Shown piece after piece: positions 1-63,944 of a stretch of DNA of 63,944 nt. The DNA lies in contig DATCDU010000021.1 in the NCBI GenBank assembly GCA_036510525.1, forward strand, positions 1 through 63,944, read 5' to 3'. The notes beneath the pieces were generated by a model. That model had not been told where the DNA came from and did no database searches. It saw only the letters and a program-made list of their open reading frames with translations. The position numbers were made by a program, and so were the translations under genes. This DNA comes from Minisyncoccota bacterium (GTDB lineage Bacteria; Patescibacteriota; Minisyncoccia; UBA6257; 2-01-FULL-56-20). Within the stretch, counting starts at the first letter, position 1; each line of letters begins with the position of its first letter.

Positions 1-907
1 TCTGCCCGAGCGCCGATTCGCGGTTGAGGATCGCGAGGATGAGTGCCGCGTTCACGCCCGTCGCCTGCGATGCGACGCTCGCGTACTGATACGCTTGTCC
101 GAATGTGAGCGATCCGCCGCCGAGCAGCTGGAAGATCTGGTTGCGAATCTGCGCTGCGGTGGCCTTCGCTTGCGCCGCGAGTGCGGCCTTTGCCGCGGCA
201 TCGCTTTTCGTTGCCGTGAGCAGTTGGTTCACCTGTGTCTTGTTCGCCACCACCTGCGCCGCTTGCGACGCCGCATATTGCTCCGCAGTTGCTTCCGCGC
301 TCTGCGATTGCGCGAGCTGTTGGTTCTGATCCTGCAGTTGCCCGGTCAGCGTGTTCAATTGTGCGACGTCCGCGTTGAGCGTCGATTCGAACAACGAAAT
401 ATTCTCGGAGTCGTCCCACAGCGTGGAGAGCTGGGGATTTTCCATGAACGATTGCAGAAAACCGGTCTGGTCATTTTTATAGAGCGCGTTCAAAAGATTT
501 CCCACCGCCACTTTTTCGCTCGCGATCTGTCCCTGTGTGACGCCGATCTGTGAAGTGGTCTGCGTGATCTGGCTGTCGATCTCCTGGAGCGAAAGGTTGA
601 TGGCCTGGATCTGAAGATTTAATTTTGCGATCTGTGCGTTCAGCGTTTTGATCTGCCCCGTGAGCGTCGTGCCTTTCGCCTGATCCGCGGCGATCTGGCC
701 CTGATATTGATCGATCTGTGTCTGAAGCACCGCGAGCTGGTTCTCAAGGTCCTGCTGCTTTTGCGCGGTGGTCTCGCTGGAGGTGCTCGTTGTGGTCTGG
801 GCAAGCGCCCTTTGCGTAAAGACGATACCGGCCGTGGCGATGATAAACAAAAATACCATCGCCCCTACGGCGACAAAAAAATACGTGTGTTTTCGGATAA
901 CGCGCAT
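1..907 (-). CDS. secreted coiled-coil protein with C-terminal SLT-like lytic transglycosylase domain (3' end outside window)
   Basis: Absent from the ORF track because no stop lies in the window. Minus-strand ATG at 907..905 gives MRVIRKHTYFFVAVGAMVFLFIIATAG (signal/TM). A long Q/A/L-rich coiled-coil region follows, then FGQAYQYASVASQATGVNAALILAILNRESALGQ, like the catalytic Glu-Ser region of SLT/MltB-type enzymes. Confidence 0.6.
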   Translation of the reverse strand, partial: MRVIRKHTYFFVAVGAMVFLFIIATAGIVFTQRALAQTTTSTSSETTAQKQQDLENQLAVLQTQIDQYQGQIAADQAKGTTLTGQIKTLNAQIAKLNLQIQAINLSLQEIDSQITQTTSQIGVTQGQIASEKVAVGNLLNALYKNDQTGFLQSFMENPQLSTLWDDSENISLFESTLNADVAQLNTLTGQLQDQNQQLAQSQSAEATAEQYAASQAAQVVANKTQVNQLLTATKSDAAAKAALAAQAKATAAQIRNQIFQLLGGGSLTFGQAYQYASVASQATGVNAALILAILNRESALGQ

Positions 908-1029
908 CACTCTATAAGAATACTACGAAATTGAAGAAAAAGTTTCCGCATGATGCCGAAGATAGTGCCCACTTTAAAATAAAACGCCGCCTTCGTGCAG
1001 ACAGGCGGCGTGTGAAATATGAGGATGAG

Positions 1030-1674
1030 CTACTGTTGTTTGTCGGCAAGAAACTCCTTGCCTTTGCCGATGGTGGTGTTCACCGGAACACCCTTGGCGC
1101 AAAGTGGGCACTCAGTCGCTTCCCAGCTGTCGAGATCGACGCTGGTAAGCGAATAGAGTTCGGGGAGAAGACCGATATCTCCCTCCGTGACCCCGCCGCG
1201 GTTACAGATCGCGCCAAGTCCGACAACGTTGCCGCCGAGCTCCCGGACGGCATCGAACACTTTCTTTGCCGAGCCGCCGGTCGTGAGGATGTCTTCGACG
1301 ATCAAAATGTTCTTGCTGGGGATAAGTTTTTCGTACCCCCGCTTGATGACGAATCGGTCATCTTCCTTCTCGGCGTAGACCGCCAATGTCTTGCGACCGG
1401 TGGTCCCTTCGAGCATGCTCGCGGTCCATTGAGAGAGGATGATGCCGCCCTTTTCGGGGCCGACAACAACGTCGACCTGGCGATCCGCAAAGTGATCGGC
1501 AAAGAAGAAGCAAAGTCGTGCGGTTTCTTTGGTATAGGGATAGACAGCATCCTTGTTGACGTATGCCGAGCCATGTTTACCCGACGTGTAGACGAAGTGG
1601 TCGCTCGTGAGTACCGCACCCACCCGTCCAAGGACTTTCAATGCGTCTTGTTGCGTTTCAATTGCAGCGTTCAT
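1030..1674 (-). CDS. pyrE: orotate phosphoribosyltransferase
   Basis: PRPP-binding motif NILIVEDILTTGGS. Length 214 aa. Start overlaps the pyrF stop. Confidence 0.9.
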   Translation of the reverse strand: MNAAIETQQDALKVLGRVGAVLTSDHFVYTSGKHGSAYVNKDAVYPYTKETARLCFFFADHFADRQVDVVVGPEKGGIILSQWTASMLEGTTGRKTLAVYAEKEDDRFVIKRGYEKLIPSKNILIVEDILTTGGSAKKVFDAVRELGGNVVGLGAICNRGGVTEGDIGLLPELYSLTSVDLDSWEATECPLCAKGVPVNTTIGKGKEFLADKQQ

Positions 1675-2570
1675 TAGATCACCACCTTCCGGTACTGGTT
1701 GATGAGAGTGTGCAGCTCAAGCGTTGCGAGCCGCGCTGCATCGGCAAAATCCGCGCCGCTGGAGGCGAAGATGATGCCGCGTGATGAGTTGATGATCATG
1801 CCCGCGCCATGCGAATCCATTCCCGCCCCAATCGTCGCTTCGACATCGCCGCCCTGTGCCCCGATACCGGGGATGAGGATCGGAATGTCGCCAGCTAGGG
1901 CGCGTACCTCACGAAGTTCTTTGGGATACGTTGCGCCCACGACAAGACCACAGTTACTATTCTTGTTCCATTCTGTGGCCACTCGATGAGCGACAGGCTG
2001 ATAAAGCGGAAAGTGAGGACCGACGTGGTGATATTTTCCTGCATATCGGCCGGGCGGCATTGGTACCTGCATATTTTGGAACTCTCCTGCGCCGGGATTT
2101 GAGGTCCGGCAGAGGATGAAGACCCCCTTATCTTCTCGGTCGAGGAACGGTTGCAGAGCTTCCGCACCGAGATAGGGGTGAACGGTGATGGCGTCGGCAT
2201 CGAGGTAGTCGAACGCCTCAAGTACGTATCCGGCATTCGTATTGCCGATGTCCGCGCGCTTGGCGTCGAGGATCACGGGGGTCTCCGGCGCGGCAAAGTG
2301 GATATAGCCTATGATATCTCTGAGCGCTGCGAGGCCTTTACGCCCGTACGCCGCGTAGAACGCAATGTTCGGCTTGTAAGCACCCACAAGATCGTGTGTT
2401 GCGTCGATGATAGCGCGATTGAACGCGAGGATTGACGCGCCAATGACTTGATCTTGTTGTTCGCGTACGATTCCGGGGATTTTTGGGTAATCGCTGTCCA
2501 ATCCGACGCACACAAAGTGATCGGCGGCCCAGCGAGCTTCGAGTAGTTCACGGAAATTACGGGTTCCCAT
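1674..2570 (-). CDS. pyrF: orotidine 5'-phosphate decarboxylase (type 2)
   Basis: VCVGLDSD and ILDAKRADIGNT motifs. SD AAGGAGG upstream of the ATG at 2570. Confidence 0.9.
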   Translation of the reverse strand: MGTRNFRELLEARWAADHFVCVGLDSDYPKIPGIVREQQDQVIGASILAFNRAIIDATHDLVGAYKPNIAFYAAYGRKGLAALRDIIGYIHFAAPETPVILDAKRADIGNTNAGYVLEAFDYLDADAITVHPYLGAEALQPFLDREDKGVFILCRTSNPGAGEFQNMQVPMPPGRYAGKYHHVGPHFPLYQPVAHRVATEWNKNSNCGLVVGATYPKELREVRALAGDIPILIPGIGAQGGDVEATIGAGMDSHGAGMIINSSRGIIFASSGADFADAARLATLELHTLINQYRKVVI

Positions 2571-2746
2571 CGATAGCCTCCTTTCAAAGGGCTGTTGACG
2601 CCGAATCCTGTCTGGACTGGGCTTGGGTAAGGTTTAACAGAAAAATATAAAAATAGCAACAAAAATAATTGACATTAGGATGGAAAACCGTGAGTATAGT
2701 GGCAGCGCACCACAAAAATTAATCTGGGGAAATGGGAGGTAAGAGA

Positions 2747-3691
2747 ATGAACCTGAGAGGTATACCCTTCGGAAACGTGCTTGGAGCATCGGGTGTTCAA
2801 GGTTTTTTCGGCGAGGGGTATCGGTATCATCGTTACCTCCAGCCCTTTGGCCTTAACTTCGGTGACGTCACCTTCGTTGCCAAAACCACAACCTTAGACC
2901 GCGAGACCGGTCACATGGAGTTACGGGATGACTTTACTCCGGTGAAATTTTTTCCGGATTGCATCTACGTGAAACCGTGGCAGGGAAATGCATTGAACGC
3001 GATCGCCCTCAGCGGACCAGGCGTGCTTGCGTTATTGGAAAAAGGATATTGGCAGGCACGGACAAAACCTTTTTTCATTTCATTCATGTCCGTCGCTAGA
3101 ACGAAACAGGGACGACTGGATGAACTGGAAATCTTCGTGCGGTATGTAAAGAGATACATCCCGCGATTTCGCGCGCCGTTCGGATTGCAGATCAATTATT
3201 CATGTCCCAACGTCGGCGTGGGGCACGAAGATCTGGTGGACGAGGCGCGGCAGGGGCTTTCCATCGCTTCACATTTGGATATCCCGCTCATGCCGAAGTT
3301 CAGCGTCGTGCTTCCTCCGCAGATCGCGAAAGCGATCGGCGAAGACCCGTTGTGCGACGCGCTGTGCATCTCAAACACGGTTAAGTTCGGACAACTGCCG
3401 GACAGGATCGATTGGGTGAAGTTGTTCGGGCCGGTTTCGCCGCTCGCGCATTATGGCGGCGGCGGACTTTCTGGGAAACCACTCTTGCCGCTGTTGCTTG
3501 AGTGGCTCACGGAGATCCGGTCCATCGGATTCACAAAGCCGATCAACGCCGGAGGGGGGATTCTTTCCATTTCCGACGCGATACGCGTTCTTCGCACCAA
3601 TGCGGATTCCATCTTCTTGGGATCCATCGCTTTTCTCCGCCCGTGGCGCGTCCGGAAGATCGGGCGCGTCATAGGGCATTTCCAGGAATAG
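2747..3691 (+). CDS. dihydroorotate dehydrogenase-family TIM-barrel protein (divergent)
   Basis: KTTTLDRETGH, NAIALSGPG and INYSCPNV parallel class-1 DHODH motifs. The second ATG (2747) is preferred because GGGAGG lies 7 nt upstream; the ORF track starts at 2732. Divergent to pyrF-pyrE. Confidence 0.55.
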   Translation: MNLRGIPFGNVLGASGVQGFFGEGYRYHRYLQPFGLNFGDVTFVAKTTTLDRETGHMELRDDFTPVKFFPDCIYVKPWQGNALNAIALSGPGVLALLEKGYWQARTKPFFISFMSVARTKQGRLDELEIFVRYVKRYIPRFRAPFGLQINYSCPNVGVGHEDLVDEARQGLSIASHLDIPLMPKFSVVLPPQIAKAIGEDPLCDALCISNTVKFGQLPDRIDWVKLFGPVSPLAHYGGGGLSGKPLLPLLLEWLTEIRSIGFTKPINAGGGILSISDAIRVLRTNADSIFLGSIAFLRPWRVRKIGRVIGHFQE

Positions 3692-3731
3692 TCGGCGCCT
3701 CGCTCACAAAGCAGCCGCCGTTTTTTTATGT

Positions 3732-3747
3732 TGTAGCCCCAGGGGGA
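3732..3747. repeat. 16-nt direct-repeat copy of the tRNA-Glu 3' end (TGTAGCCCCAGGGGGA)
   Basis: Identical string at 3972-3987, inside/abutting tRNA-Glu. Confidence 0.85.
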
Positions 3748-3860
3748 GTCGCCCCGCGACTCGAATGCTCGCCGTCGCTCGCATTCGGTCTGGGCACCGC
3801 CTCACGATATTTTTCTGCTGAAAAATATCGCTCCGGCGGTTCGATTCTCTTTGAAGACGG

Positions 3861-3971
3861 GCTTATTCTTTTTCCTCCCGGAAGGTGTCTCGGAGCCGCG
3901 AAGGCGGCGAGAGCCAAGGCGGCCGGTCAGCAGACCGGAACGCCGTCCTTTCGGGAGGAAAAAGAATAAGC
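3861..3971 (-). repeat. family-A GC-rich structured repeat (copy A3) closed by a perfect 20-bp inverted repeat
   Basis: GCTTATTCTTTTTCCTCCCG (3861-3880) is the exact reverse complement of 3952-3971. The interior matches the A1/A2 cores in reverse orientation (GGACGGCGTTC...GGCCGCCTTGGCTCTCGCCGCCTTCGCGGCTCCGAGACACC). Confidence 0.8.
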
Positions 3972-3973
3972 TG

Positions 3974-4045
3974 TAGCCCCAGGGGGAATCGAACCCCCAT
4001 TTACGCCGTGAAAGGGCGCTGTCCTAACCATTAGACGATGAGGCC
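3974..4045 (-). tRNA. tRNA-Glu (anticodon UUC)
   Basis: Manual cloverleaf: GGCCTCA/TGGGGCT acceptor, anticodon loop CTTTCAC, T-loop TTCGATT. No encoded CCA. Confidence 0.9.
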
Positions 4046-4147
4046 GTGCGTGCGCGTTGCCGCGCGGACCGGCCGAGCATTGATGCTATACTATAATAAA
4101 GTAGGGATTTTTGAAAGGTCGGGTTTCATTGTAAGATCAAAAAAACA

Positions 4148-4528
4148 ATGTCAATGCTTCTTTTCTGGTACGGGGGATTGGGGTTTGCGGTGCCGCGGAT
4201 CATTCTTGGCGTGTTGCTCCTCGTTCACGGGTGGCCGAAGATCAAAGACCTCAATCAGAACGCGAAAAATTTCGCCGGCATGGGATTCAAGCCGGGGTCG
4301 CTGTGGGGGACCATCGCGGCGTTCGTCGAGTTCCTCGGCGGCATCGGGCTCGTGCTCGGGCTCGCCGTCCCATACGCGTGCTTCCTGTTTATGGGTGAGT
4401 TCGCGGTGATCATCATTTGGAAATGGATCAAGAAGATGCCGTTCGTCGGCGGGTGGGAATTGGACGCGCTCATCTTCGGGCTCGCGCTGATGTTCTTTAC
4501 GCTGTACGGCGGATTCTTTTTGTTCTAG
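4148..4528 (+). CDS. DoxX-family membrane protein
   Basis: 126 aa with 4 TM segments. RIILGVLLLVHGWPKI is a DoxX-like signature. Confidence 0.7.
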   Translation: MSMLLFWYGGLGFAVPRIILGVLLLVHGWPKIKDLNQNAKNFAGMGFKPGSLWGTIAAFVEFLGGIGLVLGLAVPYACFLFMGEFAVIIIWKWIKKMPFVGGWELDALIFGLALMFFTLYGGFFLF

Positions 4529-4543
4529 ACTGGTGGCTTCGTT

Positions 4544-6079
4544 ATGAAACGTTTCTTTGAGATGCTGCCGGGAGTTTTGGCGTGGCTCACGCTTATTTTT
4601 ATGGTGCTCTTCTCGTGGCTCCTGCCGGTGTGGGTATCCATTTTTATTATTTTGTTCGACATCTATTGGGTGATGAAGACGGTGTACTTGTCGTTGCACT
4701 TGCGTGCGACGTTCACGGAAATGCGGCGTGTGATGAAGGTGGACTGGCTTGCGCAGATTCGTGAAGAGATGCCCGCGGCTGGCGGCGCAGGCGAAGCGTG
4801 GCCCGTACTCAATGACATCTATCATCTCGTGATCCTGCCGATGTACGACGAGCCGTACGAGGTTGTGCGCGAAAGTTTTGCGTCGCTCACGCGCGTCAAC
4901 TATGACCGGAAGAAATTGCTCGCGGTGCTCGCGCTTGAGGATAAGGCGGGGGAGGCCGCGCGGGAGACGGGCCGGAAGCTCGCGGCGGAATTCGGCGGCG
5001 CAGACAGCGGCACGGCGCCGTTCGGAAAATTTTTGGTGACGCATCATCCTATCAATTTGCCGGATGAGATCCCTGGCAAGGGATCGAATGAGGTATGGGC
5101 CGGTCAGCAGGCGATGCGTGAGATCATAGAGCCGATGAAGATCGCGCCGGAGCATGTGCTCGTATCCGTGTTCGACATCGACACGCAGGTCTTCCCGGAG
5201 TATTTTAGCCGGCTCACGTACGTGTTCCTGAAGGCCGAAAATCGCACGCGCGCGATCTATCAGCCGATCCCGCTTTTCACCAACAACGTGTACGAGGCAC
5301 CGATGCTCGCGCGCGTCGTGGCGTTCTCGACGACGTTCTGGCAGATGATGCAGCAGTCGCGGCCCGAGCGGCTGACGTCGTTCTCGTCGCAATCCATTCC
5401 GCTCAGCACATTGCTCGATATCGGTTGGTGGGATAAGACGATCGTGTCCGAGGACTCGCGCATTTTCTGGCAGGGATATTTAAAGTATCACAGCGATTTC
5501 CGCGTAGAGCCGCTCTTCTATCCGGTGTCTATGGATGTGAACGTGGCGCCGAAATTCTGGACGACGATGAAAAATATTTATAAGCAGCAGCGACGGTGGG
5601 GATGGGGCGTGGAAAATATTCCGTACATGTTGGAGGGATTCCGGCATGATCCGCAGATCCCGGAGAGCAAAAAAAGATATTGGACGTTCAACGCGATCGA
5701 AGGATTCCATTCGTGGGCCACGAACTCGCTCATCATCTTTGCGCTCGGCTGGTTGCCGCTCGCGCTTGGCGGTCGTCACTTCGGGCACTCGATCCTTTCG
5801 TACGATCTTCCGCACATCACGCGGTTCATCGTCACGCTCTCCATGGTGGGCGTTGCGAGCTCCGCTATTTTGAGCGTGATGCTCCTGCCCGAGAAGCCGG
5901 GCGGTTTGCGCGCGACGGATTATCTTGTGTTCGTCTTGCAGTGGGTGCTGATGCCGCTCACGCTGATCATCTTCGGCGCGTTCCCGGGGCTCGAGGCGCA
6001 GACGCGGTTGATGCTTGGCGGCCCTTTCCGGCTTGGTTTTTGGGTGACGCCGAAGGGGAGATATACAAAAGGTGATTGA
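4544..6079 (+). CDS. membrane-bound processive family-2 glycosyltransferase (cellulose/chitin-synthase-like)
   Basis: N- and C-terminal TM helices, SVFDIDT (DxD-like), SEDSR (ED) and QQRRWGWG (QxxRW) motifs. Confidence 0.7.
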   Translation: MKRFFEMLPGVLAWLTLIFMVLFSWLLPVWVSIFIILFDIYWVMKTVYLSLHLRATFTEMRRVMKVDWLAQIREEMPAAGGAGEAWPVLNDIYHLVILPMYDEPYEVVRESFASLTRVNYDRKKLLAVLALEDKAGEAARETGRKLAAEFGGADSGTAPFGKFLVTHHPINLPDEIPGKGSNEVWAGQQAMREIIEPMKIAPEHVLVSVFDIDTQVFPEYFSRLTYVFLKAENRTRAIYQPIPLFTNNVYEAPMLARVVAFSTTFWQMMQQSRPERLTSFSSQSIPLSTLLDIGWWDKTIVSEDSRIFWQGYLKYHSDFRVEPLFYPVSMDVNVAPKFWTTMKNIYKQQRRWGWGVENIPYMLEGFRHDPQIPESKKRYWTFNAIEGFHSWATNSLIIFALGWLPLALGGRHFGHSILSYDLPHITRFIVTLSMVGVASSAILSVMLLPEKPGGLRATDYLVFVLQWVLMPLTLIIFGAFPGLEAQTRLMLGGPFRLGFWVTPKGRYTKGD

Positions 6080-6141
6080 ACGGCGTAGCGCCATCGACCC
6101 ATGGAACGGTAGTGTCGTTTTTAACGGAAGTGGCGTCAATT

Positions 6142-6180
6142 CAGTGTTTTGAAATCACAATTTGTGATTTCAAAACACTG
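6142..6180. repeat. AT-rich palindromic repeat, copy 1 (perfect 19-bp arms); likely bidirectional terminator
   Basis: CAGTGTTTTGAAATCACAA-T-TTGTGATTTCAAAACACTG, between the convergent GT2 and recG genes. Core AAATCACAAnTTGTGATTT is shared with copies at 9126, 11570 and 24078. Confidence 0.8.
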
Positions 6181-6258
6181 GTCCTATCAACGCTTTTCAC
6201 TCCACGCTCACAATGGTGCGGAAGGTGATCCTAGATTCCGAAGTGTGCCTCTACCTCT

Positions 6259-8451
6259 TTACTCCTGATGCACCCGCGCGCGGAACTCCTCCACTTGTTT
6301 TCTTAGCGCCATATTTTTTTTGAACTGAGGATCCGCAGTGACGGCTTTGATCGCCGCCTCGCGGGAATTCTTGACGAGCTCCGGATCGCGGAGCGCTTCC
6401 ATCGCCACGTCCGGGAGTCCGGTCTGCACATTGCCGAAGAATTGTCCCGGGCCGCGGAGGGCGAGGTCGTGCTCGGCGAGTTCGAAGCCGTTCTTGGCTT
6501 CGAGGATCGCTTTCAACCGCGCGTTCGCGACTGCGGCCTGCGAGTCGGCCATCAGGAAACAGTATGACTGGTACTCGCCGCGCCCGACGCGGCCGCGGAA
6601 TTGATAGAGCTGTGCCAGGCCAAAGCGGTCCGCGCCTTCGATCATCATGATGGAGGCATTCGGCACGTCCACGCCGACCTCGACGACGGACGTCGCGACG
6701 AGGATATCGAACTCTTTATCTTTGAATTTTTTCATCACGTCTTCTTTTTCTTTCGGCTTCATCTGACCGTGGAGCATCGCGATGCGCAGGTCGGGAAATA
6801 TCTTTTGCGATAGCTTTTCGTATTCTTCCTTGACCGATTTCAATTCCAGCTTTTTGGCGAACGCCGCTTTGCCGCCGGGCGCGGCCTTGGACGCTTCCTC
6901 TTCGTCCGGCGCTTCGATGCGCGGGCAGATCACAAACGCCTGACGTCCCTCTTTTATTTGCGCGCGAATGAAGTCGTACGTCGCCGTGCGTTTGAGCGGT
7001 GCGACGATCTCGGTCTTTATTTCTTTGCGCCCCGCCGGCAGTTCGGTGATGAGCGAAAGGTCGAGATCGCCGAACACGGAGAGCATGAGCGTACGCGGGA
7101 TCGGTGTGGCGGACATGCTGAGAAAGTGGGGGATGGGCGCGGGCGCGGCGCCATTTTTCGCGCCACTCTTGCGGGCGTTCAGCTCCGCGCGCTGGCGCAC
7201 GCCGAACCGGTGCTGTTCATCTATTATTACGAGCCCGAGCGATGCGAACTCCATCGCTTTTTGGATGAGCGCATGCGTGCCGAAGATGATGGACACTTCG
7301 CCGGCGGCAACCTTTTTATAGAACTCCGGTTTAGTGGTCTTTGATTCCAGTTCTTTACTATAGAAAATGTGTGCACTGCTACCGGTGATGAGGCCGATCA
7401 CGGGTTGTGCGTCGCCAAGTGTAATGGAGGTGAAGAATTTCTTCATCGTGTCAAAGTGCTGTCGCGCCAAAATTTCTGTCGGTGCCATGAAGGCCGTCTG
7501 CAATCCGTTCTCTGCGGCGATCACCGCCGCAATTGCCGCGACGACCGTCTTCCCCGATCCCACATCTCCCTGGAGGAGCCGGTTCATCGGCCGCGCCTTC
7601 TCGATATCCTTGATGATCTCCCACAGCGATTGCTTCTGCGACTGCGTGAGCTCGAAGGGGAGCTTGGCGAGCATCGCCTTCACGCGCTCGATGTCCGCCT
7701 TGATGACCGGCGCGGATTCCTGTGCGAGCTTCATCTTCTGCTGCATGTTCAAAATCTGGAGCAGGAACAGTTCTTCGAAAGAGAATCGCGCGCGCGCGGC
7801 GGTGGCATCCTCGATCGCGCGCGGAAAGTGGATGGACCGGATCGCCTCGTTCAATTCCGGGAAATTAAATTCTATTAAAATTTCGGCGGGGATCCATTCT
7901 TTCATCACCGGTTTCTTTCGGAAGAGCGATTGCGTGACGAACCGGATCCCGCGCGAGGTGAGTCCGCGGGTCTCGGGATACACCGGCACGAGCCGCGCGG
8001 TGTGGCTCATCTCCTGATGCGCTGAGTCGCGCACGTGGATCACTTCATAGACGGGATTGTTGAGATAAATTTCGCCTTCCTCCGACACGGCTGCCTTGCC
8101 GGCAAAGTTCGCCGCGCGTCCGGTCTTCAACACATTCGCCACATAGGGTTGGTTGAACCACACCGCGCGGATGGATCCCGATTCGTCCGCGATCGTGGCC
8201 TCCACGATGGTCATTGAGCGGCGCCAGCTGCGCTTGCTCTGAATTTCTTCCACGATGCCCGTGATGGTGGCCTGCTGTCCCGGCTCAAGCTCGGCGATGG
8301 AATACACTTTTGTAAAATCCTCGTAGCGGGTGGGAAAGTGCCACAGAAGATCGTGAACGGTTTTGATGCCCATCTTTTCGAGACGGCGCAAAGCGGGAAC
8401 TCTCGCTCCCACTACCTCAAAAAGCGGCGTGTCCGAGGCGATCTGAAGCAT
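6259..8451 (-). CDS. recG: ATP-dependent DNA helicase RecG
   Basis: Wedge/OB N-terminus, Walker A GDVGSGKT, DEQHRFG, helicase C motifs. 730 aa. Confidence 0.92.
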   Translation of the reverse strand: MLQIASDTPLFEVVGARVPALRRLEKMGIKTVHDLLWHFPTRYEDFTKVYSIAELEPGQQATITGIVEEIQSKRSWRRSMTIVEATIADESGSIRAVWFNQPYVANVLKTGRAANFAGKAAVSEEGEIYLNNPVYEVIHVRDSAHQEMSHTARLVPVYPETRGLTSRGIRFVTQSLFRKKPVMKEWIPAEILIEFNFPELNEAIRSIHFPRAIEDATAARARFSFEELFLLQILNMQQKMKLAQESAPVIKADIERVKAMLAKLPFELTQSQKQSLWEIIKDIEKARPMNRLLQGDVGSGKTVVAAIAAVIAAENGLQTAFMAPTEILARQHFDTMKKFFTSITLGDAQPVIGLITGSSAHIFYSKELESKTTKPEFYKKVAAGEVSIIFGTHALIQKAMEFASLGLVIIDEQHRFGVRQRAELNARKSGAKNGAAPAPIPHFLSMSATPIPRTLMLSVFGDLDLSLITELPAGRKEIKTEIVAPLKRTATYDFIRAQIKEGRQAFVICPRIEAPDEEEASKAAPGGKAAFAKKLELKSVKEEYEKLSQKIFPDLRIAMLHGQMKPKEKEDVMKKFKDKEFDILVATSVVEVGVDVPNASIMMIEGADRFGLAQLYQFRGRVGRGEYQSYCFLMADSQAAVANARLKAILEAKNGFELAEHDLALRGPGQFFGNVQTGLPDVAMEALRDPELVKNSREAAIKAVTADPQFKKNMALRKQVEEFRARVHQE

Positions 8452-8538
8452 TGATTTGCGAATAGTATAGCATAACGGGCAGAATAAAAAAAGGCGCGCG
8501 GGGGTGGGCGCGCGCGGGACAGGCGGTATGAAAACAGA

Positions 8539-8850
8539 TCATTCGATGCCAAGGCGATGTTCTCGCCGGGTGAGTTCATCCCGGATCGCTATGAGCTGGT
8601 TGAAAAGGTCGGTACAAATCGCATCGCTCATTTGCGGATCGATGTGGCCGGTCTTTACCCTGAAGTCCACCATCCTCCTCGCCACGCTCATGAGTCGGTC
8701 GTTGTAAGAAATGAAAATGCGGTTTCGTAGTTTCTTTGCGGCGGCCTTCGGACCGAGGTTCGCGAGGTCGACCCCAAAGAAACCTAATAGTACGAATACA
8801 TTCGCATCGATGTCGATCTTTTCAATTGATTGGACCGCATGAGTGGCCAT
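8539..8850 (-). CDS. hypothetical protein
   Basis: 103-aa ORF with ordinary composition, co-directional with the upstream tRNA-Lys. No recognisable family. Confidence 0.4.
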   Translation of the reverse strand: MATHAVQSIEKIDIDANVFVLLGFFGVDLANLGPKAAAKKLRNRIFISYNDRLMSVARRMVDFRVKTGHIDPQMSDAICTDLFNQLIAIRDELTRREHRLGIE

Positions 8851-8921
8851 GCGAATCTCCCTTCTCTTTCTGCTATGAAAATATCACAGAATGATTTTTC
8901 TGCCAAATCGCCGCATCGTTG

Positions 8922-8994
8922 TGCCCCCACCAGGATTCGAACCTGGGACCTTCTCCTTAAGAGGGAGCAGCTCTACCAACTGAGCTATAGGGGC
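8922..8994 (-). tRNA. tRNA-Lys (anticodon CUU)
   Basis: Manual cloverleaf: GCCCCTA/TGGGGGC acceptor, anticodon loop CTCTTAA, T-loop TTCGAAT. Confidence 0.9.
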
Positions 8995-9125
8995 AATATC
9001 AGAGTTATTCTATTAAGGATGGGCGGAAAATGCAATGAGATCGGTTGAATCGTTAGCGGCATGCCAGAGGGGATTGGTGTTGTTTGTGTCGCTTATGCCA
9101 TTCATTCGGATAATGTCGGGTTTCG

Positions 9126-9164
9126 CTGCATTCTAAAATCACAAATTGTGATTTTAGAATGCAG
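9126..9164. repeat. AT-rich palindromic repeat, copy 2 (perfect 19-bp arms)
   Basis: CTGCATTCTAAAATCACAA-A-TTGTGATTTTAGAATGCAG, between tRNA-Arg and tRNA-Lys. Confidence 0.8.
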
Positions 9165-9231
9165 AAACCAGCTTGTTAAATTGAAATGTTCTCCCAAGTG
9201 CTTTTAATTACAATCCCAAGCTGCCTAGTCG

Positions 9232-9303
9232 TGCCCCCGCCAGGAGTTGAACCCAGACTTCATGGTTCGAAGCCATGCGTGATATCCGTTTCACTACGAG
9301 GGC
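9232..9303 (-). tRNA. tRNA-Arg (anticodon UCG)
   Basis: Manual cloverleaf: GCCCTCG/CGGGGGC acceptor, anticodon arm CATGG-CTTCGAA-CCATG, T-loop TTCAACT. Confidence 0.9.
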
Positions 9304-9368
9304 GTTGCGTCGCACATGCGGCGATCGTACGTATATATAGTGTACGCTCTAATGCTACAATTACTTCT

Positions 9369-10052
9369 ATGACAATTGCAATCATCGTGTTTGAATTCGG
9401 CGTTCTGCTCTTTTCCGCGGTGCTGCACGAGGTGGCGCATGGATACGAGGCAGAGCGGCTGGGGGACAACACCGCGCGCGACGCTGGACGATTAACGCTG
9501 AATCCGCTTGCGCACCTGGATCCCTTTATGTCGTTCCTGATGCCGCTCGTGCTGTTCCTCACCACCGGATTCTTCTTCGCGGGTGCGAAGCCGGTGCCGT
9601 ACAATCCAAACAACCTCAAGGATCCGCGCACGGGCGCGGTGAAGGTGGCGCTCGCCGGTCCCGCCACGAACCTTTTGATCGCGCTCGTGTTCGGCGTGAT
9701 CTCCGTGCTTCTACCGATCGCAAGCGCCACGAAGGATGCGCTCTTCAACGCCATTGCCGGTGGTGGTGCGCCGGTATTCACCGGGCCGCTTGATGGCGCG
9801 TACTTTTTCTTTTTAATCATCGTCTATATCAACATCCTGCTCGGCATCTTCAACCTTGTTCCCATCCCGCCGCTCGACGGCTCAAAACTGCTCTTCCTCG
9901 TTTTGCCGCCCACGCCCGCCACGTACAAGTTCATGTACTTCATGGAGCGATGGGGATTGATCCTCGTCTTGATTTTTGTATTCTTCGGATTCGGGATCAT
10001 CTTCCCCGTTATCAACTTTTTCTTCGCCCTGTTTACGGGCCGAATGTTTTAG
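9369..10052 (+). CDS. site-2 protease family (M50) zinc metalloprotease
   Basis: HEVAHGY zinc motif and NLVPIPPLDGSKL. Start moved to the ATG at 9369 because the track ORF (9186) runs through tRNA-Arg. Confidence 0.8.
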   Translation: MTIAIIVFEFGVLLFSAVLHEVAHGYEAERLGDNTARDAGRLTLNPLAHLDPFMSFLMPLVLFLTTGFFFAGAKPVPYNPNNLKDPRTGAVKVALAGPATNLLIALVFGVISVLLPIASATKDALFNAIAGGGAPVFTGPLDGAYFFFLIIVYINILLGIFNLVPIPPLDGSKLLFLVLPPTPATYKFMYFMERWGLILVLIFVFFGFGIIFPVINFFFALFTGRMF

Positions 10053-10095
10053 GATATAACTATAGGGATAAAAATTAGCGTTGCCGCAGAAGTAC

Positions 10096-10166
10096 GGGCC
10101 CGTAGCTTAGTGGTAGAGCAATCGGTTTGCATCCGATAGATAGGGGTTCGATTCCCCTCGGGTCCA
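10096..10166 (+). tRNA. tRNA-Ala (anticodon UGC)
   Basis: Manual cloverleaf with G3:U70. Anticodon arm ATCGG-TTTGCAT-CCGAT, T-loop TTCGATT. Confidence 0.9.
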
Positions 10167-10199
10167 CATTAGAAAGATTAAAAAATCATGAAAAAATTT

Positions 10200-10227
10200 T
10201 TGACTTTATTTTTTGTCGCAATAAAAT
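10200..10227 (+). promoter_or_regulatory. sigma70-like promoter (TTGACT-16-TAAAAT), transcript probably leaderless
   Basis: The -10 ends 6 nt before the ATG at 10234. The upstream AT-rich module is shared with the promoter at 25484. Confidence 0.5.
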
Positions 10228-10233
10228 TAGTGC

Positions 10234-10509
10234 ATGAACATACATAATTTAGCGATCGCAATTCAAAAGGACTTTGATAGGGTCAATGAGGAGTTTGGCA
10301 AAATCCATACTGATATAGCAGAGATAAAGGCGACGATGGCGACGAAGGAAGAATTGAAAGGTTTTAAGAATGAGATTCTGGAAGCGATCGGGAAGATGGA
10401 TACGCGCCTTTCCGCATATATGGCTCGCACCAATGAGGACATTTCCAAACTTCAGGGGTCGGATAGGGATTTCGATGTGCGCCTGCGGGTGCTGGAGAAG
10501 CGGGGATAG
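10234..10509 (+). CDS. small coiled-coil hypothetical protein
   Basis: 91 aa, charged helical sequence, own promoter. Confidence 0.5.
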
Positions 10510-10518
10510 CCCATTTAT

Positions 10519-10547
10519 TTGACATAACACGCGGCCTCGCTTACAAT
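10519..10547 (+). promoter_or_regulatory. sigma70-like promoter of the str operon (TTGACA-17-TACAAT)
   Basis: Consensus -35, 17-nt spacer, -10 located 16 nt upstream of the rpsL ATG. Confidence 0.6.
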
Positions 10548-10562
10548 TCTTTGGTATTCGAT

Positions 10563-10979
10563 ATGCCTACCATCCGTCAACTCATCAAAAAGGGCCGAAA
10601 GCCGCTCGCCACGAAGACGAAAGCGCCGGCTTTGGCGTACTATTTCAATTCCATCCATAACCGGCCGGTGGATTCCACGTCGCCCTTCAAGCGCGGCGTG
10701 TGCGTGAAGGTGTTCACCCAGACGCCGAAGAAACCGAACTCCGCCATCCGAAAGGTGGCGCGCGTGCGTTTGACGAACGGCATGGAGATCACGGCGTACA
10801 TCCCGGGCATCGGCCACGCTTTGCAGGAGCACTCGATCGTGATGGTGCGCGGCGGCCGCGTGAAGGACCTTCCGGGCGTTCGCTATCACGTCGTGCGCGG
10901 CGTATTGGACACGACTGGCGTCGAGAATCGCAAACAGCAGCGCTCCAAGTACGGCGCCAAGCGCCCGAAGGCAAAATAG
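10563..10979 (+). CDS. rpsL: 30S ribosomal protein S12
   Basis: [13 protein letters not shown]...PKKPNSA. Start set at the ATG at 10563 because the track TTG at 10551 lies inside the promoter/+1 region. Confidence 0.95.
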
Positions 10980-10997
10980 TTTTACTAATATTTAATC

Positions 10998-11465
10998 ATG
11001 CGCAAAAAGCGAATATATAAAAAGTTCCATCAGCCCGATGTCGTGCACGGCCGCGTTGAGCTGGGCCGCTTCATCAACTATGTTATGAAGGATGGAAAGA
11101 AATCCACGGCAGAGAAGTTGGTCTACACCGCGTTCGATAAAATAAAAGAGACCACGAAAGAAGACCCGCTCGTCGTTTTTGATCGCGCGATGGAGAACGT
11201 GATGCCGTTGCTTGAGGTCGCGTCCAAGCGCGTCGGCGGCGCGAACTATCAGGTGCCGCGCGAGGTGCGCCCCGAGCGCCGCTTCGTGCTCGCGCTCCGC
11301 TGGATCATCGGCGCCGCCCGCGCCAAGAAAGGCAAAGGCATGGCCGACAAGTTGGCCGAAGAGATCATCGCCGCGTCCAAGAATGAAGGCAACGCCATTA
11401 AGAAGAAATTGGACATGCACCGCATGGCAGAAGCGAACCGCGCGTTCGCACACTTTGCACGGTAA
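10998..11465 (+). CDS. rpsG: 30S ribosomal protein S7
   Basis: Conserved S7 sequence and position after rpsL. Confidence 0.95.
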
Positions 11466-11569
11466 CCCGCAGAAGGGACCATAATCAGAAGCACACCATT
11501 AGTACTAGTACGCTATACCGTCCTGGGCTCACTAAGGGGGTAGAGCGAAAAATGAAGGGTTTTGCTATG

Positions 11570-11598
11570 TTCTAAAATCACAATTTGTGATTTTAGAA
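11570..11598. repeat. AT-rich palindromic repeat, copy 3 (14-bp arms)
   Basis: TTCTAAAATCACAA-T-TTGTGATTTTAGAA in the 373-bp rpsG-fusA spacer. The 3' flank GATTCATAAGG is shared with copy 4. Confidence 0.75.
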
Positions 11599-11777
11599 TG
11601 CTGGATTCATAAGGAATTTTTAACAAACGGCTCTAGCGTCGCCTCAGCGTTACCCTAGTACCGCTTCGGCGCCGTTTGATGGCGCCATTCCATTTGCGCC
11701 GTTATTCGCTGTTATTAAAGGTAAGATTTGTTAGTTGCGCGTGCGGCGCAAATATGATATTCTCATCAGCGTGCATA

Positions 11778-11800
11778 GGCGGCGTCCGCGCCGCTTTTAT
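11778..11800 (+). terminator. GC-rich hairpin plus T-tract 39 nt upstream of fusA (attenuator-like)
   Basis: GGCGGCG-TCCG-CGCCGCT followed by TTTTAT. Confidence 0.45.
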
Positions 11801-11838
11801 AAAACCGTAGCGCCAATAATTATTAACTAACTCTATTT

Positions 11839-13950
<2,112 letters not shown>

Positions 13951-13956
<6 letters not shown>

Positions 13957-14073
13957 AACAAACACCGCATGCCTTTTCGGGGACGGGTCGCGTTCTACTG
14001 AACGCGCCCTAACGCTCGGCACCTTCGTGCCTCCGCGATTCCCCTCAAAGGTATGCGGTATTGTGTTTTAGCG
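13951..14073 (+). repeat. family-B GC-rich structured repeat (copy B1) inside an imperfect long stem overlapping the fusA stop
   Basis: Outer arms are CGCTAAAACAAACACCGCATGCC and GGTATGCGGTATTGTGTTTTAGCG. The core GGGGACGGGTCGCGTTCTACTGAACGCGCCCTAACGCTCGGCACCTTCGTGCCTCCGCGATTCCCC is nearly identical to 24151-24215. Confidence 0.8.
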
Positions 14074-14142
14074 ACCCGTTCCATCGTTATCTGCGGCATG
14101 TTGTTCTTAGGGCGAAATAATTAAGAAAAGATTAAATATTTT

Positions 14143-14173
14143 TTGACATTCTAGGGTGTCGGAGTAGGATAAT
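14143..14173 (+). promoter_or_regulatory. sigma70-like promoter (TTGACA ... TAGGATAAT) followed by a 9-bp inverted repeat
   Basis: AGGGTGTCG (14152-14160) pairs with CGACACCCT (14203-14211), a possible operator. A second extended -10, TGCTATAAT, lies at about 14245-14253. Confidence 0.45.
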
Positions 14174-14267
14174 GGGGATTCAGCGTCTGGGTGTATCAAA
14201 AAGGTCGACACCCTCGTATATCAATAGGTAGGGGAAACTGGATTTGCTATAATTAAATTAATCCCAA

Positions 14268-14777
14268 ATGGCTCAAAAAACCTCGGGAAAATCGAAGAGT
14301 CTGGTGATCGCGGAATACTTTATAAAGAAAAGTCAGGCCGAAGGCCGCGTGATCACGAATAAAAAATTGCAGAAGCTTCTGTATTATGCCCAGGCCTGGA
14401 GCTTGGTTTTTAATGATAAAAAAATCTTTGATGCTCCAATAGAAGCATGGGTGCACGGACCTGCAGTGCAGGAAGTGTATTCTGCGTACAAGGAATTTGG
14501 TTTTGGAAATATTACTACTCCTGTCAATGAACATGATCTTGTCACTTTGACATCGGAAGAGAAGAAGGTTTTGGAAGATGTGTGGAAAGCGTATGGAAAG
14601 TTTGACGCCGATTATTTGGAGATCCTCACGCACAACGAGGCTCCATGGCAGGAAGCGCGCGGCGGTATCGCTGCCGACGAGTCGTGCAGTAATGTGATCA
14701 GCACTGAATCCATGAAGGCCTACTATGAACGAAGACTTGAAGAAGTCAAAGAATCAGGAGAAATGGCTCAAGGCTAA
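14268..14777 (+). CDS. Panacea-domain (DUF4065/SocA-like) antitoxin candidate
   Basis: KLQKLLYYAQAWSLVFNDKKIFDAPIEAWVHGPAVQEVYSAYKEFG matches the remembered Panacea/DUF4065 signature. Confidence 0.75.
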   Translation: MAQKTSGKSKSLVIAEYFIKKSQAEGRVITNKKLQKLLYYAQAWSLVFNDKKIFDAPIEAWVHGPAVQEVYSAYKEFGFGNITTPVNEHDLVTLTSEEKKVLEDVWKAYGKFDADYLEILTHNEAPWQEARGGIAADESCSNVISTESMKAYYERRLEEVKESGEMAQG

Positions 14778-15249
14778 GGTCTTCGAGATCGTTGATCGTT
14801 TTAAGAGGACAAATAAAGGAAAAGAAATAGGACCGCCCTTGGAGAAGGCGGTCAAGGTTTTTGAGAAAACGCTGCAAGGCGAAACAATTCCGTCCGAGCT
14901 TACTCTTCCGCCCGCAGAAGATCCGGAGCAGGAATGCATCTCAATTAATCTACGTCCAAGCTGCCTCGATAATCCCGAGATACCGCAGATTCAGAAAGAG
15001 GCGGCAAAATCGCTCGTTCATAAATTCTCCGAAATGGGCGGTATGACAAAGCGCGCCGCAAACCAGACCGGCGTTATCCGAGACAAGGTTCCCAATCAGG
15101 GTGAATATGCATTCTTGTATGCGGGATTATCGCCCGACGTGGAGATCGTAGAGATCCAATATTCCGGGACCGGACGTATCTTCGGTTTTTTCACCCAGTC
15201 AACGTTCAATGTGGTTTGCATAAGGACGATACATATTGAAAACCATTAA
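14725..15249 (+). CDS. hypothetical protein, candidate toxin partner of the Panacea-domain protein
   Basis: Overlaps the upstream gene by 53 nt (true start uncertain). The C-terminus VEIVEIQYSGTGRIFGFFTQSTFNVVCIRTIHIENH is loosely RelE/HigB-like. No firm family assignment. Confidence 0.45.
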   Translation: MNEDLKKSKNQEKWLKAKVFEIVDRFKRTNKGKEIGPPLEKAVKVFEKTLQGETIPSELTLPPAEDPEQECISINLRPSCLDNPEIPQIQKEAAKSLVHKFSEMGGMTKRAANQTGVIRDKVPNQGEYAFLYAGLSPDVEIVEIQYSGTGRIFGFFTQSTFNVVCIRTIHIENH

Positions 15250-15265
15250 AATTTTCGAATTAACT

Positions 15266-15338
15266 GCCCTCGTGGTCCAATGGATAGGGCGCTTCCGTTC
15301 TACTGAGGTTGATGTGGGTTAGACTCCTGCCGAGGGCG
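15266..15338 (+). tRNA. aberrant tRNA-like gene, nominal tRNA-Arg (UCU)
   Basis: Good acceptor (GCCCTCG/CGAGGGC) and D arm. The anticodon arm CTTCC-GTTCTAC-TGAGG has a C:U closing mismatch and G32/C38. The T-loop TTAGACT has A at position 56. Confidence 0.5.
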
Positions 15339-15492
15339 CTCCGATGAAGTGGTAACCTTTTATCATTTGTACCGTTGTATTTGATAAGGCTTGGCAATCT
15401 CGGTTTGTGATTGCTCGGCCGACCGATTACTAGTTGAAAAGTGATACGGAGCAGGCATCGAGCTCGGGAATAAAATAAAAAAATTAATCAAA

Positions 15493-15750
15493 ATGGCCGA
15501 AGAAAAAAAGGAAAAGGAAGTTACGATAATAGTTAATGGCACGGCGCATGAGTGGCCTAAAGGCGAGATAACCTACGCGGAAGTGGTGACATTGGATGTA
15601 CCGGATTACCCACAGCACCCCGAAATCACCTATTCTGTTAAATATACAAAGGGACCTGGAGACAAGCATGAAGGCGTTCTTCCTCCGGGCGGGTCGGTAA
15701 AAGTTAAGGAAGGCATGAGCTTCAGTGTTTCAGAGACTGGTCAGTCATAA
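15493..15750 (+). CDS. multiubiquitin-domain (beta-grasp, ubiquitin-like) protein
   Basis: VTIIVNGTAHEWPKGEITYAEVV...ITYSVKYTKGPGDKHEGVLPPGGSVKVKEGMSFSVSETGQS matches the remembered Multiubiquitin family pattern. Confidence 0.7.
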   Translation: MAEEKKEKEVTIIVNGTAHEWPKGEITYAEVVTLDVPDYPQHPEITYSVKYTKGPGDKHEGVLPPGGSVKVKEGMSFSVSETGQS

Positions 15751-16615
15751 CGACGATATAAGGCGTTTGGTCGAAAAGGGATACGCTGTCGCTTTTGATA
15801 GTAATTATCTCATCATTCGGGACGTTCCTTACCTCGATAACGGGCGTCGCTTACAGACGGGTGCAATCGTGGCGAAGCTTGTCTTTGTGGATAAGGACAA
15901 CGTCATTCAAGATGACCATCAGATTTTCTTTGCGGGCTCAGTTCCGCACGGTCTAGATGGGAACCCTATTCCAAATCTTGGCGGTGGTGTAACCGTGCTC
16001 GCCCTAGGAGAAAACTGCGCAGATGTTGTGGTCCAGCGTTCGTTTTCCAATAAGCCGCGAACCGCCACCGGTCAATTCCCGGATTTTTACGAAAAGATAG
16101 AAAGTTACGTTGGAATCATTTCTGGTCCTGCGATGGAACTTCACAGCGCAAACCCATATACATTCAACGCCGCAAAAGACGTCGTCTCTAATTGGGAGCG
16201 ATTTGTTTCACGGCACGCGGAATGGTTACTTTCTCGGATCGCGAACTTTGCGCGTACGCCATCATCTCCTGTGTCTTTGTATGGACGCGCGGAGTATCTG
16301 TGCCATCGGGAGTCGGCGCGTTCGCTCGTTGAGTCACGGCTTGCGGTGTTTGCTCCGGTGCTTGAGGTTTCGTATGGCCGGGTTTCTATTCGTGCTCAGA
16401 AGACGTGCTGGGGGAGCTGCTCCCGGTCCGGGAATTTGAACTTTAATTACAAGATATTGTTTTTGCCCGCGCACTTGCAGGATTATGTGATCGTCCACGA
16501 GTTGGCGCACCTTCGTGAGTTGAGCCACTCTGCGCGGTTTTGGGCGGTGGTTGGTTCTGTTCTTCCCTCGTGGCGCTCGCTCCGGCGGGAGTTGCGGGGG
16601 AAGGGGATGCTGTAG
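15725..16615 (+). CDS. chimeric ORF: N-terminal E2-like domain of multiubiquitin-associated E1/ThiF proteins fused to the C-terminal two-thirds of a DUF45/YgjP-type (HExxH) metallopeptidase
   Basis: N-terminal part: DIRRLVEKGYAVAFDSNYLIIRDVPYLDNGRRLQTGAIV...HQIFFAGSVPHGLDGNPI...QRSFSNKP...YEKIESYVGIISGPA. C-terminal part: IRAQKTCWGSCSRSGNLNFNYKILFLPAHLQDYVIVHELAHLRELSHSARFW. No ThiF Rossmann domain lies in between. Base composition shifts visibly near 16190. Confidence 0.6.
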   Translation: MFQRLVSHNDDIRRLVEKGYAVAFDSNYLIIRDVPYLDNGRRLQTGAIVAKLVFVDKDNVIQDDHQIFFAGSVPHGLDGNPIPNLGGGVTVLALGENCADVVVQRSFSNKPRTATGQFPDFYEKIESYVGIISGPAMELHSANPYTFNAAKDVVSNWERFVSRHAEWLLSRIANFARTPSSPVSLYGRAEYLCHRESARSLVESRLAVFAPVLEVSYGRVSIRAQKTCWGSCSRSGNLNFNYKILFLPAHLQDYVIVHELAHLRELSHSARFWAVVGSVLPSWRSLRRELRGKGML

Positions 16616-16637
16616 GTTTTTTGGCAGTTATCGATAG

Positions 16638-16672
16638 TTTTTAATATATTTTTAATGCGGGTTTGGTATAAT
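16638..16672 (+). promoter_or_regulatory. AT-rich 20-mer (TTTTTAATATATTTTTAATG) plus TATAAT -10
   Basis: The 20-mer recurs at 19/20 identity at 17347-17366, and in related form at 20919-20938 and 24862-24883. TATAAT lies at 16667-16672. Confidence 0.5.
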
Positions 16673-16762
16673 GTGCTGAAACAAAAGGTCGAGATAAGGC
16701 GTATCATTAGCTGGGGAGGAATTGACGCAACACTCCCAAATTGTTATTCTAAAATCAATCTG

Positions 16763-17089
16763 ATGAACCTGATAAAAACCACAAAAGACCGCATCGTCAA
16801 AGCCGCACTGGGCAAGGGAACCGTCCCAAGCGGCCTTGTTGAGTTGAATAAATATTTTAGGCAATTTGGACAGATCAATTTCCAAGAGCATAAGGAGGAC
16901 GGAGTCATTATTTCCGTAAGTACGAATTTTAAATACGGAAGCATTATCGCTCACGGAAAGAATCGGAAGGAACTTGATGCGAATGTTGAGGACGCGATTT
17001 TGACCTCGTTCGAGGTTCCGTCGTCGTATAAGAAGGAGGCGAGCCTTATCAAAGTTGGTAAGAAGCAGGACGCGTATGTCCTCGCCTGA
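16763..17089 (+). CDS. hicB: HicB-like antitoxin
   Basis: EDGVIISVSTNFKYGSIIAHGKNRKELDANVEDAILTSF fits the HicB N-terminal fold pattern. Overlaps hicA by 14 nt. Start chosen downstream of the promoter. Confidence 0.55.
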   Translation: MNLIKTTKDRIVKAALGKGTVPSGLVELNKYFRQFGQINFQEHKEDGVIISVSTNFKYGSIIAHGKNRKELDANVEDAILTSFEVPSSYKKEASLIKVGKKQDAYVLA

Positions 17090-17321
17090 TGATCTCCCCG
17101 GAGAAATAAAGAGAAAGAAGTTTATCAAAGCGCTTGAGCGATGTGGTTTTGTCATCAATAAAGTTGGAGGCAACGGAAGTCATTACAAAGCAATTTGGCC
17201 TCGGAACAATAAGTCCGTCACCATCCAAAAGGAACTTCCTAAGCCCGTGTTGCGATATCTCTTGAAAGAGATCGAGACGTGTGCGGGGATAACGTGGGAT
17301 CAGATCAAGGCAAATTTATAG
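17076..17321 (+). CDS. hicA: HicA-family mRNA interferase toxin
   Basis: KKFIKALERCGFVINKVGGNGSHYKAIWP...VTIQKELPKPVLRYLLKEI (HicA G-S-H core). Confidence 0.72.
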   Translation: MSSPDDLPGEIKRKKFIKALERCGFVINKVGGNGSHYKAIWPRNNKSVTIQKELPKPVLRYLLKEIETCAGITWDQIKANL

Positions 17322-17393
17322 ATGCACATGCGTTCTTTCGGACCGATTTTTAATATTTTTTTAATGTTGCTATACTAAACCTACAACCGAATA

Positions 17394-17499
17394 CACATCA
17401 AGAGAGTGGAGATGCTAAGGGATTTGGCCCAAAGCTCCGCCCGCAACCGATCGACGATTCGACACGGTGCGAAGTCCAACCCTTCACGGGGAAGATGCT
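17394..17499 (+). promoter_or_regulatory. SAM-I (S-box) riboswitch aptamer
   Basis: CATCAAGAGAGTGGAG...GGGATTTGGCCCAAAGCTCC..CGCAACC....CGGTGCGAAGTCCAAC...GGGGAAGATG contains the S-box hallmarks AUCAAGAG, GGCCC, GCAACC, GGUGC.AA.UCC and the AGAUG P1 closure. TATACT -10 at 17371-17376. Lies upstream of metK. Confidence 0.8.
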
Positions 17500-17509
17500 T
17501 TTTATGCTC

Positions 17510-17535
17510 AACCGCCGTGTAGGCGGTTGTTTTTG
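17510..17535 (+). terminator. riboswitch expression-platform terminator
   Basis: AACCGCC-GTGTA-GGCGGTT followed by GTTTTT. Confidence 0.75.
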
Positions 17536-17600
17536 AACTTTGACAACTTCATGGTCGAAAAATAATCAAATTATTAATCAATTAATCAATCATTATTATC

Positions 17601-18587
17601 ATGCAAATAAAAGTTGCCCAAAAAACTGCCCAAAGAACCGCAGAAGCTGTTTCGCCGAAGCACCCGGATAAATTGTGCGATCTCATCGCCGATTCGCTCC
17701 TGGATGCGTATCTTGCGGGGGATCCTTTGAGCCGCGTGGCGGCGGAAGTGATGGGTGGACACGGGCACATCACCGTGTCCGGAGAAGTGACGAGCTCGGC
17801 GCAGGTGGATGTTGCTTCCGTTGTTCATTCGGTCGTCGGACCGGACGTTGCGGTGCACGCGAACATCGTCCGGCAGAGTCCGGAGATCGGGCGCGGAGTG
17901 GACACGGGCGGTGCGGGAGACCAGGGCATCATGATCGGCTACGCCACGCGCGAGACGCCGTCATTCCTGCCACGCGAATACGTGCTTGCGCGGGAATTGT
18001 GCCAGAAGCTCTATGCCGTATACCCGTACGATGGCAAGACCCAGGTGACGATAGATGGCGATCGCGTGACGTGCGTCGTCGCGAGCTTTCAAAATTCGCC
18101 GGCCGCGGCGCTTGAGGCGCTCATGCGGAAGAACATCGTGGCCGACGAATATCTGGTGAATCCCGCGGGCGACTGGTCGCTCGGCGGATTCGATGCGGAT
18201 TCGGGGATCTCCGGGCGCAAGATCGTGATCGACAACTACGGGCCGGAGATCGGCGTGGGCGGCGGATCGTTCTCGGGCAAAGACCTTACGAAGGTGGACC
18301 GGTCGGGCGCGTACATCGCGCGGCGCATCGCGGTGGATTACTTGAAGCGCTTCGACGCCGCGCGGGCGGTGCGCGTGAAGCTTGCATACGCCATCGGCAA
18401 GTCCGAGCCAGTGATGGCGGTCGCGGAGGTTGAGGAGGGCGGCGCTTCGCGCTCAATTCGCGCGGTTCCCATCGAGGGCTACGACCTTTCGCCCCGCGGC
18501 ATCGCCACATTGCTCAAGTTCGATTCCGTGCGCTGGGCGGACACCGCCGTGTGGGGACACTTCGGCAGGGAGTTCAGCTGGGGATAG
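17601..18587 (+). CDS. metK: S-adenosylmethionine synthetase (short form, 328 aa)
   Basis: KHPDKLCD, GAGDQGIMIGYA and GGGSFSGKDLTKVDRSGAY motifs. Confidence 0.9.
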   Translation: MQIKVAQKTAQRTAEAVSPKHPDKLCDLIADSLLDAYLAGDPLSRVAAEVMGGHGHITVSGEVTSSAQVDVASVVHSVVGPDVAVHANIVRQSPEIGRGVDTGGAGDQGIMIGYATRETPSFLPREYVLARELCQKLYAVYPYDGKTQVTIDGDRVTCVVASFQNSPAAALEALMRKNIVADEYLVNPAGDWSLGGFDADSGISGRKIVIDNYGPEIGVGGGSFSGKDLTKVDRSGAYIARRIAVDYLKRFDAARAVRVKLAYAIGKSEPVMAVAEVEEGGASRSIRAVPIEGYDLSPRGIATLLKFDSVRWADTAVWGHFGREFSWG

Positions 18588-18627
18588 ATCTCTCCCTCGC
18601 ATCGCCGGGCTTTTCTTTTTTGGAAGA

Positions 18628-18658
18628 TAAAAAAGACCGCATCCCTGTGGGATACGGT
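18628..18658 (-). terminator. intrinsic terminator of the HD-domain gene
   Basis: Minus strand reads ACCGTATCCC-ACA-GGGATGCGGT followed by CTTTTTTA. Confidence 0.65.
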
Positions 18659-19305
18659 TAGCTACGTGAGAGCTGCTCAATGGAGAACTCGAGATTTCTC
18701 ACCGCCTGCTCCTCATATTTTCTCCGGAAGAACTTTGTGGAATAGATCGGTTGCCGGTTAAGAAATCCTTCGAGGATCTCGCACCGTCTGTTGCGGAATT
18801 GTTGCGGGGGAACCCAGGAATATTCAGACCGGATCTGCCGTTCGTACTCCATGAATTGCGATCTCGGCTGGCCGAGGATCGCAAGATCGAGATCGCAGAG
18901 TACTTGTGCGTCGACATCGTCGGTGCGGCAGACGTGCTTCGTCGCGAGGATCGCGCGGACGACCCGTTCGGTGAAATCCTGTTCGAAGCCCGCGTGATCG
19001 CTCACCAATCTGAAAAAATTGGCGCTCCGTTCTTCGTTGCGCTCTTCCCGTGGCACATAGATGGCATCGTGATACCACGTCGCCATCTCAACGATATTCA
19101 CATCCATGATCCCGGCTTCGTCCGAAACACGGAACTTGTCGAAGTCGATGAACATGGCATCGATGTGCGGGAGCCTGTGGTAATCGCGTTGGGCTTCCCG
19201 ATAACGAGGTATGAGGTCATTGAAAGGAACGTTCGCTTTGTGAGCTCTATCGATCCGGGTCCATAGCGCGCACCATCGCGTAAACCGCATTAGCATGGCT
19301 GGCAC
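18658..19305 (-). CDS. uncharacterised HD-superfamily phosphohydrolase-like protein
   Basis: YHRLPHIDAM, ATWYHDAIYVPREERNEERSA, ILATKH and DLDLAILGQPRSQFMEYERQIRSEYSWVP match a remembered conserved HD-family group of unknown function. Confidence 0.65.
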   Translation of the reverse strand: MPAMLMRFTRWCALWTRIDRAHKANVPFNDLIPRYREAQRDYHRLPHIDAMFIDFDKFRVSDEAGIMDVNIVEMATWYHDAIYVPREERNEERSANFFRLVSDHAGFEQDFTERVVRAILATKHVCRTDDVDAQVLCDLDLAILGQPRSQFMEYERQIRSEYSWVPPQQFRNRRCEILEGFLNRQPIYSTKFFRRKYEEQAVRNLEFSIEQLSRS

Positions 19306-19357
19306 CTCCTAACGGGGATTGTATTCCTATCACTCATATTTTTCAATGGCGGGGGAC

Positions 19358-19386
19358 TTGCAATTTTTTGAGAAATATTTTATAAT
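19358..19386 (+). promoter_or_regulatory. sigma70-like promoter (TTGCAA-17-TATAAT)
   Basis: Near-consensus hexamers about 50 nt upstream of the GTG start at 19438, which has an AGGAGG SD. Confidence 0.65.
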
Positions 19387-19437
19387 ATCTGCAGCGTATA
19401 GGCAGGTTTTAAAGCTGAATACGCAGGAGGAATTCCT

Positions 19438-20883
19438 GTGAAACTGAGATTCTATGTGCTGATGATCACCGTGATCTTGGGGTTGTTCGGCATCGCGATC
19501 TGGCAGACCTGTGCCGTTTCTGATCGTGAGGATACTGCAAATCTGCAGCGTTTCGAGACGCTCTCATCCCACGAGCTCGTGGTCCGCTTCACCGCTTTGC
19601 AGGAGGTTTTCTCCGGTAAGGCCACGACGTGGGACGAGTATTTCACCAACCTGCAGCGGGCGAGCGCTCTTGAGGGCGGCGCGCGGAAAGCTTTTGCTTC
19701 GGAAGCATCGGGTCACTTCGACACGAGCGACAGGGAAGAATTCATCGCTCGCGATATTCCTGTGCAGATGCAGTCGCTGATCACCCAATACCAAGCGAGG
19801 AGCAACGAAACGCTTCAAGCTCTCGGCGAAGATGCGCATCAGGCGGCGTACAATCGCTTCATGCAGAGCGGCGGAGATCCTATGCTCAATGCCCCGAATC
19901 AACATGTTCAGGGAAGCGAGCGGCTCGGATTTTGGTGGTTGCTGTTCTACACGGTTGCCATGCCGTTCATGTTCGTCCACTATTGCATCCGCATTCGTGC
20001 GAACGACATGAAGGTGCGATACGAGCTCCTGGGCAATCCGGCATTTCCGATCTGGGTGCTTCTCTGGCCTGTCGGGATCTTCAAGTATCCGAAGAAGGCT
20101 CATGTCCTGGTACAGCTCCGGCGTGCTCAGCAATGGGCCGCGCTTGTGCTGTCTTCCGCGATTCCATGCGGCGCTGCGAACGTAAGTGGCAAGACATGCG
20201 AGAAGGATCCGATACGGCTTTCGCTCACCACGATGACCGGGTCGAAATACCTGGGCCTCGCGGACGAAATGCTCTCGGAGCATCCAGTACAGCAGACGAG
20301 CTTCAATGCTTCGCTGCCGTGCGGGATCTCTGCGGGAGTGTTCGACTCGATGTCGCTCTCACCAAGCAACGACCATCCGAACTTCGGCAACGAAGTGGAC
20401 TTCACACTTGGGTGGAGCGGTTCCTTAAAAGGAAATGCGCTCGACGTGCACGGGGCGTACATCGACTTGTCACCATTGGTTCGGCTTCCGAAGGGCGATG
20501 TGTTCCAGTTTTCCGAACGGGTGAGCAGAACTTTGCCGCTTGGGAAGAAACAGAGCATCACTCCCTACGTATGGTTGCGGGAAGTGATGCCGGTGCGCGG
20601 TCCGACGCCGATCGGTGGATGGTTCGGGCACGGAGGGTTGGTGTTCACTCGCTCCTTCGGGTCGAGGGTATCCAATTCTGCGGATATCGCAACGGTATGG
20701 GACTCCGGTGCACTTGGGAACCATCCGGGCCTCATTGGCACGATCGTGGATACGCCAAGCTGGAAGATCGGAGAGCACACCTCTCTGCAATTCCCGCTTA
20801 ACGTCCAGACGCCGCTCACCCACACGGGGGACGGCAGACGCACGAACTTCACTGGCGGTTTCACACTTGCGTTCAGCTTCTAG
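19438..20883 (+). CDS. membrane protein fused to a TorF/Gcw_chp-like beta-barrel domain
   Basis: N-terminal half has about 3 TM helices. An internal signal-like segment is WAALVLSSAIPCGAANV. The C-terminal ~225 aa contain SKYLGL..SEHPVQQTSFNASLP.GISAGVF, GNEVDFTLGWSG and ALDVHGAYIDL, and end in the alternating aromatic GGFTLAFSF-stop typical of outer-membrane barrels. Confidence 0.6.
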   Translation: MKLRFYVLMITVILGLFGIAIWQTCAVSDREDTANLQRFETLSSHELVVRFTALQEVFSGKATTWDEYFTNLQRASALEGGARKAFASEASGHFDTSDREEFIARDIPVQMQSLITQYQARSNETLQALGEDAHQAAYNRFMQSGGDPMLNAPNQHVQGSERLGFWWLLFYTVAMPFMFVHYCIRIRANDMKVRYELLGNPAFPIWVLLWPVGIFKYPKKAHVLVQLRRAQQWAALVLSSAIPCGAANVSGKTCEKDPIRLSLTTMTGSKYLGLADEMLSEHPVQQTSFNASLPCGISAGVFDSMSLSPSNDHPNFGNEVDFTLGWSGSLKGNALDVHGAYIDLSPLVRLPKGDVFQFSERVSRTLPLGKKQSITPYVWLREVMPVRGPTPIGGWFGHGGLVFTRSFGSRVSNSADIATVWDSGALGNHPGLIGTIVDTPSWKIGEHTSLQFPLNVQTPLTHTGDGRRTNFTGGFTLAFSF

Positions 20884-20959
20884 CATCGGTCCGGCGATTC
20901 ACTTCGTCGGGCCGTTTTCATTTAATATATTTTTAATCCGTATCTGTTATTATGCGGCG

Positions 20960-21235
20960 ATGGAACAATATTATTTGACACCAAGTTTATCTGAAGATAA
21001 ACTTGAGGATATGAAGAAAAAGACCATCGTGGGGCTCAAAGAGTTGCGCGAGAATATCGAGACTTATATTTCCAAAGTGGAGAAAGGGGATTCTTTTATC
21101 GTGGTCAGAAAATCAAAGCCCGTTTTCAAAATATCTCCCCTTGAAGATGATGCGGACCTTTGGGAGCCGGTGGTTGATTTCACCAGGATCAAAAAGGGTG
21201 GGGTTGCCATCGCGGATCTGCTCTCGCGGCTATAA
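20960..21235 (+). CDS. Phd/YefM-type antitoxin
   Basis: KKTIVGLKELRENIETYISKVEKGDSFIVVRKSKPVFKISP. Start moved to 20960 because the track ORF begins inside the upstream gene. TATTAT -10 lies 7 nt upstream. Confidence 0.62.
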   Translation: MEQYYLTPSLSEDKLEDMKKKTIVGLKELRENIETYISKVEKGDSFIVVRKSKPVFKISPLEDDADLWEPVVDFTRIKKGGVAIADLLSRL

Positions 21236-21243
21236 CGTGCTAT

Positions 21244-21480
21244 ATGGATGCGATCAAGAAAGCTCTCAAAAAGCTTAGCGCGAAGGAGCGTGGCTGGGTA
21301 AAAGAGATTTTGAAAAAGTTGGTAGTCGGCGAATTACAAGGATTGGATATCAGAAAGCTTCAAGGACGCGACGACATATTTCGCATACGAAAAGGTAGCA
21401 TCCGTATTATATATCGGAAATCCATGGGCACTATCTCAATTTTGCTCATAGAGCGTCGGAGCGAGAGGACGTATTCGTAG
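21244..21480 (+). CDS. RelE/ParE-family toxin
   Basis: LQGRDDIFRIRKGSIRIIYRKSMGTISILLIERRSERTY matches the RelE/ParE pattern (yRiRvGdyRiiY...i..rr). Confidence 0.7.
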   Translation: MDAIKKALKKLSAKERGWVKEILKKLVVGELQGLDIRKLQGRDDIFRIRKGSIRIIYRKSMGTISILLIERRSERTYS

Positions 21481-21482
21481 CG

Positions 21483-21974
21483 CTAGCGATACACGCAGAG
21501 CCCGGCGATGATCGGCTGAACGACGAGGTAGATTTCGACGAGGAAGATAATCGTGAAGGTGAGGAAGACGGCGGTCGTCACAACGCGGCGGACGTTCCAC
21601 ATGCTTTTTTCTATCTTTTTGAAGCGTCCTTTGATGGCCTCGTAGAGCGATTGCACGAACGCGTAGGCGATGTAGATGAGGCCGAGCGCCACGAGCGTGC
21701 GGAGCGCGTCATCGCCGGCGGCGCTCCGGAGCGTCGTTCCGCAATACGATTCCGCGAGGAAGATAAGGAGCGAGATCTCGGCCGCGATGAGGAATAGCGA
21801 TTTCACGACGACGAACCCGGCGAGCACCGCGATGAGCGCGATCGCAATCGTAAGGATGCCACTCACCACGATCCACGCCGCGCCAAGAAGCGAGATACTC
21901 GAGATGTACGTGACGGCGAATATCACCGCCGCGGCGACGGCGGAAACGATGACGGCGATGGTGGTCTTCTTCAT
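21483..21974 (-). CDS. hypothetical polytopic membrane protein
   Basis: 163 aa with 4-5 hydrophobic helices. Confidence 0.5.
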   Translation of the reverse strand: MKKTTIAVIVSAVAAAVIFAVTYISSISLLGAAWIVVSGILTIAIALIAVLAGFVVVKSLFLIAAEISLLIFLAESYCGTTLRSAAGDDALRTLVALGLIYIAYAFVQSLYEAIKGRFKKIEKSMWNVRRVVTTAVFLTFTIIFLVEIYLVVQPIIAGLCVYR

Positions 21975-22068
21975 TACTAAAGAATTATATCAAACAGGGG
22001 ATCATTGCTTTACAAATTAAGTTGATTATGAGATAAATGACGACAGAGGCAAGCTGACATCTGATGAG

Positions 22069-22428
22069 GTGATCATGAACGATCGAAAGGATCTTTTGTT
22101 CTCTCCATATCTTCACGTGTGCACTTCCTGCTTCCAGCATGCTTGGATCTTTCTGCCGGTGGTGGGCGGGGATACGAGGGTGACGAGAGAATTTGCATCC
22201 AGGGAGATAGGGAGAAAGATCGTTGACCTGCTTTCTGCAGGTCGATATATCAATTCCGCTCAGGCCAAAGCCCTTAATAAGTCTCTGGATGATTCGCTTC
22301 TTCCTCCAACAAATACCTCTGGCGAGAGTCTTCTCGACATGCAAGGGCTTTTCATTCCAGAAAGAGAAGCGCGCTATCTCCGTGCGGATTCCGATTGGCC
22401 CCCGATGCTAACCGGCAGGATCCAATAG
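22069..22428 (+). CDS. hypothetical protein
   Basis: 119-aa ORF immediately followed by a strong terminator. Confidence 0.45.
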   Translation: MIMNDRKDLLFSPYLHVCTSCFQHAWIFLPVVGGDTRVTREFASREIGRKIVDLLSAGRYINSAQAKALNKSLDDSLLPPTNTSGESLLDMQGLFIPEREARYLRADSDWPPMLTGRIQ

Positions 22429-22431
22429 TTG

Positions 22432-22459
22432 GGCCACCGAGCGATCGGTGGCCTTTTTC
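22432..22459 (+). terminator. intrinsic terminator
   Basis: GGCCACCG-AGCGAT-CGGTGGCC followed by TTTTT. Confidence 0.85.
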
Positions 22460-22468
22460 TTTGGGGAT

Positions 22469-22497
22469 TTGACAATATTGAGCAATCCCCCTACAAT
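22469..22497 (+). promoter_or_regulatory. sigma70-like promoter of tuf (TTGACA-17-TACAAT)
   Basis: Consensus hexamers. About 140-nt leader. Confidence 0.6.
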
Positions 22498-22639
22498 TGC
22501 TTGGTAAATCCCTAAAGGAAAAAAGAAAGTCACTTAGGTCGATTGGCTATAGATTTTCACAGCTCTTGCAGCTGTTTTTCTTCGGAAAGGGGATATGCTG
22601 GATGCGGATAAAAAATAAACATTAAAAATTTTTAAAAAA

Positions 22640-23839
22640 ATGGCAGAAAAAGAAAAGTTCGACCGGTCCAAGCCGCACTTGAACGTCGGCACGATCGGAC
22701 ACGTTGATCACGGCAAGACCACGTTGACCGCAGCGATCACCCACGTGTTGTTCATGAAGGGGTGGATCAAGAAAGAAGAGAACGTTTCACAGATCGACAA
22801 CGCTCCGGAAGAGAAGGCGCGTGGTATCACCATCGCGTTGCATCACTCGGAATATAACTCGGAGAAGCGCCACTACGCGCACGTTGATGCTCCGGGCCAC
22901 GCCGACTACATCAAGAACATGATCACCGGCGCCGCCCAGATGGACGGTGCGGTGCTCGTCGTTGCCGCGACGGACGGCCCGATGCCGCAGACCCGCGAGC
23001 ATATTTTGCTTGCCCGTCAGGTAGGTGTTCCCTCTATTATTGTCTTCCTCAACAAGGTTGACATGGTAGATGATCCGGAATTGATCGACCTCGTGGAGTC
23101 CGAAGTTCGTGAGCTCCTCACGAAGAACGGCTTCCCGGGCGACACCGCTCCGGTGATCCGCGGTTCGGCGCTCAAGGCGTTGAACTCCACCTCGGCCGAT
23201 TCGCCGGAGGCAAAGCCGATCTTGGATCTCGTCAAAGCGATGGATGACTTCTTTCCGGATCCGGTCCGGGAACTCGACAAGCCGTTCCTTATGCCGGTTG
23301 AAGACATCTTCTCGATCGAAGGTCGCGGTACGGTCGTCACGGGACGCATCGAGCGCGGTATGGTCAAGGTGAACGAGGAAATCGAGGTCGTCGGCCTTAA
23401 GCCGACCCAGAAGACCGTCGTTACCGGTATCGAAATGTTCAACAAGAGCTTGGATCAGGGCCAGGCAGGCGACAACGCTGGTTTGCTCCTCCGCGGCTTG
23501 AAGAAGGAAGATGTAGAGCGCGGGCAGGTGCTCGCGAAGCCGGGCAGTGTGACCCCGCACTCGGAGTTCGAGGGCGAGATCTACGTGCTCTCGAAAGAAG
23601 AGGGCGGCCGCCACTCTCCGTTCTTCAAGGGCTACAAGCCCCAGTTCTACATCCGCACCACTGACGTGACGGGCGAGGTCACCCTTCCGGAAGGAATGGA
23701 AATGGTCATGCCGGGCGATACCGTCAAGATCACGGTCAAGCTCATCACCCCGGTCGCGTTGGAAGACAAGATGCGTTTCGCCATCCGCGAAGGCGGCAAG
23801 ACCGTCGGCGCCGGAGTCGTGACGAAGATCATCAAGTAG
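22640..23839 (+). CDS. tuf: elongation factor Tu
   Basis: [24 protein letters not shown]. 399 aa. Confidence 0.97.
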
Positions 23840-23984
23840 CAGAAACAAAAACACCCCACGTCTACGGGGACGGCGTTCTCCCGCGGGACTCCTAAGAGTC
23901 GCATCTGCTGGCTGGCCGCCTTGGCTCTCAGCGCCTTCGCGCTTCCGAGACACCCCTTAAGACGAGGGGTGTTTTTGTTTCTGC
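23839..23984 (+). repeat. family-A GC-rich structured repeat (copy A1) inside a perfect 19-bp inverted repeat that starts in the tuf stop codon
   Basis: GCAGAAACAAAAACACCCC (23839-23857) pairs with GGGGTGTTTTTGTTTCTGC (23966-23984). The core GGACGGCGTTCTCCCGCGGGACTCCTAAGAGTCGC...GGCTGGCCGCCTTGGCTCTCAGCGCCTTCGCGCTTCCGAGACACC matches 38395-38480. Confidence 0.85.
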
Positions 23985-24077
23985 TTATGCCTGAAGATTG
24001 TCACGACTCCGGGCGCCTCTGAGAGGTGTGTGGGAGAGACTAATGGCGTATGTCAGAAAATGTAGAATTTTGTTGTA

Positions 24078-24106
24078 TTTTAAAATCACAATCTGTGATT
24101 TTAAAA
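24078..24106. repeat. AT-rich palindromic repeat, copy 4 (13-bp arms)
   Basis: TTTTAAAATCACA-ATC-TGTGATTTTAAAA. Confidence 0.75.
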
Positions 24107-24150
24107 CATTGAATTCATAAGGGTAAAACCAAAATAACAGCTACTCCTTC

Positions 24151-24215
24151 GGGACGGGTCGCGTTCTACTGAACGCGCCCTAACGCTCGGCACCTACGTG
24201 CCTCCGCGAGTCCCC
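24151..24215 (+). repeat. family-B GC-rich structured repeat (copy B2)
   Basis: GGGACGGGTCGCGTTCTACTGAACGCGCCCTAACGCTCGGCACCTACGTGCCTCCGCGAGTCCCC. Differs from B1 only in a hairpin loop and in the closing stem. Confidence 0.8.
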
Positions 24216-24293
24216 TCGAGGGCGATTTTTGTTTGCTTACGTTTAAACATTCGTCACGGCGCCGAGCGCCTCCTGAAGTGTTATAGTAAAACC

Positions 24294-24710
24294 ATGGAGA
24301 AAATCCCAGAGGAACCCCTGGAGAATCCCCCAGAAATGATCTGGCGTGAGGCTGGCCCAGGTTATGAAAATGTTTCTGTTTCATCTGAGGCCGGTTATCT
24401 CCACGCTATCGTTGATAAAAAACAGTCTCGGCTTTTTATTGAGAATTTTGAATTCAAACCAGAAAAGCGTGGCCAGGGATTAGGCACAGAATATTTGCAA
24501 TCGCTCGCCGTCGAAGCAAGGAATCGGGGCGTGAAAATAATTTTTGGAGAATTCGTAAGTAAGGCCGTTATTCGTGTCCTTATAAAAACCTTTGGGGAGG
24601 AGAACATTTTCTCCTATGATCTCAACACAAAAAATCTTTCTCCTGTTAATCTTGGTGAGATAATGGGAAAAGAGGAACCGTTCCGAATCCCGTTAGCGGT
24701 CGAACTGTAG
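24294..24710 (+). CDS. small GNAT-family N-acetyltransferase
   Basis: FEFKPEKRGQGLGTEYLQSLAVEARNRGVK (acetyl-CoA R/Q-x-x-G-x-G motif). Start at 24294 because the upstream part of the track ORF lies in repeat B2. Confidence 0.6.
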   Translation: MEKIPEEPLENPPEMIWREAGPGYENVSVSSEAGYLHAIVDKKQSRLFIENFEFKPEKRGQGLGTEYLQSLAVEARNRGVKIIFGEFVSKAVIRVLIKTFGEENIFSYDLNTKNLSPVNLGEIMGKEEPFRIPLAVEL

Positions 24711-24761
24711 ATTTCTGCCGCTGCCAATAGGTTCTGACGCCATCCACTAACCCACATAAAC

Positions 24762-24786
24762 AAAAAACCCGTTGCCGGGTTTTTTG
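24762..24786 (+). terminator. intrinsic terminator
   Basis: AAAAAACCCG-TTGC-CGGGTTTTTT. Confidence 0.85.
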
Positions 24787-24809
24787 CGAATCCAAACACA
24801 ATGCTGCGC

Positions 24810-24954
24810 GATCCGGACTGACATCGTAATCATGATAACAACCCCAAAATATCCGTCAAAACATTTTTAATCTTTATTTAATGTTTTCTTTTAATGCTTT
24901 TGCGAGGGGGTGCGAGGACTTGCGCCTCGTGGATCCATGATGTCAGTCCGGATC
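24810..24954. repeat. 145-bp element bounded by a perfect 16-bp inverted repeat (MITE-like or structured RNA)
   Basis: GATCCGGACTGACATC (24810-24825) pairs with GATGTCAGTCCGGATC (24939-24954). The interior is AT-rich and carries a copy of the TTTTTAAT...TTTAATG motif. Confidence 0.55.
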
Positions 24955-25041
24955 CAGCACTATGCCACCCCCGCCGACAGTTTATGGAATTGGGCATTAA
25001 AACTATCTAAAGTCATTTAAAGCCATCTATCAGTTACTTAT

Positions 25042-25069
25042 TTGACACTTTTGCCCGATTTGCTATACT
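25042..25069 (+). promoter_or_regulatory. sigma70-like promoter of rpsJ (TTGACA-16-TATACT)
   Basis: Hexamers 14 nt upstream of the rpsJ ATG. Confidence 0.6.
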
Positions 25070-25083
25070 TTCTTGGTACTCAA

Positions 25084-25407
25084 ATGGCTAAGACCGACGT
25101 TCCCCAGAAATTGCGTTTGCGCATCAAGTCCTACGATCACAAACTGATCGACAATTCGGCACGCCAGATCATCGAGGCCGCCGAGCGGAACGATGCGAAA
25201 GTGACGGGGCCGATCCCGCTTCCCACGGAAGTGAAGCACTACACCGTCAACCGTTCCACGTTCGTCCATAAGGACGCGCGCGAGCAGTTCGAGCTCCGCA
25301 TCCACAAGCGTCTCGTCGAGATATTGAATCCCAGTCAGAAGATCATCGAATCACTTTCGAACTTGAATCTTCCCGCGGGCGTCGATATCGAGATCAAGAT
25401 GGTATAA
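25084..25407 (+). CDS. rpsJ: 30S ribosomal protein S10
   Basis: [24 protein letters not shown]...GPIPLPT. Start at the ATG at 25084 because the track TTG at 25042 is the -35 box. Confidence 0.95.
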
Positions 25408-25427
25408 CAGTTGCCGAAAGGCAGCGC

Positions 25428-25457
25428 AAAAAATCCCCGCGAGAGCGGGGATTTTTG
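25428..25457 (+). terminator. intrinsic terminator after rpsJ
   Basis: AAAAAATCCCCGC-GAGA-GCGGGGATTTTT. Confidence 0.9.
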
Positions 25458-25483
25458 TTTATTAAAAAATCATTAAATAATCT

Positions 25484-25511
25484 TTGACTTTATCTTTAAA
25501 TTCGATAAAAT
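25484..25511 (+). promoter_or_regulatory. sigma70-like promoter (TTGACT-16-TAAAAT)
   Basis: About 45 nt including the upstream AAAAATCAT.AAA..AT.TTTGACTTTAT are homologous to the promoter at 10181-10227. Confidence 0.5.
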
Positions 25512-25517
25512 GATGAC

Positions 25518-25597
25518 AAGGTGATGATCTGCTGAACTGCGGACCAAAAATTTTCGCTTTGGCGCAAAACAGCTACTTTCGTGGCTGTTTTTTGTTT
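25518..25597 (+). ncRNA. candidate ~80-nt small RNA (promoter to terminator), complementary to the downstream tRNA-like gene
   Basis: No ORF. Terminator ACAGCTAC-TTTC-GTGGCTGT plus TTTTTT at 25570-25597. 25550-25563 is the exact reverse complement of 25681-25694. Confidence 0.35.
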
Positions 25598-25647
25598 ACA
25601 TAGTTTTAATGACTCATTCTTTATATTGCTCAAGCCCCTATGGATTT

Positions 25648-34790: not shown

Positions 34791-35171
34791 ATGCACTACA
34801 ACATCCTTTCCGAACTTAAAAATGCCACCCGGGCAAAGAAAGACAAGATAACCTTCCCGTTCACGAAGATGGATTTTGCGATCCTTACAAAGCTCGTGGA
34901 GAACGGCTATGTCAAGAGCGCGGAAAAGGAGGCCGCAGGAAAGAAGAACATCATTGCGGTGCGCCTTGCGTACAAGAACAAAGAAGCGGCGGTGAACGAT
35001 TTCAAGATCATGAGCAAGCCGAGCCGTCACACCTACGCGGACTATCGCAGCTTGCCGACGGTCATGCATGGCCACGGGCTTTCCATGCTTTCCACTTCCA
35101 AAGGCATCATGACCGGCCGCGAGGCCAAGAAGCAGAAGGTCGGCGGAGAATATCTTTTTGAGATCTGGTAA
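34791..35171 (+). CDS. rpsH: 30S ribosomal protein S8
   Basis: C-terminus LSTSKGIMTGREAKKQKVGGEYLFEIW. Start at the ATG at 34791. Confidence 0.93.
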   Translation: MHYNILSELKNATRAKKDKITFPFTKMDFAILTKLVENGYVKSAEKEAAGKKNIIAVRLAYKNKEAAVNDFKIMSKPSRHTYADYRSLPTVMHGHGLSMLSTSKGIMTGREAKKQKVGGEYLFEIW

Positions 35172-35185
35172 TTTATTTTAATCCC

Positions 35186-35728
35186 ATGAGCCGACTTATT
35201 AAAAAACCTATCGTGATCACCGCCGGTGCGACCCTCGTCCAGAGTGGCGACGTGTTGACGATCAAAGGCCCCAAGGGCGAGCTTACGATCACCCTTCCCG
35301 CAGGCGTGGAAGTAAAGACCGAAGGGACGAATTTTTGGGTGACCACCACGAAAGATATGCAGACGACGGCGCTCCAGGGCACCGTGTGGTCGCTCGCAAA
35401 GAACGCGATCGAAGGCGTGACGGTTGGCTTCACGAAAGTGCTTGAGCTGGAGGGTGTCGGTTACCGCGTCTCCGTCGAGGGAAAAGAGCTCGTGCTCTTC
35501 CTCGGATATGCCCTGCCCGTGCGCATGCCGATCCCGGACACCGTCGTCGTTACGGTTGACAAGAACACCATCAAAGTGACGGGTATTGATAAGGACGCTG
35601 TCGGCCAGGTCGCCGCGGACATCCGCGCGCAGAAGAAGCCGGAGCCGTACAAAGGCAAAGGCATTCATTACCAGGGCGAGGTCATCCGCAGAAAGGTTGG
35701 CAAGAAAGCGGGCGCCACCGCCGCGTAA
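35186..35728 (+). CDS. rplF: 50S ribosomal protein L6
   Basis: MSRLIKKPI...GVGYRV...PEPYKGKGI. Confidence 0.95.
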   Translation: MSRLIKKPIVITAGATLVQSGDVLTIKGPKGELTITLPAGVEVKTEGTNFWVTTTKDMQTTALQGTVWSLAKNAIEGVTVGFTKVLELEGVGYRVSVEGKELVLFLGYALPVRMPIPDTVVVTVDKNTIKVTGIDKDAVGQVAADIRAQKKPEPYKGKGIHYQGEVIRRKVGKKAGATAA

Positions 35729-35745
35729 TCGCCGCCACTATTTCC

Positions 35746-36105
35746 ATGAAAACCATCAAGAAACTCAATCAGAAAAGAATGCGCCGCGTCGCCCGCACCC
35801 GCGCAATGATTTCGGGCACCGCCTTGCGCCCGCGCCTTACCGTGCGTCGCAGCAATCGCTATTTTTATGCGCAGCTCGTCGATGACGTGAAGGGGAACAC
35901 GCTGCTTTCCGCCTCGAGCTTTACTTTGGAGAAAGCGGGAAAGATGACCAAGACCGCGAGTGCGGGATTGGTGGGCGAGATGATCGGCAAAAAAGCCATG
36001 GAAAAGGGAATCAAGTCCGCCGTGTTCGATCGTCGGTCCTACAAGTTCCACGGCCGCGTAAAGAGCTTTGTCGACGGCGCAAAGAAAGGCGGACTCACCA
36101 TATAA
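35746..36105 (+). CDS. rplR: 50S ribosomal protein L18
   Basis: RPRLTVRRSNRYFYAQLVDD. Confidence 0.95.
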   Translation: MKTIKKLNQKRMRRVARTRAMISGTALRPRLTVRRSNRYFYAQLVDDVKGNTLLSASSFTLEKAGKMTKTASAGLVGEMIGKKAMEKGIKSAVFDRRSYKFHGRVKSFVDGAKKGGLTI

Positions 36106-36123
36106 TAGTGTCATCATAAAATC

Positions 36124-36624
36124 ATGCCTGAAAACACATCATCCCCAAGAACATTCAATCGCCGCCCGAATCGCGACCGCCCCGTCGTGCGCGAGGAGTT
36201 CAAAGAGCGCGTGCTCGATAATCGCCGCGTCACCCGCGTCGTCGCCGGCGGCAAGCGTTTCCGCTTCCGCGTCACGATCGTGATCGGCGACGAGCGCGGC
36301 CGCGTCGGCATCGGCGTGGCAAAGGGTCTCGACGTCCAGCAGGCGGTCGCGAAGGCGAAGACGGACGCCAAAAAGCATCTGCTCGTGGTCAGCTTGAAGG
36401 ATAGCCGCACGATCGCGCACGAAGTGACCGCCAAGTACAGCGCCGCTAAGGTAATGATCAAGCCGGCCAGCAAAGGACATGGCCTTCGCGCCGGCGGTTC
36501 GGTGCGCTTTGTGCTCGCGTTCGCGGGCATCAAGGACGCGACGGCAAAGATCCTCGGCCGCACGCCAAACAAGCTGACGAACGCGATGGCAACGATCGAG
36601 GCGTTAAAGAAATTGAAGGCCTAA
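36124..36624 (+). CDS. rpsE: 30S ribosomal protein S5
   Basis: RVTRVVAGGKRFRFRVTIVIGD. Confidence 0.95.
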   Translation: MPENTSSPRTFNRRPNRDRPVVREEFKERVLDNRRVTRVVAGGKRFRFRVTIVIGDERGRVGIGVAKGLDVQQAVAKAKTDAKKHLLVVSLKDSRTIAHEVTAKYSAAKVMIKPASKGHGLRAGGSVRFVLAFAGIKDATAKILGRTPNKLTNAMATIEALKKLKA

Positions 36625-36642
36625 CACGGAACGACCACTAAC

Positions 36643-37083
36643 ATGAAACTTCACGCACGAACCCCAATTAGAGGAAAGCGCCTTCAGCGCATCGGCCGCA
36701 GCGGCAAGCGCGGCAGCTATTCCGGCCGCGGTGTAAAAGGACAGCGCTCCCGTTCAGGACACCGCATCCGGCCGGCGGAGCGTGACATTCTCCTCAAGAT
36801 CCCAAAGATGCGCGGATTCCGCAATAAGGAAAAAGCGGATGCTCCAGTGGTGTTCAATCTCGGTGAGCTTTCGGGCAAATTGAAATCGCACGCAAAAGCA
36901 GGCGCGCCGCTCGAGGTAAGCTATGCGCTTTTGAAGACCGCAAAGTTGTTAAAAAAGGATTATAAGCGTCCCGTGAAGATCCTCGGCACAGGCGAGATCG
37001 CGTTCCCGATCGCTGTCAGTGGCTTCGAAGTTTCTGCCAGTGCCAAGGCTAAGATCGAAAAAGCCGGAGGTAGTGTAAAATAA
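36643..37083 (+). CDS. rplO: 50S ribosomal protein L15
   Basis: GRSGKRGSYSGRGVKGQRSRSG. Follows rpsE directly, with no rpmD. Confidence 0.94.
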   Translation: MKLHARTPIRGKRLQRIGRSGKRGSYSGRGVKGQRSRSGHRIRPAERDILLKIPKMRGFRNKEKADAPVVFNLGELSGKLKSHAKAGAPLEVSYALLKTAKLLKKDYKRPVKILGTGEIAFPIAVSGFEVSASAKAKIEKAGGSVK

Positions 37084-37098
37084 AAGAGCGAGATATCC

Positions 37099-38370
37099 AT
37101 GGAGCGATTTCTACAGATATTCAAAGTAAAGGAGCTCCGCAACAAGATCCTCATCGTGTTGGGGCTTTTGGTCGCGTACCGCGTACTCGCGGCGATCCCG
37201 ATCCCGGGTGTGAACGCGACGGCATTGCAGAACTATTTCAATTCCAACCAGCTGCTCGGTTTCCTCAACTTCTTCTCCGGCGGCGGCCTCGCGAACCTGT
37301 CGGTCGTGATGCTTGGCGTCGGTCCGTACATCACGTCCACCATCGTGATGCAGCTCATGACGATCATCTTCCCGAAGATGAAAGAGATGTATTACGAAGA
37401 GGGTGCCCGCGGCCAGGCCAAGTTCAACCAGTACTCGCGCTTGCTCACGGTGCCGTTCGCGTTCGTGCAGGCGTACGGATTTTTGAGCTTACTCATGTCA
37501 CAGGGCGTCATCCCGCGCCCGGACGCGTTCGACCTCATCCGTAACGTCATCGTGATCACATGCGGTTCTATGATCGCGCTCTGGCTCGGCGAGTTGATCA
37601 CTGAAGAGAAGGTGGGCAATGGCATCTCGCTCATCATTTTGGCAGGCATCATCAGCCGCATCCCGTCGAGCGTCGGGCTCGCGCTCGCGTCGTATACCGC
37701 GCAGTTGCTCACGGCATACATCGGCTTTATCATCGTGGGGCTCTTGCTCATCGCCGGCATTGTGTATCTGAACGAGGGCGAACGGAAAATACCTGTTGCC
37801 TATGCGCGGCGTGTTCGAGGTACCAAAATGTACGGCGGGGCACAAAGTTATTTACCACTCAAGGTGAACCAGGCGGGCATGATCCCGCTCATCTTCGCGA
37901 TCTCGGTGCTGCTCTTCCCGCAATTCCTGGCACAGGTTGTGGTGCTCATCTCGCCGACGTGGGGTCTTAGGATAAGCAACTTCGCGCAGGGATTCGTCGC
38001 GAATCAGCTTTATTATGGCCTGTTCTATTTCCTGCTTGTGTTCATATTCACGTATTTCTATACTGCGATCACGTTCAATCCTGAAGAGGTGGCAAAAAAT
38101 CTCCAGCAGAGCGGGGGATTCGTGCCAGGCATCCGTCCGGGCGAAAATACGGAAAAATATTTCCATGGCATCGTGAACCGCATCACGTTGTTCGGCGCGA
38201 CGTTCCTCGGCATTATCGCCATTTTGCCGATCATCGTGCAGGCCATCACCGGCATCTCCGTCGTCACAATCAGCGGCACGGCGTTGCTTATCGTCGTCGC
38301 GGTCGCTTTGGAAACTATGAGGCAAGTGGATTCGCAATTGACGGTTAGGGAATACGAAGGAATAGAATAG
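37099..38370 (+). CDS. secY: preprotein translocase subunit SecY
   Basis: 10-TM protein, 423 aa, conserved position. Confidence 0.96.
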   Translation: MERFLQIFKVKELRNKILIVLGLLVAYRVLAAIPIPGVNATALQNYFNSNQLLGFLNFFSGGGLANLSVVMLGVGPYITSTIVMQLMTIIFPKMKEMYYEEGARGQAKFNQYSRLLTVPFAFVQAYGFLSLLMSQGVIPRPDAFDLIRNVIVITCGSMIALWLGELITEEKVGNGISLIILAGIISRIPSSVGLALASYTAQLLTAYIGFIIVGLLLIAGIVYLNEGERKIPVAYARRVRGTKMYGGAQSYLPLKVNQAGMIPLIFAISVLLFPQFLAQVVVLISPTWGLRISNFAQGFVANQLYYGLFYFLLVFIFTYFYTAITFNPEEVAKNLQQSGGFVPGIRPGENTEKYFHGIVNRITLFGATFLGIIAILPIIVQAITGISVVTISGTALLIVVAVALETMRQVDSQLTVREYEGIE

Positions 38371-38394
38371 CAAAACAGCTTTTGTTTCTGAAGT

Positions 38395-38480
38395 GACGGC
38401 GTTCTCCCACGGGACTCCTAAGAGTCGCGCCTACTGGCTGGCCGCCTTGGCTCTCGCCGCCTTCGCGGCTCCGAGACACC
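38395..38480 (+). repeat. family-A GC-rich structured repeat (copy A2), 25 nt after the secY stop
   Basis: GACGGCGTTCTCCCACGGGACTCCTAAGAGTCGCGCCTACTGGCTGGCCGCCTTGGCTCTCGCCGCCTTCGCGGCTCCGAGACACC. Confidence 0.85.
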
Positions 38481-38531
38481 TTTCAAGAAGAGGATATTTT
38501 ATTCGATACTAGTGATGAAAAAATAGAGATA

Positions 38532-38562
38532 GAAAAAGGCCGGAGGGATGATCCCTGCCGGC
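38532..38562 (-). terminator. intrinsic terminator for a minus-strand transcript
   Basis: Minus strand reads GCCGGCAGGGA-TCA-TCCCTCCGGC (one bulge) followed by CTTTTTC. Confidence 0.65.
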
Positions 38563-38660
38563 TTTGTTGATGGGTGATGATGTGCGCCTAATGCTTGCGG
38601 GGAGGACACCACCTGAGCCTTGGGGGAGCGAGGACGTCGTTCTCGTGGGCAGCTCGCGCT

Positions 38661-38891
38661 TCACGGAGAGGTCGTCCATCGAGGCCACGGCCTTTGATGC
38701 GAAGGATCAAGGTCCCTATCTGGTTCGGGGTTAATAGGCGCGTTGGCGTTGGGGTTCCGACATGGAAAACTTTTTGCATTGTTTTGAATGTCGCGGACAG
38801 GTGCCAGAGCGGCACCGATGAAACTTACTTTCCACAATATACGATATTCCATTTCATTTATCAAGCCGCCCGCAGTGCTTTTGCTTTCCAT
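38661..38891 (-). CDS. small hypothetical ORF, possibly frameshifted (see findings)
   Basis: MESKSTAGGLINEMEYRILWKVSFIGAALAPV... A second overlapping frame (38588-38815) ends 26 nt before the terminator. Confidence 0.3.
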   Translation of the reverse strand: MESKSTAGGLINEMEYRILWKVSFIGAALAPVRDIQNNAKSFPCRNPNANAPINPEPDRDLDPSHQRPWPRWTTSP

Positions 38892-38917
38892 TATTTCTTG
38901 CTAAGATACAATCATCA

Positions 38918-39493
38918 ATGGACTACAACGTCATTTTCGTTGCCGGGCCGCAGGGATCGGGCAAAGGGACGCAGGGGAAAAGACTGGCCGAGAAACTCGG
39001 TTTTTTGTTTTGGGAGATGGGCGGAACGCTGCGCAGGATTCTTGCGAGCGATTCACCGTTGGGGAAAAAACTCTCCGCGATGGAACGGGGTGCGTTGCTC
39101 TCGGACGAGCTTATTATAGAGGTGTTGCAGGATCAACTCCCGCTGATCCCGCATGAAAAGGGAATCGTCTTCGATGGCGTCCCGCGCCGGCTCGGCCAGG
39201 GGCAGTTCCTTGTGGAATATTGCAAAAGCCATGGGATGGACAAGATGGCGACCATATTCATTGACGTCCCGCGTGAGGAATGCGTGAGGCGGCTGCTCTT
39301 GCGAGCGAGGAACGAATCACGGACGGACGACACTTCCGAGGCGATCGCGCAGCGCTTTCGCGATTACGACGAGGCGATAAAAGCCCCGATGGATTACTTA
39401 CGAACACAGACGACATTCATCACGATCGACGGCACGCCGGCACCGGACGTGATCGCGGCGAACATCAATAAGGCGCTTGGCATAGATGAATAA
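38918..39493 (+). CDS. adk: adenylate kinase (short, lid-less type)
   Basis: VAGPQGSGKGTQGKRLAEKLG. TACAAT -10 lies 7 nt upstream of the ATG. Confidence 0.9.
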   Translation: MDYNVIFVAGPQGSGKGTQGKRLAEKLGFLFWEMGGTLRRILASDSPLGKKLSAMERGALLSDELIIEVLQDQLPLIPHEKGIVFDGVPRRLGQGQFLVEYCKSHGMDKMATIFIDVPREECVRRLLLRARNESRTDDTSEAIAQRFRDYDEAIKAPMDYLRTQTTFITIDGTPAPDVIAANINKALGIDE

Positions 39494-40067
39494 ACCTTTC
39501 AACCTGATCCTTCTTGGCGATCCCGCTTCGGGAAAAGGGACGCAGGCGACGCGCCTGGCAAAGAAATATCATCTCTATGATCTTGATATGGGCCACGAGG
39601 TGCGGAAACCGTCGTCACGGGCACGCTTTGATTATGAGAAGACGACGGCGATCGGCAAGCTTACGCCTACGGTTGTCGTAAGGGATATTTTCAAACGCGT
39701 GATCGCAGTGGTGCCGGCGCAGAAGGGTATCCTGTTCAACGGCACGCCGAAGATGATCAACGAGGCGAAATTGGTTGCTCGCGAGCTCGCCCGCGCGAAG
39801 CGGCTCGATCCGCTCGTCATCTATTTAAAGATACCGAACCGTGAGATGTTCAAGCGAGTGGAGAAGCGCCGCCGCGACGACGATAGCATGCGTGCGTTGC
39901 AGAACCGTCAGAAGTATTATAAAGAGCAGATCACGCGTGTGGTTGCTTTTTTCGGCGAGCGGTATATGGTCAAAAATATCTCAGGGATGGGCACGAAAGC
40001 TGAAGTCGAAAGAAAAATAAATGCGGCGATCAAAAAATATGGAATTACGAACCCCTCAAGAAATTGA
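39486..40067 (+). CDS. second adenylate kinase-family paralog
   Basis: LILLGDPASGKGTQATRLAKKY. Overlaps adk by 8 nt. Confidence 0.75.
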   Translation: MNKPFNLILLGDPASGKGTQATRLAKKYHLYDLDMGHEVRKPSSRARFDYEKTTAIGKLTPTVVVRDIFKRVIAVVPAQKGILFNGTPKMINEAKLVARELARAKRLDPLVIYLKIPNREMFKRVEKRRRDDDSMRALQNRQKYYKEQITRVVAFFGERYMVKNISGMGTKAEVERKINAAIKKYGITNPSRN

Positions 40068-40797
40068 AATCATGGCAGAAGGTGGACGGCGCCTCGGCGC
40101 CGTTTTGCAAAAGCTGAAAGCCGAAGTGAAGTCGGGCGTGACCACGCTCTCGCTCGACCGCATCGCCCGGAAGCTGATCGTTGATGGCGGCGACACGCCG
40201 GCATTCTTGAACTATCGCCCCGAAGGCGCGCGCCATGCGTATCCCTACACGCTGTGCGCTTCGGTGAACAACGTGGTCGTGCATGGCCAGCCGTCAAAGT
40301 ACGTTTTACTGGAGGGCGATATCATCAAGCTTGATCTTGGCTTGAAGCACCAAGGATTTTATCTCGATGCCGCGATCACCGTCGCTGTTGGCCATGTGAG
40401 CGCGGAGGCGAAGGAGCTCATGGCCGTCACGGAGGAATCGCTCTACGCGGGTATTAAGGAGGCCAAGCCGGGTCGCACGCTCGGCGACATCGGCTACGCC
40501 ATCGAGCGCGTGGTGCGGAAGAACAAACTTTCCATCGCGGAGGGACTGACCGGCCACGGGATCGGCCGTGCGCTCCACGAGGATCCGACGGTGTTCAACT
40601 ATGGCAACCGCCACACGGGCATAAAGCTTGTGCCCGGCATGGTGATCGCGATCGAGCCGATGATCGCTGTTGGCGCCGGAGAGATCGCCCAGCTTTTGGA
40701 CGAGAGCTACGGCACCGCCGATCATTCGTGGGCCGCGCACTTCGAGCACACGGTAGCGATCACGAAAGACGGATCGATGATACTCACCAAGGCGTGA
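40039..40797 (+). CDS. map: type I methionine aminopeptidase
   Basis: MELRTPQEIEIMAEGG..., GHGIGRALHEDP, AHFEHTVAIT. Confidence 0.9.
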   Translation: MELRTPQEIEIMAEGGRRLGAVLQKLKAEVKSGVTTLSLDRIARKLIVDGGDTPAFLNYRPEGARHAYPYTLCASVNNVVVHGQPSKYVLLEGDIIKLDLGLKHQGFYLDAAITVAVGHVSAEAKELMAVTEESLYAGIKEAKPGRTLGDIGYAIERVVRKNKLSIAEGLTGHGIGRALHEDPTVFNYGNRHTGIKLVPGMVIAIEPMIAVGAGEIAQLLDESYGTADHSWAAHFEHTVAITKDGSMILTKA

Positions 40798-40810
40798 TAT
40801 AATAGTTGCA

Positions 40811-41545
40811 ATGGCGCAGCCCTATTTATCCATCATCATCCCCGCGTACAACGAGGCGGAGCGAATTCCCTCGACGTTGATCGACATGGACAAGCGTTTG
40901 AGCACCGTCGATTATTCCTACGAGATCCTTGTCGTGAGCGATGGTTCGACTGACAGCACCGCGTCGGTCGTGAGGAATATGGCAAAGATGGTGAAGAACC
41001 TGAAGTTGATCGACCTCAAGGATAACGTGGGCAAGGGCGGCGCGGTCAAACAGGGGATGTTGCTCGCCACGGGGAATATCCGCCTTTTTACCGACGCCGA
41101 TAACTCAACTTCCATTGACCAGTTCGAGAAGATGGCCCCCCTCTTCAAAGACGGCTACGGCGTGGTGATTGGATCGCGTGCCGTGCAGGGCGCAAAGCTC
41201 GATCCGCCGGAACCGCTCTATCGGCAGATCGTCGGCAAGGCACTCAACCTGCTCGTCCAATTATTCCTCCTGCCGGGCATCTGGGATACGCAATGCGGTT
41301 TCAAGGCGTATACCGCCGAAGCGGCAGAAAAGATATTCATAAAGTCAAAGACCACCGGATGGGGATTCGACGTTGAGACGCTCGCGCTCGCGGTCCGCCT
41401 GGGATACCGGGTAAAGGAAGTACCGGTCCATTGGGTGAACGACATCCGCTCACACGTCAAATTTTCCGGAGGGTTGCAATTTTTAGGAGAAGCGTGTACA
41501 ATTCGCTGGAGGTTGTGGAAGGGTCAATACGACTTAAAATCCTAG
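40811..41545 (+). CDS. family-2 glycosyltransferase (polyprenyl-phosphate sugar synthase-like)
   Basis: LSIIIPAYNEAERI and FTDADNS (DxD). Confidence 0.8.
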   Translation: MAQPYLSIIIPAYNEAERIPSTLIDMDKRLSTVDYSYEILVVSDGSTDSTASVVRNMAKMVKNLKLIDLKDNVGKGGAVKQGMLLATGNIRLFTDADNSTSIDQFEKMAPLFKDGYGVVIGSRAVQGAKLDPPEPLYRQIVGKALNLLVQLFLLPGIWDTQCGFKAYTAEAAEKIFIKSKTTGWGFDVETLALAVRLGYRVKEVPVHWVNDIRSHVKFSGGLQFLGEACTIRWRLWKGQYDLKS

Positions 41546-41607
41546 ATCTCCTATAAAACAAGCAATTAACGCCGTATAACCGCTACTTGAGCGGCTATTA
41601 TTAACCC

Positions 41608-42069
41608 ATGAGCAAGCAATATCTAACGAAAGAGCGCTTGGAAGAGTTCAAGGCCGAGCTCGAGCAGTTGAAAAACATCCGGCGCAACGAGGTCGCCCAG
41701 CGTCTCAAGCAGGCAAAGGAATATGGCGATCTTTCGGAGAATTCCGAATACGCGGAAGCGCGCGACGAACAAGCCAATGTGGAGACGCGCATCTTTGAGT
41801 TGGAAGACCTCCTCAAGGAAGCGGTGGTCATTGAGAAGAATGGATCTCATAACGGTACCGTGGAGGTTGGATCGGTGATCACGATCAAGAAGGGCGATAA
41901 GACATCGGTCTACACCATTGTCGGCAAATACGAAGCCAAGCCGGAGGAGGGCAGGATCTCGGACGAGTCACCGTTGGGAAAGGCATTCTTAAAGCACAAA
42001 GCGGGGGATAAGATCAATGTCACGACGCCTGCGGGGGTGATGACGTATGAGATTTTGAAGATAGACTAG
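41608..42069 (+). CDS. greA: transcription elongation factor GreA
   Basis: GDLSENSEYAEARDEQ. 153 aa. Confidence 0.92.
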   Translation: MSKQYLTKERLEEFKAELEQLKNIRRNEVAQRLKQAKEYGDLSENSEYAEARDEQANVETRIFELEDLLKEAVVIEKNGSHNGTVEVGSVITIKKGDKTSVYTIVGKYEAKPEEGRISDESPLGKAFLKHKAGDKINVTTPAGVMTYEILKID

Positions 42070-42070
42070 C

Positions 42071-42134
42071 AACACAAAAAACACTCTTTCGCCTCCAGGC
42101 AGATGACCGTTCGGCGAAAGGGTGTTTTTGTGTT
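42071..42134 (+). terminator. long (~21-bp) A-tract/T-tract hairpin terminator
   Basis: AACACAAAAAACACTCTTTCGCC, a 19-nt loop, then GGCGAAAGGGTGTTTTTGTGTT. This is the same stem style that encloses the family A/B repeats, but here it is empty. Confidence 0.8.
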
Positions 42135-42167
42135 CTCAAATCCCATACATTGCGCTATGATTAGGCA

Positions 42168-43622
42168 ATGGCAATGATAGATGAGCTCGTGCAGGAGCGG
42201 CGGAAGAAGCTGGACGCCATAAAGGCGGCCGGCATCGACGCGTATCCGGCGCGGGTAAAGCGCTCGTTCGCGATCGGCCACGCGCTGGGAGAATTCGAAG
42301 CGATAGCGGCGTCGGGCGAGAAGATCTCGCTCGCGGGCCGCGTGCGTAGTCTGCGTGACCAAGGCAAGATCATCTTCGCCGACATTGAAGACGAATCGGG
42401 AAAGATCCAGCTGGTATTAAAAGAGGATGCGCTCGAGGACCTCGCTTTTTGGCGTTCGGTGCTCGACATGGGGGATTTCATTTCCGTCACCGGGCCGTTG
42501 TTTTCCACTAAGCGCGGCGAGAAAAGTTTGGAGGTGCACGAGCTGCAATTCGGTGGCAAGGCACTTTTGCCGTTGCCCGACAAGTGGGAGGGTCTGCAGG
42601 ATGACGATATCCGTTTCCGGAAACGCTATCTGGACCTCATCGCGGGAGTTGATCTGCGCGAGCTATTCCGCAAGAAAACGGTATTCTGGGAAACGTTCCG
42701 CAACGCGCTGAAGCGCGAAGGATTCTTGGAAGTGGAAACGCCGGTGCTCGAGAATCTTCCCGGCGGGGCCGAAGCAGAACCGTTCCGCACGCACCACAAT
42801 GCGCTCGATGAAGATTTTTATCTCCGCATTTCGCTTGAGTTACCGCTGAAGCGCTTGCTCGTCGGTGGTTTTGATAAAGTCTTCGAGATCGGGCGGATCT
42901 TCCGTAATGAGGGGATCGATCGTGAGCATTTGCAGGATTACACCCAGCTCGAATTCTACTGGGCGTACAGCGATTACACCGACGTGATGAAGTTGACCGA
43001 GAAGGTCTACAGGGAAGTGATAGAGAAGACGTGTGGCGGACTCGTGACGGAGTTCGGTGGCACGAAAATTGATTGGTCAAAAAAGTGGCCGACCGTGGAT
43101 TATGTGGAGGTGTTCAAAAAAGCCAACGATATTGACCCGATCGTGGCAACGCACGCAGAGTTATTAAAAAAAGCTAAAGAGTTGAAACTCGAAGTAGAGA
43201 AGGGCGCGGGCAAAGGACGCCTCGTTGATCTCATTTTCAAAAAAACGGTCCGTCCGTCCCTCATTGAGCCATGTTTCTTGGTCAACCCGCCGGTGGAGAT
43301 CGAACCGCTCGCGAAGCGGCATCCGGAGAAAGCTGGTGTTGTGGAGCGGTTCCAGATCGTCGCATGCGGTACGGAGCTTGGCAAGGGATTTTCCGAACTC
43401 AATGATCCAGACGACCAACGCGCGCGGTTTGAGGAGCAGATGAAACTTCGCGCGGCAGGGGACGCCGAGGCTCAACACCTCGATGAGGATTTTTTGGAGG
43501 CGCTCCAGTACGGTATGCCGCCCGCGGGAGGATTCGGGATGTCGGAGCGCTTATTTGCAGTGCTTATGGATAAGCCGGTGCGGGAGACGGTGTTCTTTCC
43601 GCTGATGCGCCCAAAGAAATGA
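42168..43622 (+). CDS. lysS: lysyl-tRNA synthetase (class II)
   Basis: OB-fold N-terminus, FRNEGIDREHLQDYTQLEFY (motif 2), GGFGMSERL (motif 3). Confidence 0.93.
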   Translation: MAMIDELVQERRKKLDAIKAAGIDAYPARVKRSFAIGHALGEFEAIAASGEKISLAGRVRSLRDQGKIIFADIEDESGKIQLVLKEDALEDLAFWRSVLDMGDFISVTGPLFSTKRGEKSLEVHELQFGGKALLPLPDKWEGLQDDDIRFRKRYLDLIAGVDLRELFRKKTVFWETFRNALKREGFLEVETPVLENLPGGAEAEPFRTHHNALDEDFYLRISLELPLKRLLVGGFDKVFEIGRIFRNEGIDREHLQDYTQLEFYWAYSDYTDVMKLTEKVYREVIEKTCGGLVTEFGGTKIDWSKKWPTVDYVEVFKKANDIDPIVATHAELLKKAKELKLEVEKGAGKGRLVDLIFKKTVRPSLIEPCFLVNPPVEIEPLAKRHPEKAGVVERFQIVACGTELGKGFSELNDPDDQRARFEEQMKLRAAGDAEAQHLDEDFLEALQYGMPPAGGFGMSERLFAVLMDKPVRETVFFPLMRPKK

Positions 43623-44494
43623 ATATGGATAAAAAGAGTCGGGAGGCGATGAGTTCGGGCATGGAGGACAGCGCTGATGAGGCGGGACAATCCCTAGAAC
43701 AGCCAGAGGCAAGCTTGGAAAATCGAGAGGAACTAATTGAAAATGCTCCGGAAAAATCTCCTGAAGCGGAGATCGATGAAACGGTGGGCGAAATAGATCA
43801 CGTCGATCAAGAAATTTTTGCCGCCCAAAAATCTATTGCCGAAACAGAAGCAAAACTAGCCGAATTAAGGGAAAGCATGGGTATGCCACCCAATAGTGAG
43901 AGTTCTCCGACTGCGAGTTTTCAGAATGAAAAGATCAAACAGCTCGAAAAGCGTAAGGAAGAATTGGGGGAGGAAAAAAAGAACTGGATAGAACAGCACG
44001 GGCGCGAAAATCTCCCGGATGGCATCGCGCTCGACGATGAAGAAGGTGGCCGAGAGGCCAAAGGCGGCTCACTCGAAAAAGAGGAAGATCAGGAAGCGGA
44101 TAAGAAGGAGAAAAAAGAAGATCTTGAACTCCGCAAGAAATGGATCGAGCAGTTGAAGCAAGATTCAGTGAAGCATTTTGAGGACGCAATGCGGCAAGAT
44201 TGGCGAACGAAGGACGCAATGAATCTCGATCTCACGATCGAACTTATGAAGCTCCGTGTGCCAAAAGCAATCGATAAGGAAGCGGAAGATTTTATCAATG
44301 GCGTCGTCGATGAACCGCCATTTTCCACCGTCTGGATAAAATGGCAGACCTCATCGTCGCTGGATAGAATTATTAATAAGCCGAATTGGATCGGTAAATT
44401 AGAGATCACCTTTGACGATGAAGCTCAAAAAATTGCCGAGGAGGGTGAGTTGAAGAAAGAAGAGGAACAGGACGCTACGAAAGCGGTTCGCTAG
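43619..44494 (+). CDS. acidic coiled-coil hypothetical protein
   Basis: 291 aa, Glu/Lys-rich. ATGA overlap with lysS. More AT-rich than the flanks. Confidence 0.55.
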   Translation: MNMDKKSREAMSSGMEDSADEAGQSLEQPEASLENREELIENAPEKSPEAEIDETVGEIDHVDQEIFAAQKSIAETEAKLAELRESMGMPPNSESSPTASFQNEKIKQLEKRKEELGEEKKNWIEQHGRENLPDGIALDDEEGGREAKGGSLEKEEDQEADKKEKKEDLELRKKWIEQLKQDSVKHFEDAMRQDWRTKDAMNLDLTIELMKLRVPKAIDKEAEDFINGVVDEPPFSTVWIKWQTSSSLDRIINKPNWIGKLEITFDDEAQKIAEEGELKKEEEQDATKAVR

Positions 44495-44509
44495 AATAGC
44501 GATCGGGTT

Positions 44510-47500
44510 CTATTCCAGCTTCTTTGCGTTCTCGCAGAGTAGCTTCGTCTCGCCGTCGCGGTGCGATACGCGGCCGTCCACGATGACGCAGGCGTTCTCC
44601 ACCCACGCGGCTGAGGTCTTTTCGAGCACGCTATTGAAGACAACGACCTCGATGGACTGGCCGGAGGCGTTGTCTTCGATGGTGGCGAAGATCATCGGCT
44701 GGCCGCTCTTCGTGAATATCTTTTTTACTTTTGAAACGAGGCCGGCGGTGCGGACGATCTTCTTCTCGTCCGTCATCGCGGCGACTTCGCTGATCGGTTT
44801 GCACTTGTAATGTTCGATCATCGGGGCGAAGTTCGTCATCGGGTGCGCGGAGATGAAGAATCCGATCAGCTCTTTTTCCCAGATCAATTTCTCGCCGCTC
44901 GTCGCGGGCGCCGCAGGCTTGAGCTTGAGCGTGATCGTCGGCGCGCTCATGGAAGAGCCAAAGAGCGAATTGGCCTGATTCGCACCGCCGCGCTTGAGCG
45001 CGTTCACGAAGCGTAAGATCTCTTCCATGTTCTCCAGGATCTGTTTGCGCTCTACGTTCAGCGAGTCGAACGCACCGCTTTTTGCGAGCGATTCAAGTGA
45101 TTTCTTGTTGAGATCTTTGTGCTGGATGCGGCTCAGAAAATTGTCGAATGTTTCGAACGGGCCGCCGCGGGCGCGTTCCTCTATTATTGCGCGGGCGATC
45201 TCGGAGCCCACGTTTTTGATGGCGAGCAGGCCGAAGCGGATGCGCGGTCCCTCTGGCGTGAAGTTAATGAAGCTGCGATTCACGTCCGGTGGCAGGATCT
45301 CTACGCCCGCGGTCTTTGCCTCCTGGATGAGGAAGGAGATCCGCTCGATGTCGTTCATTTCGGCATTCAAAACTGCGGCGGTAAATTCTTCCGGATAGTT
45401 TGCTTTCAAATACGCCGTGCGGTATCCGATCATCGCGTAACAGGCCGAATGGGCGCGGTTGAACCCATAACGGGCGAACGGCTCGATGAGCTCCCAGGCC
45501 TGATCGGCCACCTTCCTAGGAATCGCGTTATTGATGCAGCCATTGATAAACTTTTCTTTTTGCTCGTCGAGCAACGATTTGATCTTCTTTCCCACAGCCT
45601 TCACCAGAAGATAACCTTCTCCACGCGTGAGTCCGGCGAGCTTCGTCGCAAGGTCCATCACCTGTTCCTGATAGACGATGACGCCATAGGTATTTTTGAG
45701 CGTCTCTTCCATGAGCGGGTGGATGTAGTGGACGGCCTCTTTTTCCTGCTTGCGGGCAATATATGTGGGAATAAGTTCCATCGGTCCGGGCCGGAAGAGC
45801 GCGACGAGCGCGATCAGGTCATCCACCTGCGTGGGTTTGATCTCTTTCATATAGCGGCGCATACCGCTTGACTCGAACTGGAAGATCGAGGTCGTATCGC
45901 CACGCTGCAGCAGCTCGAACGTTTTCTTGTCGTCAAGCGGGATGTGCGAAATGTCGATCACCGTGCCGTGAAGCTCTTTGATGAGATTGATGGTGCTCTC
46001 GATGATGGTCAAATTTTTCAATCCCAGGAAGTCGATCTTAAGTAGGCCGAGGTCTTCGACGGCGTGCATCTCGAACTGAGTGATGATGATGGTCTCTTCG
46101 CCCGGCGCGAACTGGAGCGGCACGCGCTCCATCAACGGATCTTTCGCGATCACCGTGGCGCACGCGTGCACCGACGCGTGCCGCGCGACGCCTTCCAGAT
46201 GCCGCGCCGTATCGATCAATTTCTTTGCCTCGGGATTGGTATCGTATAACTGTTTTAGCTCCTGCACTTTTTTAAGACATTCATCGAGCCACCCCTCTTT
46301 CATGCCCTGCGTGGGATTGAAGGGGATGAGCTTTGCGATCTGGTCGCAAAACGCGTATGAGTATCCCATCGCGCGGCCGGCGTCGCGGATCGCGGCGCGC
46401 GCGGCCATGGTTCCGAACGTGATGATGCGTGCTACATGATCCTCACCATACTTTTGGCGCGCGTAAGCAAGCACTTCGTCGCGACGGGTGTCCGCGAAAT
46501 CGATATCGATATCAGGCATCTGAATACGCTCGGGGTTCAAAAATCGCTCAAAGAGCAATCCGTACTTGAGCGGGTCAATGTCCGTGATGTCGAGCACGTA
46601 GGAAACCAGGCTTCCCGCGGCCGAGCCGCGGCCGGGACCAACGGCGATCCCGTGCGCCTTCGCCCAATAGATAAGGTCCTGCACGATCAGGAAGTAATCG
46701 GCGAAGCCGGTCTTCTCGATGACGCCGAGTTCATATTCCAGCCGCTCGCGCAGCTCCGCGGTCTGATTTTCTTTTGGAAATTTATTGGGCAGCCGCTCTT
46801 CTATAAGCTCGCGTAGATAGCCGTTTGCGGTCTTGCCTGCCGGCTTTGGAAAGTCGGGGAGCAGGGTATGTCCAAGATCGAGTTCCACATTGCATCGCTC
46901 TGCGATCTCGTGTGTTCGCGCCAGTGCTTCGGCGCCGCCCTCGACGCTCGCAAACTTTTCCGCCATCGCCTCCGGTGAGAGGATGGAGAAATCATCCGAC
47001 TTCATGGACATCCGGTCGTCGTCGGTCAGTTTGTTTCCAGTCTGCACTGCCAGCAACACATCGTGATACTCAGCGTCCTCGGAGTGTGTGTAATGGCTGT
47101 CCTGTGTGGCGACGAGTGGGATGCCGGTCTCCTTCGAGAGCTTTACTAACAGCGGTTCCAAATTCTCCGATTCGGGGATGTTCGGATGTTTTTGGATCTC
47201 CAAAAAATAATTTCCTTTGCCAAAAATATCCTGATGCTCGAGCGCGATTCGTTTGGCCTCCTCGTATTGGCCTGCGGCAAGCGTCCGCGCCACCTCGCCG
47301 CCGAGGCATGCCGAGAGGGCGATGAGACCTTCGTGTTGCTCGCGAAGAAGGTCCTTATCCATGCGCGGTTTGTAATAGAACCCTTCAAGATGGGCTTTGG
47401 AAACGAGTGTGATGAGATTTTCCCAGCCCTTCTGATTCTCAACGAGCAGGATCAGGTGGTAATATCGCTCGCCATTCTCTTTTGAGAACCGGTCGCGCGG

Positions 47501-47716
47501 TGCGATGTATGCTTCCACGCCGAGTATCGGTTTGATGCCGTGCTTCTTTGCCAGTTTATAAAATTCGACGGCTCCGTAGAGGACGCCGTGATCGGTGAGT
47601 GCGATGGAATCCATCCCTGTTTCCTTGGCGCGTGCCACCATCTGAGGGATCTTGGTGAGCCCGTCGAGCAGGGAATAGTGCGAATGCGTATGTAAATGGG
47701 TAAATTTTGTTTCCAT
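44510..47716 (-). CDS. dnaE: DNA polymerase III alpha subunit
   Basis: PHP domain HLHTHSHYSLLDG. 1068 aa. Confidence 0.96.
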   Translation of the reverse strand: METKFTHLHTHSHYSLLDGLTKIPQMVARAKETGMDSIALTDHGVLYGAVEFYKLAKKHGIKPILGVEAYIAPRDRFSKENGERYYHLILLVENQKGWENLITLVSKAHLEGFYYKPRMDKDLLREQHEGLIALSACLGGEVARTLAAGQYEEAKRIALEHQDIFGKGNYFLEIQKHPNIPESENLEPLLVKLSKETGIPLVATQDSHYTHSEDAEYHDVLLAVQTGNKLTDDDRMSMKSDDFSILSPEAMAEKFASVEGGAEALARTHEIAERCNVELDLGHTLLPDFPKPAGKTANGYLRELIEERLPNKFPKENQTAELRERLEYELGVIEKTGFADYFLIVQDLIYWAKAHGIAVGPGRGSAAGSLVSYVLDITDIDPLKYGLLFERFLNPERIQMPDIDIDFADTRRDEVLAYARQKYGEDHVARIITFGTMAARAAIRDAGRAMGYSYAFCDQIAKLIPFNPTQGMKEGWLDECLKKVQELKQLYDTNPEAKKLIDTARHLEGVARHASVHACATVIAKDPLMERVPLQFAPGEETIIITQFEMHAVEDLGLLKIDFLGLKNLTIIESTINLIKELHGTVIDISHIPLDDKKTFELLQRGDTTSIFQFESSGMRRYMKEIKPTQVDDLIALVALFRPGPMELIPTYIARKQEKEAVHYIHPLMEETLKNTYGVIVYQEQVMDLATKLAGLTRGEGYLLVKAVGKKIKSLLDEQKEKFINGCINNAIPRKVADQAWELIEPFARYGFNRAHSACYAMIGYRTAYLKANYPEEFTAAVLNAEMNDIERISFLIQEAKTAGVEILPPDVNRSFINFTPEGPRIRFGLLAIKNVGSEIARAIIEERARGGPFETFDNFLSRIQHKDLNKKSLESLAKSGAFDSLNVERKQILENMEEILRFVNALKRGGANQANSLFGSSMSAPTITLKLKPAAPATSGEKLIWEKELIGFFISAHPMTNFAPMIEHYKCKPISEVAAMTDEKKIVRTAGLVSKVKKIFTKSGQPMIFATIEDNASGQSIEVVVFNSVLEKTSAAWVENACVIVDGRVSHRDGETKLLCENAKKLE

Positions 47717-47825
47717 TGTTCTTGTGTTAGCCCCCGCAAGCGAGGATGCAGAACATTAAATTTCTATTAAAACTTCCCCTCTATTTTACTAAAAAAAGGT
47801 TAAATAATACAGCTCCGCCAGCCAC

Positions 47826-47854
47826 TTGACAATTTAAAATTATTCTGTTAGTAT
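47826..47854 (+). promoter_or_regulatory. sigma70-like promoter (TTGACA-17-TAGTAT)
   Basis: Lies about 160 nt upstream of tRNA-Thr. Confidence 0.55.
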
Positions 47855-47860
47855 TCTCGA

Positions 47861-47984
47861 GTCCACTTGTGATGTCGGCCGCTTACTTGCCTTGCTGGCT
47901 TCGGTAAGCCTGCCGCCACATGGATCGCTCCGCCAAGGTGCATTGAGGTGTTTTCACCCTCTGCACCTGGCGGTAAATTTTTTA
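47861..47984 (+). ncRNA. candidate ~120-nt small RNA or structured tRNA leader
   Basis: No ORF. 5' hairpin GCTTAC..GTAAGC. A long 3' hairpin CCGCCAAGGTGCA...TGCACCTGGCGG is followed by TAAATTTTTTA. Confidence 0.35.
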
Positions 47985-48011
47985 TTTGGGTATATTGAAT
48001 ACGCGCACATC

Positions 48012-48084
48012 GCCACCTTAGCTCAGCTGGTAGAGCAACGCTTTTGTAAAGCGAAGGTCCCCGGTCCGAGTCCGGGAGGTGGCT
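48012..48084 (+). tRNA. tRNA-Thr (anticodon UGU), T-loop TCCGAGT
   Basis: Manual cloverleaf: GCCACCT/AGGTGGC, anticodon loop TTTGTAA. Position 55 is C. Confidence 0.85.
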
Positions 48085-48103
48085 CAAATGATATACTAAA
48101 AAA

Positions 48104-48517
48104 ATGATCCTCCAAGTTGGTGTTAAGATATTCCTCAAGAATCCAGAGGGGAAATATCTTTTCGTCCGTCGCTCGCCGGAAAAGTATCCAGGCGTGAAGG
48201 GCGAGTGGGATATTCCCGGTGGGCGCATCAATCCGGGATCATTATTGATCGAGAATCTGCGTCGTGAGGTAAAGGAAGAAACCCAGCTTGAGATAACTTC
48301 TGAGCCGAGATTGATCCATGCGCAGGACATCATTCCAAACGAAGAAAGACATATTGTACGGCTTTCATATATCGGAGAGACGAACGGTGAACCGATCCTC
48401 GATACTTCTGAAAATATAGAGTACCGTTGGCTTTCACTCGAAGAAATAAAGCGTCAGGAAAATATCGATATCTATGTTAAGGAGATCGTCGATAAAGACT
48501 ATTTGAATCGCCGGTAA
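48104..48517 (+). CDS. NUDIX hydrolase
   Basis: Nudix box GGRINPGSLLIENLRREVKEETQL. Confidence 0.85.
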   Translation: MILQVGVKIFLKNPEGKYLFVRRSPEKYPGVKGEWDIPGGRINPGSLLIENLRREVKEETQLEITSEPRLIHAQDIIPNEERHIVRLSYIGETNGEPILDTSENIEYRWLSLEEIKRQENIDIYVKEIVDKDYLNRR

Positions 48518-48540
48518 TTTTAGGGTATATTGGAGCGGAC

Positions 48541-48613
48541 GCCGTTGTAGCTCAGCTGGTAGAGCAACTCCATGGTAAGGAGTAGGTCGCCGGTTCAATT
48601 CCGGCCAACGGCT
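48541..48613 (+). tRNA. tRNA-Thr (anticodon GGU)
   Basis: GCCGTTG/CAACGGC, anticodon loop ATGGTAA, T-loop TTCAATT. Confidence 0.9.
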
Positions 48614-48625
48614 CAGATAAAGAAC

Positions 48626-48667
48626 ATAATCCCCACGTTACGATCGTAACGCGGGGATTATATTTAG
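48626..48667 (+). terminator. long palindromic hairpin terminator
   Basis: ATAATCCCCACGTTACG-AT-CGTAACGCGGGGATTAT followed by ATTT. Confidence 0.7.
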
Positions 48668-48901
48668 TGATGGAGAAGGGGCAAAATCGCGTTAAGCACT
48701 GCTGCAACAAGCGATAGCCAGAAAAAGAGTGCGCTCATTGATCGGTGTAATAGTTTAATTTATTCGGTAAAATCACGACCTTTGATCTGTTGATTTGGAT
48801 GGAGTGTATCAAAAGGCCGATTAAAACTATTTTAAAAACCTAAACAAAGCTCATCCTCGGCCGCTATGCGGGAGGCGTATTTTGCGGTATAATATAAATC
48901 C

Positions 48902-50704
48902 ATGCCTGAAGAAACTCCAAAACCAAAAGTTAAAGTGGGGAATGTATTCCGTGAATATGTCTGCGAAGCGGCCCGATTTCCGTGGCTTCTTTCGACTGCG
49001 TTCTTCGCCGCGATCCTATCGCAGGCCGCGAGCCTTGTTTCGCCGCTCTATATGCGTCAGCTGTTCAATATCATCGCGGCGGGGCATCCGTCGTCGGGCA
49101 CGGAGACCCAGCTGGTTGGACTCGTCATCGTGATCGCCGGGATATCCGTCGCGGGGTGGGTGTTCCAACGCACACAGACTTACAGCATCGTCTATCTTGA
49201 GGCAAACGCGATGGCGGATCTCTATCGCCATGCATTCGAATACCTCATCAAGCATTCCTATCAATTCTTCGTCTCGCGTTTTACGGGGACGCTGACGCGA
49301 CGCGTGGGCAGATTCGCGGCGTCGTTTGAGACGATCCTCGATTCCGTCATTCTGAACTTCTTCCCGACGATCTTCTTTGCCGTCGGTGCCGTCGGTGTGC
49401 TTTTCTTCCGCAACCACATTCTTGGCGAGGCGCTCGCGGGCTGGGTCATTGTGTTCGTATTGTTCCAGGTCTTCGTGGCGCGCCTGCGGCAGCCGCTACG
49501 CACTGCCCGCGCAGAAGCGGACAGCAAAGTGTCGGGAACGCTCTCGGACGCGGTGGCGAACCAGAACACGATCGCGCTTTTTTCGGGAACCGAACACGAG
49601 GCCGGAATTTTCGGTTCTGTCGTGGAGGCGTGGCGCAAAGCGACCACGAGATCGTGGACAGCGGATGAATATATTTGGTCCATACAGGGATTCCTGATGG
49701 TCGTCATTAACATCGGTCTGCTGTATGGCGCCGTCATCTATTGGCAGAAAGGCTTACTCACTGTCGGCGACTTTGTGCTCATCCAGAGCTATCTTCTCGG
49801 GCTTTTCGGTCAGCTGATGGGGATCAACTACACCATCCGGCGATTCTATGACGCGTATGCCGACGCGGTCGAAATGGTGGAGATCCTCGACATGCCGCAC
49901 GAGGTGCAGGATGTTCCGAACGCCCTCGCGCTCGATGTTAAAAAAGGAGAGATCGCGTTCAAGAACGTCGAGTTCTATTTCCAAAAGGATCGTCCGGTCC
50001 TGGATGATTTTAGTATCGTCATCCCGAGCCATCAGAAGCTCGCGCTCGTCGGGCCCTCCGGTGCCGGCAAGACGACGGTCACAAAGCTTTTGTTGCGCCT
50101 CTACGACGTGATGGGCGGCGCGATCGAGATCGATGGGCAGAATATCGCAAAAGTGACGCAGGACAGTCTTCGCTCGGCGGTCGCCTTCGTGCCGCAGGAG
50201 CCGATCCTTTTCCACCGCACGCTTTTGGAGAATATCCGTTATGGCAAGCGTGATGCGACGAAGGAAGAGGTCATAGAGGCGGCCAAGAAGGCGCATTGCC
50301 ACGAGTTCATAGATGCTCTGCCTGAAAAGTACGACACGTACGTCGGCGAGCGGGGGGTGAAGCTCTCGGGCGGTGAACGCCAGCGCGTCGCGATCGCCCG
50401 CGCGATCCTTAAAAACGCGCCCATCCTCGTCCTCGACGAGGCGACCTCCAGTCTTGATTCCGAATCTGAATCGCTTATTCAGGACGCATTGAACACGCTT
50501 ATGCAAGGAAAGACGGTCATCGTCATCGCCCACCGCCTTTCGACGATCATGCGTATGGACCGCATCATCGTGATCGAGAACGGGAAGGTTCTTGCGGAGG
50601 GCACGCACGATGAACTTCTCAAGCAAGGTGGTCTCTATAATAAGTTGTGGAGCATCCAGGCCGGCGGGTTCCGCGACGACCTTGCGAAAAAGCCCGGCGT
50701 ATAG
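48902..50704 (+). CDS. ABC transporter, fused permease/ATPase (MsbA-like exporter)
   Basis: 6-TM domain, Walker A GPSGAGKTT, signature LSGGERQR, Walker B ILVLDEATS. TATAAT lies 9 nt upstream of the ATG. Confidence 0.9.
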   Translation: MPEETPKPKVKVGNVFREYVCEAARFPWLLSTAFFAAILSQAASLVSPLYMRQLFNIIAAGHPSSGTETQLVGLVIVIAGISVAGWVFQRTQTYSIVYLEANAMADLYRHAFEYLIKHSYQFFVSRFTGTLTRRVGRFAASFETILDSVILNFFPTIFFAVGAVGVLFFRNHILGEALAGWVIVFVLFQVFVARLRQPLRTARAEADSKVSGTLSDAVANQNTIALFSGTEHEAGIFGSVVEAWRKATTRSWTADEYIWSIQGFLMVVINIGLLYGAVIYWQKGLLTVGDFVLIQSYLLGLFGQLMGINYTIRRFYDAYADAVEMVEILDMPHEVQDVPNALALDVKKGEIAFKNVEFYFQKDRPVLDDFSIVIPSHQKLALVGPSGAGKTTVTKLLLRLYDVMGGAIEIDGQNIAKVTQDSLRSAVAFVPQEPILFHRTLLENIRYGKRDATKEEVIEAAKKAHCHEFIDALPEKYDTYVGERGVKLSGGERQRVAIARAILKNAPILVLDEATSSLDSESESLIQDALNTLMQGKTVIVIAHRLSTIMRMDRIIVIENGKVLAEGTHDELLKQGGLYNKLWSIQAGGFRDDLAKKPGV

Positions 50705-50717
50705 TATCATCTTTCCC

Positions 50718-50897
50718 ATGGCCAAAGTTAAGCACGCCGACCGGTTGATCACGATGCGCTGCACCGTCTGCAAGCGCCGTAATTATTACACCAATAAAAA
50801 CAAGAAGTTGGTGGAGCGGAAGATCGAGCTCCAGAAGTTCTGCGACTGGTGCCGCGTGAAAACGCTGCACAAAGAGGCAAGGATCACGGGGAAGTAA
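50718..50897 (+). CDS. rpmG: 50S ribosomal protein L33 (zinc-binding form)
   Basis: MRCTVCKRRNYYTNKNKK...CDWCRVKTLHKE. Start at the ATG at 50718. Confidence 0.9.
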   Translation: MAKVKHADRLITMRCTVCKRRNYYTNKNKKLVERKIELQKFCDWCRVKTLHKEARITGK

Positions 50898-50908
50898 ACT
50901 GATCACAG

Positions 50909-50946
50909 AAAATGCGCTTGCCTCTTATAGGGCAGGCGCATTTTTG
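50909..50946 (+). terminator. intrinsic terminator
   Basis: TGCGCTTGCC, an 8-nt loop, GGCAGGCGCA, then TTTTT. Confidence 0.88.
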
Positions 50947-50974
50947 AAATCTGTATTAAAATGTAAAGGAGAAA

Positions 50975-51045
50975 GGGGGCTTAGTTAAACGGTATAATGA
51001 TCGTCTCCAAAACGATCGTCGAAGGTCCGACTCCTTCAGCCCCCG
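50975..51045 (+). tRNA. tRNA-Trp (anticodon CCA), T-loop TCCGACT
   Basis: GGGGGCT/AGCCCCC, anticodon arm ATCGT-CTCCAAA-ACGAT. Position 55 is C. Confidence 0.85.
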
Positions 51046-51090
51046 CAAATAGTTGCAAATCCCGTCTTTTTTGCTACAATAATATCCGAT

Positions 51091-51654
51091 ATGGCACTCG
51101 CATATACCGACTTAACCAAAGGAGTTCTGTTCATCATGGACGGCGCACCGTACGAGGTGATCGAGACCCATTTTTTGCGCATGCAGCAGCGCAAGGCCGT
51201 CGTGCAGACCCGCATTCGCAACCTCATCACAGGCAAGCTTTTGGATCGCAACTTCCAGGCGAGCGATTCTTTTGAAGAGGCGGAGATCGAGCGCAAGCAC
51301 GCGATGTTCATTTACGAGAGCAAGGGGCAGTATTGGTTCCATGAGGAGAACAACCCGAAAGCGCGCTTTGAACTCGAGGCGGACGTGGCCGGCGAGCAGG
51401 CGCAGTTCCTGAAACCGAACACGCGCGTGCAGACGATGGTGTTCAAGGATAAAGTGATCAAGATCGAGATCCCGGTCAAGATGGATTTCAAAGTGGTGGA
51501 AGCGCCCCCGTCGGTCAAAGGAAACACCGCGCAAGGAGGCAACAAAGTGGTGACGATCGAAGGAGGCGCAAAGGTCTCCGCACCGCTCTTCATCAACGAG
51601 GGCGATATGATCCGGGTGAACACGCAGACCGGAGATTACGTGGAGCGGGTGTAG
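51091..51654 (+). CDS. efp: elongation factor P
   Basis: 187 aa with three-domain EF-P pattern. Promoter-like TTGCAA-17-TACAAT at about 51052-51082. Confidence 0.9.
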   Translation: MALAYTDLTKGVLFIMDGAPYEVIETHFLRMQQRKAVVQTRIRNLITGKLLDRNFQASDSFEEAEIERKHAMFIYESKGQYWFHEENNPKARFELEADVAGEQAQFLKPNTRVQTMVFKDKVIKIEIPVKMDFKVVEAPPSVKGNTAQGGNKVVTIEGGAKVSAPLFINEGDMIRVNTQTGDYVERV

Positions 51655-51656
51655 CA

Positions 51657-51690
51657 ATAAAAAATCGGCCGAACGTAGTGCGTTGGGCCG
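51657..51690 (-). terminator. hairpin with T-tract on the minus strand
   Basis: CGGCCGAACG-TAGTG-CGTTGGGCCG preceded by AAAAAA on the plus strand, which is the T-tract for minus-strand transcription. Confidence 0.65.
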
Positions 51691-51711
51691 AAGACCGGGC
51701 AGGATAACTGA

Positions 51712-51837
51712 TCATTTCAAGGACATGGTGCCGATTGCACCAATGTATGCAAGAACCCCTATGCCCATGCAAGCACATACCCATTCTACAACGATGCGAG
51801 CTGCCTGAAACAATGGCTCCAGGAGAGACGCTTCCAT
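51712..51837 (-). CDS. 41-aa hydrophobic peptide (below the ORF-track size cut-off)
   Basis: GGAGG 6 nt upstream of the ATG. MEASLLEPLFQAARIVVEWVCACMGIGVLAYIGAIGTMSLK, then a terminator about 20 nt downstream. Confidence 0.45.
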   Translation of the reverse strand: MEASLLEPLFQAARIVVEWVCACMGIGVLAYIGAIGTMSLK

Positions 51838-51877
51838 AAGGAACCTCCACCCAAAGATAGTAGAGTATCTTATAAAC

Positions 51878-52966
51878 ATGTCAAATTCTCATAAAACAAT
51901 TTTTGTCGGCATGTCGGGCGGCGTGGACAGCTCTGTCACGGCGCATTTACTGAAAGAGCAGGGCTATGATGTCGTGGGTATCTTTATGCGTTGCTACAAC
52001 ATCGATGGCTGTGCCGAAGCCGACGCCGAGGATGCACGCCGCGTGGCGGAGCACATCGGCATCCCGTTCTACGTTTGGGATTTTGAGCAGGAGTATAAAG
52101 ACCGCGTGGTGCAGTATATGATAGAGGGCTATCGGGCTGGGATCACGCCCAATCCGGACGTGATGTGCAACCGCGAGATCAAATTCGGATTATTTTTGGA
52201 GAAAGCGCTCGCGAGCGGCGCGGACTTTGTGGCGACGGGGCATTATGTAAAACTAGAAAAATCGTTGGAAGGCGTTTTTAAATTGTTTGAAGCTACCGAT
52301 CCCAACAAAGACCAGTCATATTTTTTGTGGACCCTCGGCCAGAAACAGCTCGCGCATTGCCTATTCCCGATCGGTAGTATCAAGAAGCCTGAGGTGCGTG
52401 AGATCGCGCGTCGTGCTGGATTGCTTACGGCAGAGAAAAAGGATTCGCAGGGAATTTGCTTCCTCGGGAAGTTCTCATTGGACGATTTCCTCAAGCAATA
52501 TATTCCAGAGCATCGCGGCGCGCTCCTCACGACCTCCGGCGAGAAGATCGGCGAACATTCCGGCGTGGAGTTCTATACTATCGGACAGCGACATATTGAT
52601 GCCGACTTTGTGTTCCCGAAGACCGGCGGCGCAGTCGAGCGCAAGCCGCTCTATGTGGCTTCGAAAGATCCAGGGACAAATACCGTGATGCTTGCCGAGG
52701 GACAGGATGATCCGGCGCTCTATCGGAGCGAGATCGAATTGACACAGATAAATATTATCTCAGGGATACCGGAGGATGCCACGCCGGTTTCTGTTTGCGC
52801 CCGCGTGCGTTATCGCCAGCCGCTCTCGGGGGCAACACTCTCGAAACTCAACGAAGGCAAGTATAAGCTGGTATTTTCCACCCCTCAAAAATTCGTGGCC
52901 GAAGGCCAGTCCGTGGTGTTCTATAGTGCAAAAGGGGAGATGCTGGGCGGAGGGATCATTTTATAA
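51878..52966 (+). CDS. mnmA: tRNA 2-thiouridine(34) synthase
   Basis: PP-loop VGMSGGVDSSV. 362 aa. Confidence 0.92.
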   Translation: MSNSHKTIFVGMSGGVDSSVTAHLLKEQGYDVVGIFMRCYNIDGCAEADAEDARRVAEHIGIPFYVWDFEQEYKDRVVQYMIEGYRAGITPNPDVMCNREIKFGLFLEKALASGADFVATGHYVKLEKSLEGVFKLFEATDPNKDQSYFLWTLGQKQLAHCLFPIGSIKKPEVREIARRAGLLTAEKKDSQGICFLGKFSLDDFLKQYIPEHRGALLTTSGEKIGEHSGVEFYTIGQRHIDADFVFPKTGGAVERKPLYVASKDPGTNTVMLAEGQDDPALYRSEIELTQINIISGIPEDATPVSVCARVRYRQPLSGATLSKLNEGKYKLVFSTPQKFVAEGQSVVFYSAKGEMLGGGIIL

Positions 52967-52997
52967 TTCGATACATTAAATTTTCATTAAAAGTTTT

Positions 52998-53026
52998 TTG
53001 ACTTGGCGTTGTGGTACACCCATACT
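52998..53026 (+). promoter_or_regulatory. sigma70-like promoter (TTGACT-17-CATACT)
   Basis: The upstream TTCATTAAAAGTTTTTTGACTT resembles the promoter modules at 10181 and 25465. Confidence 0.45.
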
Positions 53027-53068
53027 ATGTCCACAAAGGTCATTTTAAATAAATTTAATACTATCTCT

Positions 53069-53242
53069 ATGAGAAAATGCGATCTGTGTCGAAAAGAGAC
53101 CACCTGGAATCACTGCATAAAGATCGAATGGTCGGGCATGCTTTCGTACTATAGATTGTGCGATGATTGTGGTGCTCCGGTGATAGCGTTTTTGCGGGGG
53201 AATCAGCTTATCAGCGAAGAAAAAAAGTTAATACATTTTTAA
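53069..53242 (+). CDS. small zinc-ribbon-like hypothetical protein
   Basis: MRKCDLCRKE...LCDDCG (CxxC...CxxC). AT-rich. Alternative start at 53027 lies inside the promoter. Confidence 0.4.
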   Translation: MRKCDLCRKETTWNHCIKIEWSGMLSYYRLCDDCGAPVIAFLRGNQLISEEKKLIHF

Positions 53243-53265
53243 TCTGCGACAGATATGATTGTTCA

Positions 53266-53463
53266 ATGGAACAATCAGAAAAAGAAAAATTACTGGAAGA
53301 GATACGCCTCATCATCCGCGAAGAAGTATCTCCGGTGTTGGACATCATTATGACCTACCTGGATATACAATTCGATATCTTCGACGAAACATTTCACCAG
53401 CTCTCCGGCGGGATCGTGGAGGTTCTGGGAAAGCTTACGGAGATACTTGAACGGCGATTGTGA
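53266..53463 (+). CDS. small helical hypothetical protein
   Basis: 65 aa, acidic helical sequence. AT-rich. Confidence 0.4.
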   Translation: MEQSEKEKLLEEIRLIIREEVSPVLDIIMTYLDIQFDIFDETFHQLSGGIVEVLGKLTEILERRL

Positions 53464-53504
53464 CCGATTGATTCAGCTCCCTGTCGGTGTTAACATTGGC
53501 CTAT

Positions 53505-54734
53505 ATGCGCCAATCTCAGTTGTTCACAAAGACGGAGCGGAACGCCCCAAAGGATGAGGCGACCGTAAATGCCCAACTCCTGGCCCGGGCCGGCTTTGTT
53601 TCTAAGCTGATGGCGGGCGTTTATAGCTATCTGCCGCTCGGGCTGCGGGTGCTCAACAATATAGAGAACATCGTCCGCGAGGAAATGAACGCTGTGGGCG
53701 GTCAGGAGGTCTCCATGCCGATGATCCACCCAAAGAGCATCTGGGCGACGACCGGCGGTTGGGATAAGGTTGATGTGCTATTCAAAGTAAAGAGTCGCAC
53801 CGAAAAAGATTATGCGCTCGGCCAGAGCGAAGAAGAAGTGGTGACGCCGCTCGTCATGAAGTATGTGAATACGTATAAAGATCTTCCGAAGGCGGTGTAT
53901 CAGATCAATTGGAAGTTCCGCGACGAGCTGCGCTCGAAATCGGGGCTTCTCCGCGGCATAGAGTTTCTGATGAAGGATATGTATAGCTTCCACGAGACAC
54001 AGGAGGATTTTGAGCGATTCTATGCGGAGATGAAGAAGGCATATCTACGCATTTTTGCCCGAATGGGATTGACGGCAAAGGTTACGGAGGCCTCCGGCGG
54101 TGCGTTCACGCAAAAAGTTTCATACGAATTCATGGTGCTCACCGATGCCGGTGAGGACGATATTTTATATTGCGACGCATGCGATTTTTGCGTGAACGTG
54201 GAGATCGCAAAAGAAAAAGAAGGGGAGAAGTGCACGCGATGCGGCAAGGGGACACTCGCGAAGGCACGGGCATCGGAGGTGGGTAACGTCTTCGACCTCG
54301 GCCAAAAATTTGCGAAGGATTTTGATGTGACGTACACAGACAAAGAGGGCAAGAAACAATATCCGATCATGGGCTGTTTTGGCGTCGGGATCTCCCGCGT
54401 GATGGGCGTGATTGTCGAGAAATATAACGACGAGCATGGCATCGTGTGGCCAGAATCGGTCGCGCCGTTTGCGGTGCATTTGCTCGCGCTCGGGGGCATC
54501 GATGGCTCGGAAGCCTATGATTCTTTACAAAAAGCGGGCATCCAAGTACTCTATGACGATAGGGAAATGTCCGCGGGCGAGAAGTTTGCGGAGGCCGATC
54601 TGATCGGTATTCCCTGGAGAATTGTGCTCAGCCCCAAGCTTGTTGATGAAATGGTGGAGATCAAAAAAAGGACGGAAAAAGAGCCCCGGGTCGTGAGTTT
54701 AAAAGAATCCTTGGCAATCATTAAAAATAATTAA
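53505..54734 (+). CDS. proS: prolyl-tRNA synthetase (short form without a large editing domain; Cys-rich insert)
   Basis: MRQSQLFTKTERNAPKDE...AGVYSYLPLG, FRDELRSKSGLLRGIEF. Insert CDACDFC...CTRCGKG. Confidence 0.9.
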   Translation: MRQSQLFTKTERNAPKDEATVNAQLLARAGFVSKLMAGVYSYLPLGLRVLNNIENIVREEMNAVGGQEVSMPMIHPKSIWATTGGWDKVDVLFKVKSRTEKDYALGQSEEEVVTPLVMKYVNTYKDLPKAVYQINWKFRDELRSKSGLLRGIEFLMKDMYSFHETQEDFERFYAEMKKAYLRIFARMGLTAKVTEASGGAFTQKVSYEFMVLTDAGEDDILYCDACDFCVNVEIAKEKEGEKCTRCGKGTLAKARASEVGNVFDLGQKFAKDFDVTYTDKEGKKQYPIMGCFGVGISRVMGVIVEKYNDEHGIVWPESVAPFAVHLLALGGIDGSEAYDSLQKAGIQVLYDDREMSAGEKFAEADLIGIPWRIVLSPKLVDEMVEIKKRTEKEPRVVSLKESLAIIKNN

Positions 54735-54751
54735 AATCATTCCGCGATACT

Positions 54752-55795
54752 ATGGCACTCTTCGATAATGTTTTCAAAGATATCGGCATCGATCTTGGCA
54801 CGGCGAATTCACTTATCTATTTAAAGAACAAAGGTATCGTGGTGAACGAGCCGTCCGTTGCGGCGATCAATACGAAGACGAACCACGTGCTTGCGGTGGG
54901 TGATGAGGCAAAGAAAATGTTGGGCCGCGTGCCGCCACATATCAACGTGGTGCGTCCGCTTGTGAACGGCGTCATCTCCGATTTTGAGATGACGGAGGAG
55001 ATGCTCCGTCATCTGCTCAGCCGCCCGAAAGCGAGTCCGATCATGTCCTACCGCCGCGCGATCCTTGCCATTCCGAACAACCTTACGGAAGTGGAGCGAA
55101 AATCCGTCGAGGACGCGGCGCTGAACGCCGGTTGCTCAAAAGTGTACCTCGTGGAGTCGCCGACCGCTGCCGCACTCGGCGCCGGCTTGCCGATCATGAC
55201 GCCGACCGCGAGCATGATCATCGACATCGGTGGCGGCACGACGGACATCGCCGTCATCTCGCTTGGTGGCACCGTCGTTTCGCGCACGCTGAAAGTCGCG
55301 GGGGACAAGTTCAACGAGGACATCATCCGCTACGTGCGTGACGAATTCCACCTTGCGATCGGCGAGCCGACGGCGGAGTTCGCCAAGATCGCAGTGGGTT
55401 CCGCGATCCCGCTCGATGAGCGCATGGAGGTTCCCATCCGTGGCCGCGACTATACGACCGGCCTCCCGCGTGAGATCGGCATGAAGAACAATCACGTGCG
55501 CATGGCACTCGCAAAATCATTGCGCCAGATCATCGATTCGGTACACGAAGTGATCGAAGAGACGCCGCCAGAACTGGCGGGCGATGTCTTGCGTCAGGGT
55601 ATCGTGCTGTGCGGCGGTGGCGCGCTCCTGCGCGGCTTCGACGAATTACTTGAAAAAGAGACGGGCGTTACCGTGACCGTGGCCGACGATCCGCTGACGT
55701 GCGTGGTGCGCGGGCTTGGCCAGATGGTGGACGACTTTGACGCGCATCGTGAGCTGCTCGACAACCCGCTGAAGCCGCTCTATATCAATCTGTAA
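54752..55795 (+). CDS. mreB: rod shape-determining protein MreB
   Basis: IGIDLGTANSLIY, DIGGGTTDIAVIS. Confidence 0.95.
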   Translation: MALFDNVFKDIGIDLGTANSLIYLKNKGIVVNEPSVAAINTKTNHVLAVGDEAKKMLGRVPPHINVVRPLVNGVISDFEMTEEMLRHLLSRPKASPIMSYRRAILAIPNNLTEVERKSVEDAALNAGCSKVYLVESPTAAALGAGLPIMTPTASMIIDIGGGTTDIAVISLGGTVVSRTLKVAGDKFNEDIIRYVRDEFHLAIGEPTAEFAKIAVGSAIPLDERMEVPIRGRDYTTGLPREIGMKNNHVRMALAKSLRQIIDSVHEVIEETPPELAGDVLRQGIVLCGGGALLRGFDELLEKETGVTVTVADDPLTCVVRGLGQMVDDFDAHRELLDNPLKPLYINL

Positions 55796-55810
55796 TGAGA
55801 ACGATCCTTT

Positions 55811-56518
55811 ATGGGGCGAAAGCGCATATCAAATGATCATTGGGCCGCGGGTGCGCTCATAGTCATACTCGCATTGCTTATTTTTTTTGCGCCTTCGTAT
55901 GGATGGGCGATCCGTGCGTGGCTGAGTCCGTCGTCGGGTGGCCCGGTCGGAAATGGTGCCGGCGCATCGCAGACGGATGATCAGACGCTTACCGCGGAGA
56001 ACGACGCGCTCAAAGCCCAGCTTGCGACACTGCAAGTGGTAGCATTGGAGTTGCCGACGTCAACATCGGACGCGGTCCGGGCGATGGTATATTCGCGCTA
56101 CCCGATGAACTTTAGGAACGAGCTCCTTGTGAATGCGGGGTCGGACGATGGTATTGTAGTCGGCGCGGCCGTCACGTTCCAGGGGATGCTACTTGGCCAG
56201 GTGGAGACGGTGTTCCCGACCGCGGCGCTTGTGCAGACCATTTTTGACAACACTCTCAAGATGCCGGTGCGGGTCGGTACCGGCGGCGCGGACGGACTTT
56301 TACAGGGCGGTTCCGATCCCATCGTAGGTTCCATCGCGAGCAATGCTACGATCACGCCGGGGGACATCGTCTATTCCGCCGCTCCGGGCATCCCGTACGC
56401 CCTGCCGATCGCACAGGTGGTCGCCACAAGCACTTCTGGGGATGGTTTTTTCCAGCAGGCGGCGCTTAGTTTTCCGTACGATGTGAATAATGTGGAAACC
56501 GTCCTTATAGCAAAATAA
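55811..56518 (+). CDS. mreC: rod shape-determining protein MreC
   Basis: TM helix, coiled coil (ENDALKAQLATLQ) and beta-rich domain. Position after mreB. Confidence 0.75.
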   Translation: MGRKRISNDHWAAGALIVILALLIFFAPSYGWAIRAWLSPSSGGPVGNGAGASQTDDQTLTAENDALKAQLATLQVVALELPTSTSDAVRAMVYSRYPMNFRNELLVNAGSDDGIVVGAAVTFQGMLLGQVETVFPTAALVQTIFDNTLKMPVRVGTGGADGLLQGGSDPIVGSIASNATITPGDIVYSAAPGIPYALPIAQVVATSTSGDGFFQQAALSFPYDVNNVETVLIAK

Positions 56519-56519
56519 T

Positions 56520-56960
56520 ATGTTGCGATTGCGATCCATTCTTGCCATCCTCATCCTGCTCCTCGCGTGTGCGCTCCAATTCTGGTTTGCGTCGGCGGGA
56601 ACGTTCATCAATTTCATCTTTGCGACACTCATCGTTTTCGCGTTCTACTTTGAGATCTGGGAATTGCTCATATTTGTCCTGTTTGGGGTATTCGTGGTCA
56701 ACTGGCAGCCGGCGGCGAGCACCGATATTTTTATCTTTGGCATCATTCCGATCGCGGCCTACGCGTTCCATAAAGTGTTCTCATGGTCGGTATGGGCAGC
56801 GGCCCCCGTCGCGATCGTGTGCGGATTCATCGTGCTCTATCTCGCCATTGCGCCCTCGGCGTTCTTTGGGGATTGGGAATTATTGTTGATAGACATGCTT
56901 GGCGGTCTGATATTTGGCGGTTTGATATTTTTGGTGTTCGACAGGTTGAATCTTTCATAA
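56520..56960 (+). CDS. mreD: MreD-like membrane protein
   Basis: 146-aa polytopic membrane protein between mreC and PBP2. Confidence 0.6.
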   Translation: MLRLRSILAILILLLACALQFWFASAGTFINFIFATLIVFAFYFEIWELLIFVLFGVFVVNWQPAASTDIFIFGIIPIAAYAFHKVFSWSVWAAAPVAIVCGFIVLYLAIAPSAFFGDWELLLIDMLGGLIFGGLIFLVFDRLNLS

Positions 56961-56966
56961 CCTCGT

Positions 56967-58892
56967 GTGATGAAGAAGAAGCCAGATATTCCATTTGAAG
57001 ATTCGTTGAATGACGATTGGGGCCACGACCTTGATATGGTGGAAGTGCCGCTCGGCGCGCGACCATCCGCCGTGCTCGGCGCGGTCATTGGCGCCATCGC
57101 GCTCGTCATACTCGGGCGCGTGGCGTATCTGAACATGTCGGGCGGTTACTACGCCGCGCGCGCGCTCGACAACGCAAGCCAGGCACAGGCGACGCCTGCG
57201 CCGCGGGGCATCATCTACGATGCTGAAGGCGATCCGCTCGTGGAGAACAAGGCAGTCTTCGACGCTGTCCTCAACGCGAACCTTTTCATTTCCAATCCAT
57301 CGTTGCAGAGTTCAACACTTGCCGAAGCGCAAGATATTCTCGGTGTTCCCTCGTCAACCGTGTGGTCGTTGTTAAGCCAAAGCGAAGCGCAGGATTTTTC
57401 CACCCCGGTGGTATTGGCGCAAGACATCAGCCAGTCGCAGCTTGTGAACATCCAGGCGTTCGGATCGTCCACGATCGAGATCCAGAGCGATTATGAGCGA
57501 TATTATCCGAACGGCCCGGTCTTCTCATCCGTCGTGGGATACGTCGGGCGCGTGAGCGAGAGCGATCTTGCGAGCGATGCAAAGCTCACCGCCGACGACT
57601 TTGTGGGAAAGACGGGTATCGAACAGGAATATGACACGGTGTTGCAAGGCACGCCGGGTGTCAGCGTTAAATTCACCAATGCCACCGGAAAAGTATTGGG
57701 AGAAGAACAGCAATCGTCACCCACCATTGGTGGATCGGTGCATTTGACGATCGATGGCGGTTTACAGACAGAACTGTACGACGCCATCCAGCAGGAGCTT
57801 TCGGTGCTTGGGCGTCAGGTGGGCGTCGGGCTTGCGATCGATCCGCAGACGGGCGCCGTGCTCTCGCTCGTCAATCTGCCGGGATACGATAACAACGCGT
57901 TTGAGAATCCCGCGAGCAGTACTGCGAAAATTCAAAATTATCTGACATCGCCCGATAAGCCGCTCTTTGATCGCGTGGTATCCGGACAGTATCAACCCGG
58001 GTCAACGATCAAGCCGCTTGATGCGGTTGCGGCGTTGAAAGAGGGTATTATCACGCCCGATCAGGAACTGTATTCGCCCGGCTATCTGATGGTGCCCGAC
58101 CCGTATAACTCCTCGACGCCTACAAAATATCTCGATTGGGAATCGCATGGCTATATCGACCTTGCCAGCGCGCTCGCGCAGTCGTCAGATGTCTACTTCT
58201 ACATCGTCGGTGGTGGATCACCGGAGTACACCACCCCGCCACTCAATAATTCGGTGGATTATGGCATTACGGGATTGGGCCCCGCGCAACTCTATAACTG
58301 GTGGAGTACCTTTGCGTTGGGAAAGCGCACGGGGATCGATCTGCCGAGCGAGGCGGCGGGATTCTTACCGACGCCCGCGTGGTGGAGCACCGTCTCCACG
58401 CGCCCGTGGTCGCTCGGCGACACGTACAACGTTTCTATCGGCCAGGGATCGCTCGCTGTGACGCCGATCCAGCTCCTGAGCTATATCGACGCGATCGCGA
58501 ACGGCGGCACGATCTACAAGCCGTTCTTGAACGCCAGTTCGACGCCGGTCGTGAGCGCCGATTTGACCGATCTTTTGCCGCAGATAGAGCAGGTACAGCA
58601 GGGGATGCTTGAAACGGTATCCGACCCGCGCGGCACCGCGTACACGATGGACAACCTTCCCGCGCAGGCGTGCGCGAAGACCGGGAGCGCGCAGGTACAG
58701 AACAACCAGGAGGAAAACGCGCTCTTTGTGGGCTATTTCCCGTGCATAAATCCAAAGATCGCACTGCTTATCCTTATTGAGAATTCCAAACAGGGAAGTT
58801 TGAACGCGGTTCCTATCGCTAAGAACGTTTTTGATTGGTATTATTATAATAGAATGGTCGGTGGCGCGACTGCCACAAGCACCACGCAATAA
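56967..58892 (+). CDS. mrdA: penicillin-binding protein 2 (class B transpeptidase)
   Basis: SxxK (GSTIKP) and KTG (AKTGSAQ) motifs. N-terminal TM helix. Confidence 0.9.
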   Translation: MMKKKPDIPFEDSLNDDWGHDLDMVEVPLGARPSAVLGAVIGAIALVILGRVAYLNMSGGYYAARALDNASQAQATPAPRGIIYDAEGDPLVENKAVFDAVLNANLFISNPSLQSSTLAEAQDILGVPSSTVWSLLSQSEAQDFSTPVVLAQDISQSQLVNIQAFGSSTIEIQSDYERYYPNGPVFSSVVGYVGRVSESDLASDAKLTADDFVGKTGIEQEYDTVLQGTPGVSVKFTNATGKVLGEEQQSSPTIGGSVHLTIDGGLQTELYDAIQQELSVLGRQVGVGLAIDPQTGAVLSLVNLPGYDNNAFENPASSTAKIQNYLTSPDKPLFDRVVSGQYQPGSTIKPLDAVAALKEGIITPDQELYSPGYLMVPDPYNSSTPTKYLDWESHGYIDLASALAQSSDVYFYIVGGGSPEYTTPPLNNSVDYGITGLGPAQLYNWWSTFALGKRTGIDLPSEAAGFLPTPAWWSTVSTRPWSLGDTYNVSIGQGSLAVTPIQLLSYIDAIANGGTIYKPFLNASSTPVVSADLTDLLPQIEQVQQGMLETVSDPRGTAYTMDNLPAQACAKTGSAQVQNNQEENALFVGYFPCINPKIALLILIENSKQGSLNAVPIAKNVFDWYYYNRMVGGATATSTTQ

Positions 58893-58893
58893 T

Positions 58894-59916
58894 ATGAGCG
58901 AATTACGACAAGATTTAACGTCGGGGGATTGGGTATTGATCGCGCCGGGGCGTGCGGCACGGCCGAAGTTTTTGGATGCAAAAAAGAAGCCGAGAAAAAA
59001 ATCCCCAAAAAATAGCTGCCCATTCGAGGATCTGAAAAAAAACGGTAACTGGCCGCCAATGCTCCTCTTTCCCCATGAAAAAAACTGGGATATTGCGGTG
59101 ATCCCCAATAAATATCCCGCCGTCGAACGCGGATCGGTTTGTTCCGTGCCGTTTCGGCATGGTATCTATCATGCTCGCACGGCGGTGGGAACGCATAACT
59201 TGCTCATCACTCGCGACCATAACAGGCACTTTATCGATCTCAGTGCCGCCGAGGCCATCAAAGTATTCGAGGCACTCAAAGTGCTCCATCAGATGGCTGC
59301 CAAGGACAAGTGCGCCGCATATATTTCATCGTTCTATAATTACGGCCCGGCGGCGGGCGCGTCTCTGTGGCATCCTCACTACCAGATACTTTCACTTCCT
59401 ATCATCCCGCCACATACGGCACATTCCCTCCGTGGTGCGAGCGATTATTTTAAAAAATTTGGACGATGTGTGCGCTGCGATATCCTGAAGATAGAAAGGA
59501 AGAAAAAAGTACGCATCGTTGTCGAGAACGAACACGCGATCGTTCTCGCCCCCTACGCTTCAAAGCGGCCTTTTGAAATAAACGTGCTTCCAAAAAAGCA
59601 CTGGGCATCATTCCGTGAAACGTCGCCTGCGGCGGTCCGCGGTATCGCGCTTGCCCTCCAATCGGCAATGCAACGAATGAAAAAGAACCTGAATGATCCC
59701 GATCTGAACTTTTTCATACACGATACGCCGCTCGATCGGAAGGATTATCGTCATCATCATTGGCACATCGAAGTTGTGCCGGTGAATATCATTTCACCGC
59801 CCGGGGGTTTTGAGATCTCAACCGCGATCAATATCAACGCCATAGATCCGGACGCCGCTACCGCGATACTGCGAGGAAAGAAAACGAAGATTCCGGCGTC
59901 GCACGAGCAGCCATGA
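58894..59916 (+). CDS. GalT/HIT-family nucleotidyltransferase-like protein
   Basis: LWHPHYQIL (HxHxQ) and a second HHHWHIE motif. Start at the ATG at 58894, just after the PBP2 stop. Confidence 0.7.
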   Translation: MSELRQDLTSGDWVLIAPGRAARPKFLDAKKKPRKKSPKNSCPFEDLKKNGNWPPMLLFPHEKNWDIAVIPNKYPAVERGSVCSVPFRHGIYHARTAVGTHNLLITRDHNRHFIDLSAAEAIKVFEALKVLHQMAAKDKCAAYISSFYNYGPAAGASLWHPHYQILSLPIIPPHTAHSLRGASDYFKKFGRCVRCDILKIERKKKVRIVVENEHAIVLAPYASKRPFEINVLPKKHWASFRETSPAAVRGIALALQSAMQRMKKNLNDPDLNFFIHDTPLDRKDYRHHHWHIEVVPVNIISPPGGFEISTAININAIDPDAATAILRGKKTKIPASHEQP

Positions 59917-60257
59917 TCAAAAAGATATCACAACATCGCCTGGTAAGTTTGCTTTCGCTCCTGTCTCTCGCATTTGTCGTGGGTGGCTTTTTCTGGGCGC
60001 TGGGCGCTTTGAGCAGTATGTCATCCGGCCCGGTCATCCTGCATTTCAACGATATGGAGGGGATCACCCACATTGGGAATTTTGGCGACATCATACTGAT
60101 GGGCATTCTTGGCGTCGTCATCGTGGTCGTCGATTTCTTCGTCGCGCTTGACCTTGAGGCGCGGGATAAGGTTCTGGGGAAGATTGTTGCCGTGATGACC
60201 CTCGTTATGGCCATCTTGCTATTTCTCAGCTTTGCGGCTATAATCAATGTCAATTAA
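59913..60257 (+). CDS. hypothetical membrane protein
   Basis: 114 aa with 3 TM segments. ATGA overlap with the upstream gene. Confidence 0.5.
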   Translation: MIKKISQHRLVSLLSLLSLAFVVGGFFWALGALSSMSSGPVILHFNDMEGITHIGNFGDIILMGILGVVIVVVDFFVALDLEARDKVLGKIVAVMTLVMAILLFLSFAAIINVN

Positions 60258-60281
60258 ACCATTCATATTGCATTAAAGATC

Positions 60282-60596
60282 ATGGCAAACGACTTCGCGG
60301 TAATTGAAACGGGCGGCAAGCAATATCGGGTCTCTGCGGGGACAAAGCTTAAAGTAGAAAAGCTGGACGTGAAGGCCGGCGATAAGGTGGTCTTTGACAC
60401 CGTCCTTTTGACGTCCGTTGGCGATGCGGTCAAGGTTGGCGCGCCATACGTTGCGGGCGCAAAGACAGAAGCCACGGTACTCGGCGACGGCCGGGGCAAA
60501 AAAGCGATCGTCTTCAAGTATCATCCGAAGACCCGCAGCCGCAAGAAAAAGGGCCACAGGCAGGAATATACCGAGCTGGAAATTGTGAAGATATAA
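60282..60596 (+). CDS. rplU: 50S ribosomal protein L21
   Basis: FAVIETGGKQYRV...KKKGHRQ. No rpmA follows. Confidence 0.93.
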   Translation: MANDFAVIETGGKQYRVSAGTKLKVEKLDVKAGDKVVFDTVLLTSVGDAVKVGAPYVAGAKTEATVLGDGRGKKAIVFKYHPKTRSRKKKGHRQEYTELEIVKI

Positions 60597-60618
60597 AACA
60601 CCCATCGGGGTGTTTTCG
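60596..60618 (+). terminator. intrinsic terminator
   Basis: AAAACACCC-ATC-GGGGTGTTTT. Confidence 0.8.
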
Positions 60619-60637
60619 TTTATGGTATAATAGACAT

Positions 60638-60874
60638 ATGAACATATTAAATTCGGTCGTCGGGTCGGGCTTTGGTGGGGCCGGCGGCGTGTGGTTGTTG
60701 TTCATTGTGGTATGGAGCCTGTTTTGGAAAGGCCTCGCGTTATGGCATTCGGGCAGGCGGGGACAGCCGTGGTGGTTTGTGATTATACTGATCGTCAACA
60801 CCGTCGGCATTTTGGAGATTATCTATCTTTTTGCGGTGTGCAAATTGAAGTTCTCGGAACTATTTAAAAAATAG
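60638..60874 (+). CDS. DUF5652-like small membrane protein
   Basis: WSLFWKGLALWHSGRRGQPWWFVIILIVNTVGILEIIYL matches a remembered family common in CPR genomes. Confidence 0.6.
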   Translation: MNILNSVVGSGFGGAGGVWLLFIVVWSLFWKGLALWHSGRRGQPWWFVIILIVNTVGILEIIYLFAVCKLKFSELFKK

Positions 60875-60877
60875 GGT

Positions 60878-62374
60878 CTAGTCTATATAAAAAATCTCCG
60901 CACTCGGCGTTCCTGTCGGAATGGTGCTTGTGCCATCCGTCGGGCTACCGGGGACGACATAATGGATGTTCGCCGCGGCTGCGTCAGCGGTGGTGAAGGA
61001 ATGGGTGATGAACATCGTGGTCTCTGCCGGCACGGGGACTCCGCGCGCGAGGACGCCGCCGGCGTTTACGACCACATACTTCGGTGTGCTCGCGGGCAGG
61101 GCATTGATCTCCTGGCCGATCGTCACGTAGTTGGCGCTGAACGCGCCGGGCACGTTCGGGTTTTGTGCCCACACCACAAAGTAATCATAATAGCCCCAGC
61201 CGGCCACGACGATGATGAACGCGACCATGAGCGATTTGGCGAGCGGCATGCTCCAATGTTTTTTGATGATGCGATAGAGCCAGACGCCGCCGAGCGTGGC
61301 GAAGATGAGCGCCGGGGCAAGGGCGAGGATGGAGCGCAACGCGTGCGGGATGCCTTCATCTGAAGCGGCGGCGGGCAGGATACCAAAGATGAGCCATGTG
61401 AATGTGAGCAGGATGCCGAACTGCGGGAACAACTTTTCATTCTCCGCGGTGATATATTTTTTGCGCCACCGACGGATGACGTAATAGCCCGAGAGCACGA
61501 TGCCGAGCAGGAACAGCATGCCGACTGGCCAGAACAGTTCCGGCGCACCGCTTACGTTTTGCCGCCAATTGTAGTCGCCATGATAGTTGAACATCAGTGC
61601 TTCCTTTACGATGTTCACCGCGAAGTCGTGGGCAGGACTCGACGCGCTCGTCACACTGATCTCTGCCGTGCGGCCGAAGAAGCTTCCGGGCGTGGTGGCG
61701 AAATACCAGCCGAGCGGGGCGGCAACGATGAATGTGACAATAATAAAGAGCGCCGTGCGTTTCCAAAAGCCAGGAAGTTTTCTAAAGAATGGGATGAATA
61801 AAAGGAACAAAATTGGCGTGACTCGATAGGCGATATAGGTATAGAAGCCGAGCCCATAGACGATGCCCGCGAGCGCCGCCAAAAGGAAGCCCGCGCGTTT
61901 GTTCCCAGCACGGAACGCTTTGATGATGAGCCACAGCGTAAAAACAAGTGCGAGCGGCGCAAGGATCGCCCGGAACCCGATGCGTGAGAAGATGACGCCC
62001 CAGAAGCTCGTGGCGAGCAGGAATGCGGCGAGCAACCCGGGGCCGTTGCCGAAGAGCTCGGCGACGAGCAGATAGAGACCCCAGACCGTGAGCACGCCCG
62101 CGACTGCTGCCGGTAGGCGAATGATCCAGGGTTCGTAGACCGGCCATACCTTGAGGATGACTGCGATGATGTTCACGTAGAGTCCTTCGCGGCCGTTGTC
62201 TTCCGGATAGAAAACCTGGAATTGGTTCGTCTCCGCGACCTCGACGGCGTTGTTGCCGTCCATCGCTTCATCCGGATAAAGTCCCGGCGGGGTCGTCGTG
62301 AAATGGTAGAATCGGAGGAAGATTGCTATAATCAAGATACCGGTCAGCAGCACACTACGCTGAGTTTTGGACAT
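60878..62374 (-). CDS. family-39 (ArnT/PMT-like) glycosyltransferase
   Basis: FLRFYHFTTTPPGLYPDEAMDGNNA first-loop DE motif, about 12 TM helices. Start set at MSKTQRS (62374). An alternative start MVMNPF lies upstream at 62410; the track ORF start at 62530 overlaps the divergent gene. Confidence 0.75.
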   Translation of the reverse strand: MSKTQRSVLLTGILIIAIFLRFYHFTTTPPGLYPDEAMDGNNAVEVAETNQFQVFYPEDNGREGLYVNIIAVILKVWPVYEPWIIRLPAAVAGVLTVWGLYLLVAELFGNGPGLLAAFLLATSFWGVIFSRIGFRAILAPLALVFTLWLIIKAFRAGNKRAGFLLAALAGIVYGLGFYTYIAYRVTPILFLLFIPFFRKLPGFWKRTALFIIVTFIVAAPLGWYFATTPGSFFGRTAEISVTSASSPAHDFAVNIVKEALMFNYHGDYNWRQNVSGAPELFWPVGMLFLLGIVLSGYYVIRRWRKKYITAENEKLFPQFGILLTFTWLIFGILPAAASDEGIPHALRSILALAPALIFATLGGVWLYRIIKKHWSMPLAKSLMVAFIIVVAGWGYYDYFVVWAQNPNVPGAFSANYVTIGQEINALPASTPKYVVVNAGGVLARGVPVPAETTMFITHSFTTADAAAANIHYVVPGSPTDGTSTIPTGTPSAEIFYID

Positions 62375-62391
62375 TCTTTTAATTATATCAA

Positions 62392-63944: not shown

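What the first reader, a model, noticed from the sequence alone, without database searches (positions are those of the whole stretch)
15493..16615. Orphan multiubiquitin gene followed by an E2-like::DUF45-metallopeptidase chimera, with no E1 or JAB gene present
The gene at 15493-15750 encodes an 85-aa beta-grasp protein with the multiubiquitin signature. In described prokaryotic ubiquitin-like operons this gene is followed by a large protein (N-terminal E2-like domain plus ThiF/E1 adenylation domain) and then a JAB/MPN peptidase.

Here the next ORF overlaps the multiubiquitin gene by 26 nt and starts with exactly that N-terminal domain (DIRRLVEKGYAVAFDSNYLIIRDVPYLDN...IFFAGSVPHGLDG...QRSFSNKP...YVGIISGPA). 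After about 155 aa it continues in frame into the C-terminal ~140 aa of a DUF45/YgjP-type zinc metallopeptidase (WGSCS...DYVIVHELAHLRELSHSARFW). The E1 domain and the JAB gene are absent, and so is the N-terminal beta-strand region of DUF45.

Base composition shifts from AT-richer to genome-like near 16190. There are two readings:
- A deletion scar, in which a mobile Ubl-conjugation (antiphage-type) operon was truncated against a resident DUF45 gene.
- A functional minimal module, in which a WLM/SprT-like metallopeptidase replaces the JAB peptidase next to a Ubl.

I am not aware of the second arrangement having been described. Either way, this is the most unusual coding architecture in the window.
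Basis: partly seen in the sequence, partly recalled or inferred. Interest (0 to 1): 0.75.

Follow-up and report, generated by a model that had tools for sequence, protein, structure and literature searches.

The report
Truncated Bub operon fused to ygjP
A horizontally acquired bacterial ubiquitin-like (Type II Bub) defence operon in a Patescibacteria genome lost its E1 domain and protease gene in a deletion that welded the leftover E2-like piece in frame onto the host's own YgjP-type metallopeptidase gene, so this is a one-off scar and not a new kind of system.

Summary
15493-15750 encodes an 85-aa Multiubiquitin protein. 15725-16615 encodes a 296-aa hybrid: DUF6791 (E2-like) at residues 1-156 and the C-terminal 139 aa of a YgjP/DUF45 zincin.

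The DUF6791 half belongs to Type II Bub (6E.2) operons, bubA-bubBD-bubE. Their third gene is BubE, not JAB. Twenty-seven of 29 independent loci carry all three parts. Here the E1 domain and bubE are missing.

The YgjP half is a resident gene. Three related genomes have an intact 187-aa ygjP at the same place, between fusA and tuf, with variable restriction-modification and toxin-antitoxin islands around it. DNA homology to them begins exactly at 16194. The breakpoint is 16193|16194, inside a hybrid Trp codon, with no microhomology.

The Bub remnant lies directly downstream of tRNA-Arg(TCT), which also borders a variable island in one relative.

The fusion occurs only in this one population. 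It was absent from 5.8 billion proteins, 185,579 species genomes and JGI metagenomes. An independent Logan assembly carries the same junction, so a mis-assembly is unlikely.

Neither half shows decay, and the minimal zincin core is retained. The deletion is therefore recent, or the peptidase core is still in use.

Verdict: a deletion scar in a defence island. Interest is low.

The parts
15266..15339 (+). tRNA-Arg(TCT), the likely integration site or boundary of the variable island that holds the Bub remnant
   Evidence: ARAGORN; Rfam tRNA, 40.2 bits. An orthologous tRNA-Arg(TCT) in relative L086 (4129-4202) lies directly after fusA. Similarity between the two genomes ends at the tRNA 3' end, and a different island (methyltransferases) follows there. 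[quoted passage not shown]
15493..15750 (+). bubA: an intact 85-aa single beta-grasp Ubl (Multiubiquitin family)
   Evidence: Pfam PF14452, E 9e-18. 79% identical over 76 aa to the BubA of the canonical operon L002, with the same C-terminus ...TGQS and the same 26-nt overlap with the next gene.
15725..16193 (+). bubB': the 5' 469 nt (codons 1-156) of a bubBD E2-E1 fusion gene, carrying the E2-like DUF6791 domain only
   Evidence: Pfam PF20590, E 3e-37, profile 1-137 of 149. NCBIfam PRK06153.1-2, positions 1-156 of 400. 70-78% identical to the N-termini of 397-aa DUF6791+ThiF proteins. 67 of the 68 columns that are at least 95% conserved among 109 full-length BubBD are kept, including H65, R105, F107, S108 and K110. 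The conserved F-K-x-x-D-T-L-T-S-R-A-E-I segment that follows, and the whole ThiF domain, are gone.
16193..16195 (+). Deletion junction: a hybrid TGG (Trp157) codon, with T from bubBD and GG from ygjP
   Evidence: Codon-by-codon comparison with L004 and L007 (Bub) and L001 (ygjP). Window: TCT AAT T|GG GAG CGA. Bub: TCC GAT TCT GTA. ygjP: GAG GGG GAG CGA. There is no microhomology and the join is in frame. The blastn boundaries are 16185 and 16194.
16194..16615 (+). 'ygjP: the 3' 420 nt (139 codons plus stop) of the resident YgjP-like/DUF45 zinc metallopeptidase gene. Orthologous DNA continues to 16656.
   Evidence: 89% aa and 87% nt identity to residues 49-187 of P0003 in relative L001. All invariant family columns are kept (WGSCS, NLNFNYK, HELxH...H), with one exception, E214 at a near-invariant Gly. 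dN/dS against L001 is 0.17. The 47 N-terminal codons are missing; they include the near-invariant RARRMRLxV..DG..V.T.P motif, which forms four beta-strands in the AF2 model of P0003.
15725..16615 (+). The chimeric 296-aa ORF as a whole
   Evidence: AF2 model: mean pLDDT 78; C-terminal zincin core 88-98; E2-like half 62-91; junction region 147-190 low (below 50 at 147-154, 54-68 up to 190).
14268..15249 (+). Context: a SocA/Panacea antitoxin-like gene (14268-14777) with an overlapping 174-aa partner (14725-15249), lying between fusA and the tRNA
   Evidence: Pfam PF13274, E 5.6e-22; NCBIfam SocA_antitoxin. GC 0.38-0.51 against 0.54-0.62 in fusA.
16655..17321 (+). Context: a 144-aa ORF plus a HicA-toxin gene immediately downstream of 'ygjP. 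This is another variable module; relatives carry different genes here.
   Evidence: Pfam HicA_toxin, E 1.4e-07. Homology to L001 ends at 16656. In the relatives, ygjP is followed by PemK (L001), BFN_dom (L086) or N_methyl (L088) genes.
11839..13956 (+). Context: fusA (EF-G), the left conserved anchor of the locus. tuf at 22640-23839 is the right anchor.
   Evidence: EF-G is 95-98% and EF-Tu 93-98% identical to the relatives L001, L086, L088 and L028.

Best explanation

Proposed history:
1. The operon arrived on a mobile element in the hypervariable defence/toxin-antitoxin island downstream of tRNA-Arg(TCT). That island lies between fusA and the resident ygjP-like gene of a Patescibacteria (Saccharibacteria-like) genome.
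2. A single illegitimate, microhomology-free deletion of at least about 1.25 kb followed.
3. It removed bubBD from codon 157 onward (the whole E1 adenylation domain), bubE, everything up to ygjP, and the first 47 codons of ygjP.
4. It joined the two genes in frame at 16193|16194.

Shown directly:
- the identities of both halves;
- the exact breakpoint;
- synteny and intactness of ygjP in relatives;
- the constancy of E1 and BubE in canonical operons;
- the uniqueness of the fusion.

Inferred:
- The order of events (insertion, then deletion).
- Ubl conjugation is dead. BubA cannot be adenylated without the E1 domain, and the published work shows that E1 residues are required for conjugate formation.
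- The event is recent, because neither half has accumulated damaging changes.

The retained YgjP part still contains the complete minimal zincin core. The hybrid may therefore still deliver some YgjP-type hydrolase activity, translated from the bubBD start codon. That is the only plausible residual function.
For: Domain identities.

Canonical operon:
- Multi_ubiq (83 aa, same 26-nt overlap) - DUF6791+ThiF (397 aa) - BubE PF20137 in L002-L005.
- 27 of 29 independent Bub loci have BubA, E1 and BubE. One of the other two lacks only BubA, because its contig starts at bubBD. The other, L034, lacks an E1 hit.
- Literature: Type II Bub is BubA, the BubBD E2-E1 fusion and BubE. It typically has no JAB. 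The E1 residues R219 and Y342 and the E2 residue S106 are required. Bub operons sit in mobile elements at tRNA genes (bioRxiv 10.1101/2024.11.21.623953).

Resident ygjP:
- L001, L086 and L088 all show rpsL-rpsG-fusA-[variable RM/TA genes]-ygjP-[variable]-tuf-rpsJ. ygjP is 187 aa in L001 and L088; the 163-aa call in L086 is in a MAG whose fusA is also called in two pieces.
- EF-Tu is 93-98% identical to these relatives.
- The family is a very uniform stand-alone protein of about 187-189 aa in Patescibacteria.

Breakpoint: window 16194-16656 equals L001 10143-10598 at 87%. Bub-type similarity is 15506-16185. The hybrid codon has no microhomology.

tRNA-Arg(TCT) boundary.

Uniqueness:
- Only the window's own cluster has PF20590+PF01863 among the 120 best hits listed in each of two searches of 5.8 billion proteins.
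- No locus in 185,579 species genomes matches both halves. Matches split cleanly into residues 1-156 (diverse phyla) and 158-296 (Patescibacteria).
- The degenerate junction pattern is absent from JGI metagenomes.
- None of 29 Bub loci has a YgjP gene within +/-8 kb, and none of 59 YgjP loci has Bub.

Missing parts: no E1, BubE or ygjP 5' end in the window.

Composition step.
Against: - There is no decay in either half. Both ORFs are open. 67 of 68 highly conserved BubB columns and all invariant YgjP columns are retained.
- The window's nonsynonymous branch for the ygjP fragment (about 0.02) is no longer than that of the intact L001 copy (about 0.04). dN/dS is 0.17.
- The join is in frame, and it keeps the operon's native GTG start and the overlap with bubA.
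- The retained YgjP part covers the whole region that superposes on autonomous 105-aa minigluzincins (4JIU: TM 0.79 normalised to the target, rmsd 1.5-1.6 A, 98 columns). AF2 models it with pLDDT 88-98.
- No relative carrying the pre-deletion state (an intact Bub operon next to ygjP) was found. The closest BubBD is only 78% identical.

All of this fits a recent deletion, but it does not prove loss of function.
Confidence: 0.85

Rival explanations
1. Rescue by start capture. The event is still a deletion scar, but the in-frame variant persists because it keeps the catalytic core of the resident YgjP hydrolase expressed. The deletion removed ygjP's own start and upstream region, so the bubBD GTG start and the bubA-coupled translation now drive it. 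The E2-like part and BubA are passengers. This overlaps with the best explanation and differs only on whether the hybrid is under selection.
For: - ygjP is conserved at this locus in all three close relatives and is a uniform family across Patescibacteria.
- No second copy is present in the window.
- The fragment keeps every invariant catalytic residue and shows no rate acceleration.
- The minimal zincin core is complete, and it is predicted with high confidence in the chimera.
- The join is in frame.
Against: - An in-frame join has a 1-in-3 prior by chance.
- The deleted 47 residues hold some of the most conserved positions of the family: R21, A22, R23, R24, R26, L27, V29, D32, G33, T38 and P40 of P0003. 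They make up four of the seven beta-strands.
- Lack of decay is equally expected for a very recent event.
- The rest of the genome was not available, so a second ygjP cannot be excluded.
Confidence: 0.2
2. A functional minimal Ubl module. BubA plus an E2-like::zincin protein work together, with the YgjP/WLM-like metallopeptidase replacing BubE or JAB as a Ubl-directed peptidase. The E2-like domain would serve as a BubA-binding module.
For: - BubA is intact and its gene overlaps the hybrid's by the family's usual 26 nt.
- The E2-like domain keeps its invariant Ser, Lys and His.
- The zincin core is intact.
- The YgjP model has weak structural similarity to Wss1/WLM peptidases, which act with SUMO and ubiquitin in eukaryotes (the Wss1 biology is from my own knowledge).
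Against: - No E1 is present in the window, so there is no route to a charged Ubl or to any conjugates to cleave.
- The published system needs E1 residues for any conjugate to form.
- The architecture is found in one clonal population only.
- The break cuts the DUF6791 profile 12 positions short and removes the strongly conserved segment after it.
- It also removes the conserved N-terminus of YgjP.
- The junction region is modelled with low confidence.
- Even intact Bub operons have no demonstrated phenotype yet.
Confidence: 0.06
3. Assembly chimera: a mis-join of a Bub-carrying contig and the ygjP locus.
For: - The composition step falls exactly at the junction.
- One assembly of the same population (ERZ27294387) ends at 15756, about 440 nt before the junction.
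- No read data could be inspected.
Against: - The identical junction appears in a MEGAHIT-style k141 contig (ERZ27294337) and in an independently built Logan contig from run SRR3985524, which spans 14022-17315 at 100% identity. The same 296-aa protein is also recorded from a 19.5-kb JGI contig.
- The two parental sequences share no repeat or microhomology at the join. A de Bruijn-graph assembler therefore has no shared k-mer to cross, so junction k-mers must exist in reads (inference).
- No intact parental copy close to either half exists in the databases that include these samples. The best BubBD is 78% identical and the best YgjP 89%, the latter from another MAG.
- The join preserves the reading frame.
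Confidence: 0.03

Closest known systems
[quoted passage not shown]
   Same: - BubA of the Multiubiquitin family.
- The E2-like DUF6791 N-terminus of BubBD, with its invariant Ser, Lys and His.
- The same GTG start and 26-nt gene overlap.
- Location next to a tRNA gene in a defence/TA island.
   Different: - The E1 (ThiF) domain of BubBD is absent.
- The bubE gene is absent.
- The HTH plus M78-peptidase (CapH/CapP-like) regulators seen upstream in homologous loci are absent.
- The E2-like fragment is fused to an unrelated resident gene.
- The host is a Patescibacteria genome, whereas the closest homologues are in other phyla (Bacteroidetes, Acidobacteriota, Gammaproteobacteria and others).
YgjP-like / DUF45 zinc metallopeptidases (Pfam PF01863; annotated as M48 or SprT family), in the stand-alone Patescibacteria form of about 187-189 aa
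   Same: - The C-terminal 139 residues are orthologous (89% identity to P0003).
- They carry the WGSCS strand, the NLNFNYK motif, the HExxH helix and the downstream His.
- The genomic position between fusA and tuf is the same as in relatives.
   Different: - It lacks the 47 N-terminal residues (four beta-strands and the RARRMRL...DG...P motif).
- It lacks its own start codon and upstream region.
- It is preceded by 156 foreign residues.
Minigluzincins (proabylysin 4JIU, projannalysin 4JIX, selecase 4QHF) and Wss1/WLM peptidases
   Same: The predicted YgjP core superposes on these zincin scaffolds of about 105 aa: 4JIU with TM 0.79 (normalised to the target) and rmsd 1.5 A over 98 columns. Similarity to Wss1 is weaker (TM 0.5-0.6). 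This shows that the part kept in the chimera corresponds to an autonomously folding catalytic unit.
   Different: Sequence identity is only 16-28%. These are archaeal or eukaryotic proteins with other contexts. No Ubl-related role is known for YgjP-like proteins.
Other bacterial Ubl-conjugation defence systems with JAB peptidases (Type I Bub, Bil, Type II CBASS Cap2/Cap3)
   Same: The general logic is shared: a Ubl, E2- and E1-like enzymes, and a deconjugating peptidase, all in defence islands.
   Different: No JAB/MPN gene is expected in this subfamily or present here.

Membership tests
Type II Bub operon | BubA: a Ubl with a beta-grasp domain (Multiubiquitin PF14452) encoded immediately upstream of bubBD | tested here: met
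   PF14452, E 9e-18. 79% identity to the BubA of L002, with the same overlap.
Type II Bub operon | [quoted passage not shown] | tested here: met
   PF20590, E 3e-37. S108 and H65 are invariant and K110 is at least 95% conserved among 109 BubBD proteins, and all three are present in the window protein. Equivalence of S108 to S106 of E. coli ZDHYS365 BubBD is inferred, not checked. The last 12 profile positions are missing.
Type II Bub operon | An E1 adenylation domain (ThiF PF00899) fused C-terminally to the E2-like domain | tested here: not met
   No ThiF hit in the 296-aa protein. tblastn with an E1 domain finds nothing in the window (best E 1.8). The NCBIfam match stops at position 156 of 400.
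Type II Bub operon | A BubE (DUF6527/PF20137) serine protease gene downstream | tested here: not met
   The next ORFs are a 144-aa unknown and HicA. tblastn with BubE finds nothing in the window (best E 2.5). BubE was detected in all 29 independent Bub loci fetched.
Type II Bub operon | Ubl conjugation activity through oxyester intermediates | not testable with these tools
   This needs biochemistry. It is expected to be absent without E1 (inference).
YgjP-like / DUF45 metallopeptidase (PF01863) | An HExxH zinc site, the downstream His, and the WGSC-containing strand | tested here: met
   H258, E259, H262, H268 and W229-S233 all lie in columns that are invariant in the 20-sequence alignment A1. 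Most remain invariant or at least 90% conserved in the 111-sequence alignment A4.
YgjP-like / DUF45 metallopeptidase (PF01863) | The full-length domain, including the conserved N-terminal beta-strand region (RARRMRLxV..DG..V.T.P) | tested here: not met
   The Pfam match covers profile 108-205 of 207 only. Homology to P0003 starts at its residue 49. The deleted part forms strands 2-7, 10-19, 26-29 and 35-40 in the AF2 model (pLDDT 86-95).
   None of the eight ORFs scanned between 14268 and 19305 gives a JAB hit. The homologous complete operons carry BubE instead of JAB, as published.
WLM/SprT-type Ubl-linked metallopeptidases | Structural and sequence membership in the WLM/SprT family, plus a Ubl-binding element | tested here: inconclusive
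   Foldseek against Wss1: E 0.03-0.18, TM 0.49-0.58 normalised to the target. One distant YgjP relative carries a precomputed SprT-like PF10263 hit. There is no evidence for Ubl binding.

The most novel reading that the evidence does not exclude
The hybrid could be a working neo-enzyme. Its E2-like domain would still bind BubA non-covalently and bring a minimal YgjP-type zincin to BubA or BubA-tagged substrates, or it could act as a decoy against Bub-type conjugation. That would be a Ubl-directed metallopeptidase born by a single deletion in a reduced CPR genome.
Probability: 0.06. Interest if true: 0.55.

Novelty: new member of a known kind. Interest (0 to 1): 0.2.

Why it matters
It matters little on its own. 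It is a cleanly resolved example of how defence islands erode: a Bub operon cut down to its Ubl and E2-like stub, with a base-pair-exact breakpoint and an identified ancestral state for the resident gene.

Three minor points of value:
1. It shows Type II Bub genes reaching a Patescibacteria/CPR genome by horizontal transfer, next to tRNA-Arg(TCT).
2. It identifies the fusA-tRNA-Arg-ygjP-tuf interval as a recombination hotspot in this clade, with ygjP as a fixed anchor.
3. It warns annotators that 'DUF6791 + YgjP' is not a domain architecture to propagate.

If the hybrid proved active, it would show that the N-terminal beta-strand region of YgjP is dispensable for activity, or that a new Ubl-linked peptidase can arise in one step.

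Tried and rejected
- PADLOC gave no hit for any of the six island proteins. The 2023 library predates Bub, so this is uninformative.
- A literature search for 'DUF6791' found nothing. One search failed on a term that was too short.
- An exact look-up of the hybrid protein (P0001, which is recorded with a Val start) found no contig. Looking up BubA instead retrieved the contigs.
- A degenerate junction pattern searched in JGI metagenome contigs gave 0 matches.
- A PDB sequence search with the E2-like half gave no hit even at E 10. The Foldseek hits of the chimera to E2/UEV folds (Atg10, Rad6, Ube2W, TSG101) are all non-significant (E 0.1-1). The E2 assignment therefore rests on Pfam family membership and the published BubB structure, not on my own structural match.
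- The first mixed alignment for the chimera (A5) misplaced the first 50 residues or so of the YgjP rows onto the Bub half. It was replaced by A6 after local MAFFT tests.
- No direct repeat of the tRNA 3' end and no integrase gene was found in 13900-17800. The island's outer att site is not identifiable and was presumably lost.
- The promoter scan found no sigma-70-like site between the tRNA and bubA. This is not informative for this phylum.
- I considered that BLAST alignments extending to 65-85% of the query might mean E1 sequence persists after residue 156. Inspection shows these are low-identity extensions with no real similarity.
- I considered pseudogene decay tests. No excess of derived or damaging substitutions was found in either half, so decay cannot be used as an argument for the scar.
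Full report
**1. Observation**

The ORFs are exactly as described. One is 15493-15750 (+, 85 aa). The other is 15725-16615 (+, GTG start, 296 aa), and they overlap by 26 nt.

- Pfam assigns the first to Multiubiquitin (PF14452, E 9e-18).
- Pfam splits the second into DUF6791 (PF20590, residues 10-151, E 3e-37, profile 1-137 of 149) and the C-terminal half of YgjP-like (PF01863, residues 194-291, E 2e-36, profile 108-205 of 207).
- NCBIfam PRK06153.1-2 matches residues 1-154 to positions 1-156 of a 400-position model.
- GC steps from about 0.49 to about 0.56 at 16200.

**2. What the Bub half is**

The best homologues of residues 1-156 are 397-aa DUF6791+ThiF proteins, 70-78% identical. In their loci the gene order is Multi_ubiq (83 aa, with the same 26-nt overlap), then DUF6791+ThiF, then BubE (PF20137). 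An HTH plus M78-peptidase pair often lies upstream, sometimes with integrase genes nearby.

This is the Type II Bub ('6E.2') operon described in bioRxiv 10.1101/2024.11.21.623953. According to that paper:
- BubA is the Ubl, BubBD is an E2-E1 fusion that works through oxyester intermediates, and BubE is a serine protease.
- Type II operons typically have no JAB.
- E1 residues are needed for any conjugate to form.
- The operons sit in mobile elements at tRNA genes.

Among 29 independent Bub loci that I fetched, 27 carry BubA, E1 and BubE. One lacks only BubA, because its contig starts at bubBD. One (L034) looks degraded. The window is the only case lacking both E1 and BubE. Neither is found anywhere in the 64-kb window.

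**3. What the YgjP half is**

Residues 158-296 are 89% identical to residues 49-187 of P0003, a 187-aa stand-alone YgjP-like protein of a related MAG. A search with P0003 shows a very uniform family of 187-189 aa proteins in Patescibacteria. Among the 120 best hits listed, the window's own protein is the only one with the DUF6791+YgjP architecture.

In three related genomes (EF-Tu 93-98% identical) the locus reads rpsL-rpsG-fusA-[variable restriction-modification and toxin-antitoxin genes]-ygjP-[variable genes]-tuf-rpsJ. ygjP is therefore a resident, syntenic anchor gene flanked by hypervariable islands.

Synonymous divergence of the fragment from L001 (dS 0.35) is in the range of fusA and tuf (0.35-0.55), as expected for vertical orthology.

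**4. The junction**

- Window-to-L001 DNA homology starts at 16194 and runs to 16656, which is 41 nt past the stop codon.
- Bub-type DNA similarity runs from 15506 to 16185.
- Codon alignment gives: window TCT AAT T|GG GAG CGA; Bub TCC GAT TCT GTA; ygjP GAG GGG GAG CGA.
- The break is at 16193|16194, inside a hybrid Trp codon. It has no microhomology and the join is in frame.

Lost on the Bub side:
- the last 12 positions of the DUF6791 profile;
- the strongly conserved F-K-x-x-D-T-L-T-S-R-A-E-I segment;
- the whole E1 domain and bubE.

Lost on the ygjP side: 47 codons that include near-invariant residues (R21, A22, R23, R24, R26, L27, V29, D32, G33, T38, P40 of P0003). These form four beta-strands in a confident AF2 model of P0003 (pLDDT 91.7).

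**5. Island context**

tRNA-Arg(TCT) lies at 15266-15339, 153 nt upstream of bubA. Its orthologue in L086 follows fusA directly. Similarity between the two genomes stops at the tRNA 3' end, where different islands begin.

In the window:
- a SocA/Panacea pair lies between fusA and the tRNA;
- a HicA module follows 'ygjP;
- the whole 14.0-17.6 kb stretch is GC-poor relative to the flanking core genes.

**6. Is it real, and is it unique?**

The identical junction is present in an ENA k141 contig (the window itself) and in an independently assembled Logan contig from SRR3985524, which spans 14022-17315 at 100% identity. The same protein is also recorded from a 19.5-kb JGI contig.

The parental sequences share no repeat at the join. 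No near-identical intact parent exists in the databases. An assembly chimera is therefore unlikely, although reads were not inspected.

Outside this clonal population the fusion was not found:
- not among the 120 best hits listed in either search of 5.8 billion clustered proteins;
- not in 185,579 species genomes, where matches split cleanly into residues 1-156 (many phyla) and 158-296 (Patescibacteria);
- not in JGI metagenome contigs;
- not as a neighbourhood in any of the 88 independent loci examined.

**7. Function**

Ubl conjugation cannot proceed without E1, so the Bub pathway is dead here. This is inferred.

Neither half shows decay:
- 67 of 68 highly conserved BubB columns are kept.
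- All invariant YgjP columns are kept, apart from E214 at a near-invariant Gly.
- dN/dS is 0.17, and the nonsynonymous branch is no longer than that of the intact L001 copy.

The P0003 model matches the 105-aa minigluzincin proabylysin (4JIU), with TM 0.79 normalised to the target and rmsd 1.5 A over 98 columns. The chimera model gives the same match. This means the retained 139 residues contain the complete minimal zincin core.

In the chimera model that core has pLDDT 88-98. The E2-like half has 62-91. The junction region is poorly defined, below 50 at residues 147-154 and 54-68 up to about residue 190.

The deletion is therefore recent, or the peptidase core is still used and is now translated from the bubBD start. 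The in-frame join is weak evidence for the latter, since its chance prior is 1 in 3.

**8. Verdict**

The reference operon needs correcting to Type II Bub, with BubE rather than JAB. The 'functional minimal module' reading has no comparative support.

This is a degraded member of a known system in a defence island. Interest is low.

Noticed in passing
window 3882-3952 (-), 13976-14046 (+), 24148-24217 (+), 38429-38488 (+); also L001 2004-2074 and 15682-15772: A repeated element of about 70 nt, found downstream of fusA, tuf and other genes. One copy is 100% identical between the window and the relative L001, although coding genes differ by about 10%. It folds into two hairpins, and 6 of 17 pairs show compensatory changes between two subfamilies. 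It has no Rfam match. It could be a small structured RNA or a terminator-like repeat specific to this clade.
   Followed up: partly
window 25648-25720 (+): ARAGORN reports a tRNA of undetermined identity with a 2-nt 'anticodon (gc)'. Rfam scores it as a tRNA at 54.8 bits. The anticodon loop region reads ...CACTTTTGCCAAAGCG..., so it may be a tRNA-Gly(GCC) with an unusual loop.
   Followed up: no
window 17601-18587 (+): The S-adenosylmethionine synthetase gene encodes only 328 aa, with partial matches to the N-terminal (4-71 of 99) and central (3-96 of 120) Pfam domains. It lies after ygjP here but before ygjP in the relative L028, so the locus has been rearranged.
   Followed up: no
window 14268-15249 (+) and 16655-17321 (+): Two probable toxin-antitoxin modules flank the Bub remnant. 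The first is a SocA/Panacea-domain protein with an overlapping 174-aa partner that has a weak MAG6450-family hit. The second is a 144-aa ORF followed by a HicA toxin.
   Followed up: partly
L034 2242-2910 (Alphaproteobacteria MAG JAGLMC010000080.1): A 223-aa BubBD-like ORF without a detectable E1 domain, although BubA and BubE are present. This looks like another, independent case of a degraded Type II Bub operon.
   Followed up: no
L090 (ENA ERZ27294387 k141_251575), end of contig = window 15756: A second assembly of the same population breaks 31 nt into the hybrid gene, about 440 nt before the junction. This could reflect low coverage or a polymorphism at this locus in that sample.
   Followed up: no
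L001 1-1919 and L086 1872-3975: fusA is called as two pieces in both related MAGs, suggesting frameshift errors in those assemblies. The 163-aa ygjP call in L086 may therefore be a start-site or indel artefact and not a truly shorter gene.
   Followed up: no

Follow-up and report, generated by a model that had tools for sequence, protein, structure and literature searches.

Small bacterial repeats that fold into hairpins have been described in several lineages. The REP, BIME and REPIN elements of Proteobacteria, which are accompanied by RAYT transposases, have a conserved palindromic stem headed by GTAG or CGTC, and their transcripts form stable hairpins able to stop transcription or to shield the upstream mRNA. 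Bacterial MITEs (Correia/NEMIS, ERIC, BOX and RUP) and the Rickettsia palindromic elements also form RNA structures, with effects on termination, processing or stability; in the MITEs, the terminal inverted repeats are conserved and direct target duplications are mostly present, and the Rickettsia elements insert in frame into genes. A different route to hairpins is template switching during replication (quasipalindrome mutagenesis), which creates or repairs them (Monttinen and Loytynoja, 2022, PMC8794818).

In this study, we analyzed a repeat family in a stretch of 63,944 nucleotides (the window), in which the original prediction had proposed a structured, multi-copy module with three "family-A" copies, A1, A2 and A3. 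A search with a covariance model, as had been suggested there, confirmed this: with model R1 and filters off, exactly five copies were detected in the window, with scores of 50-100 bits. The best non-member match reached 12.5 bits, and thus the repeat was far above chance. All three predicted copies were recovered at their predicted positions, and two further segments that had been called "family B" (B1, 13975-14048; B2, 24146-24222) proved to belong to the same family. After pooling of the five window copies with 60 genome loci and 78 metagenome loci, 122 distinct copies remained. All true R1 matches came from Patescibacteria/Paceibacteria MAGs and from peat or soil metagenomes, and single MAGs carried 7-11 copies within just a few 8-kb pieces. 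Thus, the three family-A copies are genuine members of a repeat family of ultra-small Patescibacteria. The viral contigs searched gave no match, on which ground phage origin was ruled out. With regard to known RNA families, a search of the whole window against Rfam 15 at gathering thresholds returned tRNAs alone, and positions 23800-24100 searched at E <= 10 matched only RNAI (19.9 bits versus a threshold of 47), which agrees with the claim that the module matches no named family. The literature searched contained no description of a Y-tipped hairpin repeat family either. Judged by Rfam and this literature, the family is apparently undescribed.

The conserved unit was an apex of about 68 nt with a Y-shaped fold. 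Above a basal helix (P1) stand two hairpins: P2, which is variable and carries the loop U-N-C-U, and P3, which reads C-N-C / UC / 5 bp / CUUC / 5 bp / UCC / G-N-G. Pairing in the apex was kept in 92% of cells compared with 33-54% in slid controls, and double changes were found in 22 of the 27 apex pairs. Unpaired letters of the junction and loops (GAC-GG, CUGCU, CCUUCG and UCCG-GA) were near-invariant across genomes whose coding DNA had diverged, which suggests that some putative reader recognizes the apex. Pyrimidine-pyrimidine mismatches were conserved as well (UC/UC in the P1 of B-type copies and U·C at the base of P2). Most A-type copies shared an 8-bp inverted repeat in P1 (TTGAAAGG/CCTTTCAA), which differed in B-type and other copies. 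The module of about 85 nt that had been predicted is real in A1 and A2, but it is not the usual form: the 68-nt type of A3 is the common one, and the module of about 85-90 nt in A1 and A2 is a long subtype with 22 additional nucleotides inside P2. In A1, this insert occupies positions 23877-23898 of the forward strand, with a hairpin GACTC-CTAA-GAGTC at 23887-23900, a motif that was present only in A1, A2 and loci L040, L080 and L171. The reported difference in the terminal hairpin was also reproduced, P3b being AGCGC-CTTC-GCGCT in A1 (23930-23943, forward strand) and GCCGC-CTTC-GCGGC in A2 and A3.

Below the apex, the copies differ from one another, and the gene at which each of them lies is visible in its stem. 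The whole A1 hairpin spans 23839-23984 on the forward strand (core 23866-23956; 55-65 bits with R1), its core helices being P1 GGGG/CCCC, P2 GGCG...CGCC and P3a CTC/GAG. As predicted, it is enclosed by a perfect 19-bp stem (23839-23857/23966-23984, followed by 5 more bp) that begins inside the stop codon of tuf (EF-Tu; 22640-23839, forward strand), exactly at the G of TAG (23837-23839). The inverted repeat extends further than had been noticed: the 3' arm (23960-24012, forward strand) is the reverse complement of 23811-23863 over 53 nt with 81% identity, and the repeat reaches 29 nt into the tuf reading frame, including the stop codon, plus an A-tract. Therefore, the 3' end of tuf itself serves as the 5' arm of A1. 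The predicted 20-bp stem of A3 was likewise perfect (3861-3880/3952-3971). This copy (3861-3971, reverse strand; canonical 68-nt core 3878-3954; 100 bits) stands directly 3' of tRNA-Glu(UUC) (3973-4045, reverse strand), and its distal 3' flank (3833-3860, reverse strand) is a decayed inverted copy of the T-arm and 3' half of this tRNA (GGCGGTTCGATTC). A2 (38388-38486, forward strand) has a long-subtype core and lies 18 nt beyond the stop (38370) of a gene for 423 amino acids (37099-38370, forward strand), named secY in the original prediction, whose C-terminus ...REYEGIE was found upstream of copies at six loci. Its 3' arm still resembles the ancestral secY-end stem of relatives L003 and L004; the 5' arm was replaced, leaving a degraded outer stem. 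B1 (13961-14062, forward strand; 70.6 bits) has a B-type core at 13975-14048 and follows fusA (EF-G; 11839-13956, forward strand, stop at 13956), whose homologues carry Pfam EF-G domains. The stem of B1 starts with the final codon of fusA and its stop (CGCTAA), and complementarity, though decayed, runs on into the coding end of the gene. Finally, B2 (24146-24222, forward strand; 56 bits) is a B-type core that has no 5' arm, the remnant of an earlier hairpin at the end of tuf. Its 3' flank (24216-24290, forward strand) again corresponds to a tuf 3' end in inverted form, copied independently of the A1 arm, and the derived variant ..ACGTAAG.. in it is also present in the arms of the tuf hairpins of L013, L057 and L189.

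The same pattern was observed throughout the family. Outer stems were locus-specific, with a median of 29 bp and a maximum of 55 bp, and each was a reverse-complement copy of the adjoining DNA, in most cases either the final codons of a gene together with its stop or the 3' terminus of a tRNA or rRNA. Such inverted gene-end arms were seen at tuf, fusA, tRNA-Glu and many loci elsewhere; the tuf spacer of the window holds two of independent origin (the A1 arm and the arm of the B2 relic), and the A1 arm matches the window's own tuf allele. The long stem below the apex does not belong to the repeat itself. The stems had been described as being of the same style as ordinary terminators, which did not hold, because plain terminators in the window have stems of only 7-12 bp and the arms of the repeat are inverted copies of gene ends. 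For the same reason, insertion of the element into ordinary terminators was rejected: its stems are two to four times longer and contain copies of coding sequence. The hairpin at 42071-42134, cited as an "empty" terminator, gave no R1 match indeed; however, in its 19-nt loop, read by eye, some 12 out of 16 bases match the P2 hairpin, and it may be an eroded copy of the element.

These features allow a comparison with the systems mentioned above. Similar to REP, BIME and REPIN elements, the members of this family are small palindromic repeats, rich in GC and free of ORFs; they occur in many copies outside genes, typically at gene 3' ends and between cistrons, and are dispensable at any one site. 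On the other hand, they have no conserved tetranucleotide head (GTAG/CGTC) and their stems differ at every locus, the conserved part being a non-palindromic Y-shaped apex on a site-unique stem. The architecture is thus the reverse of that of REP elements, with the tip conserved and the stem built from the neighbouring gene. Small size, non-autonomy and presence/absence polymorphism are shared with bacterial MITEs and Rickettsia palindromic elements, whereas the direct target duplications of most MITEs are absent from this element, whose flanks are reverse complements of each other. Hairpins made by template switching (PMC8794818) resemble the family in their arms, one of which is the reverse complement of adjoining sequence, and which stay perfect through apparent multi-base compensatory changes, with no signature of G·U intermediates. 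The arms here behave in the same way, one being the reverse complement of the sequence beside the other and reaching into functional sequence (tuf, fusA and tRNA-Glu). However, that process is a general one acting on any stem, whereas here it would be tied to a conserved apex at more than 100 sites. Template switching linked to a specific, conserved and recurrent apex has not been described before.

Comparison among relatives revealed that the element is dispensable at a given site. In L188, L192, L193 and P0075, whose EF-Tu is 89-95% identical, the gap between tuf and rpsJ is only 2-16 nt and no R1 match was found after tuf; in L194 (EF-Tu 87%), a 72-nt AT-rich spacer follows tuf, again with no R1 match. 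The window and L189, L190 and L191 have the element together with 0.9-1.2 kb of additional spacer. Core identity was almost equal for the same locus in different genomes (0.78) and for different loci of the same genome (0.77), and one locus can carry an A, a B or a chimeric core (e.g., L057). The cores are thus mosaic and appear to be exchanged between copies.

With respect to placement, 65 of the 122 copies were located directly after a gene end in the same orientation, and only 7 in the opposite one (p = 7e-13), which strongly supports the earlier remark that placement at gene 3' ends was strikingly non-random. Across genomes, the genes upstream were recurrent: fusA and tuf nine times each, a gene ending in ...YEELPAL eight times and secY six times. 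Copies in antisense orientation were also found immediately before 23S and 5S rRNA, and others lay upstream of divergent genes; at least three genomes had 23S and 5S rRNA enclosed by copies in a conserved arrangement. Some copies (L072, L033, L078 and L132) occupied the centre of a palindrome, AAGAAAATAGT...ACTATTTTCTT, that is conserved and precedes a gene. Open frames crossed 30 copies and appear to be GC-rich shadow frames. The 65:7 bias is not predicted for a purely DNA-level selfish repeat; it is the pattern that an RNA function would produce, unless copying is directional.

A T-rich tract 5-14 nt beyond P1 was present in 33 of the 65 after-gene copies, and among all copies terminator geometry was found in 47 and the reverse geometry in 11. 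A U-tract 0-2 nt beyond a GC-rich stem was evident in A1 (U-tract GGGGTGTTTTTGTTT), B1 and A2, and absent from A3 and many long-stem copies. Thus, the terminator-like character that had been proposed applies to about half of the after-gene copies, which share with bidirectional intrinsic (Rho-independent) terminators an A-tract, a GC-rich stem and a U-tract right after the stop, but not to A3, whose stem has a U-run 5' and an A-run 3' on both strands and therefore shows the reverse geometry. The family also differs from intrinsic terminators in that the loop is a folded module of 68-90 nt instead of 3-8 nt, and in that many copies, including A3, have no U-tract or stand upstream of genes. Metatranscriptome reads came only from other organisms, where they represented tuf, fusA or rRNA, the contigs did not cover the organism of the window at its copies, and rRNA coverage ended at the mature 23S ends. 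A peat metatranscriptome contained one 151-nt contig over a B-type core with about 92% identity.

Changes within pairs were also analyzed with regard to the strand on which selection may act. In the core, G·U pairs were counted 13 times and A·C pairs 26 times; in the outer stems, the corresponding numbers were 106 and 82 (p = 0.09). Hence the signature of RNA selection on one strand, a large excess of G·U over A·C, was not found in either the core or the outer stems. P3b occurred as four discrete variants, each shuffled between A and B backgrounds, and single-stranded DNA of either strand gave an identical Y fold (z = -7 to -10). The claim that a folded RNA or single-stranded DNA is under selection therefore stands in part: compensatory changes do exist, but the G·U counts, the P3 alleles and the fold of either DNA strand do not single out RNA. 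Because G·U pairs were not commoner, P3 hairpins were shuffled, copies at rRNA were antisense and relatives had no element after tuf, the evidence argues against a one-strand RNA gene.

It is in this light that an RNA module dedicated to transcript 3' ends and acting in cis has to be considered, in which the apex would be the site for a lineage-specific protein or RNase acting in termination, processing or 3'-protection, the long stems would be selected RNA duplexes, and DNA-level copying would merely be how the hairpins arise. The orientation bias, the invariant unpaired apex letters, the recurrence after the same genes, the enrichment of terminator geometry and the conserved bracketing of 23S and 5S rRNA all speak for it, and the peat contig indicates that a copy of at least one relative is present in a transcriptome library. 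However, G·U was not enriched over A·C in any helix, RNA made from the antisense copies upstream of rRNAs would have complementary loops, the element is missing from the 2-16-nt tuf-rpsJ junction of close relatives, cores are mosaic with types swapped at a given locus, and A3 is the reverse of a terminator, so that we regard this explanation as possible but rather unlikely. It is clearly improbable that the element is a classical transposon of the non-autonomous kind, either a MITE or a REP accompanied by a RAYT- or HUH-type enzyme, which a genome-encoded transposase would insert into the loops of palindromes and terminators already present. The P1 of most A-type copies can be read as an 8-bp terminal inverted repeat, the two fixed-loop hairpins of the apex are similar to those that HUH or Y1 enzymes recognize, and presence/absence among relatives as well as the copies centred in a palindrome would fit such insertion. 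Nevertheless, the flanks are inverted and there is no direct target-site duplication, which indicates that the element is not a classical MITE, and the stems far exceed the ordinary terminators of the same genome and hold copied coding sequence, which would not have been palindromic beforehand.

Some other types of elements were also considered. In attC sites, the outer ends are conserved and the centre is variable; these sites, together with CRISPR, retrons, group II intron fragments and IS200/IS605 ends, were set aside because their anatomy is unlike that of the repeat. No arrays, reverse transcriptase gene or transposase adjoined the copies. A ligand-sensing or catalytic RNA, such as a small ribozyme that cleaves itself or a riboswitch aptamer embedded in a terminator, would explain a three-way junction with conserved junction letters, and nesting of a structured module within a terminator hairpin resembles the HMP-PP/thiS riboswitch (PMC6478431). 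That riboswitch is a single-copy 5' leader of one pathway, whereas the element is multi-copy, lies at 3' ends in either orientation and has no link to a pathway. Its copies follow rather than precede unrelated genes, tRNAs and rRNAs, are numerous in each genome with mosaic cores and are absent from close relatives, and the Rfam search of 23800-24100 gave no ribozyme or riboswitch match even at E <= 10. On the basis of this lack of a match and the genomic contexts, a riboswitch or ribozyme was rejected as extremely unlikely.

Taken together, we consider it somewhat probable (about 0.55) that the family is a non-coding, REP/BIME-like palindromic repeat restricted to a Patescibacteria (Paceibacteria-type) clade, which template switching and gene conversion have built and maintained, and which has been co-opted to serve as a hairpin at transcript 3' ends or as a terminator. 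Of the roles offered by the original prediction, a MITE or terminator-associated repeat comes closer to this than a 3'-UTR-derived sRNA or a protein-binding regulatory RNA. From the inverted flanks, we infer that fold-back or template-switch DNA synthesis may create and lengthen the stems and keep them perfect, and gene conversion or ectopic template switching, by which apices would move from site to site, may account for the mosaic cores. Once present, the hairpin would be transcribed as the 3' end of the upstream gene, and at about half of the sites, A1 included, it would have the A-tract, GC stem and U-tract of a bidirectional intrinsic terminator. Given this geometry, the likely effect in the cell would be transcription termination and 3'-end protection, and a factor acting on the apex in trans is conceivable. 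More speculatively, the apex might represent a new genetic unit, a non-coding "hairpin-tip" module that is copied to the ends of transcription units with the adjoining gene end folded back as its stem, and that is kept by a putative Patescibacteria-specific reader of its loops and junctions. Such a reader might end or protect transcripts in organisms with minimal RNA-processing machinery, and the way in which the module is installed relative to a gene boundary would then explain both the 65:7 placement and the mirror-image copies around 23S and 5S rRNA.

If the preferred reading of a repeat built by copying and co-opted at 3' ends is right, what looks like textbook covariation can come from shuffled hairpin alleles and not from RNA-level selection. 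The family would also offer a natural, datable series of hairpins made by fold-back copying, on which an origin of RNA stems by template switching could be tested, and it would point to a putative factor that recognizes the apex. In genome annotation, the hairpins overlap stop codons and give rise to spurious ORFs. Although the genomes of Patescibacteria are tiny and have scant spare DNA, this GC-rich repeat is present in them where the most highly expressed genes end and around the rRNAs.

The original prediction had placed three copies of a structured repeat in the window, and all three were borne out, both in position and in being alignable across the core described for them. The A1 core (23866-23956) is enclosed by a perfect 19-bp stem starting at the final base of the tuf stop codon, the A3 core (3878-3954, minus strand) by a perfect 20-bp stem directly 3' of tRNA-Glu, and A2 (38388-38486) lies 18 nt past the secY stop. 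Repeat finding in the window revealed a second pair, 13980-14051 (B1, after fusA) and 24151-24222 (B2, in the tuf spacer), which aligned with A3 through helices P2 and P3 and had an identical three-helix fold; thus, A and B constitute a single family. A covariance model, R1 (77 positions, 27 pairs), was built on 32 canonical copies, and with filters off it detected exactly these five copies in the window (50-100 bits; next match 12.5 bits). The common form measures 68 nt; A1 and A2 represent a longer, rare subtype in which P2 contains 22 additional nt (hairpin GACTC-CTAA-GAGTC).

A pattern describing the J2/3-P3 segment, run against prokaryote genomes at one per species, identified 72 loci, approximately 48 of which had a paired P3. 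All of the latter were found in Patescibacteria-type MAGs (Paceibacterota, Minisyncoccia, Parcubacteria and MFD bins with 0.83-0.88-Mb chromosomes), with several in each genome. The remaining matches, from other phyla, had unpaired P3 arms and were rejected as chance matches. R1 identified 60 copies in genome loci, and 78 came from metagenome loci (100 loci, mostly peat and bog), giving 122 distinct copies in total, a set in which divergent subfamilies are under-sampled since the collection scans relied on one sequence pattern. No copy was found in viral contigs, no family in Rfam 15 matched the element, and no description of it was found in the literature searched.

In the 60-copy alignment, which was fitted to R1, standard pairs occupied 92% of cells, versus 33-54% when partners were slid by 1-3 columns, and changes on both sides were observed at 22 of the 27 pairs, values that none of 500 shuffles reached. 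Although this alignment was model-fitted, the fold is real, because aligning the five window copies alone, independently of any model, reproduced it with 12 covarying pairs. Either strand, as single-stranded DNA, folded into the same Y shape (z-scores -7 to -10), and the fold is not specific to RNA. P1 of every B-type copy contained a conserved tandem mismatch of pyrimidines (5'-UUUCGGGG / CCCCUCAA-3', for example 13975-13982 / 14041-14048), which would read as tandem G·A on the opposite strand, and A-type copies had a conserved U·C at the base of P2.

Beneath the core, the outer stems were locus-specific and nearly perfect; with P1 included, their median length was 29 bp (quartiles 16-34, maximum 55), compared with 7-12 bp for plain terminators of the window. 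Beyond the stems, the arms extended further as inverted but decayed copies of the end of the adjacent gene. At A1, 23811-23863 paired with 23960-24012 (53 nt, 81%), a span including the final nine tuf codons and the stop, and similar arms were observed at fusA (B1 and its orthologues), at tRNA-Glu (A3) and at many further loci. The tuf-rpsJ spacer contains two inverted tuf-end copies. That of A1 matches the present tuf allele of the window, and the other, 3' of B2 (24216-24290), carries derived letters common to the tuf hairpin arms of the loci L013, L057 and L189. B2 is thus what remains of an older tuf-terminal hairpin, and A1, its arm freshly copied, arose between this relic and tuf. In A2, the 5' arm has been replaced, while the 3' arm continues to match the stem found at the secY end in relatives. 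The hairpin at 42071-42134, after a gene ending at 42069, was previously considered an empty terminator; it indeed lacked an R1 match, but about 12 of 16 bases in its 19-nt loop (TCCAGGCAGATGACCGTTC) matched the P2 hairpin, and it may be an eroded copy. Directly past tRNA-Thr (48541-48614), a 42-nt palindrome (48623-48664, AACATAATCCCCACGTTACGATCGTAACGCGGGGATTATATT) forms a tRNA 3'-end hairpin without the Y-shaped core.

Gene ends, called here as simple ORFs, directly preceded 65 of the 122 copies on the same strand (tRNAs included), whereas in only 7 the sole adjoining gene end was on the opposite strand (p = 7e-13); 44 copies had no adjacent gene end and 6 lay at contig edges. The recurring upstream genes were fusA (9), tuf (9), the ...YEELPAL gene (8), secY (6) and the ...SGAQSLQ / ...SGAESLQ gene (6). 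In about half of the copies that follow a gene end (33 of 65), a T-rich tract lay 5-14 nt past P1, and terminator geometry outnumbered the reverse geometry by 47 to 11 among all copies, A3 being one of the reverse kind. The GGACGG side of the core faced the gene boundary in every well-resolved case. Some of the 44 copies were antisense and preceded the 23S 5' end by 25-60 nt. Around the rRNA genes, copies formed a mirror-image bracket, with an antisense copy ahead of 23S, a sense copy past the 23S 3' end and a second antisense copy ahead of 5S. This was observed on one contig in L094 (305-4232) and also in L069 plus L011, L066 and L025, and at least three genomes conserve the arrangement. A group I intron (Rfam RF00028, 65.7 bits) was present within the 23S rRNA gene of MAG OY970358 (L069, 6327-6540). 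At four loci (L072, L033, L078 and L132), copies embedded in a conserved palindrome lay upstream of genes transcribed divergently. A conserved sequence, AAACCCTCCCTCGCTTTCGACCCGAGTGGAGGGTTGCTG, stood ahead of copies in five loci (L064 7266-7300, L049, L103, L089 and L156), where it had no ORF end and no Rfam match, and may represent the 3' terminus of an RNA gene not yet catalogued. The motif GGCATTAAAACTCTCT(T)AAA occurred just upstream of several copies (L042 on the minus strand, L167, L106) and in the window at 24978-25011 and 25595-25628, where it flanks an odd tRNA-like gene (25648-25720).

Contigs encoding eight close EF-Tu homologues were compared with the window. Four of them (L188, L192, L193 and P0075; EF-Tu identity 89-95%) had a tuf-rpsJ gap of 2-16 nt and no copy after tuf, and in L194 (87%) rpsJ followed 72 nt past tuf behind an AT-rich spacer, again without a copy; L189, L190 and L191 (93-94%), like the window, carried the element after tuf within a spacer of 0.9-1.2 kb. 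Gain or loss therefore occurs among close relatives, and the element is not obligatory for tuf expression. The window spacer (23840-25040, about 1.2 kb, measured to the next ORF starting at 25042) consists of ORF-poor repeats: A1, an AT-rich palindrome, the B2 relic and a 145-bp inverted-repeat element (24805-24959). The near-perfect palindrome, TTCTAAAATCACAA(T)TTGTGATTTTAGAA, occupies four intergenic sites (6142-6180, 9126-9164, 11570-11598 and, between A1 and B2, 24076-24112) and could serve as a protein-binding site, operator-like or of another kind. An AT-rich block of about 50 nt with a TTGACT/TTGACA -35-like hexamer (ATTAAAAAATCAT...TTTTTGAC...), repeated at 10177-10227, 14120-14170, 25461-25511 and 52975-53025, looks like a shared promoter module.

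The main competing explanation proposes a dedicated RNA module that a putative factor would read; it is favored by the bias in orientation and by the invariance of the unpaired letters. In RNA genes, tolerance of G·U exceeds that of A·C many times over; here, however, G·U pairs were as rare as A·C mismatches, both in the core (13 versus 26) and in the outer stems (106 versus 82 among 3210 cells, p = 0.09). Parity of this kind would be expected where DNA hairpins are what counts, where both strands do, or where one arm is re-copied from the other time after time. The P3 hairpin difference reported originally (AGCGC-CTTC-GCGCT in A1, GCCGC-CTTC-GCGGC in A2 and A3) was correct, but the covariation comes down to four discrete P3b alleles (AGCGC, GCCGC, GGCAC and GGCGC) found on both A-type and B-type backgrounds (for example, GCCGC on 25 A and 10 B copies; GGCAC on 8 and 21, respectively). 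Core identity was 0.78 for the same locus in different genomes and 0.77 for different loci in one genome; together with the allele mixing, this is the signature of exchange between copies and not that of compensatory substitutions made independently. The tuf site itself carried long-A, B or chimeric cores depending on the genome. Such mosaic cores, the antisense copies and the dispensability of the element also argue against the RNA module, which we regard as rather unlikely. Public metatranscriptome contigs gave no usable RNA evidence: those sharing words with these regions derived from tuf, fusA or rRNA of other organisms; a 151-nt contig spanned a B-type core, and rRNA coverage ended at the mature 23S ends.

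A transposase-driven MITE seems improbable, given that target duplications were absent and that stems copying coding sequence would be left unexplained, and the contexts of the copies do not fit a riboswitch or ribozyme, which is very improbable. Judging from sequence comparison, we favor, with a probability of roughly 55%, a palindromic repeat resembling REP/BIME, with inverted logic in that the apex is conserved and the stem is built from the flank. Fold-back or template-switch synthesis of hairpin stems has been documented (PMC8794818). In such a repeat, the stems would be made and kept perfect through this type of synthesis, the apices would be exchanged between copies through conversion, and the resulting hairpin may have been co-opted as a terminator or 3'-end hairpin.
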